Shown here one piece after another: positions 1 through 64,000 of a DNA stretch of 64,000 bases (the first letter of the stretch is position 1; the number at the start of each line of letters is the position of its first letter). A program made the position numbers and the translations under genes. The stretch covers positions 309,070,001 through 309,134,000 of the forward strand of contig OZ024740.1 of the NCBI GenBank assembly GCA_964016885.1, given 5' to 3'. This DNA comes from Eledone cirrhosa (Eukaryota). The notes under the pieces were generated by a model that made no database searches, had not been told where the DNA came from, and saw nothing but the letters and a program-made list of their open reading frames with translations.

Positions 1-1447
1 TCATGTTTTCTTCTAATTCTTGGCAGGCAACCATTTTGTTTTAACCCTATAAGGCTTAATTTTCTGTTAAAGAAACATGTAGAGGAAATTAACCTGCTAT
101 TCTAGGAATATGAAACAAGTCAAACTAAAAAAACTCGTCTTTGAGCAATGCAAAAATACTACTTATAATAAATAAACTATTGTTTCAAATCACACAAATT
201 CCATGTATAGAAAATGGGTTATTACATTTTTTCTATGTGAGTAACATCAACAAAAATAAATAAATAAAAAGAAGTCTTTAAAGGTTTCACAGACCACTTT
301 CAATTGATGTCAAGCTTCTATAAAAATCTAATTGGTATAAATGTATCAGAAAAATGAATTGAAATAACAAACAAATAACAGCAAACTAATAATAAAAAAG
401 AAATTTTGTTGCCTGTCATACTTTTTAACATATATTTTATTTAACTCTTTTTTTTTTTATTCATTTCCTTCACCATTTACCTTATCATCATCATCACACC
501 ATCAGCATCATCGTTGTCATTGTTGTTTACCACCCTCTTTATCTGTTAACTTTCCTCTTCAAACTCTAAGCAATCTCCTAATTTTATTCACTGTTGAATG
601 GAAAAAGAACAACAATAAAATGGAAACTGCTTTTGTTGCATTGTTTAGCTGTCTTGAAGTACTGTAATATTCTTTGAATATTCCTTTCTCTAGATTTATA
701 ATTCCTATAATTCAGTCATTTCATTTGCTTCTTTTCTATCTCTGGCAATGTCTTTTAAATATTGCTCTGATGTTTTACCTGAAGTGGTTCTAAATGTTGC
801 CATGACTCACTATAAGGTAATTAAAGAAAAGAAAACAAAAGAAAGAGCAGAAAAGTTAAAAAAAAAAAAAAACCCTGAAAAAAAACCGTTTAAAGTGAGT
901 AAAATTTATTCTGGAAAAAAAAATTCAACATTAGATCCCCCTTTTATCATTGCACAATATTGTTGATTATATTTAATTCTTTTAGCTCTGTCATGCATCT
1001 TTTAAATAAACAGTTCAACATGCATCAAGCAAGCTCCTTTCATGACACTTCCATACAAACATAAACAATTCCAGATTGCACTCATACATGCAAATAATTA
1101 TTTTGATCTCTTTTTACTCATTACTCCATCTCTCTCTTTCTAACTCTCTAGCCCCCCCCCCCTTCTCTACTAATCTATTCCTCTCTCTCTCTTCCACCCC
1201 CTCTCCTTCCTTCCCTCCCTCCCTCTCTCCTTCCCTCTCTTCCCTCTCTCTTTACATATATATCTATATATATATTTATATAAAATTGTTCATTTGTTTG
1301 TCTGTTTATCTCCAATGCACTTAAAAGCCAGTGGAATAATCATGTTCAAACTTGGCATGTGAGTTCCTTAGACTCAGGAATAGGTTTTCCTCACACTTGG
1401 ACCTATATTCATTTGTTTATAAGTTTGTCTGGGTTTGGAAAAATAAT

Positions 1448-1636
1448 TGTTTATACTTTTGGCACAAGCCCAGCAATTACACAGTGCATTACTGGTACTT
1501 TATTTTATTGACCCCAAAAGGATGAAAGGCAAAGTTAACCATGGCGGGATTTGAACTCAGAATGGTAAGAGCCGTAACTCTATGTGTCAAAGCATGGCGT
1601 CTGACTCTCTACCGATACTGCCAATCCACCACCCTC
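1448..1636 (-). mobile_element. tRNA-derived SINE, young short subfamily
   Basis: On the - strand: A-box-like TGGCAGTATCGG, B-box GAGTTCAAATCCC and core GCCTTTCATCC..GGGGTCAATAAAATAAAGTACCAG. 17-bp TSD gggtttggaaaaataat at 1431-1447 and 1637-1653. Confidence 0.9.
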
Positions 1637-1714
1637 GGGTTTGGAAAAATAATGATGGTAGTCATGGAGAGAAAGAAACAGATAAAGAAAGTGAAGAGAG
1701 TAAGCAATATGCAT

Positions 1715-2960
1715 TTAACCATCCCTCACTTTCTCCTGTGTTCAATCAACATATTAGCCATCTTCTCTATCAGCAGCAGTTCATGTGGTCATACATTCTT
1801 TAGATACCATGAAGGTTTCACCCGAGGGAAGAGAATGTGATAGCTTCAGTGCATCATCTTTTCCAAAGTGGATTAGTTCAAATTTATCCTCGTTCAGTAG
1901 CATATTGTTTTTTTCTGCCCATTGGGTACAGCAAAGGATCTGATGGAAGGCATATCTAGTCTTCCATTCCATTGATGACCTTCTGGAGCTTGGAATCATC
2001 TGCAAAGATTCTTATGTGACTGTGCTTGACGATGTCAGTAATGTCATTGATATAAATAATGAAGAGAAGTGGATCCAACACAATGCCTCGTGGGACACCA
2101 CTACTTGCTGAGCTTGATTATACTCCTTCGACTGCAACATATTGGGCTTTGTTTGTCAGGAAACACTTGATTCATTATAGTAACTTTCAAGAAACACCAA
2201 TGTTGGATTGTTTTATTTTCAATAGGATGTTCTGATTAACGCTGTTAAAGGCCTTGCAGAAATCAAGGTATATGACTCAGTGTTGAATCCCTCTCCCAAA
2301 GCTCTTAAAATGACACCAAAGTGATGCAGGAACTATGTTACGCAGCTCCTTCCAGTACAGGCTGGAGTTCAGCAAATTGTTGCTTTCAAGAAAGTGATTT
2401 ATTCGTGATCTCACTATCCTTTCAAATACCTTAATGATATGAGAGGTGAGTGAGATCAGATGGTAACTCAAAAGATTTGTTTCCCTTTTTGAAAACTGGG
2501 ACAGAAAGTTTTCAGGTATTTAGCCAATGTCCAGTGAGTTCCTCCAGAGATTAGTTAAGGAGATGAAAGTTGGTGTCAACACACCTTCAGGACACTAGCA
2601 GGGAACCTATCAGGGCCTACTACTGAGTTGTGTATAATTTTGTGTATTGCCACTAAGACACCAGGGGCACCAAATGTTATGTCCAATATAGTGTGTTGGG
2701 GATTAACATCAGCCCAGATCAGCCATAGCAGTATTGTTTCTGTAGTATCTCACCCATGGTTTTAGCAGTCTTGGAGAGTACCATTTTCATCAATCAGAGA
2801 ACCAACAGTGGAGATAGTGACCTTGTGTTTTTTCACAAATAAAAAGAACACTTTGGGATTGAGTTTGATTTTCTCAATGGCCCATTCCTCCTCAGCTGAT
2901 CTTTGGTTATTGATGATGGTCTTCATGCATTGTTGGAAATTATATATATATTTTTTTTAT
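1715..2960 (-). mobile_element. decayed CR1-like non-LTR retrotransposon RT fragment
   Basis: Frameshifted RT motifs on -: ISLTSHIIKVFERIV, YLDFCKAF, GVPRGIVLDPLLFIIYIND, LNEDKFELIHFG. Confidence 0.85.
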
Positions 2961-3166
2961 TCAAGCTGTTGGCAACATTTTCTGATATAAATAATAAAAA
3001 AAAGCCATTATGATGAAAGAATTGTGATGCAAGGTGAACGGAATGGGGAACAGACAAAATTGAAAGAGAAAGGATTTAGATAAGATGATTTTATTCATTG
3101 TTATGCATGTGAATTGAATTTAGTTTGAGTAGAAATGCTTAAAGAATCAATGTAGTTAAAATATAT

Positions 3167-3515
3167 ATCATCATCATCATTTTACATCTGTTGATCCATG
3201 CCGGCATGGTTTGGATAGGTCTTTTTCAGCACAGCATCTCTCCACTTGTTGCAGTCAAAGGACTGCAACAAGTGGAGAGATGCTCTGTGAGCTTCAATGA
3301 TTTGAGATCAGCTCTCACCACTTCTGCTGTGATCTACCTTGGTCTACCTCTACTGTGGATTCCTTTTACTGGGATTTCTTGGCACTTCACCCAGCAATCA
3401 TCATCCATGTACATCACATGTCCATACTATCACAGTCTCTTCTCTTACATGTTACATCTGATTTCTCTTATACCCAGTTTTTTCTCCTTCCACCCAAGCT
3501 TCGTCATTCCCACAC
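3167..3515 (-). mobile_element. RTE LINE 3' end fragment with (GAT)n tail
   Basis: Clearly homologous to 61310-61630 (tccttttactgggatttcttggcacttc...catcacatgtccatac); (CAT)n at the left boundary. Confidence 0.8.
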
Positions 3516-3690
3516 ATTATATATATATTTTTGCATTTGTGTATCTTTAGTACAAAGCAGAAAAGAGATTTTAATAGCACCATTCTACCACTGTGTGATA
3601 GTTCTGGATCTATAGCACCATTCTATCTCAACGATAAAAGGGTTGTATGGAAACTTGAAAAGTGCTTTTAAAAATATTTTAGACAATAAT

Positions 3691-4113
3691 TGTTTCTACT
3701 TTAGACACAAGGCCAGCAATTATCCCAGTGTATTACTGGTACTTTATTTTATCGACCCCGTAACGATGAAAGGCAAACATTTGAACTCAGACCATAAAGG
3801 GCCGTAACTCTGTGCTGCAAAGCATGGCGTCCGACCCTCTACCGATACTGCCAATCCACGGCCCTCAATTTTAGACAATAATGGTTTCTAGTTTAGGCAC
3901 AAGGACAGTATTTTTTTTTTTTGGTGGGAGCGATTAGTCAATCATTTCGCTCCCCTCCCCCAGTACTTAATTGACATATTATTTTAGTCAATAATTGTTT
4001 CTACTTTTTGGCACAAGGCCAGCAATTACCCAGTGCATTACTGGTACTTTATTTTATTGACCCCGTAAGGATGAAAGGCAAAGTCAACCTCAGCGGGATT
4101 TGAACTCAGATCG
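3691..4113 (-). mobile_element. cluster of three tRNA-derived SINE copies/fragments
   Basis: Copy 3691-3867 has TSD attttagacaataat (3676-3690, 3868-3882). A 3' fragment lies at about 3883-3985. A 5'-truncated copy at about 3995-4113 has TSD tttagtcaataattg. Confidence 0.88.
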
Positions 4114-4425
4114 TTTAGTCAATAATTGAAGCTTATCAGTACAACTAATAATCAGTTAGCAAAATTGGATGATTTCTTTTTCATGTTTTTCAACTAGGGT
4201 TTTATCATCATCATTTTTACATGCTTGCATGGATTTTAAGAAAATATTTAGGACTACTCCCAGCTTTTGATATTCTGGGTTGGAGAAACTTTTGTAATTG
4301 TTATTTTTAACATTTTATGTGTTTAACCACCATTTACCATGTAGTATTTGACACAAAACTTAGTGCACAAGACATACTGCACAAAATTAGATTTAGAATT
4401 GTACAAGCAGGGGGTTAACTGCACA

Positions 4426-4576
4426 TTAACCTTTCATGGTTGCATTTCTAGTGAAATGCACTCTATCTTAATTAATTTATAAAGAATTTTGATTTAAATT
4501 TGAAACTTTTAAAATGGGTAGTTTTATTTCATAGAACCAGAGCTGGTTTTGACTGGGTTGGTAACTAAAGGGTTAA
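4426..4576. mobile_element. piggyBac-like MITE (family A, internally deleted)
   Basis: TTAA-CCTTT...AAAGGG-TTAA ends; internal sequence shared with 23931-24170 and 48962-49353. Confidence 0.7.
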
Positions 4577-4984
4577 AATAATCACTGCTGCAGTTTTTTT
4601 CTAATTGTTTTGTCAGGAAAGTAAGGACAATCCTCGGGACCATTTTCAGGTGCTTTGAGACTGTCAGGAGGGGAGGATCCTACCCTCAAACCAGAGAGCC
4701 GGTCCAAATGCTTTCAACATTGAGGACCCCAGAGGGTGGTATTAAACTGGATGATGAAATTAGTCTCCCACCTAAATTGGCTACAATGGGATTTAACATC
4801 AGAATGCAAAGAGCTTAAAAAAATAACACTAGATATCTTGTCTAATGCTTTAACAATCCTACCAATCCAGTACTCTGGACTGGTACTTTGTTTTATCAAA
4901 CCTGAAAGACTGAAAGGCATAGATGAACTTAGTGTGCAGAGAGGTGGAACAAATATTGCATGGCATTTTGTCATCTAACAGCCA

Positions 4985-5230
4985 GATCTCTTGTAGTATT
5001 CATTCTGGCTGTCTGAGTTCAAATTCCGCTGAGATAAACTTTACCTTTTATCCTTTCAAGGTCGATAAAAAAAAGTACCTGTCCAGTACTGGGGTAAATT
5101 CTTCCTCTAAATCTATTTATCACTCTCTATCATTCTCTCACCTCTAGAAGAAATCAGCTGTGTTCAAACCTGGAGAGGGGATAGTCTCTGCCAGGTTTAA
5201 AACACTGTATGTCAAGACGGCAGTCCTATG
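4985..5230 (+). mobile_element. SINE with same head/core but alternative 3' body
   Basis: gagttcaaattccgctgag..cctttcaaggtcgataaa..gtacc followed by aagaaatcagctgtgttcaaacctggagagggg; related to 16850-17070, 27960-28495 and 51510-51885. Confidence 0.7.
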
Positions 5231-6005
5231 ACTTCATACATACATATATAATTGTTCCTACATTTAAAATAATTGCTGCATCTCAATATCGAGAATTGCC
5301 AACCCATGACTTTTCTCGTACATAAGTGGTGCGAGCATGAATTTTTAGCCCTTCCAAGGGCATAGATTCCTTTCTGTATATGCTGCAGCAAAAGAAAAAA
5401 GAAAAGGCCATGCTCATGCAACATACATGCCTGTGCTTGAAGCTTTTTTAAGTGAAGAAAGGCCTTGTGCTGGACCAATCCCACTCTCTAAACAACAGTG
5501 ACAGGGGTCCCAAAAGAAGAATAGTTCAACATCTTTGACTGCCATTGAGTTGTAGGTTTTAAATCAGAGTTTTCCTTCTAGAAAGATGTCTTAACAAGAA
5601 CTAGGGGTCTCTCACTCTGGGTGAACTAGCTACATCCTCAGGCATGAGACTTAACATTTCCATGTCCCCATACATACATTAGTACATCTATCCAGTAGTT
5701 GTGATGTTCTACAACTATTGGGACTTCTGTGAGAAATACAATATGATAAACATTCTCTTATTTTAACTTTACTTCTTAGTTTTTCCTTTTAATCTGTTGT
5801 ATTCTTTTGTTTCAATTTTGGTCTCATTTGTTGATTCCAAATGATGAATATATCTCACCCACTCATGGAAAAATAGACGTAAAGCGGTGATGATGCTGAT
5901 CGTACACTTTCTCATTCTCCCTCCTGTCTTATATTTCCCTATTTTTTTTCTCATTGATCCCCTGCTTTCACTTGTTTCTCAAATTGTCTACATCACTGTT
6001 TGCTC

Positions 6006-6038
<33 letters not shown>

Positions 6039-6820
6039 GTTAGTCCTGCTGTTTCATTTACACCACTCCTCTTCTCTCTTATCCTCCCTACCACTGCTGT
6101 CTACTTCTTTTCTTTGTATCTTTCTTTCTTGTTTGTCTCTCACTCTACCTTTTATGTCCAGCTAACTGTTTGCTATTCCCATTCTTTATTTCTGTCCACC
6201 ATTTAGCATTCTAATTTGTTTGGAAAACGAATCTATTCAATTTTCTATATTGTTATTTTTAAAATATCAGTTTATCATGATAGATACACTGTCCACATAT
6301 TCCACAGGGATTGTTGGAAAAAGAGGAACTTGTAATATTTGTGTTTCAATAAAGGTCTTTTATAGCATCTGAAAACTTATCTGACACAGCACAATATAAT
6401 GCAATTTATGTGTGCATGTGTGTGTATCTAGTATAATTGGATAACCATTTATATAGTACTGGATTATTATGTATGTTACCTGTTTACACTGGATATATAA
6501 TACTGGACTACTGTAAGTATATGGGGATACAGTTTTGAATCCAAATCTACTCTATGCAGTTTACCTTAGGTATTACACATTATTCTACTCAATGTATTTC
6601 ACCTAAAATATGCTGTATATTTCTGGAATATTACCTGATACAGACTAGCATACTATCCATGTTAGAATTATTTTTAATCTGTTTAATGTTAAGAAACAGA
6701 AGACCATTTCCTAAGCATTTAGTGACCACATTTCTAATGCCAGTATGGAGAACAAGGATAAATTATATCTGACATAGTTGATTGGAGAATTGTTTCCATC
6801 ATTATTGTAATTTCACCAAG

Positions 6821-7160
6821 GGCGGTGGATTGGCAGTATCGGTAGAGGGTCGTACGACATGCTTTGCAGCATAGTTACAGCTCTTTATGATCTAAGTTCA
6901 AATCCCACCGAGGTTAACTTTGCCTTTCATCCTTACGGGGTCGATAAAATAAAGTACTAGTCACGCAATGGGGTTGATTTAATCGACCCCCCCCCCCCCT
7001 AATTGCTGGCCCTGTGCCTATATAAGAAACCATTATTATAATTCCACCAAGGTTAACTTTACCTTTCATCCTTATGGGATTGATAAAATAAAGTACCAGT
7101 CACATACTGGGGTTGATGTAATCGACTTTCTCCTCCCTACAAATTGTTGACCTTGTGCCT
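6821..7160 (+). mobile_element. two adjacent tRNA-derived SINEs (full-length plus 5'-truncated)
   Basis: gggcggtggattggcagtatcggtagag head and B box aagttcaaatccc; approximately 20-bp imperfect duplication attattgtaatttcaccaag / attattataattccaccaag around the first copy. Confidence 0.88.
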
Positions 7161-7194
7161 AAATTAGAAACAATTATTATAGATATATTTCATT

Positions 7195-7820
7195 AAGGTG
7201 GCAGTGTGTGAATGTAGAGGTATTCACTTCAAGTTTCTCTATAGTAAGGGCATCCAACTGTAGAAACCATGCCAAAAAATGGGATGTAATGTCTCTTCAG
7301 TTGTGTCAAGGGAACAATAACCACTCTAGTGTTGATGACATGATAAAACATACCCAGTACAGTCTGTAAAGTGAAGGAATGTGTGCAAGTCTAGAATTTA
7401 TTCTAAATTATTATTTCCTTGAATTGTTTATCATTAGAGTTATAATGGGGTAGTGCTGGTGCCATGATAAAATACACCCAGCCCACTCTGTAAAATAGTA
7501 ATGATGAGTGCCATGAAAAAATGCACCAACCCTTGTCTGTAAAGTGGTAGTGCTGGTGCCATTTTAAAAAGCATACAGTCCACCTTATAATGTGGCAGTG
7601 CTGGTTACATGACAAAAAGGACTGTCTACCCTGTAGAAAATGCTCCCAGTTCACACTGTAAAGTGGTTGACATTAGGAAGGGTATCCAGCCATAGAAACC
7701 ATGTAAAAAAACAAAACATATGACCAAGATGTGATTACCTGACTGGTCTAGTCCATCATCTAACTCATACATAGAAAATAGATGTTGAATGGTTATGATG
7801 TTGGTGGTGATGATGATGAT
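7195..7820 (+). mobile_element. (ATG)n-tailed SINE with internal ~45-50 bp subrepeats and RTE-like tail
   Basis: Repeated aaaa..cacccag..ctgtaaagtggt units, attaggaagggtatccagcc and atagaaaatagatgtt..(gat)n end; same family at 12320-12500, 16430-16795, 47010-47250, 52630-52845, 53370-53680 and 58705-59185. Confidence 0.7.
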
Positions 7821-8719
7821 AATACTATATAGGTGCCTTGTGGTAGACTGACAGAATATGGACCAATAGTAAACTAATGTGAGTGATGAAATTTGATCAG
7901 TCTCAAGTGTCACATTCACTATTACCTCTGTGTTATGTGTTAAAAGAAGTCAATGTAAGTGGAGTGTTCCGTTTACTCAACTACTTTGGCAATTTAGTCC
8001 AATAGCTAAACATTCTGAAAAAGAGCAGAGGAGAAGGAAAGCCAGGTGGGAGGTAGATTACCACTTAATATCTTCCATAAGCTATATTTTGTTTATTTCT
8101 TCCTGTAGGGTGGTGCAACATAAACTTTTTAGAAAACATGTTTTTCTCACATATTGAGTAGGTAGAGTTTGATTTCAAATCAAGTGTTTTTCCATTTTAG
8201 ACTAACTGCTCTTTTATGTTGATAGTCATTTGGTCAAAAGATAGATAAGAGTGATGTAAGCTTAATGACTGCAGTTCTGGGAGATGGAATGTAAATTAAT
8301 TCAAATTAGTCATTCATTCTTCCTGAATTAGTAACATTTATAACAGATTAACTAATGATGTGTGTGAGGGATAAAATTGTAAATAAGCAAAATGACAAGA
8401 TATATGAGCTTGGCTTGTCTCATTTGGGGATACAGCTGGATCAGTTGGAAACAGTTTCCTCTGATAGAACCTCTGAATAAGTGGGCAAAGAAGACAAGAT
8501 ATTTGACATTTTTTCTTAATCAGTCAGAACAATATTTGGGTGATTACATTTGTAAATGGCTTCTCAGCTCTAATGGTTGTTCAACTCTTAACATCCTGTA
8601 ATGATTTAGCAGAAAATATCTACCAACAGGTTCCTTAATTCAAATATTTATTGTATCTTTACTATTGTAAAAATTTGATGCAGTAATAGTGTTGTTTTCT
8701 ACTTTTATTGACAGTAAAA

Positions 8720-9100
8720 TAGGGCTCGACATATTCAGGGTCAATATTTGGCCAATTTTCATCAACTTCAAAGTCGATGTAAAATCTTTTTGACAGTGAA
8801 TATTACACTGGTTTCACTTTGGAAGTGAAATTTGTTCTTCCTATTGTCTTTTAGGTGTTTTGACTGAATATGGCCTTCAAAACAGCCAGAAATTGGTTAA
8901 AAAATCATTACATAATGGAGTTTTGAAACAAAAACTATACTCTAAATGACACTTAAAACATTTTAAAAATCAAAATATTAAAACTTCTTAAAGATATTCT
9001 CAATTTAAGCATAATATGTTTATTAGCTGCTTCAACTTATACACAGGGTTTGGATTTCTGCCCTTTTCTCAGACATAAAATAGGAGGTCGGCTTATATTC
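8720..9100. mobile_element. Tigger/pogo-like non-autonomous DNA transposon remnant
   Basis: About 8890-9100 closely matches 18390-18605; subterminal ggtcggcttatattcga motif; shorter copy at 53230-53293. Confidence 0.6.
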
Positions 9101-9854
9101 GAATCGCCATTTTGTCCACAGAGCGCAACCGAAACACCACTCTGACTTAGGTGTAGAGTCTGTCACCATCTCCCCTTCTTCCTTTCTTTCTTTGTCTAGT
9201 AGTCCTTGCTCTTCCCTTCCTTTTCCTTTCATTTATGGCATTTATAGTCATTTCCAATGCTACTTTCTTTTTCTGTATGTTTAACCAATTTATATTTAAT
9301 AAACAATTGAGTATATGTGGTTGTATGTATGATATTTGAGTAGCAAATCTGGGATAGGCTATGATTGAACAGAAGCCATTTGGTGATGAATGATATTCTC
9401 TACTTTCATTACATTTACCACAAGATGACTTTAGGCTTTCTTACTCTGAAATTGTTGAACTGGTAAAAGTATTTCCAAACACCTATCTCACTAAATCTGT
9501 TACAAAATCTTGACAGAACATTTTACTGGAAACTATCCTCTGTCAATGTGGCTTTCTTGTGAGAAGATATTTGCTTTATTTCTCCTGAGTATCGTTTTTC
9601 ACACCATATCTCTTTTTCATTTTTTTCTTTCTCTCTTTTCGCTAGTTGCAATAGGAATTTTAAATTACTTATTAAAAAAAAGGAGAGAAAAAGAGAAAAA
9701 AAATCAGGTTGACTTCTTTAACAATGTGGTTGCTATAGTAATAAATATCTTTTTAGTCTTTCTGTTCAGAAAAACAAAAGAAAACAATGATTGAAAACAT
9801 GCCTGTTGAATGATTTATTATTGTTATAAAGTCTCCAGTAATCAGCAAAATAGG

Positions 9855-10060
9855 AAAATTCTTCACTGTTGGACTTGACAAATTCTCTTATCAATTCTGT
9901 TGTCATTTCCAAAGTTGACTATTGTAACTCCCCTTCCTATATTCCTCCTTCCCTTATCTTCTAGAAAATACTGAAAAATGTTTAAACTGGAAAACAATCA
10001 CACTTGTGTTAATGGCAAGATTCCTTTTGAAAAGAATATTTCGACCAACATTCAACAGCA
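9855..10060 (+). mobile_element. old L2-like LINE RT C-terminal remnant
   Basis: gtcatttccaaagttgactattgtaactccctt translates to VISKVDYCNSL, the L2-type SRLDYCNSLL motif. Confidence 0.55.
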
Positions 10061-10444
10061 CAAATTAATTACTAATGGAAATTCATATATGCTCTTAAAA
10101 TATTTTGATCCATGTCTTAATAGCTGTTTTGTTTATCAATGAGCATTTGTTAAGAAATGTGTCAAGGAAACAAGTTTAAAGAATATTAATTAGGGTTCTA
10201 AAATTGAGAATGGAATAAGAAATTTTTGAATAACTTGAATTTCCATAACAAATGCAAAACTTGACTGAAAAATCCCCCGAATTCAAATAAATAGTCCCTA
10301 GATGTTTTGTGTAGACAACTTTAAATAGAGCAAAAGTTGTATTCATACATTTTTTTTAAATTGTTATTTTCAACACTATTGCTATTGTCATCATCTTATT
10401 TCATAGCACTGTCATTTTTAATAATCTCACACCATTGTTACTTA

Positions 10445-10790
10445 TGTCACCACTGCCATCTCCACCTTCACTGCTATCTCCATCCCCACCTCCACCACTA
10501 TCTCCACCTCCATTTCCACCTCCACCCCCACCACCATCTTCACCTCTATTGGCATCTCCACTGCTATCTCCATCTCCACCTCCACCACTATCTCCACCTC
10601 CATTTCCACCCACCCCCACCTCCACCTCCACCACCATCTTCACCTCTATTGGCATCTCCACTGCTATCTCCATCTCCACCTCCACCACTATCTCCACCTC
10701 CATTTCCACCCACCCCCACCTCCACCTCCACCACCATCTTCACCTCTACTGGCATCTCCACTGCCATCTCCATCTCCACCGCACGCCACC
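10445..10790. repeat. C-rich higher-order tandem repeat (90-100 bp units built from CTCCA(C/T) hexamers)
   Basis: ctgc(t/c)atctc recurs at 10471, 10561, 10661 and 10761 (periods 90, 100, 100). Confidence 0.9.
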
Positions 10791-11371
10791 TCAACCCCCA
10801 CAGTCGCCATAACCATCTCCACAACCATTTCCACCACCACCACCACCACAACCACAACAGGCATGACATTTCAACAAAAATCTACATGACTAGTTTATAT
10901 CAACTTCATATCAACTTTTGTTGCACCATAAAATAATCCAGATGACTGAAGTGTCAAAATAGAATAAATAAACTCATCATATGTGTTCTCCAGTAAGGTA
11001 GCATAGCATACATACTACTTTAGAGAGGTAGCTCTGTGTATGCACCGCTCTCTCTGCAAGTGTGCCTGTGTGATATGTATATGTGTGAATGGATGTTTTG
11101 GGATATGGCTGTTGAATGGATGTATGATTTTGCAACCTCATGGTGTCCAGTTTCCAGTTCCATCCTCCTAGTGTGTCACTTTGAGCAAGTGTTTTCACTG
11201 TTAAAAACAGTGTTTAAACAAACTTTCTATTCTATTCTAGGTAATAGGGTGGATGATTGAATATTCTGAAGCCCTTTGTTAAAAACAAAAACAAAATAAA
11301 ACAAAATAAAACTGAAAAAGATAAAAACCTTAAAACAATATCACAGCAAAACAATATGAATAACAACAATA

Positions 11372-12030
11372 ATAATTGTTTCTACTTTTGACATGAGGTG
11401 AGGAAAGCAATTTGAAGGGAATGGGAAAGTTGATTAAATTGACTCCAATGCATTACTGGTATATAAGTTTATCGACTCCATAATGATGAAACATAAAGCG
11501 AGCTTTGACGGGATTTGAACTCAGAACTTAAAGGGAGGGAAATCTATGCTGTAAAGCATGTTTTCTGACGCTCTACTGATTAATAATGGCTTCTAATTAC
11601 GGTACAAGGCCATTATATTGATCCCAGTTCTTGACTGGTACTTTATTTTACCAACTGTGGAAGGATGAAAGGAAAAGTTGACCTTGGCGAGATTTGAACA
11701 AACACTGCAAAGCATTTTCTCTGCTGCTCTCTCTAGCTATTCTCTCAATCTATCATCAACAATAATAATAATTGTTTCTACATTTGGCACAAGGCCAGCA
11801 ATTACCCAGTACATTACTGGTACTTTATTTTATCGACCCTGTAAGGATGAAAGGCAAAGTTTACCTCGGCAGGATTTGAACTCAGATCGTAAGGGGACGT
11901 AACTATGCTGGAAAGCATGTCCGACCCTCTACCGATACTGCCCAGATTTAGGCTCAAGGCCAGCAATTTTGGGGGAGGGGAAAGTCAATTAAATCAACCC
12001 CATTGCTTACTGGTACTTTATTTTACCGAC
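11372..12030 (-). mobile_element. cluster of four SINE copies/fragments
   Basis: SINE 3' motif (aataattgtttctac..ggcac/aaggcc) starts at about 11372, 11582 and 11770, with a further fragment from about 11945; core tggtactttattttatcgac. Confidence 0.85.
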
Positions 12031-12946
12031 AATAATAATAATAAACCTAAATTGTGTAATAGAGATTAGGCTTTGTGCCTACTTCTGCTTCCTGGATTTA
12101 ATAATGAAACAAAGTTGATAACTAATACTATTAAATATAGTAATTTCCAATGTGGTAGTTAAATGAAATTCATAAATATCAACATTAAACTTAATTTAAA
12201 AGCAGAAACTGAATATATTTGTCCAATAAATCAATAGAAATTTCAAAATTGATTTACCTACATATTAGAAAAAAATATTTGTGAATGCTTTATGTGTAAT
12301 ATGTTTGAGGTACAGGGTTAATAGAAGCATGGTTGGTGTTAGGAAGGGCATCCAACTGTAGAAACCAAGCCCAAATCAATTCTGTATGACCAAGACATGG
12401 TCATCTGACCTAGCTTGTCTAACAATGGGACAGTTTGTCTAACACATGCTAACATGGAGAAATAAATGTTAAACAGTGATGATGATGATGATGATGATGA
12501 TTTCATTATTGAAAATGTCAACACATTGGTCTTTCAGTATCCACAGATATCTGGACAAGGATATCATGTTTTTTCCTCTCATTGATGAAGTTGGATGTAT
12601 GGTTGAACAAACAACTTTTGAATCAGCTTTTGCACATTTTGTTGAATTCAAAACAATACATTTTCCATCATTTCAGACTTCACACCCATATTTCATCTAT
12701 CAAACAAAATAAAAATGTTAAAAAATCAACGATTACTTAGTCATGCAATGATGATAATTTGTTGCAGTAATAAGCTCCAACATACACTGTCCCTGTCATT
12801 ACATACATGCACTTAATATTTTCTTTATAGCAAAATTTACACAGGGTCACTTAGCTTGATTGGCAACATAGCAGTTTAGTCTGTGATAATCGGGTTTAAT
12901 CATACTTTAATGCTTTTTATTTTTCTCTTCTTGTTTGGTATGTATA

Positions 12947-14088
12947 CAAGGTGGTATAAAAAAGTTCCTGGACCAGTTATGTTTAAAAAAATTATATATA
13001 TATTTATCTAAGTTTTAACATAATCTCCTTTGAAGTAGTCACCTTGCGCAGCAATGCACCGGTCCCAGCATTCCTGTCACTTTTGGAATCCAGACTGGAA
13101 GTCATTTTCTGTGAGTTGAGGACCTTCTGTGATTCACTTTGGATCTCAGCAATGATGTTAAGACAGCGACCTTTGAGCTGCATTTTCAGCTTGAAGAAGA
13201 GATGGAAGCCTGCAGGTGCTAAATCTGGCTAATAGGTGTGGCAGCAATACAATGTTGTTTTTGGTGAGAAACTCATGAGTGAGGAGAGCTTGGTGTTAGG
13301 CTGTATAGTCGTCATGAAGAATCCAATTCTTCACGCTCCACAGATCCGGTCACTTTCGCCCTCCCTCAAATGCTTCAAAACGTTGCAGTAGAATCTAGGG
13401 GACAAATTCTCAATATAAAATCTCAACTCCCATCACTGGAGATGATCCTCAACATGAAGGATGGGTCATCAATGGCACGCTGACGGAGATCTTGATAGAT
13501 TTTGACGTGATGTTCTTTCTACTCAGTGGTCAGCAGGTGGAGGACAAACTTGACAGTGACACGTCACATGTTGAATTCAAACGTTATGATTGTCTGCTCT
13601 AATCCATATGACAGACCAACAACATCAGCAATATTGTTGATTGTCCTCTGACGATCCTCGTGCACAAACTGATTAATTTTCTCCATATTTCCGGGAGTGA
13701 AGCTGGTGGCAGGTCTTCCAGATTGCTCGTCGTCTTCCAGGGACATTCTTCTGCTTTTGAAGCACTTGTGCCACTCGAAACATTGTGTATGACCCATTGC
13801 CTCATCGCTGTAAGCTTGCTGAAGCATGCTCAATGTCTCTGTAGCAGACTTGCCAAATTGAACGCCAAAAATCACATTGGCTCTTTGTTCCAACTTCCTG
13901 TTCATGACAAAATCGCAAGCTACAGCATACACGTGATCACAAAAACACAAATTTCACAACTTGCAAAGTGAACTCAGTGATGTCACTTGGTGCACTGGTA
14001 CATGGTTACTGCTAGTTTTCATTGCCCACACATTGCCATCTGTTGGCTTGCTACAGAACTAGTCCAGAAACCTTTTGATACCACCTTG
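12947..14088 (-). mobile_element. mariner (Tc1/mariner) DNA transposon with decayed transposase
   Basis: About 36-bp TIRs (caaggtggtataaaaaagttcctggaccagttatgt / acagaactagtccagaaaccttttgataccaccttg), TA on both sides (12945-46, 14089-90). ORF 13564-13950 gives the mariner HTH region (EQRANV..GKSATET..CFEWHK..LEDDEQSGRP). Downstream broken WILHDD and PDLAP motifs. Confidence 0.93.
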
Positions 14089-14302
14089 TACATGTGTATG
14101 TACATACACACATGCACATATATGATTTAGCTACCAATATATGGATTCACTGTTTTACAATTATATAGATGTAGGTGGTAAAGGAGTTCACATTGCAACC
14201 ACATGGCTTAGGGTTCAGTTTCTCCTCAAGGCACCTTGGGCAAGTGTCTACTATAGCTCTTTGTTGATCAATGCTTTTTTGAGTGAATTTTAAATATGGA
14301 CA

Positions 14303-14545
14303 ATAATGGTTTCTGATTTAGGCACATGGCCAACAATTTTGTCTGAGGGAGAAGGTCAATTTAATCAACCGCAGTGCATTAGTAGGATCTTATTTTATCG
14401 ACCCTGTGAAGATGAAATAATTGTTTCTACTTTTGGCACAAGCCAGCAATTCCCCAGTGTATTACTGGTACTTTATTTTATCGACCCAGTAAGGATGAAA
14501 GGCAAAGTTAACCGCGGCGGGATTTGAACTCAGAATGGCAAGGGC
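14303..14545 (-). mobile_element. SINE inserted at the edge of an older SINE fragment
   Basis: Young copy at about 14422-14542 with TSD gatgaaataat, next to a long-form 3' fragment at 14303-14412. Confidence 0.85.
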
Positions 14546-14639
14546 CGTAACTCAATGCGTCAAAGCATGGCGTCCGATCCTCTACTGATACTGCCAATCC
14601 ACCGATGAAATAATGATACATGTATTGAACCCAATCATT

Positions 14640-14968
14640 AATTGGCACATTGATTGATCAATGGACCCCCATCAGTTTCGATGAGTGTTCCAGTTGATTC
14701 TGTCAATAGAACAGCCTGCTCATGAAATTAACATGCAAGTGGCTGAGCATTCCACAGACATGTGTATCTTAAACAGAGATTCAGTATGATACAGTGTGTG
14801 TTGTGGCAGGCCCTTTGGATTACAGGTACAACACACTTTTCCAGCTGAGTCGACTGGAGCAACATGAAATAAATTGCGTTGCTCAAGGAGACAATGTATT
14901 GCTGGGAATTGAACTCATGACCTTACAATTATGAGCTGAACACCCTAACCATTATGCTATGTGCCTTT
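14640..14968 (-). mobile_element. tRNA-derived SINE with CORE/V-like ccttgagcaa..ttgctccagtc region
   Basis: On -: ggcacatagc..ggttagggtgttc..gagttcaattccc..ccttgagcaacgcaatttatttcatgttgctccagtcgactcagctgg; relatives at 44460-44830 and 57370-57735. Confidence 0.75.
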
Positions 14969-16294
14969 TCAATGATAATATAGTACTATCAGATAACCAG
15001 TAATTTTTAACTAATCACTATATAAATATCTATGTTTTGGACTTTTTGTGACTCTTTAATCTAGAATATTTACAATTTTATGCATTGGGAGTTGGTTGTT
15101 GCTATAATAATGTTGTCAGTTTTTAACATTTTCACAACAATAGTAGTTATAGTAACGAAAATAATTCTATTCATACAGAATATTTCTTTACTTGAGATTG
15201 ATTTGGAATTGGCTCTCAATACCTGACTAAATATGCTCAATTAAATCAAGCTTCACAATCAATTTGGGAACTCTTTTTACTAAATTGAATCAGACACACA
15301 ACTGAAAATGTTCTTTAAAATATTCTTTGAAATGTTAGCTATTATTTTATTATATTTTAATAGGAATTATGTGAGCTTTAATTATCTCTTTTATCATCAT
15401 TATCTTAATTAATCTGTTTTATGATCATCATCTTAGTCTCTTTCATCATCTTCATCGTCATCACCATCATCACCACCATCACCATTGCTTTATGTACAAT
15501 TTTCGATGCTGGTATGGGCTAGACAGAACTTTCAACTTATAAAAAAATGAAACAATTTTTATGAACTTGAAATAAATAAAATCAAGAAATAATAAAAATA
15601 AATAAATAAATATATAAATAAAAAAAAGTGGTTACTATGTGATACACTATTACCAATTTTATATGGTTGTAACCACAGAATATTGGTATTATGAGTGACT
15701 AAAAGTGGTAAGAAACTCTCAGGTGTGTTGGACAGCAGAAGGTCTTCAGAGAAGAAACTCCTCTCTTTCAGCCCTTATCTTCTTACACTCTGAGGGGGCT
15801 GGGCCGCACCCAGGTCATGACTCCTGGGTGCCCTTCTGCTGACATTTAGCCATTTGGATATCAGAGACTTGCTGTGTATTTAAACCATATGGAGATTTTA
15901 TTGACAGGATTCAGCTGGAACTCCTCTCTGTTGCCCCTCCTTTCAAACTTATATTTAAACACTTTCTTGAATTGGAAAAATAACGTTGGTAGTCATGGTA
16001 GTGGTGAAATGTCAACATCTGTGAGTAATTTTCCTTAGTGATTAAAAAAAAAATTGAATATGTAAATTTTCCCACTTACACCTGTACAATATTGTTTATA
16101 TATTTAAGGATTCTCTCATCTCTCAATACTTCGGTCAATATGGTAAAATTGATTGTTTACTGATGAGATCTAATAAGAACAAAACATGTTTGAATTGTCT
16201 CCTCTACTTATGGAAATGATATTGGTCATTGAGCTAATGGCTAATGTTGTTTTATCGTTATTGTTTTATTTTTTATTGAGCTTTTTATGCTCAC

Positions 16295-16634
16295 TACATA
16301 ATCTGACTTGTTGGCCCATCTGACCCATGCATGCATGGAAAATAGATGTTAAATGATGACGATGTTGGTAGTGCTGGCAACACAATAAGCACTATCCTAA
16401 CTATTGTTTTTCATGTAGATCTGTTAAGTGAGAGTGTTGGTGCCATGACAAAATGCACCCAATACATGCTGGAAAGTAGTCAGCATTAGGAAGGGCATCT
16501 ATCCATAGAAACCATGTCTAAATATAACGTATGAACAGGTCATCATAATCTGACTTGTTGGCTCATCTGACCCATGCAAGCATGGAAAATAGATGTTAAA
16601 TGATGACGATGTTGGTAGTGCTGGCAACACAATA
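16295..16634. repeat. local ~92-bp direct duplication of a SINE tail plus flank
   Basis: cataatctgacttgttgg..gacccatgc..gatgttaaatgatgacgatgttggtagtgctggcaacacaataa at about 16297-16388 and 16544-16635. Confidence 0.85.
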
Positions 16635-17959
16635 AAATTCTCCCAGTAGACACTGTAAAATGGTTGACATGGGGAAGAGCATCCAGCTGTAGAAACCATG
16701 CCCAAATGGTATGTATGAGAAAGGCAGTCATTTGACTCATCTAGTCTCAGAACATGACAGCAAATAACAGCAAAATTACGATGATGATGATGATAGCATT
16801 TACAAAATTTCCACTGGAGATTTATTGATTTTGTTCTAATTACCTGTTTGGTCGATAAAAAAGTACCAGTCAAGTACTGGGATCGATTCTTCTTCTATAC
16901 CTCTTTCTCACTTCCATTCTTTTCCTCTTTCTCCTTCTCTGGAAGAAATCTGCTGTACTTAGGCCTGGAGAAAAGATGAGCTCTGACAGGTTTTAAAAAA
17001 TGCCCTAGAAATGTCATATGTCAATACCGAGCACCCAACAGCTTCCTTAGGAGTTACGAGGTGGTGGTGGCACACTTCCTTACATACAAGGCACTTTTAA
17101 GTTATATTTCCTTTGATTTTACCCTGCCTGTTGAAAGTTAATTGAGATAGTGAAAGATGTATCATTAATCTACTACTTTTTCCACTCTTGGTTGCAGTTG
17201 TTGTTTAGTCCCTGGTCAACTTTGACTGAGCAGATTTATGATCAAAAGCATTCTAACTTTTATTTTCAGAACATTTTAGAACTACATAAATCTTTGAGGC
17301 AGGTGTCATGACCCAGTGTTTGATATTCTGTGAATCTGAGAAGTATTTGTAAATTTTCAACGTTTTATGAGTGTTTTAAGTCTTTTAACAATCATTTACC
17401 ATGTACGCACATATGGTATTTAACACAAAATATTAACTTACTGCACAGAATTAGATTTGGTACTACACAAGCAGGAGTCAACTGCACATTAAAATATTCA
17501 CAGGTATATTTGAACTTGCAACTCATGTTGTTTTTGTTGTAGTCCAAGGTTAACTTTGATTGAGCAGACTTATAATTAAAAGCATTCCAATTTTATCCAT
17601 TTTGTCTATATTTTAAGATGATTGGGTGTATGTTGAGGAAAATTTATCTGCTATTTCTTTCAGGTTAAGTGATCTTGTAGAGGCTGTCTTATTGGTTGTA
17701 GGTTACTAGTTTTTATTAGCTGGTGGTATTTTATGTTCTCAACTAGGTAATTTACCCTATATGTTTCTGTATAAATATCTGACAAAAAAAATCAATGGTA
17801 AAATGGGTTGACTTATATTCGAGGTCAATATTTTGACGATTTTCACCAACTTGAACTTCTACATAAATAAGGTGCTAAAATATCTGGAGTGATTATTTTA
17901 TAATGAAACTGTTTTTCTACTTTTTATAATTTGAACTTTTTAATACATAAATATCCCCT

Positions 17960-18158
<199 letters not shown>

Positions 18159-18389
18159 TACCAACTGTTTTTTTATGACTTAATTTTACTTTTACTTTCA
18201 ATCATACTTCTGTCTTGTATTTTATTATCCTTGCTGTCTCCCTCCCCAATCTACTCTGAATCCTTATACAATGTTCTCTTAGTCAATCTCTTTTTTTCAA
18301 CTATTCCCTATTCATTATGTCATCTTGCACATAGCTTTGACCCCCACCCCAGTAACTGGAAGTAAACAAAAATTCGAGAAACTTGTTGA

Positions 18390-18633
18390 AATGGTAAAAT
18401 AATCATTATGTAATGGAGTTGTGAACCAAAAACTATACACTAAATGACGCTTAAAACATTTTAAATATCAAAATATTAAAACTTCATGAATATTTCAAAA
18501 CTACAATCTAAACATAATGTGTTGATTAGCTGCTTGGACTTATACACAGAGTTTGGACTTTCGCCCATTTCTCAGACATAAAATAGTGGGTTACCTTATA
18601 TTCAAATCAACTTATATTTGAGTATACACAGTA
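18390..18633. mobile_element. Tigger/pogo-like MITE right end
   Basis: Ends cttatatttgagtatacacagta (Tigger-like terminal CAGTA); homologous to 8890-9100. Confidence 0.62.
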
Positions 18634-19324
18634 ATAAATCTAAGTGATGGAATAAGCACCCCCTTAGTGATGGAATAAGCACCCCCAATATTATATGCAC
18701 AATAAGCAGAAAGTATTCAATGTAGAGAGGTATAATTCATCTTTCATTTGCTGAATATCAATTTCTTGAATAAAACCACCACCATATAAGTCTCTTACTA
18801 AATGTGGTAATATAATTTTTATCAATTTGCTGTATGTTATACAGAATAAGAAAGCATCACACACACACAGACACATCTTTTTCTTAATTTTTTTTTTCTT
18901 TTTTAAAATCTGTCATTTTGATAGTCAATTCTTTTTAAAAGCATTATGAATCTTTACAATTTTTCTTCACTTTTACATTGCCTTATTTTTTCCACATAAT
19001 TAAATCTAGCCAAGAAATATAAGAATCTTGAGAGGGGTTACATCAATTTGTTTCTAAAATGAACATACATATACACACTGATTTCAAAGTTGTACAATGA
19101 AAGCTATTTCTATCTTGATACTTGAAATAAACTATTATGGTTGGAGAGGAAGAAAAATCTTTCCCTATGTAGCCTTGAAATTGAGTTAAATTTGCTTGGT
19201 CGGTTTGCAGTGCAGAAATAGAAAATAAGCGAACGTCTCTAAAATGTTCATGTCAGATCAATAATTTAAGCTCTGGTTTTAATATTAAGACAATTCTTAC
19301 TTTGTTAGTTAAAAGAAAAGTTAC

Positions 19325-19580
19325 AGTCTGTTCCAAACATGGAGACTCATCAGGCCAGTGCTTATCCCAGTTTCATTGACGCCAAGTGACGTAGAGTACA
19401 AGCCTCTCCCCACCACAAGATTAACTGCTAGTTGCTGCTAGTACTCACTTTCAGCTGAGTGAAATGCAGTAATGTGAAACGAAGTGTTTTGCTTAAAAAC
19501 ACAACACACCACTTGGTCCAAGAATCAAACCCACAACATTATGATCATAAGTGCTAGGTCACTAGGATACCAATTATGCC
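19325..19580 (-). mobile_element. V-domain-like tRNA SINE
   Basis: Reverse complement of the 21622-21903 family (gtactcactttcagctgagt..gtgttttgcttaaaaacacaacac). Confidence 0.65.
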
Positions 19581-19692
19581 ATAGAGAAAGTGGTAAACTT
19601 TCAGTCAGTCCAAATTTGCCACCAAGCATTGCATTTCATTCTGATATTCACTTCATATTAGAGATTCAGACAGGAATATTTCACTTCACTTA

Positions 19693-19865
19693 TAATTGTT
19701 TCTACGTTTGGCATAAGGCCAGCAATTACCCCAGTGCATTACTGGTGCTTTATTTTATCAACCCCATAAGGATGAAAGGCAAAGGTAACCGTGGCAGGAT
19801 TTGAACTCAGAACATAACTCTATGCTGCAAAGCATGGTGTCTGATGCTCTACCGATACTGCCAAT
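19693..19865 (-). mobile_element. tRNA-derived SINE, short subfamily
   Basis: Same head, core and tail as 1448-1636. Confidence 0.85.
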
Positions 19866-20091
19866 CGAGCTAATTTCTTTGGGTAGAGAATGTCTAGGAT
19901 CACATTTATCCCTAATAATTTGAGAACTTATGCCAATGCAAGAAATTATCATTTTTACAAAGTTCAAATCTTACTAAGGTTGGCTTTGCTTTTTCATTCT
20001 CCTAGGGTCAATAAACTAAAGTACTAGTCAAATACAGAGTTCAATATAATAGATTACACTCAGCCCTGAAATTTGATTCCTTGTGTTTTAT

Positions 20092-21990
20092 CATCATCAT
20101 CATCATCATCATTTTACATCTTTTTGTGCTTGCATGGGTTGGATGTGTTTTCTCCAGCACGGTGTCTCTCCACTTGTGTTCTTTCATCATCTCCTTTCTG
20201 GAGTTCTGTAATTTTGAGATCAGCTCTCACAATTATAATGAAGATTTTTCTTTGTCTTTCTTTTCTGCAGCTTCCTTTCACTGGCAGTGCTTGGCACCTC
20301 TTCACCCAACAATTATCACCCACATGCATTGTGTCCATACCAGCACAATTTTCTCTCCTGCACACATCTGATTCCTCTTATGTCTAGTTTCTATATAAGA
20401 AGTTATTATCATTTTGATTAAATCAACCTTCACTCCAGCACTGATTTGATCAACTAGTATGATTCTATCAACCTTTTAGTGAAAGGAAAAATGGTAATGT
20501 GAACCTGATCAGGATTTGAACTTTGAACATAAAGAGAAGTAACCAAAATACCACAAGATATTTATTTCATTACTTTTCCTTTTCTGCACTCACCTGGATA
20601 TCAATACAATATATACATGACAATTTTCATAGGTGTGCCACTGGCATTCTTCTATACACATGAAGCACATCTCCATTTGTATATGTACATGTGAATATCA
20701 GCTTATCAGCTTCCATGCACACACAATAATACATATACAATAACCCTTCATATAAAGTCCCACAACACATGCACAGCAACTACTTTTGCACTGTCCACTA
20801 TAAACAAACATATACACAATAACCCTTCAAATAAAGTCACTGTCCAACAAACATCATTACCTTCCAATACATTTTTTCTACCTCCTTTGATGTTTATCTC
20901 CCATTTCATAACTTTTCAACAATCTAGCTTCAATCTGATTTATTCATTTTACAAGATGGTTGATTAACAACAATTTATACTTTCTCTCCTATGTACCCTT
21001 TTCTTTGAAGGAGATACCCTTTCTAGCTAGTAGTGATAGTAGTTCCCTGATTTTTTCCAACCAGTCTTTACTCTGGCTACCGTACTTTCAGAACACTCAA
21101 TTTTACTGCTAATTTGGACCCAGAAACTGTCGACTATTTCTAGGGAGCCTTTTGAACATTTGATAGGGTTGGTTTCCTGTGTGCTTTTATTGCTTACTGT
21201 TCTTGTGCATTGGCTACATTCTTTTTTAGTCTGCCTTCGATCCCACAGCATCTTTTGTGCACCCAAAGCTTATATTTTGTACATAAAATAGAATTTCTGC
21301 CTACTACTTTCTTGCATATGAGCAAGGCCATTTCTGTGAAGGAATCAGGGACTTGTTTTCTGTTTTACTTATTAGGACTTTGGTGTTTGCTAGGTTGCCT
21401 CTGAAGCCTTTTGATTCCAGGTTTTACTTCCATGCCTGGAATTTCTTCTTTAGTTCTGTTGCAGTTTCAGCTATGAGGTCTATCAACTTGATTGCTCTGT
21501 AGTTTCTCTGTTTAGTGCATATCCTTTGCCCCTGTAGCAGTTGATGATGATGTTGCTATGCCAGTCATTAAGTATGATGTCATCCTGTATTACTTCATTT
21601 ACTATGTGTAATTAGTGAGTGGTGGAGGCGCGTCACCTAGTGATAAGGATGTTGGATTTATGATCATAATGTTGTGTTTTTGTTTCCTGGGCTGGGTTGT
21701 GTGTTGTGTTCTTGAAAAAACACTTTATTTCATGTTGCTCCAATATACTCAACTGAAAATGAGTACCAGCAGTAGCTGGGGGTTAACTCTGTGATGGACT
21801 GGCGTCCTGTCCAGAGGAAAGTCTTGTACTGTCAGTCGCTTCACACCATGAAACTGGGATAAGTACTGACCTGACAAGCCTCCTGGCTTGAGACAGACTT
21901 TAGTTAGTGAGTGCCCTATCCAACCAGATGCTTTTAGCATCTCAGCTACTGTCCCTGTTGGACCTGCTTCATATCCTTTGGACCTGCTGC
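20092..21990 (-). mobile_element. fragmented RTE LINE pieces (3' end 20092-20390; RT/zinc-finger 20930-21610; continuation 21914-21990)
   Basis: Homology to 61310-63610: WVKRCQALPVKGSCRKER, LEIVDSF..CSESTVARVKTGWKK and AGPTGTVAEMLKASG. Confidence 0.75.
21622..21903 (+). mobile_element. V-domain-like tRNA SINE nested in RTE fragment
   Basis: tRNA-like head gtggaggcgcgtcacctagtg; ctgtgatggactggcgtcctgtccagagg (V-SINE-like domain); 10-bp TSD ttagtgagtg at 21612-21621 and 21904-21913. Confidence 0.78.
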
Positions 21991-23259
21991 TTTGCCTGTC
22001 TTTATACATAAACAATATACATATAAATTAAATTGTACACAGTTTTAGCTTTCTCCAACTTACTATTTTCTTCATTCAAATACACATTTAAAAGCAATCT
22101 TAAAAGTTCAAACAATATGTACTTAAGAAAGGTCTTCCTGTTTTTCTTGATCTGGTGCCAACTAAACTGTATTTTAGTGAATAGAATTAAAGTAAATATC
22201 ATAAAGAGCTAAACCAAAAATATTATAAATTAGTAGGCCATTAAAAATTTATAGAACAATTACTGCAGTACATTTGCTCAATATATTCAGATTTCTACAA
22301 ATGTTATTGGTCTCTGATGTGAAATTATTTTAACCCTCTTGTTACCATATTTTTAATGAAAGACACTGCTTATGATTTTTGAATTATTTTGAAAGTAATC
22401 AAGAATTTGGAAAGTTTTAGTAATATAACTAACTTTCTCATTATTAAGCTGGTATTTGGAGCATAATTTGACAAAGGTTCTTGCATAAAATCATGATAAA
22501 ATGCACAGTACTCTCTGTATAAGCGAGATGAGATACTGACCTACTTGAGAGATCAGTGGCTTTGTTTAAGTACTGATTTGGTCTGTGATGACCAGTCCAA
22601 ACCTTGCTTGCAGGGAAATGATGATGATGATTATAAACACTTTAAAATAAACTGCTTAGTATTGCAGAATTAGGAAAGTTTCAGGAGGCTTTGTATCAAA
22701 ACTAAGCCTCTTATATACAGCTTGTTTGACATGTGCTTAATTATGTTTTTCTTTTTCAAAAATTTTTCGATTAAAATTAATATAAAAAAAAAAATAATAA
22801 CAAAAAATCCACACTTGTTATAATGAGTATTTATCACAATAACACTTTCCTGCTAGATTCTTATTTTGAAAACTTCTAAAGTGAAAATACAGTAGATGTT
22901 TTTGAAAAATATAATCAAAAAGCAATATTTGGAATCCATGCCTGATATTGAGCTTTCAGTTAATTAATTAGATATTGAAAAAGAGAAAAAAAAACAAAAC
23001 ATATTTCATAATGAAGTGGAATATTAAGTCACTGTTTCAATAATTTAAAAAATTTTTCTTTTTACTATTTTCCACATAATCCTAGTTAAGATGGCCAGAT
23101 TTCTAATCAAATAGATAGTCCATGTTTCTATACATTTAAAAAATATAATATTTGCTGGGATTTAGTAATAATGCCAATTTTTTTATTATAATTCTGCTGT
23201 TTGGGATATAATTTAACACGTTTCTTACATGATATTATGATGGAAGGTTCTCTTCAATT

Positions 23260-23700
23260 TGGTATTCGTTCCAAGCCTTACTTATTGTCATGAAACTTGA
23301 GTAATGACCGAAAGAATAAAATTGCAGATACAAGTGGCTGAAATGGTGTTCCTCCGAGGTGTCTTTGGAGTAATGTTACTCGATAGAATGCGTAGCTTGG
23401 AGATCAAAGCGTCACTCCAGGTAGAGCCACTACTTCTCTGAATTGAGAGATCACAGCTCTGATACTGTGGGCATGTGGTTAGAATGTCTCAGGAAAGAAT
23501 CGCTGGACAGATTTTACAGGCAAAATGAACCGGTGGGAGAGCCAAGCGTAGACCCTGAGCAAGATGGTTGGATAACATCCATGAGCTTGGCTTGTCTCAC
23601 TTAGGGTTCCAGCCGGATCAGTTGGAGACCTGCTGGAAGGTGTGTTTGAGGACTCTACCCTCACAACTCTCTCAGGAATAAATGGCCGAAGAAAAAGAAT
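23260..23700 (+). mobile_element. RTE (BovB-like) LINE 3' fragment
   Basis: Translates with stops to VFVPSLTYCHET*VMTERIKLQIQVAEMVFLR..IERSQL*YCGHVVRMSQER; GAA-rich end. Confidence 0.85.
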
Positions 23701-23930
23701 TACAGTATGATAATTTTTATTATTACCTCTTTCATGAAGCACATCCATTCATTGTCTTTCTGTTTCATCTTTCTAATGACTCTTGTGGTAAATATCCCCT
23801 CCCTCCGAACAAAAATCCAACACTCTAGAAAAACAAAAAGCAAAACAAAATAATTATTATTACTTTCCTTAGAGTGGTCAGTTGACACCAAAACTGAAGA
23901 GCACCAAATTTGATGCTTTACAAACGGTAT

Positions 23931-24170
23931 TTAACCCTTTCATGACTGCATTTCTAATGAAATATACTCTATTTTAATTAATTAATGAAGAATTTTGAGT
24001 GATTTACTAAAATTATTAATTATTTAATTATTAAGATTGTAATTTAATCTAAGGTTCTTATATAAAATTATGTTGAAACATTTTAATTTAAATTGGAAAC
24101 TTTGAAAATGAGTGATTTCATTTCATAGAATCAGAGCTGGTTTTGGCTGGGTTGGTAACTAAAGGGTTAA
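23931..24170. mobile_element. piggyBac-like MITE (family A, 240 bp)
   Basis: TTAA-CCCTTT ... AAAGGG-TTAA termini. Confidence 0.78.
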
Positions 24171-24669
24171 TTTTTTAACTTTCTTCTCCTGAGTTTCAAT
24201 CACCTGAAACCACCTGTTTTTATGCTACAAAACCTTCCATCATCAGATTAATATAAGGACCTGTGTTAGGTTATCCCTCCAAACACTATCTTAATAATAA
24301 GAAAGTTAGTTATATTTCTAAGTCCCTTGAAAAAGGTTGAATATTTTCAAAAATATTTGACAATCATAGGCAATGTATTTCATGAGATATATGCTAATCA
24401 GTACTGCTATAACAATGGTGTTGTTGATGTTCAACTTACTACACCATCCCTACAACAAAATTTGGGCTTGTGCGTATGTAAAAAAAACAAGCAAACAGAT
24501 AAACAAAAAAACAATCATTATTGTCTTCTTTTTGTCAACTACATTGCTGTCCAGTGTTCAAGTGACACTCCGAAATTCTCAGATAGTTGCTATTCAAATA
24601 TTTCCTATTGTTCTTTTTGTATAACCAGTACTTATTAAATATATAAGATCTGGGCGTTGTTAAGCTATG

Positions 24670-24707
<38 letters not shown>

Positions 24708-25449
24708 GTTTAATTTTATTTCCTTAGTGTAATTACATTTTATTTCCTTAGTGTAATTACACGTATATGTATACGCTATTGGGGAGTTTGATACAAATAA
24801 CAAGGAACTGTTTATATAAAATTCAAAGAATAATTTATAAATGTCTACTATTGCACATACATACGGAATATTTAGTCATTGTTATTGCAGGCTGGAAGTA
24901 TGTTGGCAATTTCCCAAAGAATCAAGTGTTTCCAATTTCTAATTGAAGTCATTTCGCTTCCCATAGTTTGCTAGTGTCTTTTTGATAATCCCAATGTATC
25001 TACTGTTATTAAGATTGACGAAATTATAATCATTTTGAAAAGAGATTGTGTTTTGTTTCCTTTGAAAATAAATAAATATGAGCATTTAGCATCCAATACA
25101 GAGACTTCAGGTGGCATGAAGTTTGGGTCTATGTAGTGGCTGCTGTCCACTAATTTCTGTCTAAGGCTATTTTAACTGATTTTCTATAGCAATGTCTATA
25201 TGAATATTATTATCATCATCATCATTTTACGTTCATTCTTCCACACTAGCATGGGTTAGACGTATATATATATATATATATATATATAGTGAAAGATTGA
25301 AGAATAACATGGTCAGCTGTACAAAAAGGGTTTTATTTCAAGTATTAACAATTGTTTCATTGATCAGGTGAGTCTAAAGGCCGCTAATCACTCGAAGTTG
25401 CATCACTCGACCTTAAATACAGTGTTTACCTCTGATCAAATCATTGTTG

Positions 25450-26270
25450 GATTTCTTTGTTGGATTCCTTCAAGCTCTGTGGTTGGTTTGACACTGGGGC
25501 TCCACAGCTGGGAGCAATAGTCCAGTCAGGTTAGGACAAATGTCCTCCATAGTACCAGAATGATTTTTTGGTCACTTGTCTTGAAAGTCCTCAAGATCCA
25601 GCAAGCAAGTCATCTGCACATTGTCTCCATTTTCATGATGCATCATTGCTCATGTCTATACTCAGGTCTTGTATTGATTTCAACATGGGATTTCAATCCC
25701 TCCTGATCCGGTGTAGCTTTGTTATACTATTTTTGTGTTTGCCAGTTGATATCGTAGGGCTTGAAATTTTCCAGCATAAAATTGCTTATTGTTGTCATCA
25801 GCCCATTTGTATATGGCATCCAGATCTTGTAAAAGAGTAGCATTAGCTGTCTTCTTGACTGCCTGTGCTACTTTTGTGTCATCAGCATAGCTAATGAGGG
25901 ATGTTGTATGTACTATAGAGGGCATGTCTGAAAGAGCCACCAAAAATACTACTGGTCCCAAGACCCTGGGGCACCCCACTTGTTATTAATGTTTCCTTTG
26001 AGAGGTTCCTGTTGGTTGCAACAGTTTGGCTCTTGTCTTTTAAGAAGTCATGAAGCCATTCACCTAATTTTCCAACTATGCTGAATCTGTAGTTTGTGAC
26101 ATATCACTCCTTGGTCAACCTTGTCAAAAGCCTTCACAAAGTCAAGATATATCACATCCACGTTTGAGTATTCTAGCAGCTATTTCAGTATCCAGTCATA
26201 GTGTTGTAAAAGCTGTGTAAGGCAGCTTCTTTCCAGGCGAAAGCCATGCTGGGTGTTAGTTAGGAGGTCA
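25450..26270 (-). mobile_element. decayed CR1-like LINE RT fragment
   Basis: QHGFRLERSCLTQLL, DVIYLDFVKAFDKVD and SLISYADDTKV motifs on -. Confidence 0.88.
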
Positions 26271-27959
26271 TAAATTTAGCTGGCCTCTTATGAGGTTACA
26301 TTTTTTTAGGGAGTCTCTAGGGTACTCCTAGTTCTGCCCTGTCACTATCTTTTCAGGGACAGGAGGTGAAATTTGAACTAAAAATACACACAACTGGAAC
26401 AAATACCACAATGCTTCTCATCTAACTAATAATTTCATCAATCCACTGCCCTGGACTGGTATTTTATTTATTGATCCCAAAAGATAAAGGACAAAGTTGA
26501 CCATGGCAGGATTTAAAGTCAGAGCACAGAGAGCTGATATAAATACCACAAAACATTGCTTTAATGATTCAGTCAACTTACAGCTTTTAATATATTTCTT
26601 ATTAACACGCATGGGTTATTAACTTTTAAAATATTATCTGCTAAATCATTACAAAATGTTAAAACTGGTTTATTTATTCAAATGTTTATAGTATCTTTAC
26701 TAGTATACAGATCACTGTAAAAACTTTAATATTTAATGTGATACAGTCATGGTGCTGTATTGTACTTTTCAAGAATGCATTAGTAATGTAGTTTCATGTG
26801 GTAGAGGATGTTAATAGTTAAGTATCATAGCCCTTGGTTTTCATAATTGTCTCTTTTCTTTCATAGAGTCTTTCTCCTGGTAGGAAAGTTGAGTATGTAT
26901 ATAGTATTTGCAGTTGTGTGTATTCAATATCAAATGTAATGTTTAGTCAAACAGTTTCCATAGCAGTGGTGTAAAGTTATTGGTTTATTGAGCAATCATC
27001 TCTATACTTTGATTATATTTGCAATGCATATTGATTTTGCTTATACAGAGTAGTATGTTCACATTTCTATTGATTTTCTGTTTTTGTCTTCTTCTGACAT
27101 CATTGTTTTTTCAGTCATAGCTATAGCAAACTATAGCAACAAGAATTGATGTAGCTTAATAATACTGTTATGTACCCCTAAATAAGTTAAATCTATTGTG
27201 CAACACAATGTTCTTGCAGTTGTAAGAACTAAATTGAGCTCAGGTATAGTGTAAAAGGATATCATCTATTTTTTTAAATTTTGATTATTTATTATTCACA
27301 TATATATTGTTAAAGCATATATTATTTGTATGTAACTGGGTGCCCTTTCTACTGCTAACCATTTAACTCGTCAGCTGTTCCATCTCTCCCTTCCTTCTAA
27401 CAAATCTTGTAGGCACTAAAAAAGATAATGAGTATTGCCTTTCCCTCCCCAAATAAACAGTAAAAACCAAAAATGCTAATGTATGACTTTGACATAAAGG
27501 GACGCAATTGGATACACTGGTTTACATCAAACATAAACACAATACACACACACACACACATTCATATATGTATATGACAGGCTTCTGCACAGTTTCCACA
27601 TACCAAATTCCACCCATAAGGTATTATTAGTTTATCTGAGACTACAGTAGAAACCCAATGAGCCCTGCAATGGAATTGAACCTAGAATCACATGACTGTA
27701 AAGAGAAAGTTTAAACCACACAACTGTGCTTGATCACACTTGGAATGCTTTTGATCATAGGTCTGCTCAATCAGGAATAAACATCAATTCTTTGGTGCGT
27801 TACGTAATTTTAATTGTGTTAAATAAAATTTTCTTGAGTAAAGAAAGTGAAATATAAATATTCTTCATATATATATAGCCCTGGTCAGTTGAGCAACCAT
27901 GCAAAGGCGAAATTTATGATGTAACTTACATTTTATGACATAAAATATATTTATATGAC

Positions 27960-28495
27960 TCTACATTTTGTATAGACTTATATGGTACAGTGTTTCTTGG
28001 GCTTTTTTCAAGCCTGGTGAAGCCCATCCCTCTCCAGGTCTAAACACAGCAAGTTTCTTCTAGAGAAGGATAGAAAGTGAGAGAGAGGAAGTGAGAAAGA
28101 GATATAGAGGAAGAATCCACCCAGTACTAGACTGGTACTTTTTTGTATACATGCATGGTCCTGTAACTCCTAAGGGAGTCGCAGGGGTGCCGTATAAACA
28201 TACAACCTTTCTAGGGCACTTTTTAAACCTGTCGCAGCCCAATCCTCTCCGGGTCTGAATATAACAGATTTCTTCCAGAGAAGGATAGAGAGAGAGAGAG
28301 AATGGAAGTGAGAAAGATATATAGAGGAAGAATCAACCCCAGTACTAGATTGGTGATTTGTTTTTTTATAGACTTTGAATGGATGAACGGGAAAGTTGAT
28401 CTTGACAGGATTTGAACTCAGAGAGCAGAGAGCGAGAACAAATACCAAAAAGCACTCTATCTGATCTTCTAACGACTCTGCCAATTCACTGCCTT
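27960..28495 (-). mobile_element. two tandem SINE copies with the alternative 3' body
   Basis: Duplicated aagcc..tccctctccaggtct..ttcttc(t/c)agagaaggataga..cccagtactaga; tRNA head ending ctgccaattcactgcctt at about 28495. Confidence 0.75.
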
Positions 28496-28503
28496 ATTTA
28501 TGT

Positions 28504-29010
28504 GCTGTATTTTGATGGCTTATAAGACGCATGGGCTTATAAGACACATTTCAATTTGGGCAGGCATTAAAAAAGAAAATGGGTTTAAACAACAAATGTC
28601 AGGTAAAGTTTGTACATCGTCTTTTTTATTATTATTCTACATTGCAATTCTAGTTGTAATATTTTAGTACATTAAAACAAGGAACTGTGAAAATAAATAC
28701 ACATTAATTTCTACATCATATTTTTTGTTGAAATATTTAAAACAAAAGAAAATAAATTTATTTTATTCATCATAAAATTTATCAAAATTGTAGCTTTTTT
28801 TTTTAGAAAAGAGTTTCCATTGATGGTGTAGAAGCGATCACCATCTTGTTTACATTTGTGGAGATGTTTGTGGTTTAATTTAAGGGCCACTGCAGCACTA
28901 GAACTCCACTAGCCAGTAACCCAAACTGACCCTTGAACTTATAAGATGCAGGGTCATTTTCTGGTATATTTTCTGGAAAAAAGTGCATCTTATAAGCTGT
29001 CAAATACAAT
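28504..29010. mobile_element. pogo/Tigger-like MITE
   Basis: TIRs ctgtattttgatggcttataagacgca / tgcatcttataagctgtcaaatacaat; internal subterminal cttataaga repeats. Confidence 0.75.
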
Positions 29011-29230
29011 ATATATATATATATATGTTAATTAAATTTTTTTTAGCACAGGGTAGAGTGCTCACCATGTTGAGTGTGCTGGCCCTCACATTAGTGTGTG
29101 TGTATCAATATATATATTTTTCATCCCTAGACTCCTATTCAGTTAGCTTTTGACATTCTTTATGAACAGGAATTGAGTTGATTATAGTTACTAGCTAGGA
29201 TTGGTCTTGGCTTTATTGTTTTGAAAGACT

Positions 29231-29447
29231 TACAAACTACCAACAAGTGTATGACACTATTTTCATCTGTTACAACCTAGCAACAAGTGTATGATACTAT
29301 TTTCATCTGGTGATGTTACAACCTACCAACAAGTGTATGGCACTATTTTCATCTGGTGATGTTACAACCTACCAATAAGTGTATGACACTATTTTCATCT
29401 GGTAATGACCTAGCAACAAGTGTATGACACTATTTTCATCTGGTGAT
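29231..29447. repeat. minisatellite, 5 units of 40-46 bp
   Basis: caa(c/t)aagtgtatg(a/g)(c/t)actattttcatct starts at 29241, 29281, 29327, 29373 and 29414. Confidence 0.92.
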
Positions 29448-29771
29448 ATTTATTAGCTTTTTTTTTATTGAAAATGCTGGTTATGATATCCTGCTCTTTT
29501 TCAACTCTCCCATATTCATATATTGGAAAACAAATCAGTTATTTTAAAAATATATTTACATAATATTCTGTGTTTGTTTTTGTAAAACATACTTGTGGCT
29601 TGTTTTTGTTATTAGAACCTGAGTGTAATGTGTGTACAATGAATTGAAAAGGTTTGGGTGTTTTAATAAAATATTTATTGTAAAAGCTTTTAGAAATGAA
29701 ACAATACACTGGCTGCAGTTACTTGCTAATGGAATGTAACAGAGTACCATATTTTACCATTGTTGTTGTTG

Positions 29772-29912
29772 TCATCATCATCATCTTCCTCATCAAAATC
29801 ATCATTGTAATCATAGTCATAGTCATCATCATAATCATTATCATTATCATCATAATCATTATCATCATAATCATTATCATCATAATCATTATCATCAAAA
29901 TCATCATCTCAT
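29772..29912. repeat. (ATC/ATT)n trinucleotide microsatellite
   Basis: Direct reading. Confidence 0.9.
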
Positions 29913-30234
29913 AAAAGTCATCATTCATTAGCCTTCTCTTCATATTCTGTTGTTTTTGTCTTTCTTAGTAACTAAAATCAACTCCACTGTACTTTCCAAA
30001 GACCAGGCACCCCCCACCACTACATACCTGACCCCCATTCTATTTTTAATCAATTGAAATTTTGTATTTCTCTCTTTGCTTTTGTCAAGAATTTTCATTA
30101 ACATTACTAAATTTTTTATTTATTATGGAGTGTAATTTGGATTGATAACATTTTCTTTCTTTCTTGTTTTGTTTTGGTTTTTTGGCTCCCTATATTAAGT
30201 ATGTTTTATGGAACTTGTAGAGATTTCTGTAAGA

Positions 30235-30400
30235 GTATGGGTTCATACTTCATGAATAGGATTGACATGCTTAGCTGGAAGTGGTATAAAAACCAGTGAG
30301 CATAGAATCAGTTGGTTGATGACATGGTGCTACTTAAATCATCAGAAGGTGATCTCCAACATGCACTGGATGGGTTTGCTGCTAAGTGTTGGAATGAAGT
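30235..30400 (+). mobile_element. RTE-like RT remnant
   Basis: Translates LVDDMVLLKSSEGDLQHALDGFAAKC (xxDD catalytic region). Confidence 0.65.
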
Positions 30401-31024
30401 ATGTTAGCCTCCACTTAAAAAATTATAACCATTTACATCTTACTAATAGTAAAAAGTAATTCTCTTGGTTTCATTGCTGATAAACACTTGCAATTTGAGA
30501 GGCCTTAATTGTTTTTTATTTCCCATTTTTTTTCTTTTTTCTTTTAATATACACACCCCTAATTTCCCACTTATCTGAAAAATACAGTAATGACCAGAAA
30601 TATAACTTCTAAAAAAATATAAAACAATTCTGTTTGGATGGTAGACAATATGTGTTTTTCATTTTGATAGGCATCAACCAAAATATGAAATATTTATAAC
30701 CCTTTTGACATTCTCTTTGATAAGTTGAACTCTTTGGGAAAGTATATATATATATATATATATGTTGATTATGAGATAGGATAGGTTTGAACTATTGCCC
30801 CCACCCCACCCTGCCTACACACACACACACACAGACATTGTCCCAAGTTCTAACTGCATCAAAGCCACTATGTTGTAACAGTAAGAGAGAAATGAACAAC
30901 AAGCAATTTACTTCATTCAAAACCGGTTCTTATTTCAGTGTCAAATGGTTAGCAATAGGAAGTGAGAGCATGTATGTAAGATATATATATATTCTCAGCT
31001 GGATGCCATATGTATGTATGTATG

Positions 31025-33533
31025 TTCTTCTGGTTTTATAATTTCACAAAGTTTTACCAATAGAGAGAGAGTCGGTTTCTAACATAGACACAAGACTCTC
31101 TCATTGGAATTTACACATCAACTAGGTAGATTATGTCTGCATGCATGTGTAGATATGGATGTTATTGTATGTGTGGATGTGGATGTTTTGAGTTGTATGT
31201 GTGCATGTGTATATGCTTTGCATCTGTACATGTGTATATGCAGTTATTAGATGCAACATTTTTGGAATGTTTTACATATTTTTTCTGTTCCATTAATGGA
31301 TTGTACTTGTAATTTCCTAACTAGTTGTGTTCTTTCTGTTCCTGTGAAGCCTAGCTTCTCAAGATTTGTATTGAGGCAGTTACTAACATACCCCAGTGCC
31401 GCAATAATTGCAGGCATAAATCTGAAGGTGTAATCAGGGTGGAGTATCTGCAGATTTCTCATCAGTTCTGCATAAATATTCTCCTTTTTGCTAATCTTTG
31501 ATATTATATTGGCATCTGCTGGGCAGCTAATTTCCACTACTGTGCATGCTTTATTCTCGCTGTCCCATATCATAATATCTGGTCTGTTATGCCTGCATTT
31601 TATTGGGGTTTTTACTGAAACATTCCACCAGTACTCTTTCATATTATGTACGTGGATGTCTTCCACATTGTTGTAGCTTTTAATGTTTACTATCGGGGCT
31701 ATCTTTTTTACAAACTGCATTGCACAGTGTTTTGGCCACTACATCATGCCTCATAGGTAGATAGTAGTGCGACGACATCTTTGGACAGCTGCTGATGACA
31801 TGGGTGATACCCTCGATGTTAGTTCTACAGCGTCTGCACTTGTTATCACATCTAGGTGTTTTGCCTGCATCCCTATCTCTTTTGTGAATCAGGTATTTCA
31901 TGTTAATCTCCTGTTCTTGGATTGCAAAAGCGTATCCTTCAAAATGGGAGCCAATATAGCGGTTGTTGGTCCAAGATAGACTACTTTCCTTATCTATATT
32001 ACTCTCACTCTGGAGCTTCCTGGCAACATATCCATGCATGATTTTTTGCTTATAACCATGCAGTTTTTCATCCATGGATTCACTGCAATACTGCTGAGCA
32101 ACTTCCCTTGGTGTGAGTTTTTTATTATCACACAGGGAATATCTCTTGAGGAGTTCCTTCCCAACTCTCATGATCTTATCTGTTTCATGCAGATAGACTT
32201 GCTCGAGAGACGGGCTCCTACGTTTCGAGGTTCGTAGATGTTGTCGGAGGGATATGATGCGATATTCAAATGCTGTCTCGACTGATGTTAGGCCTCTGCC
32301 TCCCTGCTTACGTTTCAAGTAAAGGCGGTCTATGTCACTGTTGATGTGGAAGTTTCTGGTGTTGTTTAGTATTTTTTGAGTTCTAACATCAACTGCTCAG
32401 ATTTTGTCTATCGTCCAATTGAGTATTCCAAACATTGGTATTAGGACAGGCACAGCAACCACATTGTGAGCCACTGTTTTGTTTTGCGCAGAGAGTTCCG
32501 ATGACCAAATCTTTCTTAATCGGGTGTAGTATTCCCTGGTTACGCGTTCCTTATTACAGATACCATTATAGGGTATATTCTCATCTATCCCCAGGTATCT
32601 CTGGCAGTCCTCATCAGATATCGGTGAAACAGTTAGGCCATTGATGACAATGTTGCTAGATTAGCTTGTTGTTTTTCCCCGCTTTACAGTCATGCATGAG
32701 CATTTATCTTGGCTAAACTCCATTCCTATATCCTTTGAGAACGTTGTAACCAGGTCAAGATTTTTCTTCATCCCATCCATGTTCTTGGCATAGTTTCAGA
32801 TCGTCCACAAATAAATTATGGGTTAGGTTCGTATTTCTGTCCTCCTGTGAGCCAATGATGTATCCCTCACATCTCTTGAGCAGAAAAGACAAGAGGTTTA
32901 ATGACAAGATAAATAATATCACAGAGAGACTGTCCCCTTGAAATATACCCCTGCAATATTTTATTTTATCAGTGAAAATAGAGTCCTCCCTCTCTGTCTT
33001 TAACCTTAGGATAGTAGCCCAAGAAGAAGACAGCCTCTCTATGGCTCTGACAATAATGTCTGGGACTTTAGCAAGTTGGAGGGTCTCTATCATTCAAGAC
33101 TGGGGAACATAATCGAAAGCTTTCCTGTAGTACAGCCAGACTGTAGCCATATTCCTCTTAAGTTGTCGCACCTCCGACATCGCAGTTTTGTTGATTAGGA
33201 GTTGTTCAGCACATCCCCAAACCCCTTTTTTTTTCCAGCTGCTTGTTCAACTGTGATGATGTTATTATTTTCACAGTGATCTTGGTTGGAATAGGTTCAA
33301 GCAGGCTGTATACATCTTATACATCAGGTTCTGGCATGCAATGGGTCGGTAGTTTTTTGCCAAGTGGGTGTCTTTGTTCTTGGGGATCAGTAATGTCTGT
33401 GCTAATGTCAACCATTCTGGTATAAGTGTATCTCCCTTAAGAACTTGTTGGTAGAGATCAGTAAGATACCTCCGATAGAATATCAGTTTTTTGTACCAGT
33501 AGCCGACAATCATGTCTCTTCCTGGTGTTTTCT
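31025..33533 (-). mobile_element. 5'-truncated R4/Dong-clade non-LTR retrotransposon (RT + CCHC + restriction-like endonuclease), frameshifted
   Basis: KTPGRDMIVG, NYRPIAC, RGIFQGDSLS, HNLFVDDLKL, GGRGLTS, CRRC..HVISSC..RHD and NRPDIMIWD..VEISCP across ORFs 33271-33513, 32755-33093, 31680-32318 and 31247-31720; (TATG)n on both flanks. Confidence 0.93.
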
Positions 33534-33580
33534 TATGTATGTATGTATGTATGTGTGTATGTATGTATGTATGTATGTAC

Positions 33581-33790
33581 GTACCCTTAGCCTTTCTCAG
33601 GGCATTCTTCTAGGAGAAGGCAACTCGGGAAACTGGGATAACTCCGATATAAAATCTGCGGCTCAGTAGTTACCGATGATGTTGATCTTTTCTTCTTATC
33701 GGGTTATAGCTAGTCGCTCAGAGAGTGGGATTGGCTCAGTGCATATTCTTTCCTCACTTTAAAAAATATCTTCACGCAGAGGCATTGCAC
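33581..33790 (+). mobile_element. probable RTE-type 5' UTR fragment
   Basis: gggcattcttctaggagaaggcaactc resembles the CTAGGAGAAGGAAAACTC motif I recall from RTE 5' ends; a similar motif is on the - strand at about 5555-5590. Confidence 0.4.
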
Positions 33791-33806
33791 GATAGAATTA
33801 ATTAAT

Positions 33807-33988
33807 TGTTTCTACTTTAGGCACAAGGCCAGCAATTATCCCAGTGCATTACTGGTACTTTATTTTATCGACCCCGTAAGGATGAAAGGCAAAGTTAACC
33901 TCGGCGGGATTTGAACTCAGATCATAAAGGGACGTAATTATGCTGGAAAGCATGGTGTCCGACCCTCTACCGATACTGCCAATCCACC
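33807..33988 (-). mobile_element. young tRNA-derived SINE with perfect 20-bp TSD
   Basis: TSD gcacgatagaattaattaat at 33787-33806 and 33989-34008; CpGs intact. Confidence 0.93.
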
Positions 33989-34057
33989 GCACGATAGAAT
34001 TAATTAATAATTATTAATAATGGTATATCGTGCAATGGCCATACTCATTAATAATCT

Positions 34058-34238
34058 TGGGTTAGATAGGCTGTCATATACGGAAGCCCGACTGGCCAGG
34101 TAACCATATATTGGTCATATGTTCTGTGTGTCATCATCATCATCATTAAACGATGATGATGATGACACAGAGAGCATATAACGAAGACATAGTCACCTGG
34201 CCAGTCAGGCTTCAGTATGTAACAGCCCATCTAACCCA
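34058..34238. repeat. long inverted repeat (86-bp arms, 7-nt loop)
   Basis: 34059-34144 aligns without gaps to the reverse complement of 34152-34237, with about 13 mismatches. Confidence 0.92.
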
Positions 34239-34469
34239 TGCAAGCATGGAAAATAGAAGTTAAATGCTGGTAATGATATATAAACACATGTGTATGCGTG
34301 TACCTGTGTGTATGTGAACTATAACTGTTGTGATGTGAACTATAACTGTTGTGTTGGACAAACAAATGCCACAGTTTCTTTCCACCTGATTATGAACCTA
34401 CAACACCTTCTTGTCCTTGACCTTGTTTTTGTTTTTGTTTTTCTTCTTTTTCTCCTTTTCTTTTACTTG

Positions 34470-34780
34470 TTTTTCTTCTTCTCCTTCTTCTCCTTCTTCT
34501 CCTTCTTCTCCTTCTTCTTTTCCATCTTCTTCCCAAGAGGGTCACAGGACCAGAGTCCTCAAACATTCCTTCCAGTGTCAGAAGCAACCGTTTCCAGCTG
34601 GATCAGTTGGATCCCCAAGCGAAACCAACCAAGCTCATGGATGTTGACCAACCATCATTGTCGGGGTCTATTCCTGGGTCTCCTGCCAGATGGATTTTGC
34701 CTGTAAAATCTGTCCAGCAATGCTTTCCTGAGACATTCTAACCACATGCCCATAGTATCGGAGCTGTGATTTCTCAATAA
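34470..34780 (-). mobile_element. RTE (BovB-like) LINE 3' end with (GAA/GGA)n tail
   Basis: Reverse homology to 23450-23620 (gcatgtggttagaatgtctcaggaaagc); GRRPRNRPR motif. Confidence 0.8.
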
Positions 34781-35000
34781 CAAAAACAAATGTTGATAGA
34801 AATCATTAGTTGATAATATAGCCAGCTTATGTAAAAATACTAACAAACAGAAATTAGATTAGTTATGGAAGCTATATTAGTGTGATGCAAATCTCTACTA
34901 ATATATAACACATCTTAATAATAAAGTAAGTAATAATGGATTCTGATTTAGCATATTGTCCGATGCTCTGCCAACCCATCACCTTAATAAAATAAGTAAT

Positions 35001-35219
35001 TGTTTTTACATTTGGCACAATTTTAGGCCAGCAATTTTGGGGGAATGGAAAAGTCGACTAAATCAACCCCTGTGCATTACTGGTACTTTATTTTAGCGAC
35101 CCCGTAAGGATGAAAGGCAAAGCTAACCTTGGCAGGATTTGAACTCAGAACATAAAGGGCCATAATTCTATGCCGCAAAGCATATTGTCCAATGCTCTAC
35201 CAATACTGCGAACCCATTG
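35001..35219 (-). mobile_element. tRNA-derived SINE, long subfamily
   Basis: TSD ccttaataaaataagtaat at 34982-35000 and 35220-35238. Confidence 0.88.
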
Positions 35220-35429
35220 CCTTAATAAAATAAGTAATGATAATAATACTTTGGGACATATTGATTACAAAATCAACTTCTTCACTTCACTATTTGGCCA
35301 TGCAGCTTCACTGCAGAGTTTCTTGAGTAAGTGTTATTTACTATAGCCATGTGAGTGATTTGGATAGATGGAGACTTTATTGTAGTTTGTTGGATAGACT
35401 ATAGCTGTAAGTCAAATGATCAGCCTTGT

Positions 35430-35471
35430 TACACATTCACTCACTCACTCACATTCACACACTCACATTCA

Positions 35472-35526
<55 letters not shown>

Positions 35527-35780
35527 ACATTCACACACATAATCACACTCACATACTCACACTCACATACTCTCACTCACACTTACACTCTCACACATAC
35601 TCACACTCACATACATATACACATACTCTCACTCACACTTACACTCACACACACACACACTCACATGTATGCTCACTCATACACATTCATATTCACATAC
35701 ATTCACACACACATACACACTCATGCACACATACACACACATATACACACAAACACACACACTATCACACTATCACACTA
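35430..35780. repeat. degenerate (CA)n/(CACT)n microsatellite
   Basis: Direct reading. Confidence 0.9.
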
Positions 35781-36069
35781 AATCTCTCTGACAATTACAT
35801 TAAAGTGTAATAAACTAAACAGATTTCATTTTTTAATATGATGCTGTCACAGTGCTGTTTTGTAACTTTTCAAGAATGTTTTGCTCATGTGGTTTCATGA
35901 GGTACTGGATGTTAAGAGTTAAAGAGGGTATATGAAAAATCTTTAATAAATATAGCTAAAACCAGACTTATCATTGATTTTTAATTAACACACACACACA
36001 TGCACACACTGAGAGGAATATATATGTATCTGGTTTAGAGTAAGTATACATACTGTATCTCTGCATGTC

Positions 36070-36295
36070 TTAACCCTTTAGCATTTAAACTGGCCGTATG
36101 TGGCCAGAATTCTCTCACCTCTTCCTGTTCAAACTGGCTGTAACCAGCTACTCATACTTATGTTAAGGTATTGTTCTCAAAATAAATAATATCAAAATCT
36201 CATAGATTCTATATTATGTGAGATAATTATGTGAGAAAGTATTTTCCGTGAAAATACAGTAGTATATATAGAGTATGTAAATGCTAAAGAGTTAA
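36070..36295. mobile_element. piggyBac-like MITE (family B)
   Basis: TTAA-ccctttagcattta ... taaatgctaaagag-TTAA; copies at 50785-51012 and 52908-53136. Confidence 0.8.
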
Positions 36296-36467
36296 GCAAC
36301 TAAAAGAGTTGGTGTCAGGAATGGTATCCAACTATAGAACATTGCCTCAAAAGTCGCATCCAACCCATGCTAGCACAGAAAAGTCAATATAAAAACGATT
36401 ATGTTGATGATGATACAAGCATTTAAATATAGAAAATGAAATCAGAAATATATGCTTTATGTACGTA

Positions 36468-36972
36468 CTCTCAGGTCTCAAATAATCTCCTCCCCTCGCC
36501 CACCTATTAAATTTTCAGATTTTTTCCAATGCGTCTCCCCTCTTATTTCAGCTCTCCCCCCCCCCCAATGCTTCTTAAATTTTACTAATCTATCTTCGGT
36601 GAAATTTTATTTTAAGTAGTAGCATTCCTGAGACAATTTTCTTTAGACATTAAAAAACATTAACACATAATCAAAAAAGTACATTACAAGAAATCCCATA
36701 CATTATAAAATAAATAGGATGGATTGGGGTCTCAATATGTAAACTAAATGATTAATTCTGGTTTTTAAAAAAATTGACAGAGACAACCTAGAAAAATTAT
36801 CGACCCTCACTCCCATCCCGCTTATTCCACCCACCCCCACTTATTCCTCCTCTGCTTACCCCCCTCCACTTATTCCCCCCCCTGCTTATACCCCTTCCCT
36901 CTTATTCCACTCACCCCACTTATTACATCTCCCCCACCTGCTTATTCCGCCCCATTATTTGGGTCCCGAGAG
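36468..36972. mobile_element. TA-flanked Tc1/pogo-like MITE with subterminal repeat array
   Basis: TIR ctctcaggtctcaaataat versus attatttgggtcccgagag; TA on both sides; about 8 ccc(g/a/t)cttatt motifs at 36815-36950. Confidence 0.7.
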
Positions 36973-37559
36973 TATGCATGTATGTTAAATCTCTAAATAT
37001 GCTATATAATAAAATTCTACAGAACAGACATGAAGAAATATATTTTTGGCATGGCTAATGGTGGCTATATATAATAAAAGTTCGATTTTGGAAAAAAAAC
37101 AAAAAACCAAAACAAACAAACAAATGACTACTTGTCTTATTTGTCCATTTCTTTTAATTCATACTATCATAATAACAATGACGATAACCTTTCTTTTGTT
37201 AGTGTTTGTAAAACAACAACAACAACACATCAATAACACTAAATTTTCATTTTTCATCATAAGTTCAAAAGCACTTGACTTTTAAATGGAAAAGAACCTT
37301 TTACAGGAAGGCAACCATTTCCTAATGGCGTCGTCAACTAACTGAATTGATTGTTAAGTTACATAGTTTCTCATATATAACTTTGTGAAACAATATAGTT
37401 ATCTGAGCTGAAAGGCTTTAGCTTTCTTTTCTTTCTTATTTTTACTTATTTATTTATTTATTATTATTGTTCATAATGCTTTTCCTCTGGCAGATGTTAT
37501 ACTGATATTATATCAAAAGAGTAAGCCATAGCCAGTGGCTAAAGGTCCTTAGGGTCATT

Positions 37560-37745
37560 CCTGCTCCTTCAACTTTCTAACACCCTCTTAGAATCCTTGC
37601 TGTTTCTAGCAAGGCTGTTTTCTGCCATATTCCCATCCTGATGGTAATACCTAGCTCCTCAAGCCAGGCATCTAACCGTCTACTAACTGCCCCCAGTGTG
37701 CCAACCACAATCAGTACCACTTCTATGAGTCTGATTCTCATCAAA
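37560..37745 (-). mobile_element. R4/Dong-like LINE C-terminal fragment
   Basis: EVVLIVVGTLGAV..WQKTALLETARILR motif; abutted by a + strand SINE at 37745-37933. Confidence 0.75.
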
Positions 37746-40187
37746 TTGGCAGAATTGTTAAAACGTGGGATAGAATGCTTTGTGGCATTCGTTCTGGCTC
37801 TCTGCTCTCGAATCCTGTGAAGGTTAACTTCGCCTTTCACCCTTACGGGGTCAATAAAATAAAGTACCAGTAATGCACTGGGATCAATTTAATTGACTTT
37901 CACTTTCCACCTTGTGCCTAAAGTAGAAACAATTTTTAATATTAATATGTTTTTTGAAAGCCTCTTTCTGTTATAATTCCATGTTGATAAAATGTATGTG
38001 TTACATCAGTTCAGTTATATGAAACCAATATTATTTGGTTTGTTTTACATTTTGTAGGTCTCTTCTCTCTTATTGTTAATCAAACATTTAACATACTACT
38101 TAATTTTTAACACCCTGTACTGCATGAAACCACATTAGCAAGACATTCTTGAAAAGGACAAAACAGCACTGTGACTGCATTACCTTTTGATACCAAACTG
38201 CCTGAAATTGCCCCTGTTTCTATGACACAAAACTTTATTTTAAAGTGCTTAGATTTATCTATAAAAATCTTTCATCATAATTTTATGTAAAACGTAATAT
38301 TAAATTATGTTCCAAATACCAGCTTAATAATGGGAAATATTGCTAAATCTCTCTAAATTCGTGATTATTTTCTAAATGAGTTGAACATTATAGGCAGTGT
38401 GTTTCATTAGAAATATGATGAAAGGGTTAAGGTCTTTATTAATACAAATACTGCAAATTTTCATACTGATCTGTCTGTTCATTAATAAAGACAGTATAAA
38501 CATTTGAATTAACAAATCTGTTTTAGATACTATCTGCTAAATCCTCACAGAGAGTTATATGTTAGTTTCTATTTAATACTTCAAGTTCTAGATATCTACT
38601 GACATAAACATAAAAATATGTTTCATCTTAATTTTAGTCCTCCTTCCTCACCTATATTCAAGCCATTACACATCACCCATGCATAACAATTAGTTTTATG
38701 TGAATGTGGTTATTATCCCAAACCTGCTGACCTATATAGTATAGCAGGAAGATCCTGTGTGTAATACCAATATAGACATTACTATTTACACTATTTGGTG
38801 GTGGTAGGACAACTGTTGATATAAAGTTTATCTGAAGAATTAACCATTTTGATACCACCCCTGGTTCTATTATACAAAGCCATATATTTTATAGTGCTTA
38901 TATATATTAGTAAAAAACCCCCAAAACTTCCATCATAATTTTATGTAAGAAATTATGTTAAGTTATGCTCAAAAAACCAAATTAATAATGAGAATGAGAA
39001 TTATATTGTGAACTCTCTCCAAGTTCTTGATTATTTTCAAAATTATTTGAAAATCATAGGCAGTGTCTTTTGTTAGCAATTTGGTAGCAAAATGTTGAGT
39101 TGAAGTAATGGTTATAACAATGACTTAGTCATCTTTGTGTTAGTATGAATTGACGAGAAACAAGTTTAGAGAACATCAATTCTAAAGAAAACTCTAGTAG
39201 GATGACTGGTCAGAAATTCTTCGTATGCTTTTATGGAATGTAGTAAGTATTAAAACCTCCCACTAAATTAAGAATACAGCTGTGAATTAGAGACAATATA
39301 GGCTGCTTATTTATACCAGAGAAAGCATAACTGGTATGATGGAAATAGATGACTGACTTCTCCATGAAGTGGTTTCATCTGTGGTAATGATGTCACAAGT
39401 ACATTATTGCTGTGAATGTTACTCTTACATTAACCTTGAAGTAGGTCTAATAACACATTGGGTTGTAGACACATCAACAAGATTGCATCTTCATGCATAT
39501 ACTTGGTCAAGCCAGCTTTCAAAGGCCTACATCTCTCCATGCTAGACACTCACACACACGCATGCACACACAGTCTTCAATTCAGTACTGTACGCCAACA
39601 AACCACTCAACATTTCAGTGATGCCACTGCTTTTAAGAGGACCTCTACATGGTTTCTCATTGTACTAGAAACAACAGCCAAATCATATACTACTGAATTA
39701 AAAAAAAGAATATATTGCATAAGCTAATTTGAGGTACACTATGGCATATAAAACGATTGAATGGTCATGCTGGAATTCTTTGCTTGTTTGTGGTTGACCT
39801 AGGGCTAAAGAACCATGACAACAGTGAGATTATTTAGTTTGTATCACTTTCTGTGAACAATGGCAACATTAGTTAAAGATTTCTAGCAGGTCAATTGCTA
39901 GTTCATCTATATTTGCAATGCAAGAGTGACAAGGAATTATCTGTGCAGCTTAGACAGAACAAATATTACCAGTTCAAAAGTGCCAGTTTGTTGTTTTTCT
40001 CACTGGTGTTTACACCTTTCATTAATGTATATTTACAGGGAAATTCGTATTTTCTGGCATGTTTACATGTCTATATATTAAAAACGTGTACTACAAAATC
40101 ACATTGAGCTTTAAAGTGTTATTTGCTTTTATATGGTTGTATTATCAACTCAGTTAAACTTGTTTATGTATATATATATATCTATAT

Positions 40188-41117
40188 ATCTATATATATA
40201 TAAAATTAAGTATGTGTGTGTCTGTGTATTACCTATAGGGGCCTACATCTTACAACCGATTTTCATGAAACTTTACAGGCTCATAGATTAGTCATCGGGG
40301 AGTGTTTTCTAAATATCAGCGTATCGTTTTTTTTATTCCGGGGGTCATTCTGCAGATAAAAATCGATAGAGGGGGGGGGGAATCACCTTTTTTTAGGTAT
40401 CCAAAAATAAAATGTTTGGCTCTAGCTCCCACATTTTGCCACCGATTTCATTCTAATTTTAAAGCAAAATAGAATTTATCATTGCACATCCTGTAATGGC
40501 TTTATATTTTGCATTTGTCGTTCAGGGATGGCGTGGCAGCCGCTTAAATATTCAAAAATACCACTTTTAGACTCAACATTTTTGGCTCTAGCTGCCACAT
40601 TAATCAACCTACTTTGTTCAAATTTTACACTACACTAGATCTGATTATTTCACGTCTTAAAGTGGCTTTAGATTTTGGATTTTTTTGTTCAGGAACGGAG
40701 TCGCAGCCGCTTAAATATTCGAAAATACCACCCTTTCGCTCAAATTTCCGCCTTCTCGGCTCAAGCTCCCACATTTTTCAACCGATTTCGTTCAAATTCG
40801 AAACTTCGGCTCCGCCTCACACATAAATCAATTTATTTGGTTCAACTTTTATACTACGATATAACCTATCATTGCACATCTTATAGTAGCTTTATACTTT
40901 GCGTTTTTTGTTCAGGGACGGCGTGGCAGCCGTTTAACTCTTCAAAATACGATTTTTTCCACCTCCCACATATTCCATACGATTTCACTCAACATTTCGC
41001 CATTTGCTACACCTTACGACCGATTTTCAAGAAACTCGCAGTCGCTAACATCAACACCGTTTCATCAAAGCAGATATTATTTGACCTACCCAGGCAACGC
41101 TGGGTACTGCTGCTAGT
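40188..41117 (+). mobile_element. non-autonomous Helentron/DINE-1-like element (HINE)
   Basis: Begins atctatatatataaaa..(gt)n..accgattttcatgaaacttt and ends cccaggcaacgctgggtactgctgctagt (terminal hairpin plus CTAG); internal ~165-220 bp subrepeats (gcagccg(c/t)ttaa); CpG-rich. Confidence 0.75.
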
Positions 41118-41288
41118 ACATACATATAACTAACAAATAGTTTTATCGATCTACATGGCTGAATACAAGAGATATCTGAGCTTTTTGAATGTTAATAATA
41201 ATATTTGATTCGTTTTCAATTATGCAAACAGCCTCTTTAAGCCATGTAAGTAAAATGACCATGTCATTCTTGCTCTTGTGTTGGCATA

Positions 41289-41353
41289 TAAACAGAACGG
41301 CAGACACTAATGTTTCTGGGTGATTACCCTTCATCAGTACCGTATACTGTTTA
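41289..41353 (-). ncRNA. minimal type I hammerhead ribozyme (Penelope-like element type)
   Basis: - strand: uaaacaguau-ACGGUA-CUGAUGA-a-GGGU-aauc-ACCC-a-GAAAC-a-uuag-u-GUC-UGCCGU-u-cuguuua. Complete catalytic core, 6-bp stem I plus a 7-bp extension, 4-bp stem II and a short stem III. Confidence 0.8.
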
Positions 41354-41420
41354 CCTGTCAACTGTCAGAGCTAGGGAAAATATATTTTCTGGAATATACA
41401 GTGACTGATCAGCCTGATTT

Positions 41421-41421
<1 letters not shown>

Positions 41422-41501
<80 letters not shown>

Positions 41502-41566
41502 TACATACATACATATATGTACATACACACACACACACACATTTATATATATATATATATATATAT
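41422..41566. repeat. (CA)n/(CATA)n/(TA)n compound microsatellite
   Basis: Direct reading. Confidence 0.95.
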
Positions 41567-41972
41567 GGTACGGCCAACTGGCCAGACTTGTCTCATGACG
41601 TGGGCGACTGGTCTAATCCATGCGAGCATGGAAAAATAGATGTTTAATGGTGATGATGATAATATATACATATATATCGATATGGGATTGATGGCTGAGA
41701 GAAAAGAGTACTCAGTACCAGAGTAGAGTTTTAATATTCATTTTATTAAGGCTAAATAGTGAGTTTTAATAAAATGAATATATATATATACATTGATATA
41801 GATTATATATATATATATATGAGATTGGCATTAGGAAGGGCATCCAGCTGTAAAAACCAAGCCCAAATTAGTTCTGTATAAGCAACCCATGGTCACCTGA
41901 CCTAGCATTGCCCACAATCGGACAACTCGTCTAACCCATGCTAGCATGGAAAAATGGACATAAAACTGATAA

Positions 41973-42013
<41 letters not shown>

Positions 42014-43156
42014 TGATCATCATAATTTTTATGATGTTTTTTCCTTGATAGTATGGGTTGGATGGGACTTATTGAGGCATTGTCTTAAGATCGAATGCTC
42101 ATCCAGACACTAACCCTCTTAATCACTTCTTATGACATGCAGTTATACAATGTACCTATTCTAAACTAAATACAAACGTATAAGTAAAAAACGAATGAGT
42201 TAACTATGACCCCTGCAAACCCCATTTTAAGAAAAACAAAAAACATTTTTTATTAACTAATTATTTTTTGTTGTGTACTGTAAATTTGCATCTATATATA
42301 ATAACCATTAGGTAACCTTCAACTCTTTATTATATTTTATACCCCCCCCCCCCCCCACCCTCACCATACATAGTTATATCACTGAAAGATATACACTGCC
42401 AATGATACAACACAAACTGCTGACCACTTAACTAGTTGTTGATTCAAACATTTGTACTTTCTACATTATCTGAATCCTTATCTAAGTCACAAGAGGTTAG
42501 TTTCAATGGCAAACCTGAATTCCTATTATTGGCAGGCTGAATACTAGAAGAACTGGAATGGTAAATATGTTATATGATTATAGACTAATTGTTGCTGATG
42601 CAGACTATATCCAGTTTCCTTGGATACTGGATGTTACTCTGTTATATCTATGGCTGATAAGAACAGCTTGTTTCTTCTTTTTTTGGTTTTATTTGTTTCT
42701 TTTTTTGTTCTTTGTTTTGTTCTCTGTGGATTGTTGTCAATCATATTTTTTTAAATATATATATTTTGTGTTGGTTGTCATCGAGATCTTCAATATCTTC
42801 GGCCCCTGGACTGCCATTTTCCCCTACAAAATCGGTAGGAGTGCACCTCACTTGAGAAAGGATCCATGTGAGGAGTAATGGCTGATACAGTGGGTGTTGC
42901 TGGCTGTTTTCTGTGGCAATGCTTTTGCTTTCTTGTCTGCAGAGTTCAGCTGAGATGTTTCCTGGATTATATTATTTAATGTATCCATTTTTATAACATT
43001 TGGATGTGATTTGAAGGTAATTTGGTTGCTATTTCCAGCTCAGTCTTTCCAAAAGTTTATATATGTATAATACTGTGATATTTTTAGCTATATGTTAACA
43101 TTTGTTGGATGCCTAATTTTTGTCATGTTATTTGGTAAAATATAATTTTAATTTAA

Positions 43157-43234
43157 ATTTTGTTTTTGTTTTTCAGGTAAGTGTTTCTGAAGAAACTATC
43201 TGAAATTTAAAATTTCAAGCCGTTAACTGTAAGT
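43157..43234 (+). promoter_or_regulatory. candidate recursive splice site (AG|GT ratchet point) with 52-nt cryptic RS-exon
   Basis: ttttgtttttgtttttcag|gtaagt with the junction at 43176/43177, and a second gtaagt at 43229-43234; not inside any repeat I recognise. Confidence 0.68.
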
Positions 43235-43376
43235 AGAAGAAAGAAGAATGTTGTATGTTATAGAGAATGTGTAAAGCTTTTGATATAAAAAAAATAATTA
43301 TAATAATAAAATCATTGTGTACAGTGCTCAGGTGCACCACAACTCATCAAAGGTGCATGTATAGTACATAGAATAA

Positions 43377-43551
43377 TTGTTTCTACTTTTGGCACAAGGC
43401 CAGCAATTACCCAGAACATTACTGGTACTTTATTTTATCGACCCTGTAAGGATGAAAGGCAAAGCTAACCTCGGCGGGATTTTAACTCAGTCCGTAAAGG
43501 GACGTAACTCTATGCTGGAAACATGGCGTCTGACCCTCTACCGATACTGCT
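43377..43551 (-). mobile_element. tRNA-derived SINE, short subfamily
   Basis: Same core and head as the other copies. Confidence 0.87.
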
Positions 43552-44970
43552 AATAATGTACAAATGTCAGGAAAGTGAACAGTGTATGAGTCATGATATA
43601 CACACAGATATATGCGTGCGTGTGTATGGAGGGGGACTATCAGGTGTAGTATTGGCAAATTTCAGGGGCTGCAAGGACAGTATTGTAATATGCTGGAATA
43701 ATAATTGAAAAGACATCAATTCAAACTCCTGGCTTTACATGCCCATGTCAACTGAATTGAAAACTCTGAAAACTTCATGGTTAAGTGCTTAGTGTTAGAA
43801 AATTCAAAGTGTTACTGTAATAATTCTAATTCAAACATCCAAATTTTAACTTTTTTGTTACCATATTTCTAATGAAAGACACTGCCTATGATTTTCAAAT
43901 AATTTTCAAATTAGTGAAGAATTTGAAGGGATTTTAGTAATAGCTAACTTCCTCATTATTAAGTTGATATTTGGGACTTGACTTAACAAAGATTCTCATA
44001 TAAAATTATGATGGAAGGTTTTTAGATAAATGTAAACAGTTTAGAATAAACAGATGTATATCACAAAACCAAATACAGTTTTAGGTGGTTTCATATTACC
44101 CATTTCAACATTAAAAAATGCATAGCTGTACCTGTAAAGTGATGTTTTCAATCTGGTCTAATAAAATGTATTTTACTGTTTTAAGAGAAAAGTGTCTTAC
44201 TGTGGTCTTGCTAAATTGTTGTTGTTGCTCATTTCTGCATAAGTTTTGCTGGCCTTCTATGGGTTTTTTAAGGATGGGAGCAGAGTAAGTTCTACCATGT
44301 CACCACTTTCTTCATAACAAGAGGCAGGATTTGAACTAAAAATGCACAGAACCAGAACAGATACAACAAAGTTTTTCATCTGACACTAACAATTCCATCA
44401 ATCCAATTGTTAGAGTGTCATGTTGTATACAGTATATTATGTAATTTTAAATGCATGTATATTTATGGTGAATGATGGTGCATCGCTTTGTGAGGTTGAG
44501 TTCAATTCCTGGACCAGGCGATGCATTATGTCCTTTAGCAAGACACTTTATTTCATGTTGCTCCAGTTCACTCAGCTATACCGAACCACATCTAGCCAAG
44601 CTTTGTAGCTGACACGATAAGAAGAAAACTCAGCTATAGAATTGAGTTGCTACATCACTGATGCCAAGTTGTATCAGTCTTTGCCTTTCTCTTGGATGAC
44701 ATCAGTGGTGTGGACAGGGGAGACTGGTATGCATGGACAACTGCTGGTCTTCATCAAAAATACCTTGAATGAGTTGTCTTGGAGAGGACCTTCTTATGTG
44801 AAAAACCTATGGCTGAATGGGGTCTTTACCTTTTTAATATTTATGATAATGTAAGGTGCATTTCTTTATACAAAACTTGTAATCCTTTGCAAAACTTAAA
44901 AATGTTTACATTCTTTTACAATTCTGTGACATGTAATCACTGATGTCACAGCCTCACACTTCATAATAAT

Positions 44971-45582
44971 TGTTTCTACTTTTGGCACAAGGCCTGCAAT
45001 TACCCAGTGCATTACTGGTACTTTATTTTATCGACCCCGTAAGGATGAAAGGCAAAGTAAACCTCGGCGGGATTTGAACTCAGAATGGCAAGGACCGTAA
45101 CTCTATGCGTCAAAGCATTCTTCATAATAATGATTGTTTCTACTTTTGACACACAAGGCCAGCAATGGGAAGGAAAGGGGAAAGTCAATTAAATCAATCC
45201 AAGTGCATTACTAGTACATTATTTTATCGACTCAGTAAGGATGAGATGCAAAGCTAATCTCAGAAGGATTTGAACTCAGAATATAAAGAGCTGTAAGCTG
45301 TAAAGCATGTTGTCCGATGCTCTGCCGATACTGCCAATCCACCACACTAGTCTTCATAATAATAGTTTCTTATATATGCACAAGGCCAACAATTTTGGGG
45401 GAGGGGAAAGTCGATTAAATCGACCCCAGTGCGTGACTGGTACTTTATTTTTATCGACCCCCGTTAGGATGAAAGGCAAAGTTAACCTCGGCGGGATTTG
45501 AAATCAGATCATAAAGGGCCGTAACTCTATGCTGCAAAGCATGGCGTCCAACCCTCTACCAATACTGCCAATCCACCGCTCT
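44971..45582 (-). mobile_element. three head-to-tail SINEs at one repeatedly used target
   Basis: cttcataataat recurs at 44959, 45120, 45352 and 45589; third copy has TSD actagtcttcataataata. Confidence 0.9.
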
Positions 45583-47552
45583 ACTAGTCTTCATAATAAT
45601 AATAAAAAAACTTTGCTCCATCATGCAGCAACAACGAAATTGAAACTGACAGGTGAATTTGAGATTGATGATGATGAAATTGACATTGATAATGACCAAT
45701 GGGGGAGGGAATTCAATTGACAAATCTATTGAAACGGAAATGAAATGAAATGAATGCAACTTCAACAATTTCATCATAGAAATGAAAGAACATAACAAGT
45801 GATTTGGCAGATTACAAAAATATTTTGTAATGCAAAATATTCAGAAAAAGTTCACATTCCTTATTTCCAGAGTTCATATGTATCCAAAATATTTAACAAG
45901 ATTGCCTGTTAAGCAGCCATCTACTTCATCTACTTCATGAGTGATGTGTCAAAAATGCTGTTCTTCAAATTTTCTCACAACGCACCATCTTTATTTTTAA
46001 ATTTGATTGCATTTGGTCTTTAACTTTCCATCAAGCCACACTATCTTTTTTCTTTAACTTTTAACATCGTTTAATGATATATAGTATCTTTACTTTACAT
46101 TGTGAAAATATTTTACTTTTAATGTGATGCAGCCATAGTGTTGTTTGTTACTTTTCAAAAATATTTTACTAATGTGGTTTGTTAATTCAAATGTTTATAG
46201 TATATTTGCTAGTGGACAGGTCATTGTGAAAATTTGCAGTAGACTGAAGTAAGAACTTCAATTTTTAATGGGATGCAGTCATATCTCTGCTTTATACTTA
46301 GTTTCATATTTTTTAAGAATGTCTTGTTAATCTGGTTTCATGCAGTACAGGATGTGAATAATTAATGCTATAAATAAATAAATATGCACATCTCTTCCTT
46401 TCTAGGTTTATAATTTTCTTTCAATTATCTTGATACCTTTGCAGTTCCAGTAATCATCTTTCAACAATCTAAATTATATATTATCTGCATTAACACTGAA
46501 ATAATTTTTTTTGTGCAGGAAAACCATTCCATCTCTTAATCTTTCATGGATTAAGAAATACAAGTATTATCATCACTATCATCATCATTACAATCATCAT
46601 CATCACTATCATCATCATTATCATAATCACCTTTTGGATGTTAAGCTTCCATCACAATTATCTAGCAATCTAGTTTTGATTCTCAATTGTAACTTCAGTT
46701 TCAATTTGCTTTGTTTCACAAATGCTTTTCGCACAATCATAAATGTCACAATTTTCTACTTTTTCTTTATGCCTATAGACATAAACATTTATAACTGTGC
46801 AAGAATTTATTGTCCTTATTGTTGTTGTTAGCAATATAAGCTTCAGAGTTCTGGTGAAAGTATTTCATATGCTATGATGGTTGACTTTGCTTTCATCCTT
46901 CCTAAGTCAATAAAATAAAGTACTGGTCAAAGACTAGTGTCAATATAACTGACTGCACCCTCATCAAAATTTGAATTCGGAAGGAAAAGTTAGAAATAAT
47001 AATAATGATCATAACACTGTAAGGTGGTTGTGTAGGTGTCGTGACAAAAAGGTCATGTATGAGTCATACTAAAAGCTCCCAGCACATACTGTAAATGTGG
47101 TTGGCATTAGGAAGGGTACCAGCTGTAGAAATCAAGGCAGAAACAGTCCTATATGAGCAAGACACGGCCGCTTGACCCAACTTGTCTCTAATGAGACAAC
47201 CCGTCTAACCCATGCTAGTGTGGAAAATGTATGTTAAATGATGTTGATGAATTATTATTTCTAGTTTTAGTACAGTGAATTTAATCAACCTTAGTAGATC
47301 ACTGGTATTAACTGCATCAACTTCAGAATAATGAAAATGTTGACTACAAAAAGATTTGAACTCAGACCATAAAAGGATGTAACTAAATATTACATTTATT
47401 CTGATACTCTACTATTGCTGCCACTCATTCAATAATAAAATAATTATCATTATTATTATCATTATTGACAGGCAGAAAAGGGCGGTGGGTTGGCAGAATC
47501 GGTAGAACATCGGACAAGATGCTAAGGCATTTGTTATAGATCTTTATATTCT

Positions 47553-48378
47553 ACTATCAGTGGTACTCGGCGTTGCACGGGGTAAGGTATTTTGGAACGC
47601 GGGCCGCCAACAGACCTAATCGTGGAAAAACTGCATGCCTGGACAATATGTAAAGAAAATAAACCGAATACTCTGATGTCTGAATAATCTTTAAGATTTT
47701 CCTCGATGAAGCAGGAAAAATGCAGGTTTTCACCTAATGCGGGCCCTAGGGGATCAAGAAAATGAATTTTTTTTATGTGCATAATATGCTTTGAAATTTC
47801 AGGAAAATCAGCTAGACGTAATGCCTCCAAAAAGCCCTAAAAAGCTTTAAAAATGCAGTTTTTCACCTAATGCGGGCCCTAGGAGATCAAAATGTTGAAT
47901 TTTTTTATGTGCATAACACTCCCTGAAACATAAGTAATACACATGTAAAGTTTGAAAAAAATCGGTTGGGTACTTCTCGAGTTTTAGGGATTCAAACTCA
48001 CAGACACACATACACAGACAGACATCCTCAGGGAAGTGACGTAATGCAGACAGACAGATTTTATAAGGGCGTGTTTTGGCCGCAGAGCGAATTGTAGGAA
48101 GTGACGTAATGCAGACAGCCAGACATACAGACAGATATATAAGGGCGCGACGTTATATGTATGTATCTATCTAAAAAGAGAAAGACTAAGAATTATAGAG
48201 AGAGATCGCTAAATCGCCTAATGCGGTCCCTAGGGCATTGAAAATTTGAAACATAATTCCTGAAACATAAGTATTACATGTGTAAAGTTTGAAAACAGTC
48301 GGTTGGGTGGTTCTCTAGTTTTAGGGATTCAAACTCACACACACACAGACAGACATCCTCAGTTTTATATATATAGAT
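47553..48378 (-). mobile_element. Helentron/DINE-1-like element nested in a SINE B box
   Basis: Left end actatcagtggtactcggcgttgcacggg is a reverse match to the 41090-41117 end; right end ttttatatatatagat. Host SINE head at 47480-47552 resumes as gttcaaattaccccgagg at 48379. Confidence 0.78.
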
Positions 48379-48539
48379 GTTCAAATTACCCCGAGGTAAA
48401 AATTGCCTTTCATCCCTCCCCCTAAAAAAATTGTTGGTCTTATTTTTAAATCAGAAATCATTATTATTATTATGAATTTGGTAACTAAGTCATTGATATT
48501 ATTTAACTGGAAAAATTATCCAAATGAACATCAAGTCAC

Positions 48540-50040
48540 TACCTGAAGCCTCAGATATTCAGGATGTATTGGAGGGTCCTTGCTGCTCCGAGTAGCCTTT
48601 TGAAGTGTTCCCCAAAAAGTGGATGAGCTAATGGTCTTTTGCCAGCCTTAGAAACTCTTCAAAACAGTACCTAGTGCTCCTATGATAATGGGGATGACCT
48701 TGATCTCATGACAGTCGTAAATCCTTTTTGGTTCCCACTTTAGATCATGGTACCTGTTAATTTTTTCCCTCTCCTTTTGCACTGTTGTGTCAAAGAAGCA
48801 AGCTACATCTATAATCAAGCAAGATCTTTTTCCTTGTCAAAAACCACCATGTCAGACCTATTGTGTTCTAATTCTTTACTACTACTACTCCTGCTGTTGC
48901 TGCTGCTTCTGCTGCTGCTACTACTACTATTTCTTGAACATTGGCAGATTTTCAAACAAATTTAATCCTTTAGTTACCAACCCAGCCAAAACCAGCTCTG
49001 GTTCTATGAAATAAAACCACCCATTTTATAGGTTTCCACTTTAAATCAAAATCTTCCAACATTATTTTATATAAGAACCTTACATTAAGTTACTATCTTA
49101 GTAATAAAATGATTAATAAGTTTAGTAAATCCCTCAAAATTCTTCATTAATTAATTAAAAATTAGAGTTACGGCCCTTGCTATTCTGAGTTCAAATCCCG
49201 CCAAGGTTAACTTTGCCTTTCATCCTTACGGGGTCGATAAAATAAAGTACCAGTGATGCACTGGGTAATTGCTGGCCTTGTGCCTAACGTAGAAACAATT
49301 AATTAATTAAAATAGAGTGCATTTCATTACAAATGAGGCCATGAAAGGATTAAGCTTTGGAGCAGGTCATAAGAAATGACCAGAGGTTCCAAAGATTCCA
49401 TCAAATTTAGGTCTCCAAGACTTTTTTCAAAATACTTGGTGTTCCTAACAAGGCTGTTTTTTGTAGTGTGTATGTTATTTGTATTTCAAGCTTCTCAAGC
49501 TTGAAATTTCCTTGTCTCTATTCTGAGTTCTCCAACTAGTACAGGCATTATTACTTCTTTTTTCATTTGCCATAATGTGGCAACATCCCATTTGAGATCT
49601 CCATTCTTGTCTATCTTTTCTCCCTTTTTTTTCATCCACTCTGCTATCACCAGGAACTTCAATCATCATCATTATCATCATCATCATCATCATCATCGTT
49701 TAACGTCCATTTTCCACGCTAGCATGGGTCTGGACGGGAATTGTCCCACTTGAGGCAAGATTGGTTGTCTTGCTCAGGACTGTCTGGCGGGTTTTCTACA
49801 GCTGGATGCCCTTCCTAACACCAACCACGTTTACAGTATCTATTATAATACAATATTAGGTTTTCTTGTTGACAATTATTATATCTGGCTTCCTTGCTTC
49901 AATCATATTGTCACATTATATCATAAAATGCCACAATATTTTCACCTCACTGTTATCAATGTCATTCTTTAGGGTATGTTCATACCATTTATTTGCTCTC
50001 TCAAGGCAAAGTTTCCAGTGAATGATGCATTGTTGTTACT
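48540..50040 (-). mobile_element. R4/Dong-like LINE fragments interleaved with MITE and SINE insertions
   Basis: RYHDLKW and EIKVIPIIIGALGTV at about 48650-48755; LQKTALLGTPSILKKV at about 49420-49470; IEVPGDSRVDEK at about 49630-49665. Confidence 0.65.
48962..49353. mobile_element. piggyBac-like MITE family A containing a 5'-truncated SINE (about 49169-49297)
   Basis: TTAA ends; SINE flanked by a duplication attaattaattaaaa(t)tagagt. Confidence 0.8.
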
Positions 50041-50784
50041 ATTGCTGTTGTTGCTGTTGTTGTTATTTCAAGAAGTAGATTAGCAGAATTGTTAGAGCTT
50101 CACATATAAGTATTTCTTTTGGCTCTTTATGTTCTGAGGTGAAACCCACCAAGACCAAATTTGCTTTTCATCCTGCCAGGGTTGATTAAATAAAGAACCA
50201 GTTAAGTACTGGATTCAGTTAAATTGACTAGCCCTTTCTATCTAATTTGTTAGAATATGACAACCTCCCTAGTGTTGGTCATTTACACAATAAACGCACC
50301 CAGTGCATGCTGTAAAGTAGTTGGTGATAGGAAGGGCATCTAGCCATAGAAATCTTGCCAAACAAAGGGTTGGGGGGACTCTCAGCTGTGTCAAAGGCAT
50401 GACAACTTCTCGTAAGCACTCGGTGGAATATGTGACCATACATAAGCGAGACACAGATCCCTGGCCTGCCTGGGAGATCAGTGGCTCCACTTCAGTACTG
50501 ACTTGGTCTGTATGGACCCGTCCAACCCTTGCTAGCAGGGAAAGTGGACGTTAAAATGATGATGACGATGAGAAGAGATGGGCACTGCCAAGCATTTCTA
50601 AGGCCCACCGAAATGCCATGATGGACATACAGTCAAATCTCTAGAGTGGTGCCCAATGACTAGCTGCACCAGTTATGGGAATTTGATTGATAATTATTAT
50701 TATTAATAGTCCTATGCTGATCCCAGGTGTATGTGCCTTGAATATCTGCAGTGTTTCAACTTGCTTTTGTTTTACTAGTGTTTC

Positions 50785-51012
50785 TTAACCCTTTAATGTT
50801 CAAACCAGCCAGAATTCTCTACCTTTTTCTGTTGAAACTCAAAATAAATACTTTCAAAATCCCATAGATTCGATATTATGTGAGATAATTATGCGAGGTA
50901 AAGCCTTTACCATGAAAATATAATAGTATATATAGAATAATTGTTTCTATAGTATATATAGAATAATTGTTTCTATAGTATATATAGAATAATGTGAATG
51001 CTAAAGGGTTAA
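50785..51012. mobile_element. piggyBac-like MITE (family B)
   Basis: TTAAcccttta ... taaagggTTAA; homologous to 36070-36295; internal 26-bp duplication at about 50925-50990. Confidence 0.75.
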
Positions 51013-51509
51013 GTTCTATTGAAATTACTCTGCTTATTAAATATTTGACTATTTGTTTTTTTCTAGTTTTCTTTAACCCTTTTGATACCAACCCACCTAG
51101 AAACTGCCCCGGGTTCTATGAAACAAAGCCACAGCATTTGTTCTGTTATAAATCCCTCCCCCTTAATAATGAAATATATTTAATAATTTTAGTAAATTCT
51201 CACAAATTCTCCATTAATTAAATGAAATACAGTGTATATCATTAGAAATATGGCCACAATGTTGTCATATATATATATACAAAAAGATGTGATGAAATAT
51301 TACACAAATAAGAAAAAAACCACCTAGAGGGTAGTGTTTCCCATAGTAGAGTTGAGTAATATTTTATAGTAAGGTAATCAGAATGAAATATAACAATCTG
51401 AATCATATTTGTGTCTCTACATTTTTGTAAAACTTTTGGTAATATGACATTGCATGATTTATCAGATTATTTGATTGTCTTTTAGCTTTATTTCACCTCT
51501 TCTTTGTAA

Positions 51510-51885
51510 GAAGAAGAGGAAGAAGAAGGCCCTATAATTCTTGAGTGAGTCATAGGGGCGCTGTTCTGACAAATGGCATGTTTTGGTAATTTTAAACCTG
51601 GCAGATCCCACCCCTCATGACTGAACACAGCCGATTTCTTCTGCAGAAGGAGAGAGAGGGAGGGGAGAGAGAGCAATCAATCAAGCAAGCAAGCAAACAG
51701 GAGTAAGTGATAAAGAAAAAATTGGGAAAAATCAATTCCTTTACTTGGCTGGTACTTTATTTATTGACCCTGAATGCATAAAAGTCAAAATTGACCATGG
51801 CAGGATTTTAATTCAGAGCACTGTAAGTTAGAACAAATAGCAAGACATTTAATCCCATGTCCTAACTACTGTCAGTTCACCACCT
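51510..51885 (-). mobile_element. SINE with alternative 3' body and (TTC)n tail
   Basis: tRNA-like head near 51885, core tggtactttatttattgaccc and body gatttcttctgcagaagga; gaagaag run at 51509-51528. Confidence 0.65.
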
Positions 51886-52253
51886 TCTTTGTAAACTGTT
51901 TTTAATTAAATTCACTTGACATAGATCAGCAGGAAGGTTTGCTAAAACAAAAGCAAACTATAATAATATTCATGCTGACAAAGACAACAAGTTGTCAGAA
52001 TGACCATTTATTTACTTGGTGACAGATAATTGCCCTCCTTAGTTCACAAAGTCAAATCAAATTGTGTGTGACTTCTTTATGGTAATCTATATCTGATGAT
52101 TGATGAGTGTCCCTGTTATTAAGACCACATACCAGTTAGCAACACAACCTCCAATAAAGCACATCAACAAATAGAAACCATCTGGACAACACCTATGTAT
52201 GTGTGTGTGTGTGAGAGAGAATAAACATGTGATTTAGAATATGGCAGACTGAA

Positions 52254-52423
52254 AATTTTGAAAAATAGGATTAGAAGCTTTCACCCTATTTTGATTACAG
52301 AAAATAGTCTAATAACATGACTGATGTCCATTTTTCTCCATAGTGGAGGTTCATATCCCCTGTTATTAGACTATTTTCTGTAGTCAGAATACTGTGAAAG
52401 CTTCTAATTCTATTTTCAAAATT
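52254..52423. repeat. long inverted repeat (about 63-bp arms, 43-nt spacer)
   Basis: 52254-52317 matches the reverse complement of 52361-52423 with about 5 substitutions and 1 indel. Confidence 0.92.
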
Positions 52424-52907
52424 ATATATATATATATTACATAAACTGAAATAAAGCACCAACTCCTTCATTAACTTCACTCTCGTGGTATTAGCTGCAA
52501 CAAAAGTTTCAACCTCATCTCTCTCAACTAGTAATGAGATCTATCCCCCTCACACATATTTACAGTTGGGGATACAAACATTAGAAAAGAGCAATGAATA
52601 CATAATGGGAAAGTTAAGTCAAACTGTTTATATATGTAGGTGTCACGATAAAAAGCACCCAACCCACACTGTAAAGTTGTCGTGTAGGTGTCACAACAAA
52701 AAGCACCCAGTGCACATTGTAAATGTGGTTGGTGTTATGAATGGCATCTAACCGTAGAAACCAAGTCAGAAACAGTTCTGTATGAGTAACACAGTGTCCT
52801 TTCTCGTGTGGAAAATAGATGTTAAACAATTATGATGATGATGATATAAATAAGCAATCTTTTGTTAGAATCATCAACCAGTTATGAATTTTGAATATTA
52901 AGTTAAC

Positions 52908-53136
52908 TTAACCCTTTAGCATTTACATTACTCTATATATACTATTGTATTTTTATGGTAAACAATTTACCTCACATAATTATCCCACATAATATCGAAT
53001 CTATGTGATTTTAATATTATTTATTTCGAGAACAATACCTTAACATCAGTATGAATGGCCAGTTACAGCCGGTTTGAACAGAAAGAGGTGAAAGAATTCT
53101 GGCCAGGTATGACCGGTTTAAATGCCAGAGGGTTAA
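52908..53136. mobile_element. piggyBac-like MITE (family B, reverse orientation)
   Basis: TTAAccctttagcattta ... taaatgccagagggTTAA. Confidence 0.8.
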
Positions 53137-56100
53137 AGATAACATCTTCAATGCAGGTTTTTAACTATAAAAAGTAGGATTGTCTCATAAGTTGGTCATA
53201 TAAGCTCCTTGAGACAGAAAAATGTAGTTTGGATTTTTGCCCATTTCTCAGACATAAAATAGGAGGTCGGCTTATATTCAAGTTTATACAGTAAGTATTG
53301 ACTTAGTCTGTAATGACTTCTCCAACCCTTGCTGGCAGGGAAAACATGTTAAATGATGATGATGATCATCATCATTTAACGTCCATTTTCCCACGCTTGC
53401 ATGGGTTAGACAAGTTGTCCTGTTGTGAGACAAGTCAGGTCAGATGGCCTTGTGTTGCTCACACAGAACTGTTTCTGGCTTGGTTTCTGTTCCTGGATGC
53501 CCTTCCTAATGCCAACTACATTTACAGTGTGGACTGAGTGCTTTTCATCATGACACCAACAAGGCCACTTTACAGCATAACTGGGTGTTTTTTATAGTGA
53601 TACCAACACGGCCACTTTATAGCATGGACTGGGCACATTTTGTTGTGTCACCAAAATTACCGCTTCATAGTGACTGTGTGTTTGATAATAATATCTGGAT
53701 ATGTATTATTTCCACTTCAATCAAGTACATTTATAATTATCTTGACAAGAATGAAGCAAGATTTTATTAATTATAAAAATATATGTTTTACTACTGCATG
53801 AGAATAATTCTTTATCTGTTGCACTTATTGAATACAACAAATCTAATCTTGATTGATGAGAATTTAACTATATTGCTGACTAATTCTCTTACAACTCTCA
53901 TTACTATTCTTAATGTCATGCTATTTTTAAAACAATGGAACTAAAGAGGATTCATATCAGAATTGAATCTTTTTTTCCTTTGACATGGACATCTTGGTGC
54001 AGAGAATAATATATGATGGTGGAACTGGAAGCTGTTGGTTTTCTAAACTATTCTGTCTACTTATTCTACTATACCTTATACTGATAGTCTGCCTGTCTGT
54101 TACAGTGCACTACTATACAGGATAACACCTTTGATCTATTTCTCATATATCTGACCTTTTTATATGAAGTTCAAGACTAAATTTATCTGCTACAAAGGCA
54201 AATATTTCTCAAACTTCCAACAACTGAATGGTCATCATCAAAATTGATGAATGACTCATCATTTTATGGTTGGGCAGGTGAACTCACTCTATCATGCAGA
54301 TTACTGGGTGAGAAGGATATGTGGGTACCTAAATACATTTTGGCAAAGAGTGGAAGAGCTACTCACTTAGAAGTTAACCTTGTGTGAAGATAGATGTTGC
54401 CAGTTTATCTGTCTTTTGACACATTGCTGTGTACCGATGGCTTCCTAAGTCTATGATGTTTAAATGGGTATTTACTATAGTAATTAATTCTGTATGATTA
54501 ACTTAGGTTTTTCTCATAGCCTTTCTTTAATTTAATGGGATGTATTTTGAGGAGTCATTAGAAAAGCTTCCTGTACTGCATGAAACCGCATTAGCAAAAC
54601 ATTCTTGAAAAGTACAAAACAACACCGCTTTACTTTACAGCAAATTTTCACAACAATCTACCTACTTGTAAACATTTGAATTAACAAACCCATTTTTAGA
54701 TATTTTCTGCTAAATCATTACAGGATGATAAGAGTTAAATTTCAGAAAGAAACTAAGAATGTTTATTTTGGAAACCTGAAATAATATACATTTAATACCT
54801 TACTTAACTGAACAGTACTCTTATAAAGATAAATAGAGAAGTAAATACTTATTTTTACATATTAAATGTTTCTTCCTTGTTACTTATGTCATCTTCAATT
54901 ATTCTTATTGCTTGCTTTCAATATCTTCATCATTGTTGTAATCCTCATTATTGTTATCATCATCATCTCTGCTATGATAATTACTTTAATCTTTATCATC
55001 ATCTACACCAGCAAATCTTTGTATATATATATATTGCAACTATATAATTGGAAAGCTTCTTATAAATTTATAATTGGAATTTTTTTTATAAACTTTATAA
55101 TTGAAGTTCATTTGTAGAAACTTGTTTAACCATTAACTTCAAGTACACCCTGAGGATCGTGCCATCACCTTCTTTTGAGTTGGTAGTATTCCTATGTTGT
55201 GGCTTTGGTGAATGAGGTCATGTGGAATTTTTGAAAACATTTATATACTTCAAGCATTAATTTGTTATTAATTTATTGAAATTGGAAAATTTCGATTAAC
55301 TGTTTCTGCTCTTTCATTGAAAACCATGGCTTTATAAGACTAATTTCGGCACAAGAGGCAGCAAATGTTGGGAGAAGGGGAAAGCTGATTACATCGACTC
55401 TAGTACTTAACTAGTACTTTATTTTGTTGACACTGGAAGGATAAATGGGATTTGAACTCAGAACGTAGAAAGTACTAACTAAATACTGCAACGTATTTTG
55501 TTTGACACTCTACTGATACTGCCAGTCCACTGCCCTTATGAGGTTATTAAACTTTAGAGTTGTTTACTGTAATTAAATGAACACAAACATAATGAGATTT
55601 GAATAATTGATGATTTTGCATCAGTAAAATTATTTGCTTTTATTATTACCTTTGATGTACCACAATAGCACACATATTTTCTTGGTTTTTATACTAATGT
55701 ACATCTGCTTTGTTGAAACCTTTCATAACCTTATTTCTAATACACTCTATTTCAATTAAGTCATGAAGAATTACTAATACTATTAATTATTTCATTACTA
55801 AGATAGTAACCTAACATATCGTTCTTATATAAAATTATGTTGGAAGATTTAAATCTAAATAGAAACTTTTTTTAAAAGGTGGTTTTGTTTCCTAGAGACA
55901 GAGCTGGTTTTAGCCAGGTTGGTATGAAAACAGTTAAGCATGTATTATAATGAGATGATAGAAAGGAATTCCCCGGATATCTTTGTCAAAAATAAGAATC
56001 GATAGATCTTATATATATGCTAGATATACATCTTGTATACATTAATTCCTCTTTCACTCTCATGTTTATATTAATTTTGAAAATAATTAAGTCAAGGAGG

Positions 56101-56339
56101 ATTTAATGAAATATTTACCTGTTATTAGTCTGTTTTTTTTTTTTTTACTTTGCAAACAACTTAAAAAAAAATTCTTATAAGATTATGGTAAAAGGTTTTA
56201 TTTAAATATAAAGTCCAACCCTTGCCACCAAGGAAACCAGATGTTAATTAAATATGGATAGTTTTCTGTCATAGAAGTAGTGGCCTTTTCAGTCAGGTTG
56301 TTATGAAAAGGGTTGAGAAAATATTTCCTGTTAAGGATA

Positions 56340-57130
56340 TTATTGATATTCCTATCAGCATGTCTCAATTAGAGAGGAGATGGTATCTCAGAGACAGTTT
56401 TGGACAGCTGCTGATAATAGCATTGTATCTCTTTTACAAGTTTGGCATATCAGACATCTGTTAACACAATGTGGTGGTTTTGAGGCACATCTATCTTGTA
56501 CATTCCCTAGATATTATATAGAGAAAGTATATCTTTGAAAATGTGAAGAAGCAACATGATAGATGTTCATATAACATAAGATACTCACCTTATGGAATAA
56601 ATATTCAATGGCAATCTTTTGTTAACATACAGGATTTTTTTTATCTAGAACTTTAAGATTGGTTTGTTTAATAGCTCTAGAGTTATATGTTGTTGCATTA
56701 AATATTTTTTGAAATTCTTTCTCACATAGTTTTAGATTCTCTATAAATTGATAGGAACTTCATGTATTCTTTTTGTTTGTATTCTTCATCAGATACTGTT
56801 TCAGTTATTTCATACATTACTGACAAGCTGTCTGAACTGATCTTAGACTTTCAAGTCATGACCTTGGCAGTATTCTGATTTCAGAACCATTAGATCTGAG
56901 TATTACGTCTAGTGTTTGGCTTTGTGTTAACTCAAACACCTTGCGATTAAATATACATTTCAGAAATCCACTCTCAGGAAAGTGAACTCTGGAAAATAAC
57001 TTTGGGATATAATAAAAATCTTGTATAGAATAAAATATAAAAACCAATAGAATATTATAGAAGACCTATAAATCATGTTTTTAAATAGACTCCACCAGTT
57101 TAAATTGGAAGCTTTTGCTTGAATAACAGC
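56340..57130 (-). mobile_element. old R4/Dong-like LINE remnant
   Basis: IISSCPKLSLRYH motif at about 56380-56420, homologous to 31760-31800; otherwise heavily decayed. Confidence 0.55.
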
Positions 57131-57369
57131 TTTTCACAACTGCTATGAATGCACAGATTTAAAACTAATCTGTCATCTTAACAACTGATGATCAGGCAAA
57201 ATATATCAACCCCTTGAACAGAACATCACTGTGTACTGCCAAAGGTCCCATCCTGCACATCTAGAGTAAGGACCAGATACTGCAATAGCCTAAGGTTTCA
57301 AAGCTCCCAGCTCTTTAATAAGCTGCTAAAAAACCTGAGAGATCTACATTGTGTGGATGTAGATGTTTC

Positions 57370-57735
57370 CAAGAAACATCCCTCCCATTGTCATAAAAGG
57401 TAAACATCTCCTTCAGCTATAAATGACCATGGGATTTGCACCTACAAAGTTGCCCTCTGAGGCACATGGGCAAGGCTGTTTGTGGAAAACTAGCAGTCGC
57501 CCATGCATACCTGTCTCTCCTCTCCACATTACCGTTGTTGTCCAAGGGAAAGTCTAAGGCCGATACAGCTTGGCACCAGTGACATTGCAACCCCTTTTTA
57601 CAGCTGAGTAAACTGCAGCAATGTGAAATAAAGTGTCTTGCTCAAAAACACAACACACAGTCCGGTCTGGGAATCAAACTCACAACTTCACAATTGTAAG
57701 CCCAATGCTTTAACCACTAAGCCATGCGCCTTCTA
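57370..57735 (-). mobile_element. tRNA-derived SINE (CORE/V-like family)
   Basis: On -: aaggcgcatggcttagtggttaaagcattggg..gagtttgattcccagacc..gagcaagacactttatttcac. Confidence 0.8.
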
Positions 57736-58030
57736 TTGTCATACACTATGCCTAACCCCATCATACCTTCTAAGGCATACACTTTCCACTCTTATTTAAG
57801 TTGAATTGCAACTTTCTAGAATTCTTTTGTTGTCTATGTATTAGTTTCAGCCTCAAACCGAGAGTTCAATCTATTAGTTATTCCTAACTTTTAGTTGAAG
57901 TATCTGGAAAGGCTCTGTGACCTGCTCCCTCCTGAAACTGAGGTAGACTTTATGTGGTCAATCAGTCTGTTAGAAATAGCAGCTAAATCTTCTTCAAATC
58001 ATATCCTGTTGTTTTAAATAAGAAAACAAT

Positions 58031-58175
58031 TGTTTCTACTTTTGGCACAAGGCCAGCAATTACCCAGTGTATGACTGGTACTTTATTTTATCGACCTCGT
58101 AAGGATGAAAGGCAAAGTTAACCTCGGCAGGATTTGAACTCAGAATGGCAAGGGCCATAACTCTATGCGTCAAAG
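58031..58175 (-). mobile_element. 5'-truncated SINE, short subfamily
   Basis: Near-TSD aaataagaaaa(c/t)aat on both sides. Confidence 0.85.
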
Positions 58176-58832
58176 AGAAATAAGAAAATAATATTAGTTA
58201 CTATAGTACCAGTTATCCCTAAAAGGATGGGATGGTCATAATTGGAATGCCTTTACCATTGGTCTATTTAATCAGAGTATGTTATGTTCCAAATGCAATG
58301 ATTTAGCAGAAAATATCTAAAAATGGGTTTGCTAATTCAAATATTTATAGTATCATTACTACTGGAAAGATCATCATGAAAATTTGCAGTGTTTGAGTAA
58401 AGACATTAATTTTCAGTGTGATGCAGTCATATTGAAGTTTTGTACCTTTCAAGAATGTTTCCCTAAAGCAGTTTCATGTGGTACTGAACATTAAGAGTTA
58501 ATACTTGAGTAGTTAGCCATTTTACTAAACCTTTCTACATTCTTTAATATTTTCCAAATTATTTGAAACATGAAGACTATTTCATTAGAAATATGCCCAG
58601 GCCTTATTACTCCCATAGGTCAAAGAGTCAATTAATACGTAGTGAATATGTGGAATGCCTGAGGATATTTATGAGGTATGAGATGACTTAGGAGAATGAC
58701 AGTTAATCATCATCACCATTTAACGTCTATTCTCTATGCTAACATGGGTTTGATGAGTTGTCCTATCTGAGGCAAGACGAACAGATTTTAGCTTGGTTTC
58801 TAAGGCTGGTTGTCCTTTCTAATGCCAATCAC

Positions 58833-59180
58833 ATTTACAGTGAGTACTGGGTGCTTTTTGTCGTGATACCTACATGACCACTTTACAGTGTAGGCTGGGT
58901 GCTTTTTGTCGTGATACCTACATGACCACTTTACAGTGTAGGCTGGGTGCTTTTTGTTGTGATACCTACATGACCACTTTACAGTGTAGGCTGGGTGCTT
59001 TTTGTTGTGATACCTACATGACCACTTTACAGTGTAGGCTGGGTGCTTTTTGTTGTGATACCTACATGACCACTTTACAGTGTAGGCTGGGTGCTTTTTG
59101 TTGTGATACTTGCACAATCACCTTAGAGTGTGGGTTGGGTGCTTTTTGTCATGTTGCCATCACAAACACTTTACAGTGTG
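58833..59180. repeat. 48-bp tandem array (about 7 units) expanded inside an (ATG)n-tailed SINE
   Basis: ctttacagtgtaggctgggtgctttttgt(c/t)gtgatacctacatgacca at 58881, 58929, 58977, 59025 and 59073; SINE tail at 58705-58830. Confidence 0.93.
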
Positions 59181-60659
59181 GCTTTGGTGGGAAGGGTGTG
59201 TGGGGATTAGAGAGGTGGGTATATATTTAGTAGAAATACAACAAAGTGTATAGAAATATATTAAGGCTTAGGACTATTGTTTAGTACAAGTCTTAACTCT
59301 TCCATAATCATATTTCTAATGAAAGACTGTTTATTATTCTCAAATAATTTTGGAAGATTGAAGAATTTTGAAGGATTTAGAAATGTAAAAATTATTAAGT
59401 TGTTTGTAAAATAACATAATAAAGGTTTTTACATAAAATTATGATGGATGGTTTTTCAGTAAATATAATAAACACTTAGAATTTTGTAGCGTATAGAACC
59501 AGGGGTAGCCTTAGGCAGTTTGGTATCAAAAAAGTTCATGAAAGATATATAGAAAGCTTAATGAATGGTGGAATAAGTATCGAAAGGCATTCAAATGAAT
59601 TTTGTGGAGGATAATTATACTTAAAAATTGTGGTTTTAAAAATGTTAACTTCTCAACATTATACTTGTCACATAATGATTTTCAATTTTGGTATAAGGCA
59701 GATTTGCAGGGAGAGGAATGGAACCTCAGTACTTTATTTTATTGATCTTGGAAGGATTAAAGACAAAGTTGACCTCGGCAGGATTTGAAACCAGAATGTA
59801 GAGGACTGTAATGAAATACTGCCATGTATTTTGTCTTACACACTAATGATTCTGCCAATCCACTACCTGTTTCTTCTCACACATAATTGTATCAATTGGG
59901 TACTTCTATCATCTTAATATTGGTGTCACTGCCATCATCATAATCATAATCTTTTTCTTAATTATTCAGGATTTTGGGAGTTTTCTTTGCATCTTTTAAA
60001 TAGATCACTTTAAAACCATCATCATCACCGTTTAGCATCCATTTCTCCATGCTTGCATGGGTTAGATGGGTCGTCCACATTGAGAGGAATTGCATGTTAA
60101 AAAATAGTTATTAAATAAAGCATTTCAAAACATTATTCAGATACCAAACTCTCCTAGATTAAGATCTATGAAGTTTTGGGTTTTTTTTTTTGCTCAACCC
60201 AGAGCCTAAAAATGTAAATGTGATGCATGTTTTACATATTTTTCTCCAATTGATAATTCACTAAATCTATTAAACTTCACACATACACCATTACAGTGAA
60301 CACAAGCTAGAATTAGGTAGAAAAACACTAATATTATACAGAATTCTATGAAAAAATAACAAGTAATGATGGACACTTTACTAAAAACAAAATACAAATC
60401 AAAATTCTACACACAGATACATGTGTAAAATAAACCAGAATTTAATAGCTGAGTAATCTTAAATCTGGTATTGAGAATTTTATCAGTTATTCCCATGGTC
60501 CTTTGTGACCTACAGCAAAGTGCGCAAACAACGTGATTATTACTATCATTTAATTCTGATGATAAGGCAGAAAAGTTCTTGAAATGGTAATGGATTTAGG
60601 AATACTAGTTTTTCAATGAAAATGGGCTTTCTTTGTATATAAATCTGTTGAGGAAGATA

Positions 60660-60900
60660 AACAGAGGAAAGACGGGAACACCTACAAAACGTGTTCCTGG
60701 TGTTGAGCGTTGTTCTATCCACGGGGTGTAAAACAACCCCGCAGTAGCATTAACCCCCTAATGGGGATTCCGATTGTTTTATTTTATATATAGTTTATTG
60801 TTATTCATCATTGTTAAAGATTTTATGTAAAACCCCTGCTGTCACGTCTTGTAATGTCCAATTTTTGTACGTCCCTGTGGCAAATAAAGAGAGATATCTA
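60660..60900 (+). mobile_element. probable LINE 3' UTR/terminus with hairpins
   Basis: CpG-containing segment with three short stem-loops, ending tgtaatgtccaatttttgtacgtccctgtggcaaataaaga and a simple-repeat tail; clade not determined. Confidence 0.45.
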
Positions 60901-61309
60901 TCTGTCTGTCTCTGACTCTTTCTCTATGTCTAACTGCCTAGCTATCTATCTGTTTCCCCAAGTATTTATCTTTGGACCAGAAAAACAATAACAACTACAA
61001 ATCATGAATTCTAATAGCAATACAAAGACAATAGCAATAATAGCAATACAGACAGATACATAGATAGAACAAAGTCATCATAAATTACTGGATATATGAT
61101 GGATAATGAGTAAAGAAAACAGAAAATTATTGTAATTGACTTAAATCAATGTAAAAGGAAATTTGGTGATGTCCAGAGTGATAAGAGAGATAAGGTTAAG
61201 GAAAATAAGGATTCAAACATCTTTCATAGATTGTTATTAGGAATAAATTATTAAATTATTATTATATTTTTGCTTTAAACTCTGTTATTCCTGGGTACTA
61301 TGCTAGTAT

Positions 61310-62090
61310 ATCATCATCATCATTTTACGTCTGCTTTTCCCTGCTTGCAAGGAAGGTATGGGTCCTATTCAGCACAGCATCCCTCCACTTGTCACGGTCC
61401 TTCATTATCTCCTCCGTGAGCTTCAGTGATCTGAGGTCCACTCTCACCACCTCCGCCCATGTTTTTCATGGTCTTCCTCTACTGCGTCTTCCTTTTACTG
61501 GGATTTCTTGGCACTTCTTCACCCAGCTGTCATCCTCCATGCGCATCACATGTCCATACAATCGCAGTCTTCTCTCCTGCACACTACAACTTATCCCTCT
61601 TATACACAGTTTCTCTCTCAACTCATCTATGCTTGGTCGTTCACGTACATTGACATTATACATCCAATGGAGCATGCTTGCTTCATTTCTCTCCAACCGT
61701 CGCATATCCTCTGCAGTTGCTGCCCATATCTCACTACCATTCAGTATCGCGCATCTCACACAGGCATCATATAACTGTACTTTTGTACGCAGGAGGAAAC
61801 CCTTCTTTGTCAACAGAGGGAGCAGCTTCCTAAACTTCTTCCAACCTGTCCTTATTCTAGATACTATGGCCTCAGAACAACCCCCTCCCATGCTAATCTG
61901 ATCACCTAGATACCGGAAGCTATCAACCACTTCTATAGAACCTACCTGCATTTGAAAAATGTGTCTATCACTGCGACTTCTACTGTCAAATTTCCCTGTA
62001 CATCTACTGCATACATAGTTTTCCCTACCTGTTAGTTTGCCTGCTATCCCACTACATCTTGTGTGTACCCAAGATCTGCATTCTGTACAT
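61310..62090 (-). mobile_element. RTE LINE 3' part (relatively young)
   Basis: ORF 61466-61951 IEVVDSFRYLGDQI..RIRTGWKKFRKLLPLL..RRLRLYGHVMRM..GRRSRGRP; (GAT)n tail at 61310-61323. Confidence 0.92.
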
Positions 62091-62109
62091 TTTATATATA
62101 TGTATATGT

Positions 62110-63610
62110 ATCATCATTTTTATGCCCACTTTTCAATGCTTGCGTGGGTTGGATGGGTCCTTCTTAGCATGGCATCTCTCCACTTGTGTTTCTTTGTCAT
62201 CCCCTCTGTGAGTCTCAGTAATTTGCAGTCACCTCCCACCACCTCTGCTCAGCTCTTTCTCAGTATACCTCTACTGTGGATTCCATCCAATTCTTCACCC
62301 ATCAATCATCATTCATGCGTATCACATGTTTGTACCAATATAGTCTTCTCTCCTGCACACCACCTCAGAGTCCTCTTAAACCCAGTCTTAGTTCATTCAA
62401 GCTCTGCCTTTCTCTCATGCTTACATTGCACATCCAACGAAGCATGGCTGCTTCATTCCTCTTCAGTATATGTTTGTCTTCTGCAGTCACTGCCCATCTT
62501 TCACTACCATGCAGCATTGCACTTTGCACACTGGCATCATACAGTCATCCTTTTGAATGTAGAGAGAAACCTTTTGTTGTCAACAGTGGGAGTACCTCTC
62601 TAAACTTCTTCCATCCTATCCTTATTCTAGCTATTATACTCTAGTGAGGTCACCTAGATAGTAGAAGCTATCGACCATATCTATGGATCCTTCTTGTGAC
62701 TGGAAAAAGTTTGTATCATAGCAGTCTTCCTCTCAATTTCTCCTGTGCATCTTCAAGCAATGTTCTCCCTTCCTATTAGTCTACTTGTTATCCCACTACA
62801 TCTTTTGTGTACTCAAGATTTATATTTTGTAAATTGTATGGAGTTTATGCCTACTCCTTTTCTGCATATTGAGCAGAGCCACTTCCCTGAGGAAGCACTA
62901 GCACTTTACTCACTAGCACTTTAGTTTGGGCTGAGTTTACTTTCAGGCCTTTTGATTACAATTCAGTTTCCATCATCGGAAGTTATTTTCTAGCGCTTTT
63001 TTGTTTTAGCTATAAGGACCAAGTCAACTGCATAGAGAAGCTCCCATGTGCATCCTCTTTTAAACTCCTCTGTTATGGCTTGAAGAACTATGATGAACTG
63101 AACCTTGATGAACTCCTACTTGTACCTTGAATTCCTCACTAAACTCATTTCCTACTCTCACTTTACTGACAGCTCCTCTGTACATAGCGTTCACTGCTCT
63201 CACAAGCCATTCTTCTACACTTAATTTCCTTAAGGACCATTAGATAATATATTGGGGTACTCTGTCAAAGGTCTTCTCTAGATCAACAAAAGCTAAATAT
63301 AGTAGTTAATTTTTGGCTTGGAACTTCTCCTGTAGTTGCCTAAGAAGAGTGTATCTGGGTACTTTTCCCAGGCATGAAACCAAACTGCATCTCATCTATT
63401 TTGACTCTTACCTTAATTAGCTGCACTATAACTCTTTCAGTCACTTTCATAACTTGGTCCATTAGTTTTATTCCTCTATAGTTGATCCTTTCTAGAGCAT
63501 CATCTTTGCCCTTGCAGCGATTTATGATTGTACTGCTGTGCCAGTCATTGGATATGACTCCGTCATCTATTACTTGATTTACGATACGGGTTACTATTTT
63601 GCATTGTGAA
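62110..63610 (-). mobile_element. second, older RTE LINE (RT region to 3' end)
   Basis: NYRGIKLMDQVMKV..QFGFMPGKST, LAFVDLEKTFDRVP, VGVHQGS and ELLYAVDLVL motifs with stops and frameshifts. Confidence 0.9.
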
Positions 63611-64000
63611 AGAAAAGACAAAGAGCGTGGTTTGGCATTCTATAACGCCTGATGTAATGACTCTCCTCATCTCTACAAGGCTCGGAAAATGATATACCAG
63701 TACTGAGTATATTCATATATTGAAGATGGGGAAATTATTTAATTCCAAGCATTCATTCAAGGAATGGAAACAAATTTCGGCATCTTGTGTGTAACTCGGA
63801 AAGTCCTCAGATGATCAGCCAGTGATGTAATGCCTACTAGATAATTATTAATTATTAATTACAGTGATGATAATGATCAAGATGATAAAATTGTGGGGGG
63901 AGGGGGGGGGGAGGGGGGGTAAAGATGCAAGTATATATTTGAAGGTAAAATTGAAGAAATAAAAAATAAAATAAAGTTAAATTTAAATTAAAATAAAATT

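Follow-up and report, generated by a model that had tools for sequence, protein, structure and literature searches.

The window analysed here, a stretch of 64,000 nucleotides of the octopus Eledone cirrhosa (C1:309070001-309134000), lies wholly (positions 1 to 64000, + strand) within the first intron of a beta-arrestin gene, as was determined by mapping exons on both sides. In the 664 kb around it a series of + strand exons encoding beta-arrestin was found, whose exon-sized matches are 94-100% identical to the Octopus protein P0122, with lower values where a match runs into intron. Exon 1 (MATVDTADDSQKRQGT) is identical to P0122, and 80,135 nt separate the end of its coding part from the window; exon 2, of 31 nt, starts at extended coordinate 180314, and intron 1 has a length of 260,448 nt, counting a gap of 200 N. 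The first-pass annotation had placed the window inside a very long + strand intron, which this mapping bears out; an intergenic locus and a host gene on the - strand, named there as the cases against it, are both excluded. From 20 kb ahead of the window as far as the gene's end, the DNA outside repeats has a T-rich + strand in each 20-kb bin.

Several other features of the region were recorded. The first 60 kb of the intron (L011-L016, 80 to 20 kb before the window) consist mostly of AT-rich microsatellite arrays, together with retrotransposon-like copies of 2-3 kb that are 82-98% alike and the 200-N gap, and the window itself holds broken reading frames of non-LTR retrotransposons at 31247-33609 (-) and 61230-63640 (-). 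About 18 kb before the window there is a CpG-rich patch (L017:1650-2500), repeated in none of the loci fetched, which has two donor-like ends and carries a GCCATCTT motif that we take to be YY1-like; by inspection, none of its short frames reads on into exon 2 in phase. This patch was rejected as exon 1, since the true exon 1 lies 80 kb before the window, and is possibly an internal promoter or an alternative first exon. Alternative N-termini before exon 2 (MW, MAMW, MGRKAFW and longer ones) occur in the cephalopod records P0123, P0124, P0126, P0127 and P0128; no exons for them were located in intron 1. Coding exons 250 to 165 kb before the window (L051-L062), which presumably represent the end of an SH3-domain gene (+), SEL1L (-) and UBR7 (+), were used solely to supply true splice sites.

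On the sense strand of intron 1, 123 kb into it and near its midpoint, a T-rich tract of 16 nt (43158-43173; 14 T and 2 G) is followed by CAG (43174-43176), and both together (43158-43176, +) would form the acceptor, or 3' splice site half, of a ratchet point. The putative ratchet-point donor GTAAGT (43177-43182, +) is fused directly to it. A further GTAAGT at 43229-43234 (+) delimits a candidate cryptic RS-exon of 52 nt (43177-43228, +), which is frame-shifting, contains stop codons in all three frames and is single-copy in the searches run; the open, frame-preserving sequence of a coding cassette exon or microexon is thus not what was found. The tract, the CAG, both GTAAGT motifs and a branch-like CTAAT at 43113 had all been described in the first-pass annotation and lie to the base where it put them, and the segment is, as it said, not a multiple of three. 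A better candidate for the branch point than this CTAAT is TTAAT at 43148-43152 (+), with its A at 43151 (-26), which is enclosed by an AG-free zone of nearly 90 nt.

Donors were scored with a matrix built from 24 local donors of neighbouring genes. Within 400 nt of 43177 the best-scoring donor is the one at +52 (43229), ACT/GTAAGT, which has a perfect intronic half and a poor exonic half and reaches a score of 3.6. The native donor of exon 1 scores 4.4. As exon 1 ends in CAG, its junction with 43177 would read CAG/GTAAGT, and the donor regenerated in this way would score 8.9, the maximum of the matrix. Keeping the 52-nt exon in the mRNA would lead to a stop at codon 18, and in the database beta-arrestins of Octopus, Argonauta, Sepia and Idiosepius exon 1 is joined directly to exon 2; for both reasons constitutive inclusion of 43177-43228 as an ordinary exon, against which the first-pass annotation had cautioned, is unlikely.

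How far such an arrangement could arise by chance depends on the motif considered. The 9-mer YAGGTAAGT occurs once in the 64-kb window, where 1.2 occurrences are expected, and alone is within chance; it is the sole such juxtaposition of AG and GTAAGT there, as had been noted before. For the 12-mer the expectation falls to 0.01 per window, with a match in 1 of 100 shuffled sequences, in agreement with the earlier estimate of 0.01-0.02. A single 12-mer picked out of a 3-Gb scan is not significant alone, and therefore independent evidence was sought. Repeats, screened by k-mer masking, approach the module from both sides: degenerate ones lie upstream, at about 42780-43050, and downstream a high-copy short repeat begins at about 43285. 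In searches of the genome with the flanks, none of the best 40 of 609 and of the best 40 of 55 scored candidates reaches the module, which fits the earlier view of a site outside recognised repeats. In three runs of one sample, possibly the assembly's own source, one contig per run spans 42400-43329 with one differing letter, and since contigs from all three runs cover the region the site is not an assembly error.

A second site of this kind was found in the same intron at extended coordinate 75465 (C1:309145465; L020:1465), 11.5 kb past the end of the window and 32 kb downstream of 43177, where a very long T tract composed of short tandem units ends in GCAG/GTAAGT. These two are the only strong + strand sites outside repeats in the 664 kb, they show no homology to each other beyond the motif, and they would split intron 1 into pieces of about 123, 32 and 105 kb. 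The acceptor half of the pattern matches the sense strand of intron 1 three times, and in two of these cases GTAAGT follows, where 0.0004-0.002 full matches of acceptor and GTAAGT are expected. The best donor behind the second site lies at +263, with no good one nearer, and for this reason it fits a model with a short RS-exon less well. A relaxed scan of the intron gave one extra match on the + strand and three on the - strand; the best antisense match, 518 nt ahead of the window, belongs to a high-copy repeat and was not retained.

The genome-wide enrichment scan proposed in the first-pass annotation gave a result that depended on the pattern. Across the genome T7YAGGTAAGT was no commoner than its reversed control (28 vs 29), and TTTYYYYTYYNCAGGTAAGT, a pattern with an 11-base tract, was only slightly commoner than its own (17 vs 11). 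Reversed controls were later exchanged for the same acceptor followed by non-donor hexamers, and a pattern was used that had been written to admit both local sites (43177 and C1:309145465). With GTAAGT it gave 56 matches in the genome, of which 42 were left after removal of one transposon family (14 matches, six shown to be homologous and eight assigned by an identical 19-mer). With four non-donor hexamers the same acceptor gave 40 matches combined, about 10 per hexamer. As GTAAGT has the lowest background count of the five hexamers (338 vs 370-582), about seven GTAAGT matches would be expected from these controls. The motif is thus in excess, as is the motif with a short downstream donor (see below), in a count that pools all intron lengths.

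At least three repeat families carry look-alikes of the fused acceptor and GTAAGT (L085, L087, L090, L109-L111 and L018:9380-9526), in two of them with a donor 32-51 nt later, and one family presumably represents LINE coding sequence in antisense. Such repeats inflate naive motif counts; they could also seed new ratchet sites.

The sequences behind the genome-wide sites were examined next. From the 56 sites 40 were fetched and from the 40 controls 20, hand-chosen with evident duplicates skipped; six transposon copies and one duplicate control were dropped from the donor test, and both local sites were kept out. A donor, defined by a consensus-match score of at least 5.5, was present at +20 to +110 in 22 of 34 non-transposon sites, compared with one of 19 controls and one of 24 ordinary donors (Fisher p = 1.7e-5 vs controls and 1.5e-6 vs true donors), with both interval and threshold set after the sequences had been seen. 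Over 15 settings of interval and threshold p ranged from 1.7e-5 to 0.072 against controls and was at most 0.005 against true donors. When 84 further intervals of that length were examined at these loci, donors were found in a mean of 4.4 and a maximum of 11 of the 34 sites. One upstream bin with donors in 7 of 34 was set aside, since its motifs are borderline and its count sits at the upper edge of the background. Among the 12 modules with strong donors the median length of the RS-exon is 58 nt, and in only 5 of 23 modules is the mini-exon open with a length divisible by three. Ordinary short exons cannot account for the excess of donors, because the control hexamers would then be followed by donors just as often, and ordinary exon ends cannot account for it either. 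Two further comparisons point in the same direction without being significant: a branch motif is present in 22 of 36 sites and in 7 of 19 controls (p = 0.08), and the strand skew is 26 of 34 against 10 of 19 (p = 0.06).

A reciprocal search, in which a short tract and GTAAGT had to be followed by an AG/GTAA donor 32-62 nt on, returned 99 rows, divided by hand count into 35 of one repeat family, 28 of tandem arrays and 36 dispersed matches; the four control hexamers together yielded 21, about five each, vs the 36 dispersed ones with GTAAGT. At positions -23 to -9, which the pattern leaves unfixed, pyrimidines amount to 12.0 of 15 in 10 dispersed sites (every third of the dispersed matches new to the reciprocal search) vs 8.0 of 15 in 11 controls (p = 3.5e-4). 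Six pairs among the 36 lie within 250 kb of each other, all on the same strand, where 0.1 would be expected. Two pairs are duplicates, C3:79024081/79076222 (-), 52 kb apart, and C2:281590668/281679049 (-), 88 kb apart, with clear similarity restricted to the 130-155 bp surrounding the module (identity of 75% in the C2 and 89% in the C3 pair). As each of these pairs duplicates one module, their clustering was discounted as independent support. The 200-kb stretches around the two pairs are mostly T-rich on the - strand, and neither a coding exon nor a host gene was recognised within either.

On C21 three unrelated ratchet-like modules (C21:21750096, 21919691 and 21960711, all -; L185, L207 and L105) lie 55, 225 and 266 kb upstream of an exon on the same strand (C21:21694590) that matches the start of an RRM of the mec-8/RBPMS/couch-potato type. 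The first exon of this RBPMS-type gene was not found by a motif pattern or by a local scan, which covered the region apart from about 190 kb between the sites. From their order and strand the modules would be intronic, and they likely mark a second giant intron that is spliced recursively.

Considering the signals at 43177 and their spacing, their place on the + strand of the host intron, the second site and the genome-wide excess of the layout, 43177 is best read as a recursive-splicing ratchet point of beta-arrestin intron 1, to which we assign a probability of roughly 78%. By analogy with the Drosophila model, from which exon definition, piecewise removal and RS-exon skipping are all inferred, the spliceosome would begin by defining the hidden 52-nt exon through its acceptor and the donor at 43229, and exon 1 would then be spliced to 43177. 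The regenerated CAG/GTAAGT would be used as the next donor, so that the mini-exon would be dropped; its predicted skipping follows from the scores, since a regenerated donor of 8.9 should outcompete an RS-exon donor of 3.6. Intron 1 would in this manner be taken out in the three pieces of about 123, 32 and 105 kb. An acceptor fused to GTAAGT with a mini-exon behind it thus likely lets the octopus remove giant introns stepwise, as flies do.

Other explanations of the site have to be weighed against this. The 52-nt segment might be a regulated poison exon, for which the first step would be identical and donor 43229 would be chosen in some tissues, the exon being kept and NMD lowering beta-arrestin. 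The perfect GTAAGT of the second donor and the stop at codon 18 upon inclusion would suit such a switch, and RS-exons that are expressed are known from both flies and mammals (PMC8605326); however, the exonic half ACT is poor, the score of 3.6 stands against 8.9, and stronger ratchet donors are reported to suppress inclusion in flies (PMC8605326), and we regard this as unlikely. That the motif is a product of chance or of a decayed repeat, without a role in splicing, draws on the approximately seven of 42 non-transposon genome matches expected by chance, on the look-alikes borne by several repeat families, one of them antisense in beta-arrestin intron 1, and on the degenerate repeats that flank 43177. 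The module is nevertheless single-copy and sits on the sense strand within 260 kb of intron; a donor follows at +52, a branch-like motif precedes it at -26, and the intron contains a second site, which makes an origin of this kind quite unlikely.

CAG/GTAAGT is also the consensus of an ordinary donor, and 43177 could end a T-rich non-coding exon, either an alternative first exon or part of a nested RNA, the donor 52 nt on being a spare one. Cephalopod beta-arrestins do have alternative N-termini spliced to exon 2, and a candidate exon of 74 nt at 42943-43016 lies upstream, but the latter overlaps degenerate repeats and was dropped, and no CpG-rich patch outside repeats was flagged beside 43177. 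Moreover, a second donor rarely follows true donors (1 of 24), and what precedes 43177 does not look like an exon, being a pyrimidine tract free of AG with a branch-like motif, so that an ordinary donor is very improbable here.

If 43177 is indeed a ratchet point, loss of its donor would be expected to introduce a stop at codon 18 of beta-arrestin, a central regulator of GPCRs. A wider proposal, namely that cephalopods possess a genome-wide system of recursive splicing of the fly type with exon-defined ratchet points, of which narrow patterns caught dozens and which plausibly number hundreds, and that new modules are seeded by local duplication of a cassette of 130-155 bp comprising acceptor, RS-exon and donor as introns swell with repeats, is put forward tentatively and at somewhat below even odds. 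If true, a cephalopod-wide system would extend the mechanism to the third great branch of bilaterians, and a fly-like signature in a mollusc genome of 3 Gb would argue for exon-defined ratchet points as an old bilaterian device, in place of the view of an insect speciality. The genome-wide sites constitute a ready list that is testable with public total-RNA data of octopus.

Recursive splicing as such is already known in flies and vertebrates. In flies over 500 ratchet points with cryptic exons are reported and in mammals few (PMC8605326), and only nine fully suppressed recursive sites are noted definitively for the latter (PMC8605326). No report on molluscs or cephalopods was found in the literature searched, which comprised few subscription papers, and one may exist; among the 13 species named in a survey of RP-sites there is no mollusc (PMC2773006). 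Whether large, repeat-rich genomes rely on recursive splicing, which is established in flies and sparse in vertebrates, is a question on which the octopus result bears, and a lungfish study concluded that recursive splicing was not expanded in that large genome (10.1101/2024.12.11.627982).

The layout is that of Drosophila ratchet points with cryptic RS-exons. Sites in Ubx, kuz and Bx share with 43177 the fused acceptor and donor, an out-of-frame cryptic exon of about 50 nt and a weaker donor of that exon (PMC8605326), and in the model developed there the cryptic exon is defined by the acceptor and the downstream donor, the upstream exon is spliced on and the regenerated donor wins (PMC8605326). 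Fly sites are moreover overrepresented in first introns and close to the middle of introns (PMC6110457), and both fly ratchet points and 43177 belong to very long introns, often first ones (PMC6110457). The segments are, however, longer in the octopus (32-123 kb vs about 9-15 kb in flies; PMC6110457), the host is a mollusc, two pairs of modules are local duplicates, and usage and conservation have been shown for fly ratchet points, whereas the octopus site is a candidate drawn from sequence. With the RS-exon sites of vertebrates the octopus would share an exon that is defined first and then skipped by competition between donors, and it shares giant introns in a repeat-rich genome of 3 Gb (Sibley et al. 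2015, via PMC8605326). Sea urchin, fly, mosquito, bee and beetle are reported to carry an excess of the RP-site motif in their long introns (PMC2773006). Vertebrates show none (PMC2773006, Table 2), and from them the octopus genome differs by its several-fold excess. That survey, as far as its account of RP-sites goes, did not extend to downstream RS-exon donors (PMC2773006), which were included here. With two sites in 260 kb, or 0.77 per 100 kb, the density in beta-arrestin intron 1 falls within the range of 0.48-2.2 given for invertebrates (PMC2773006).
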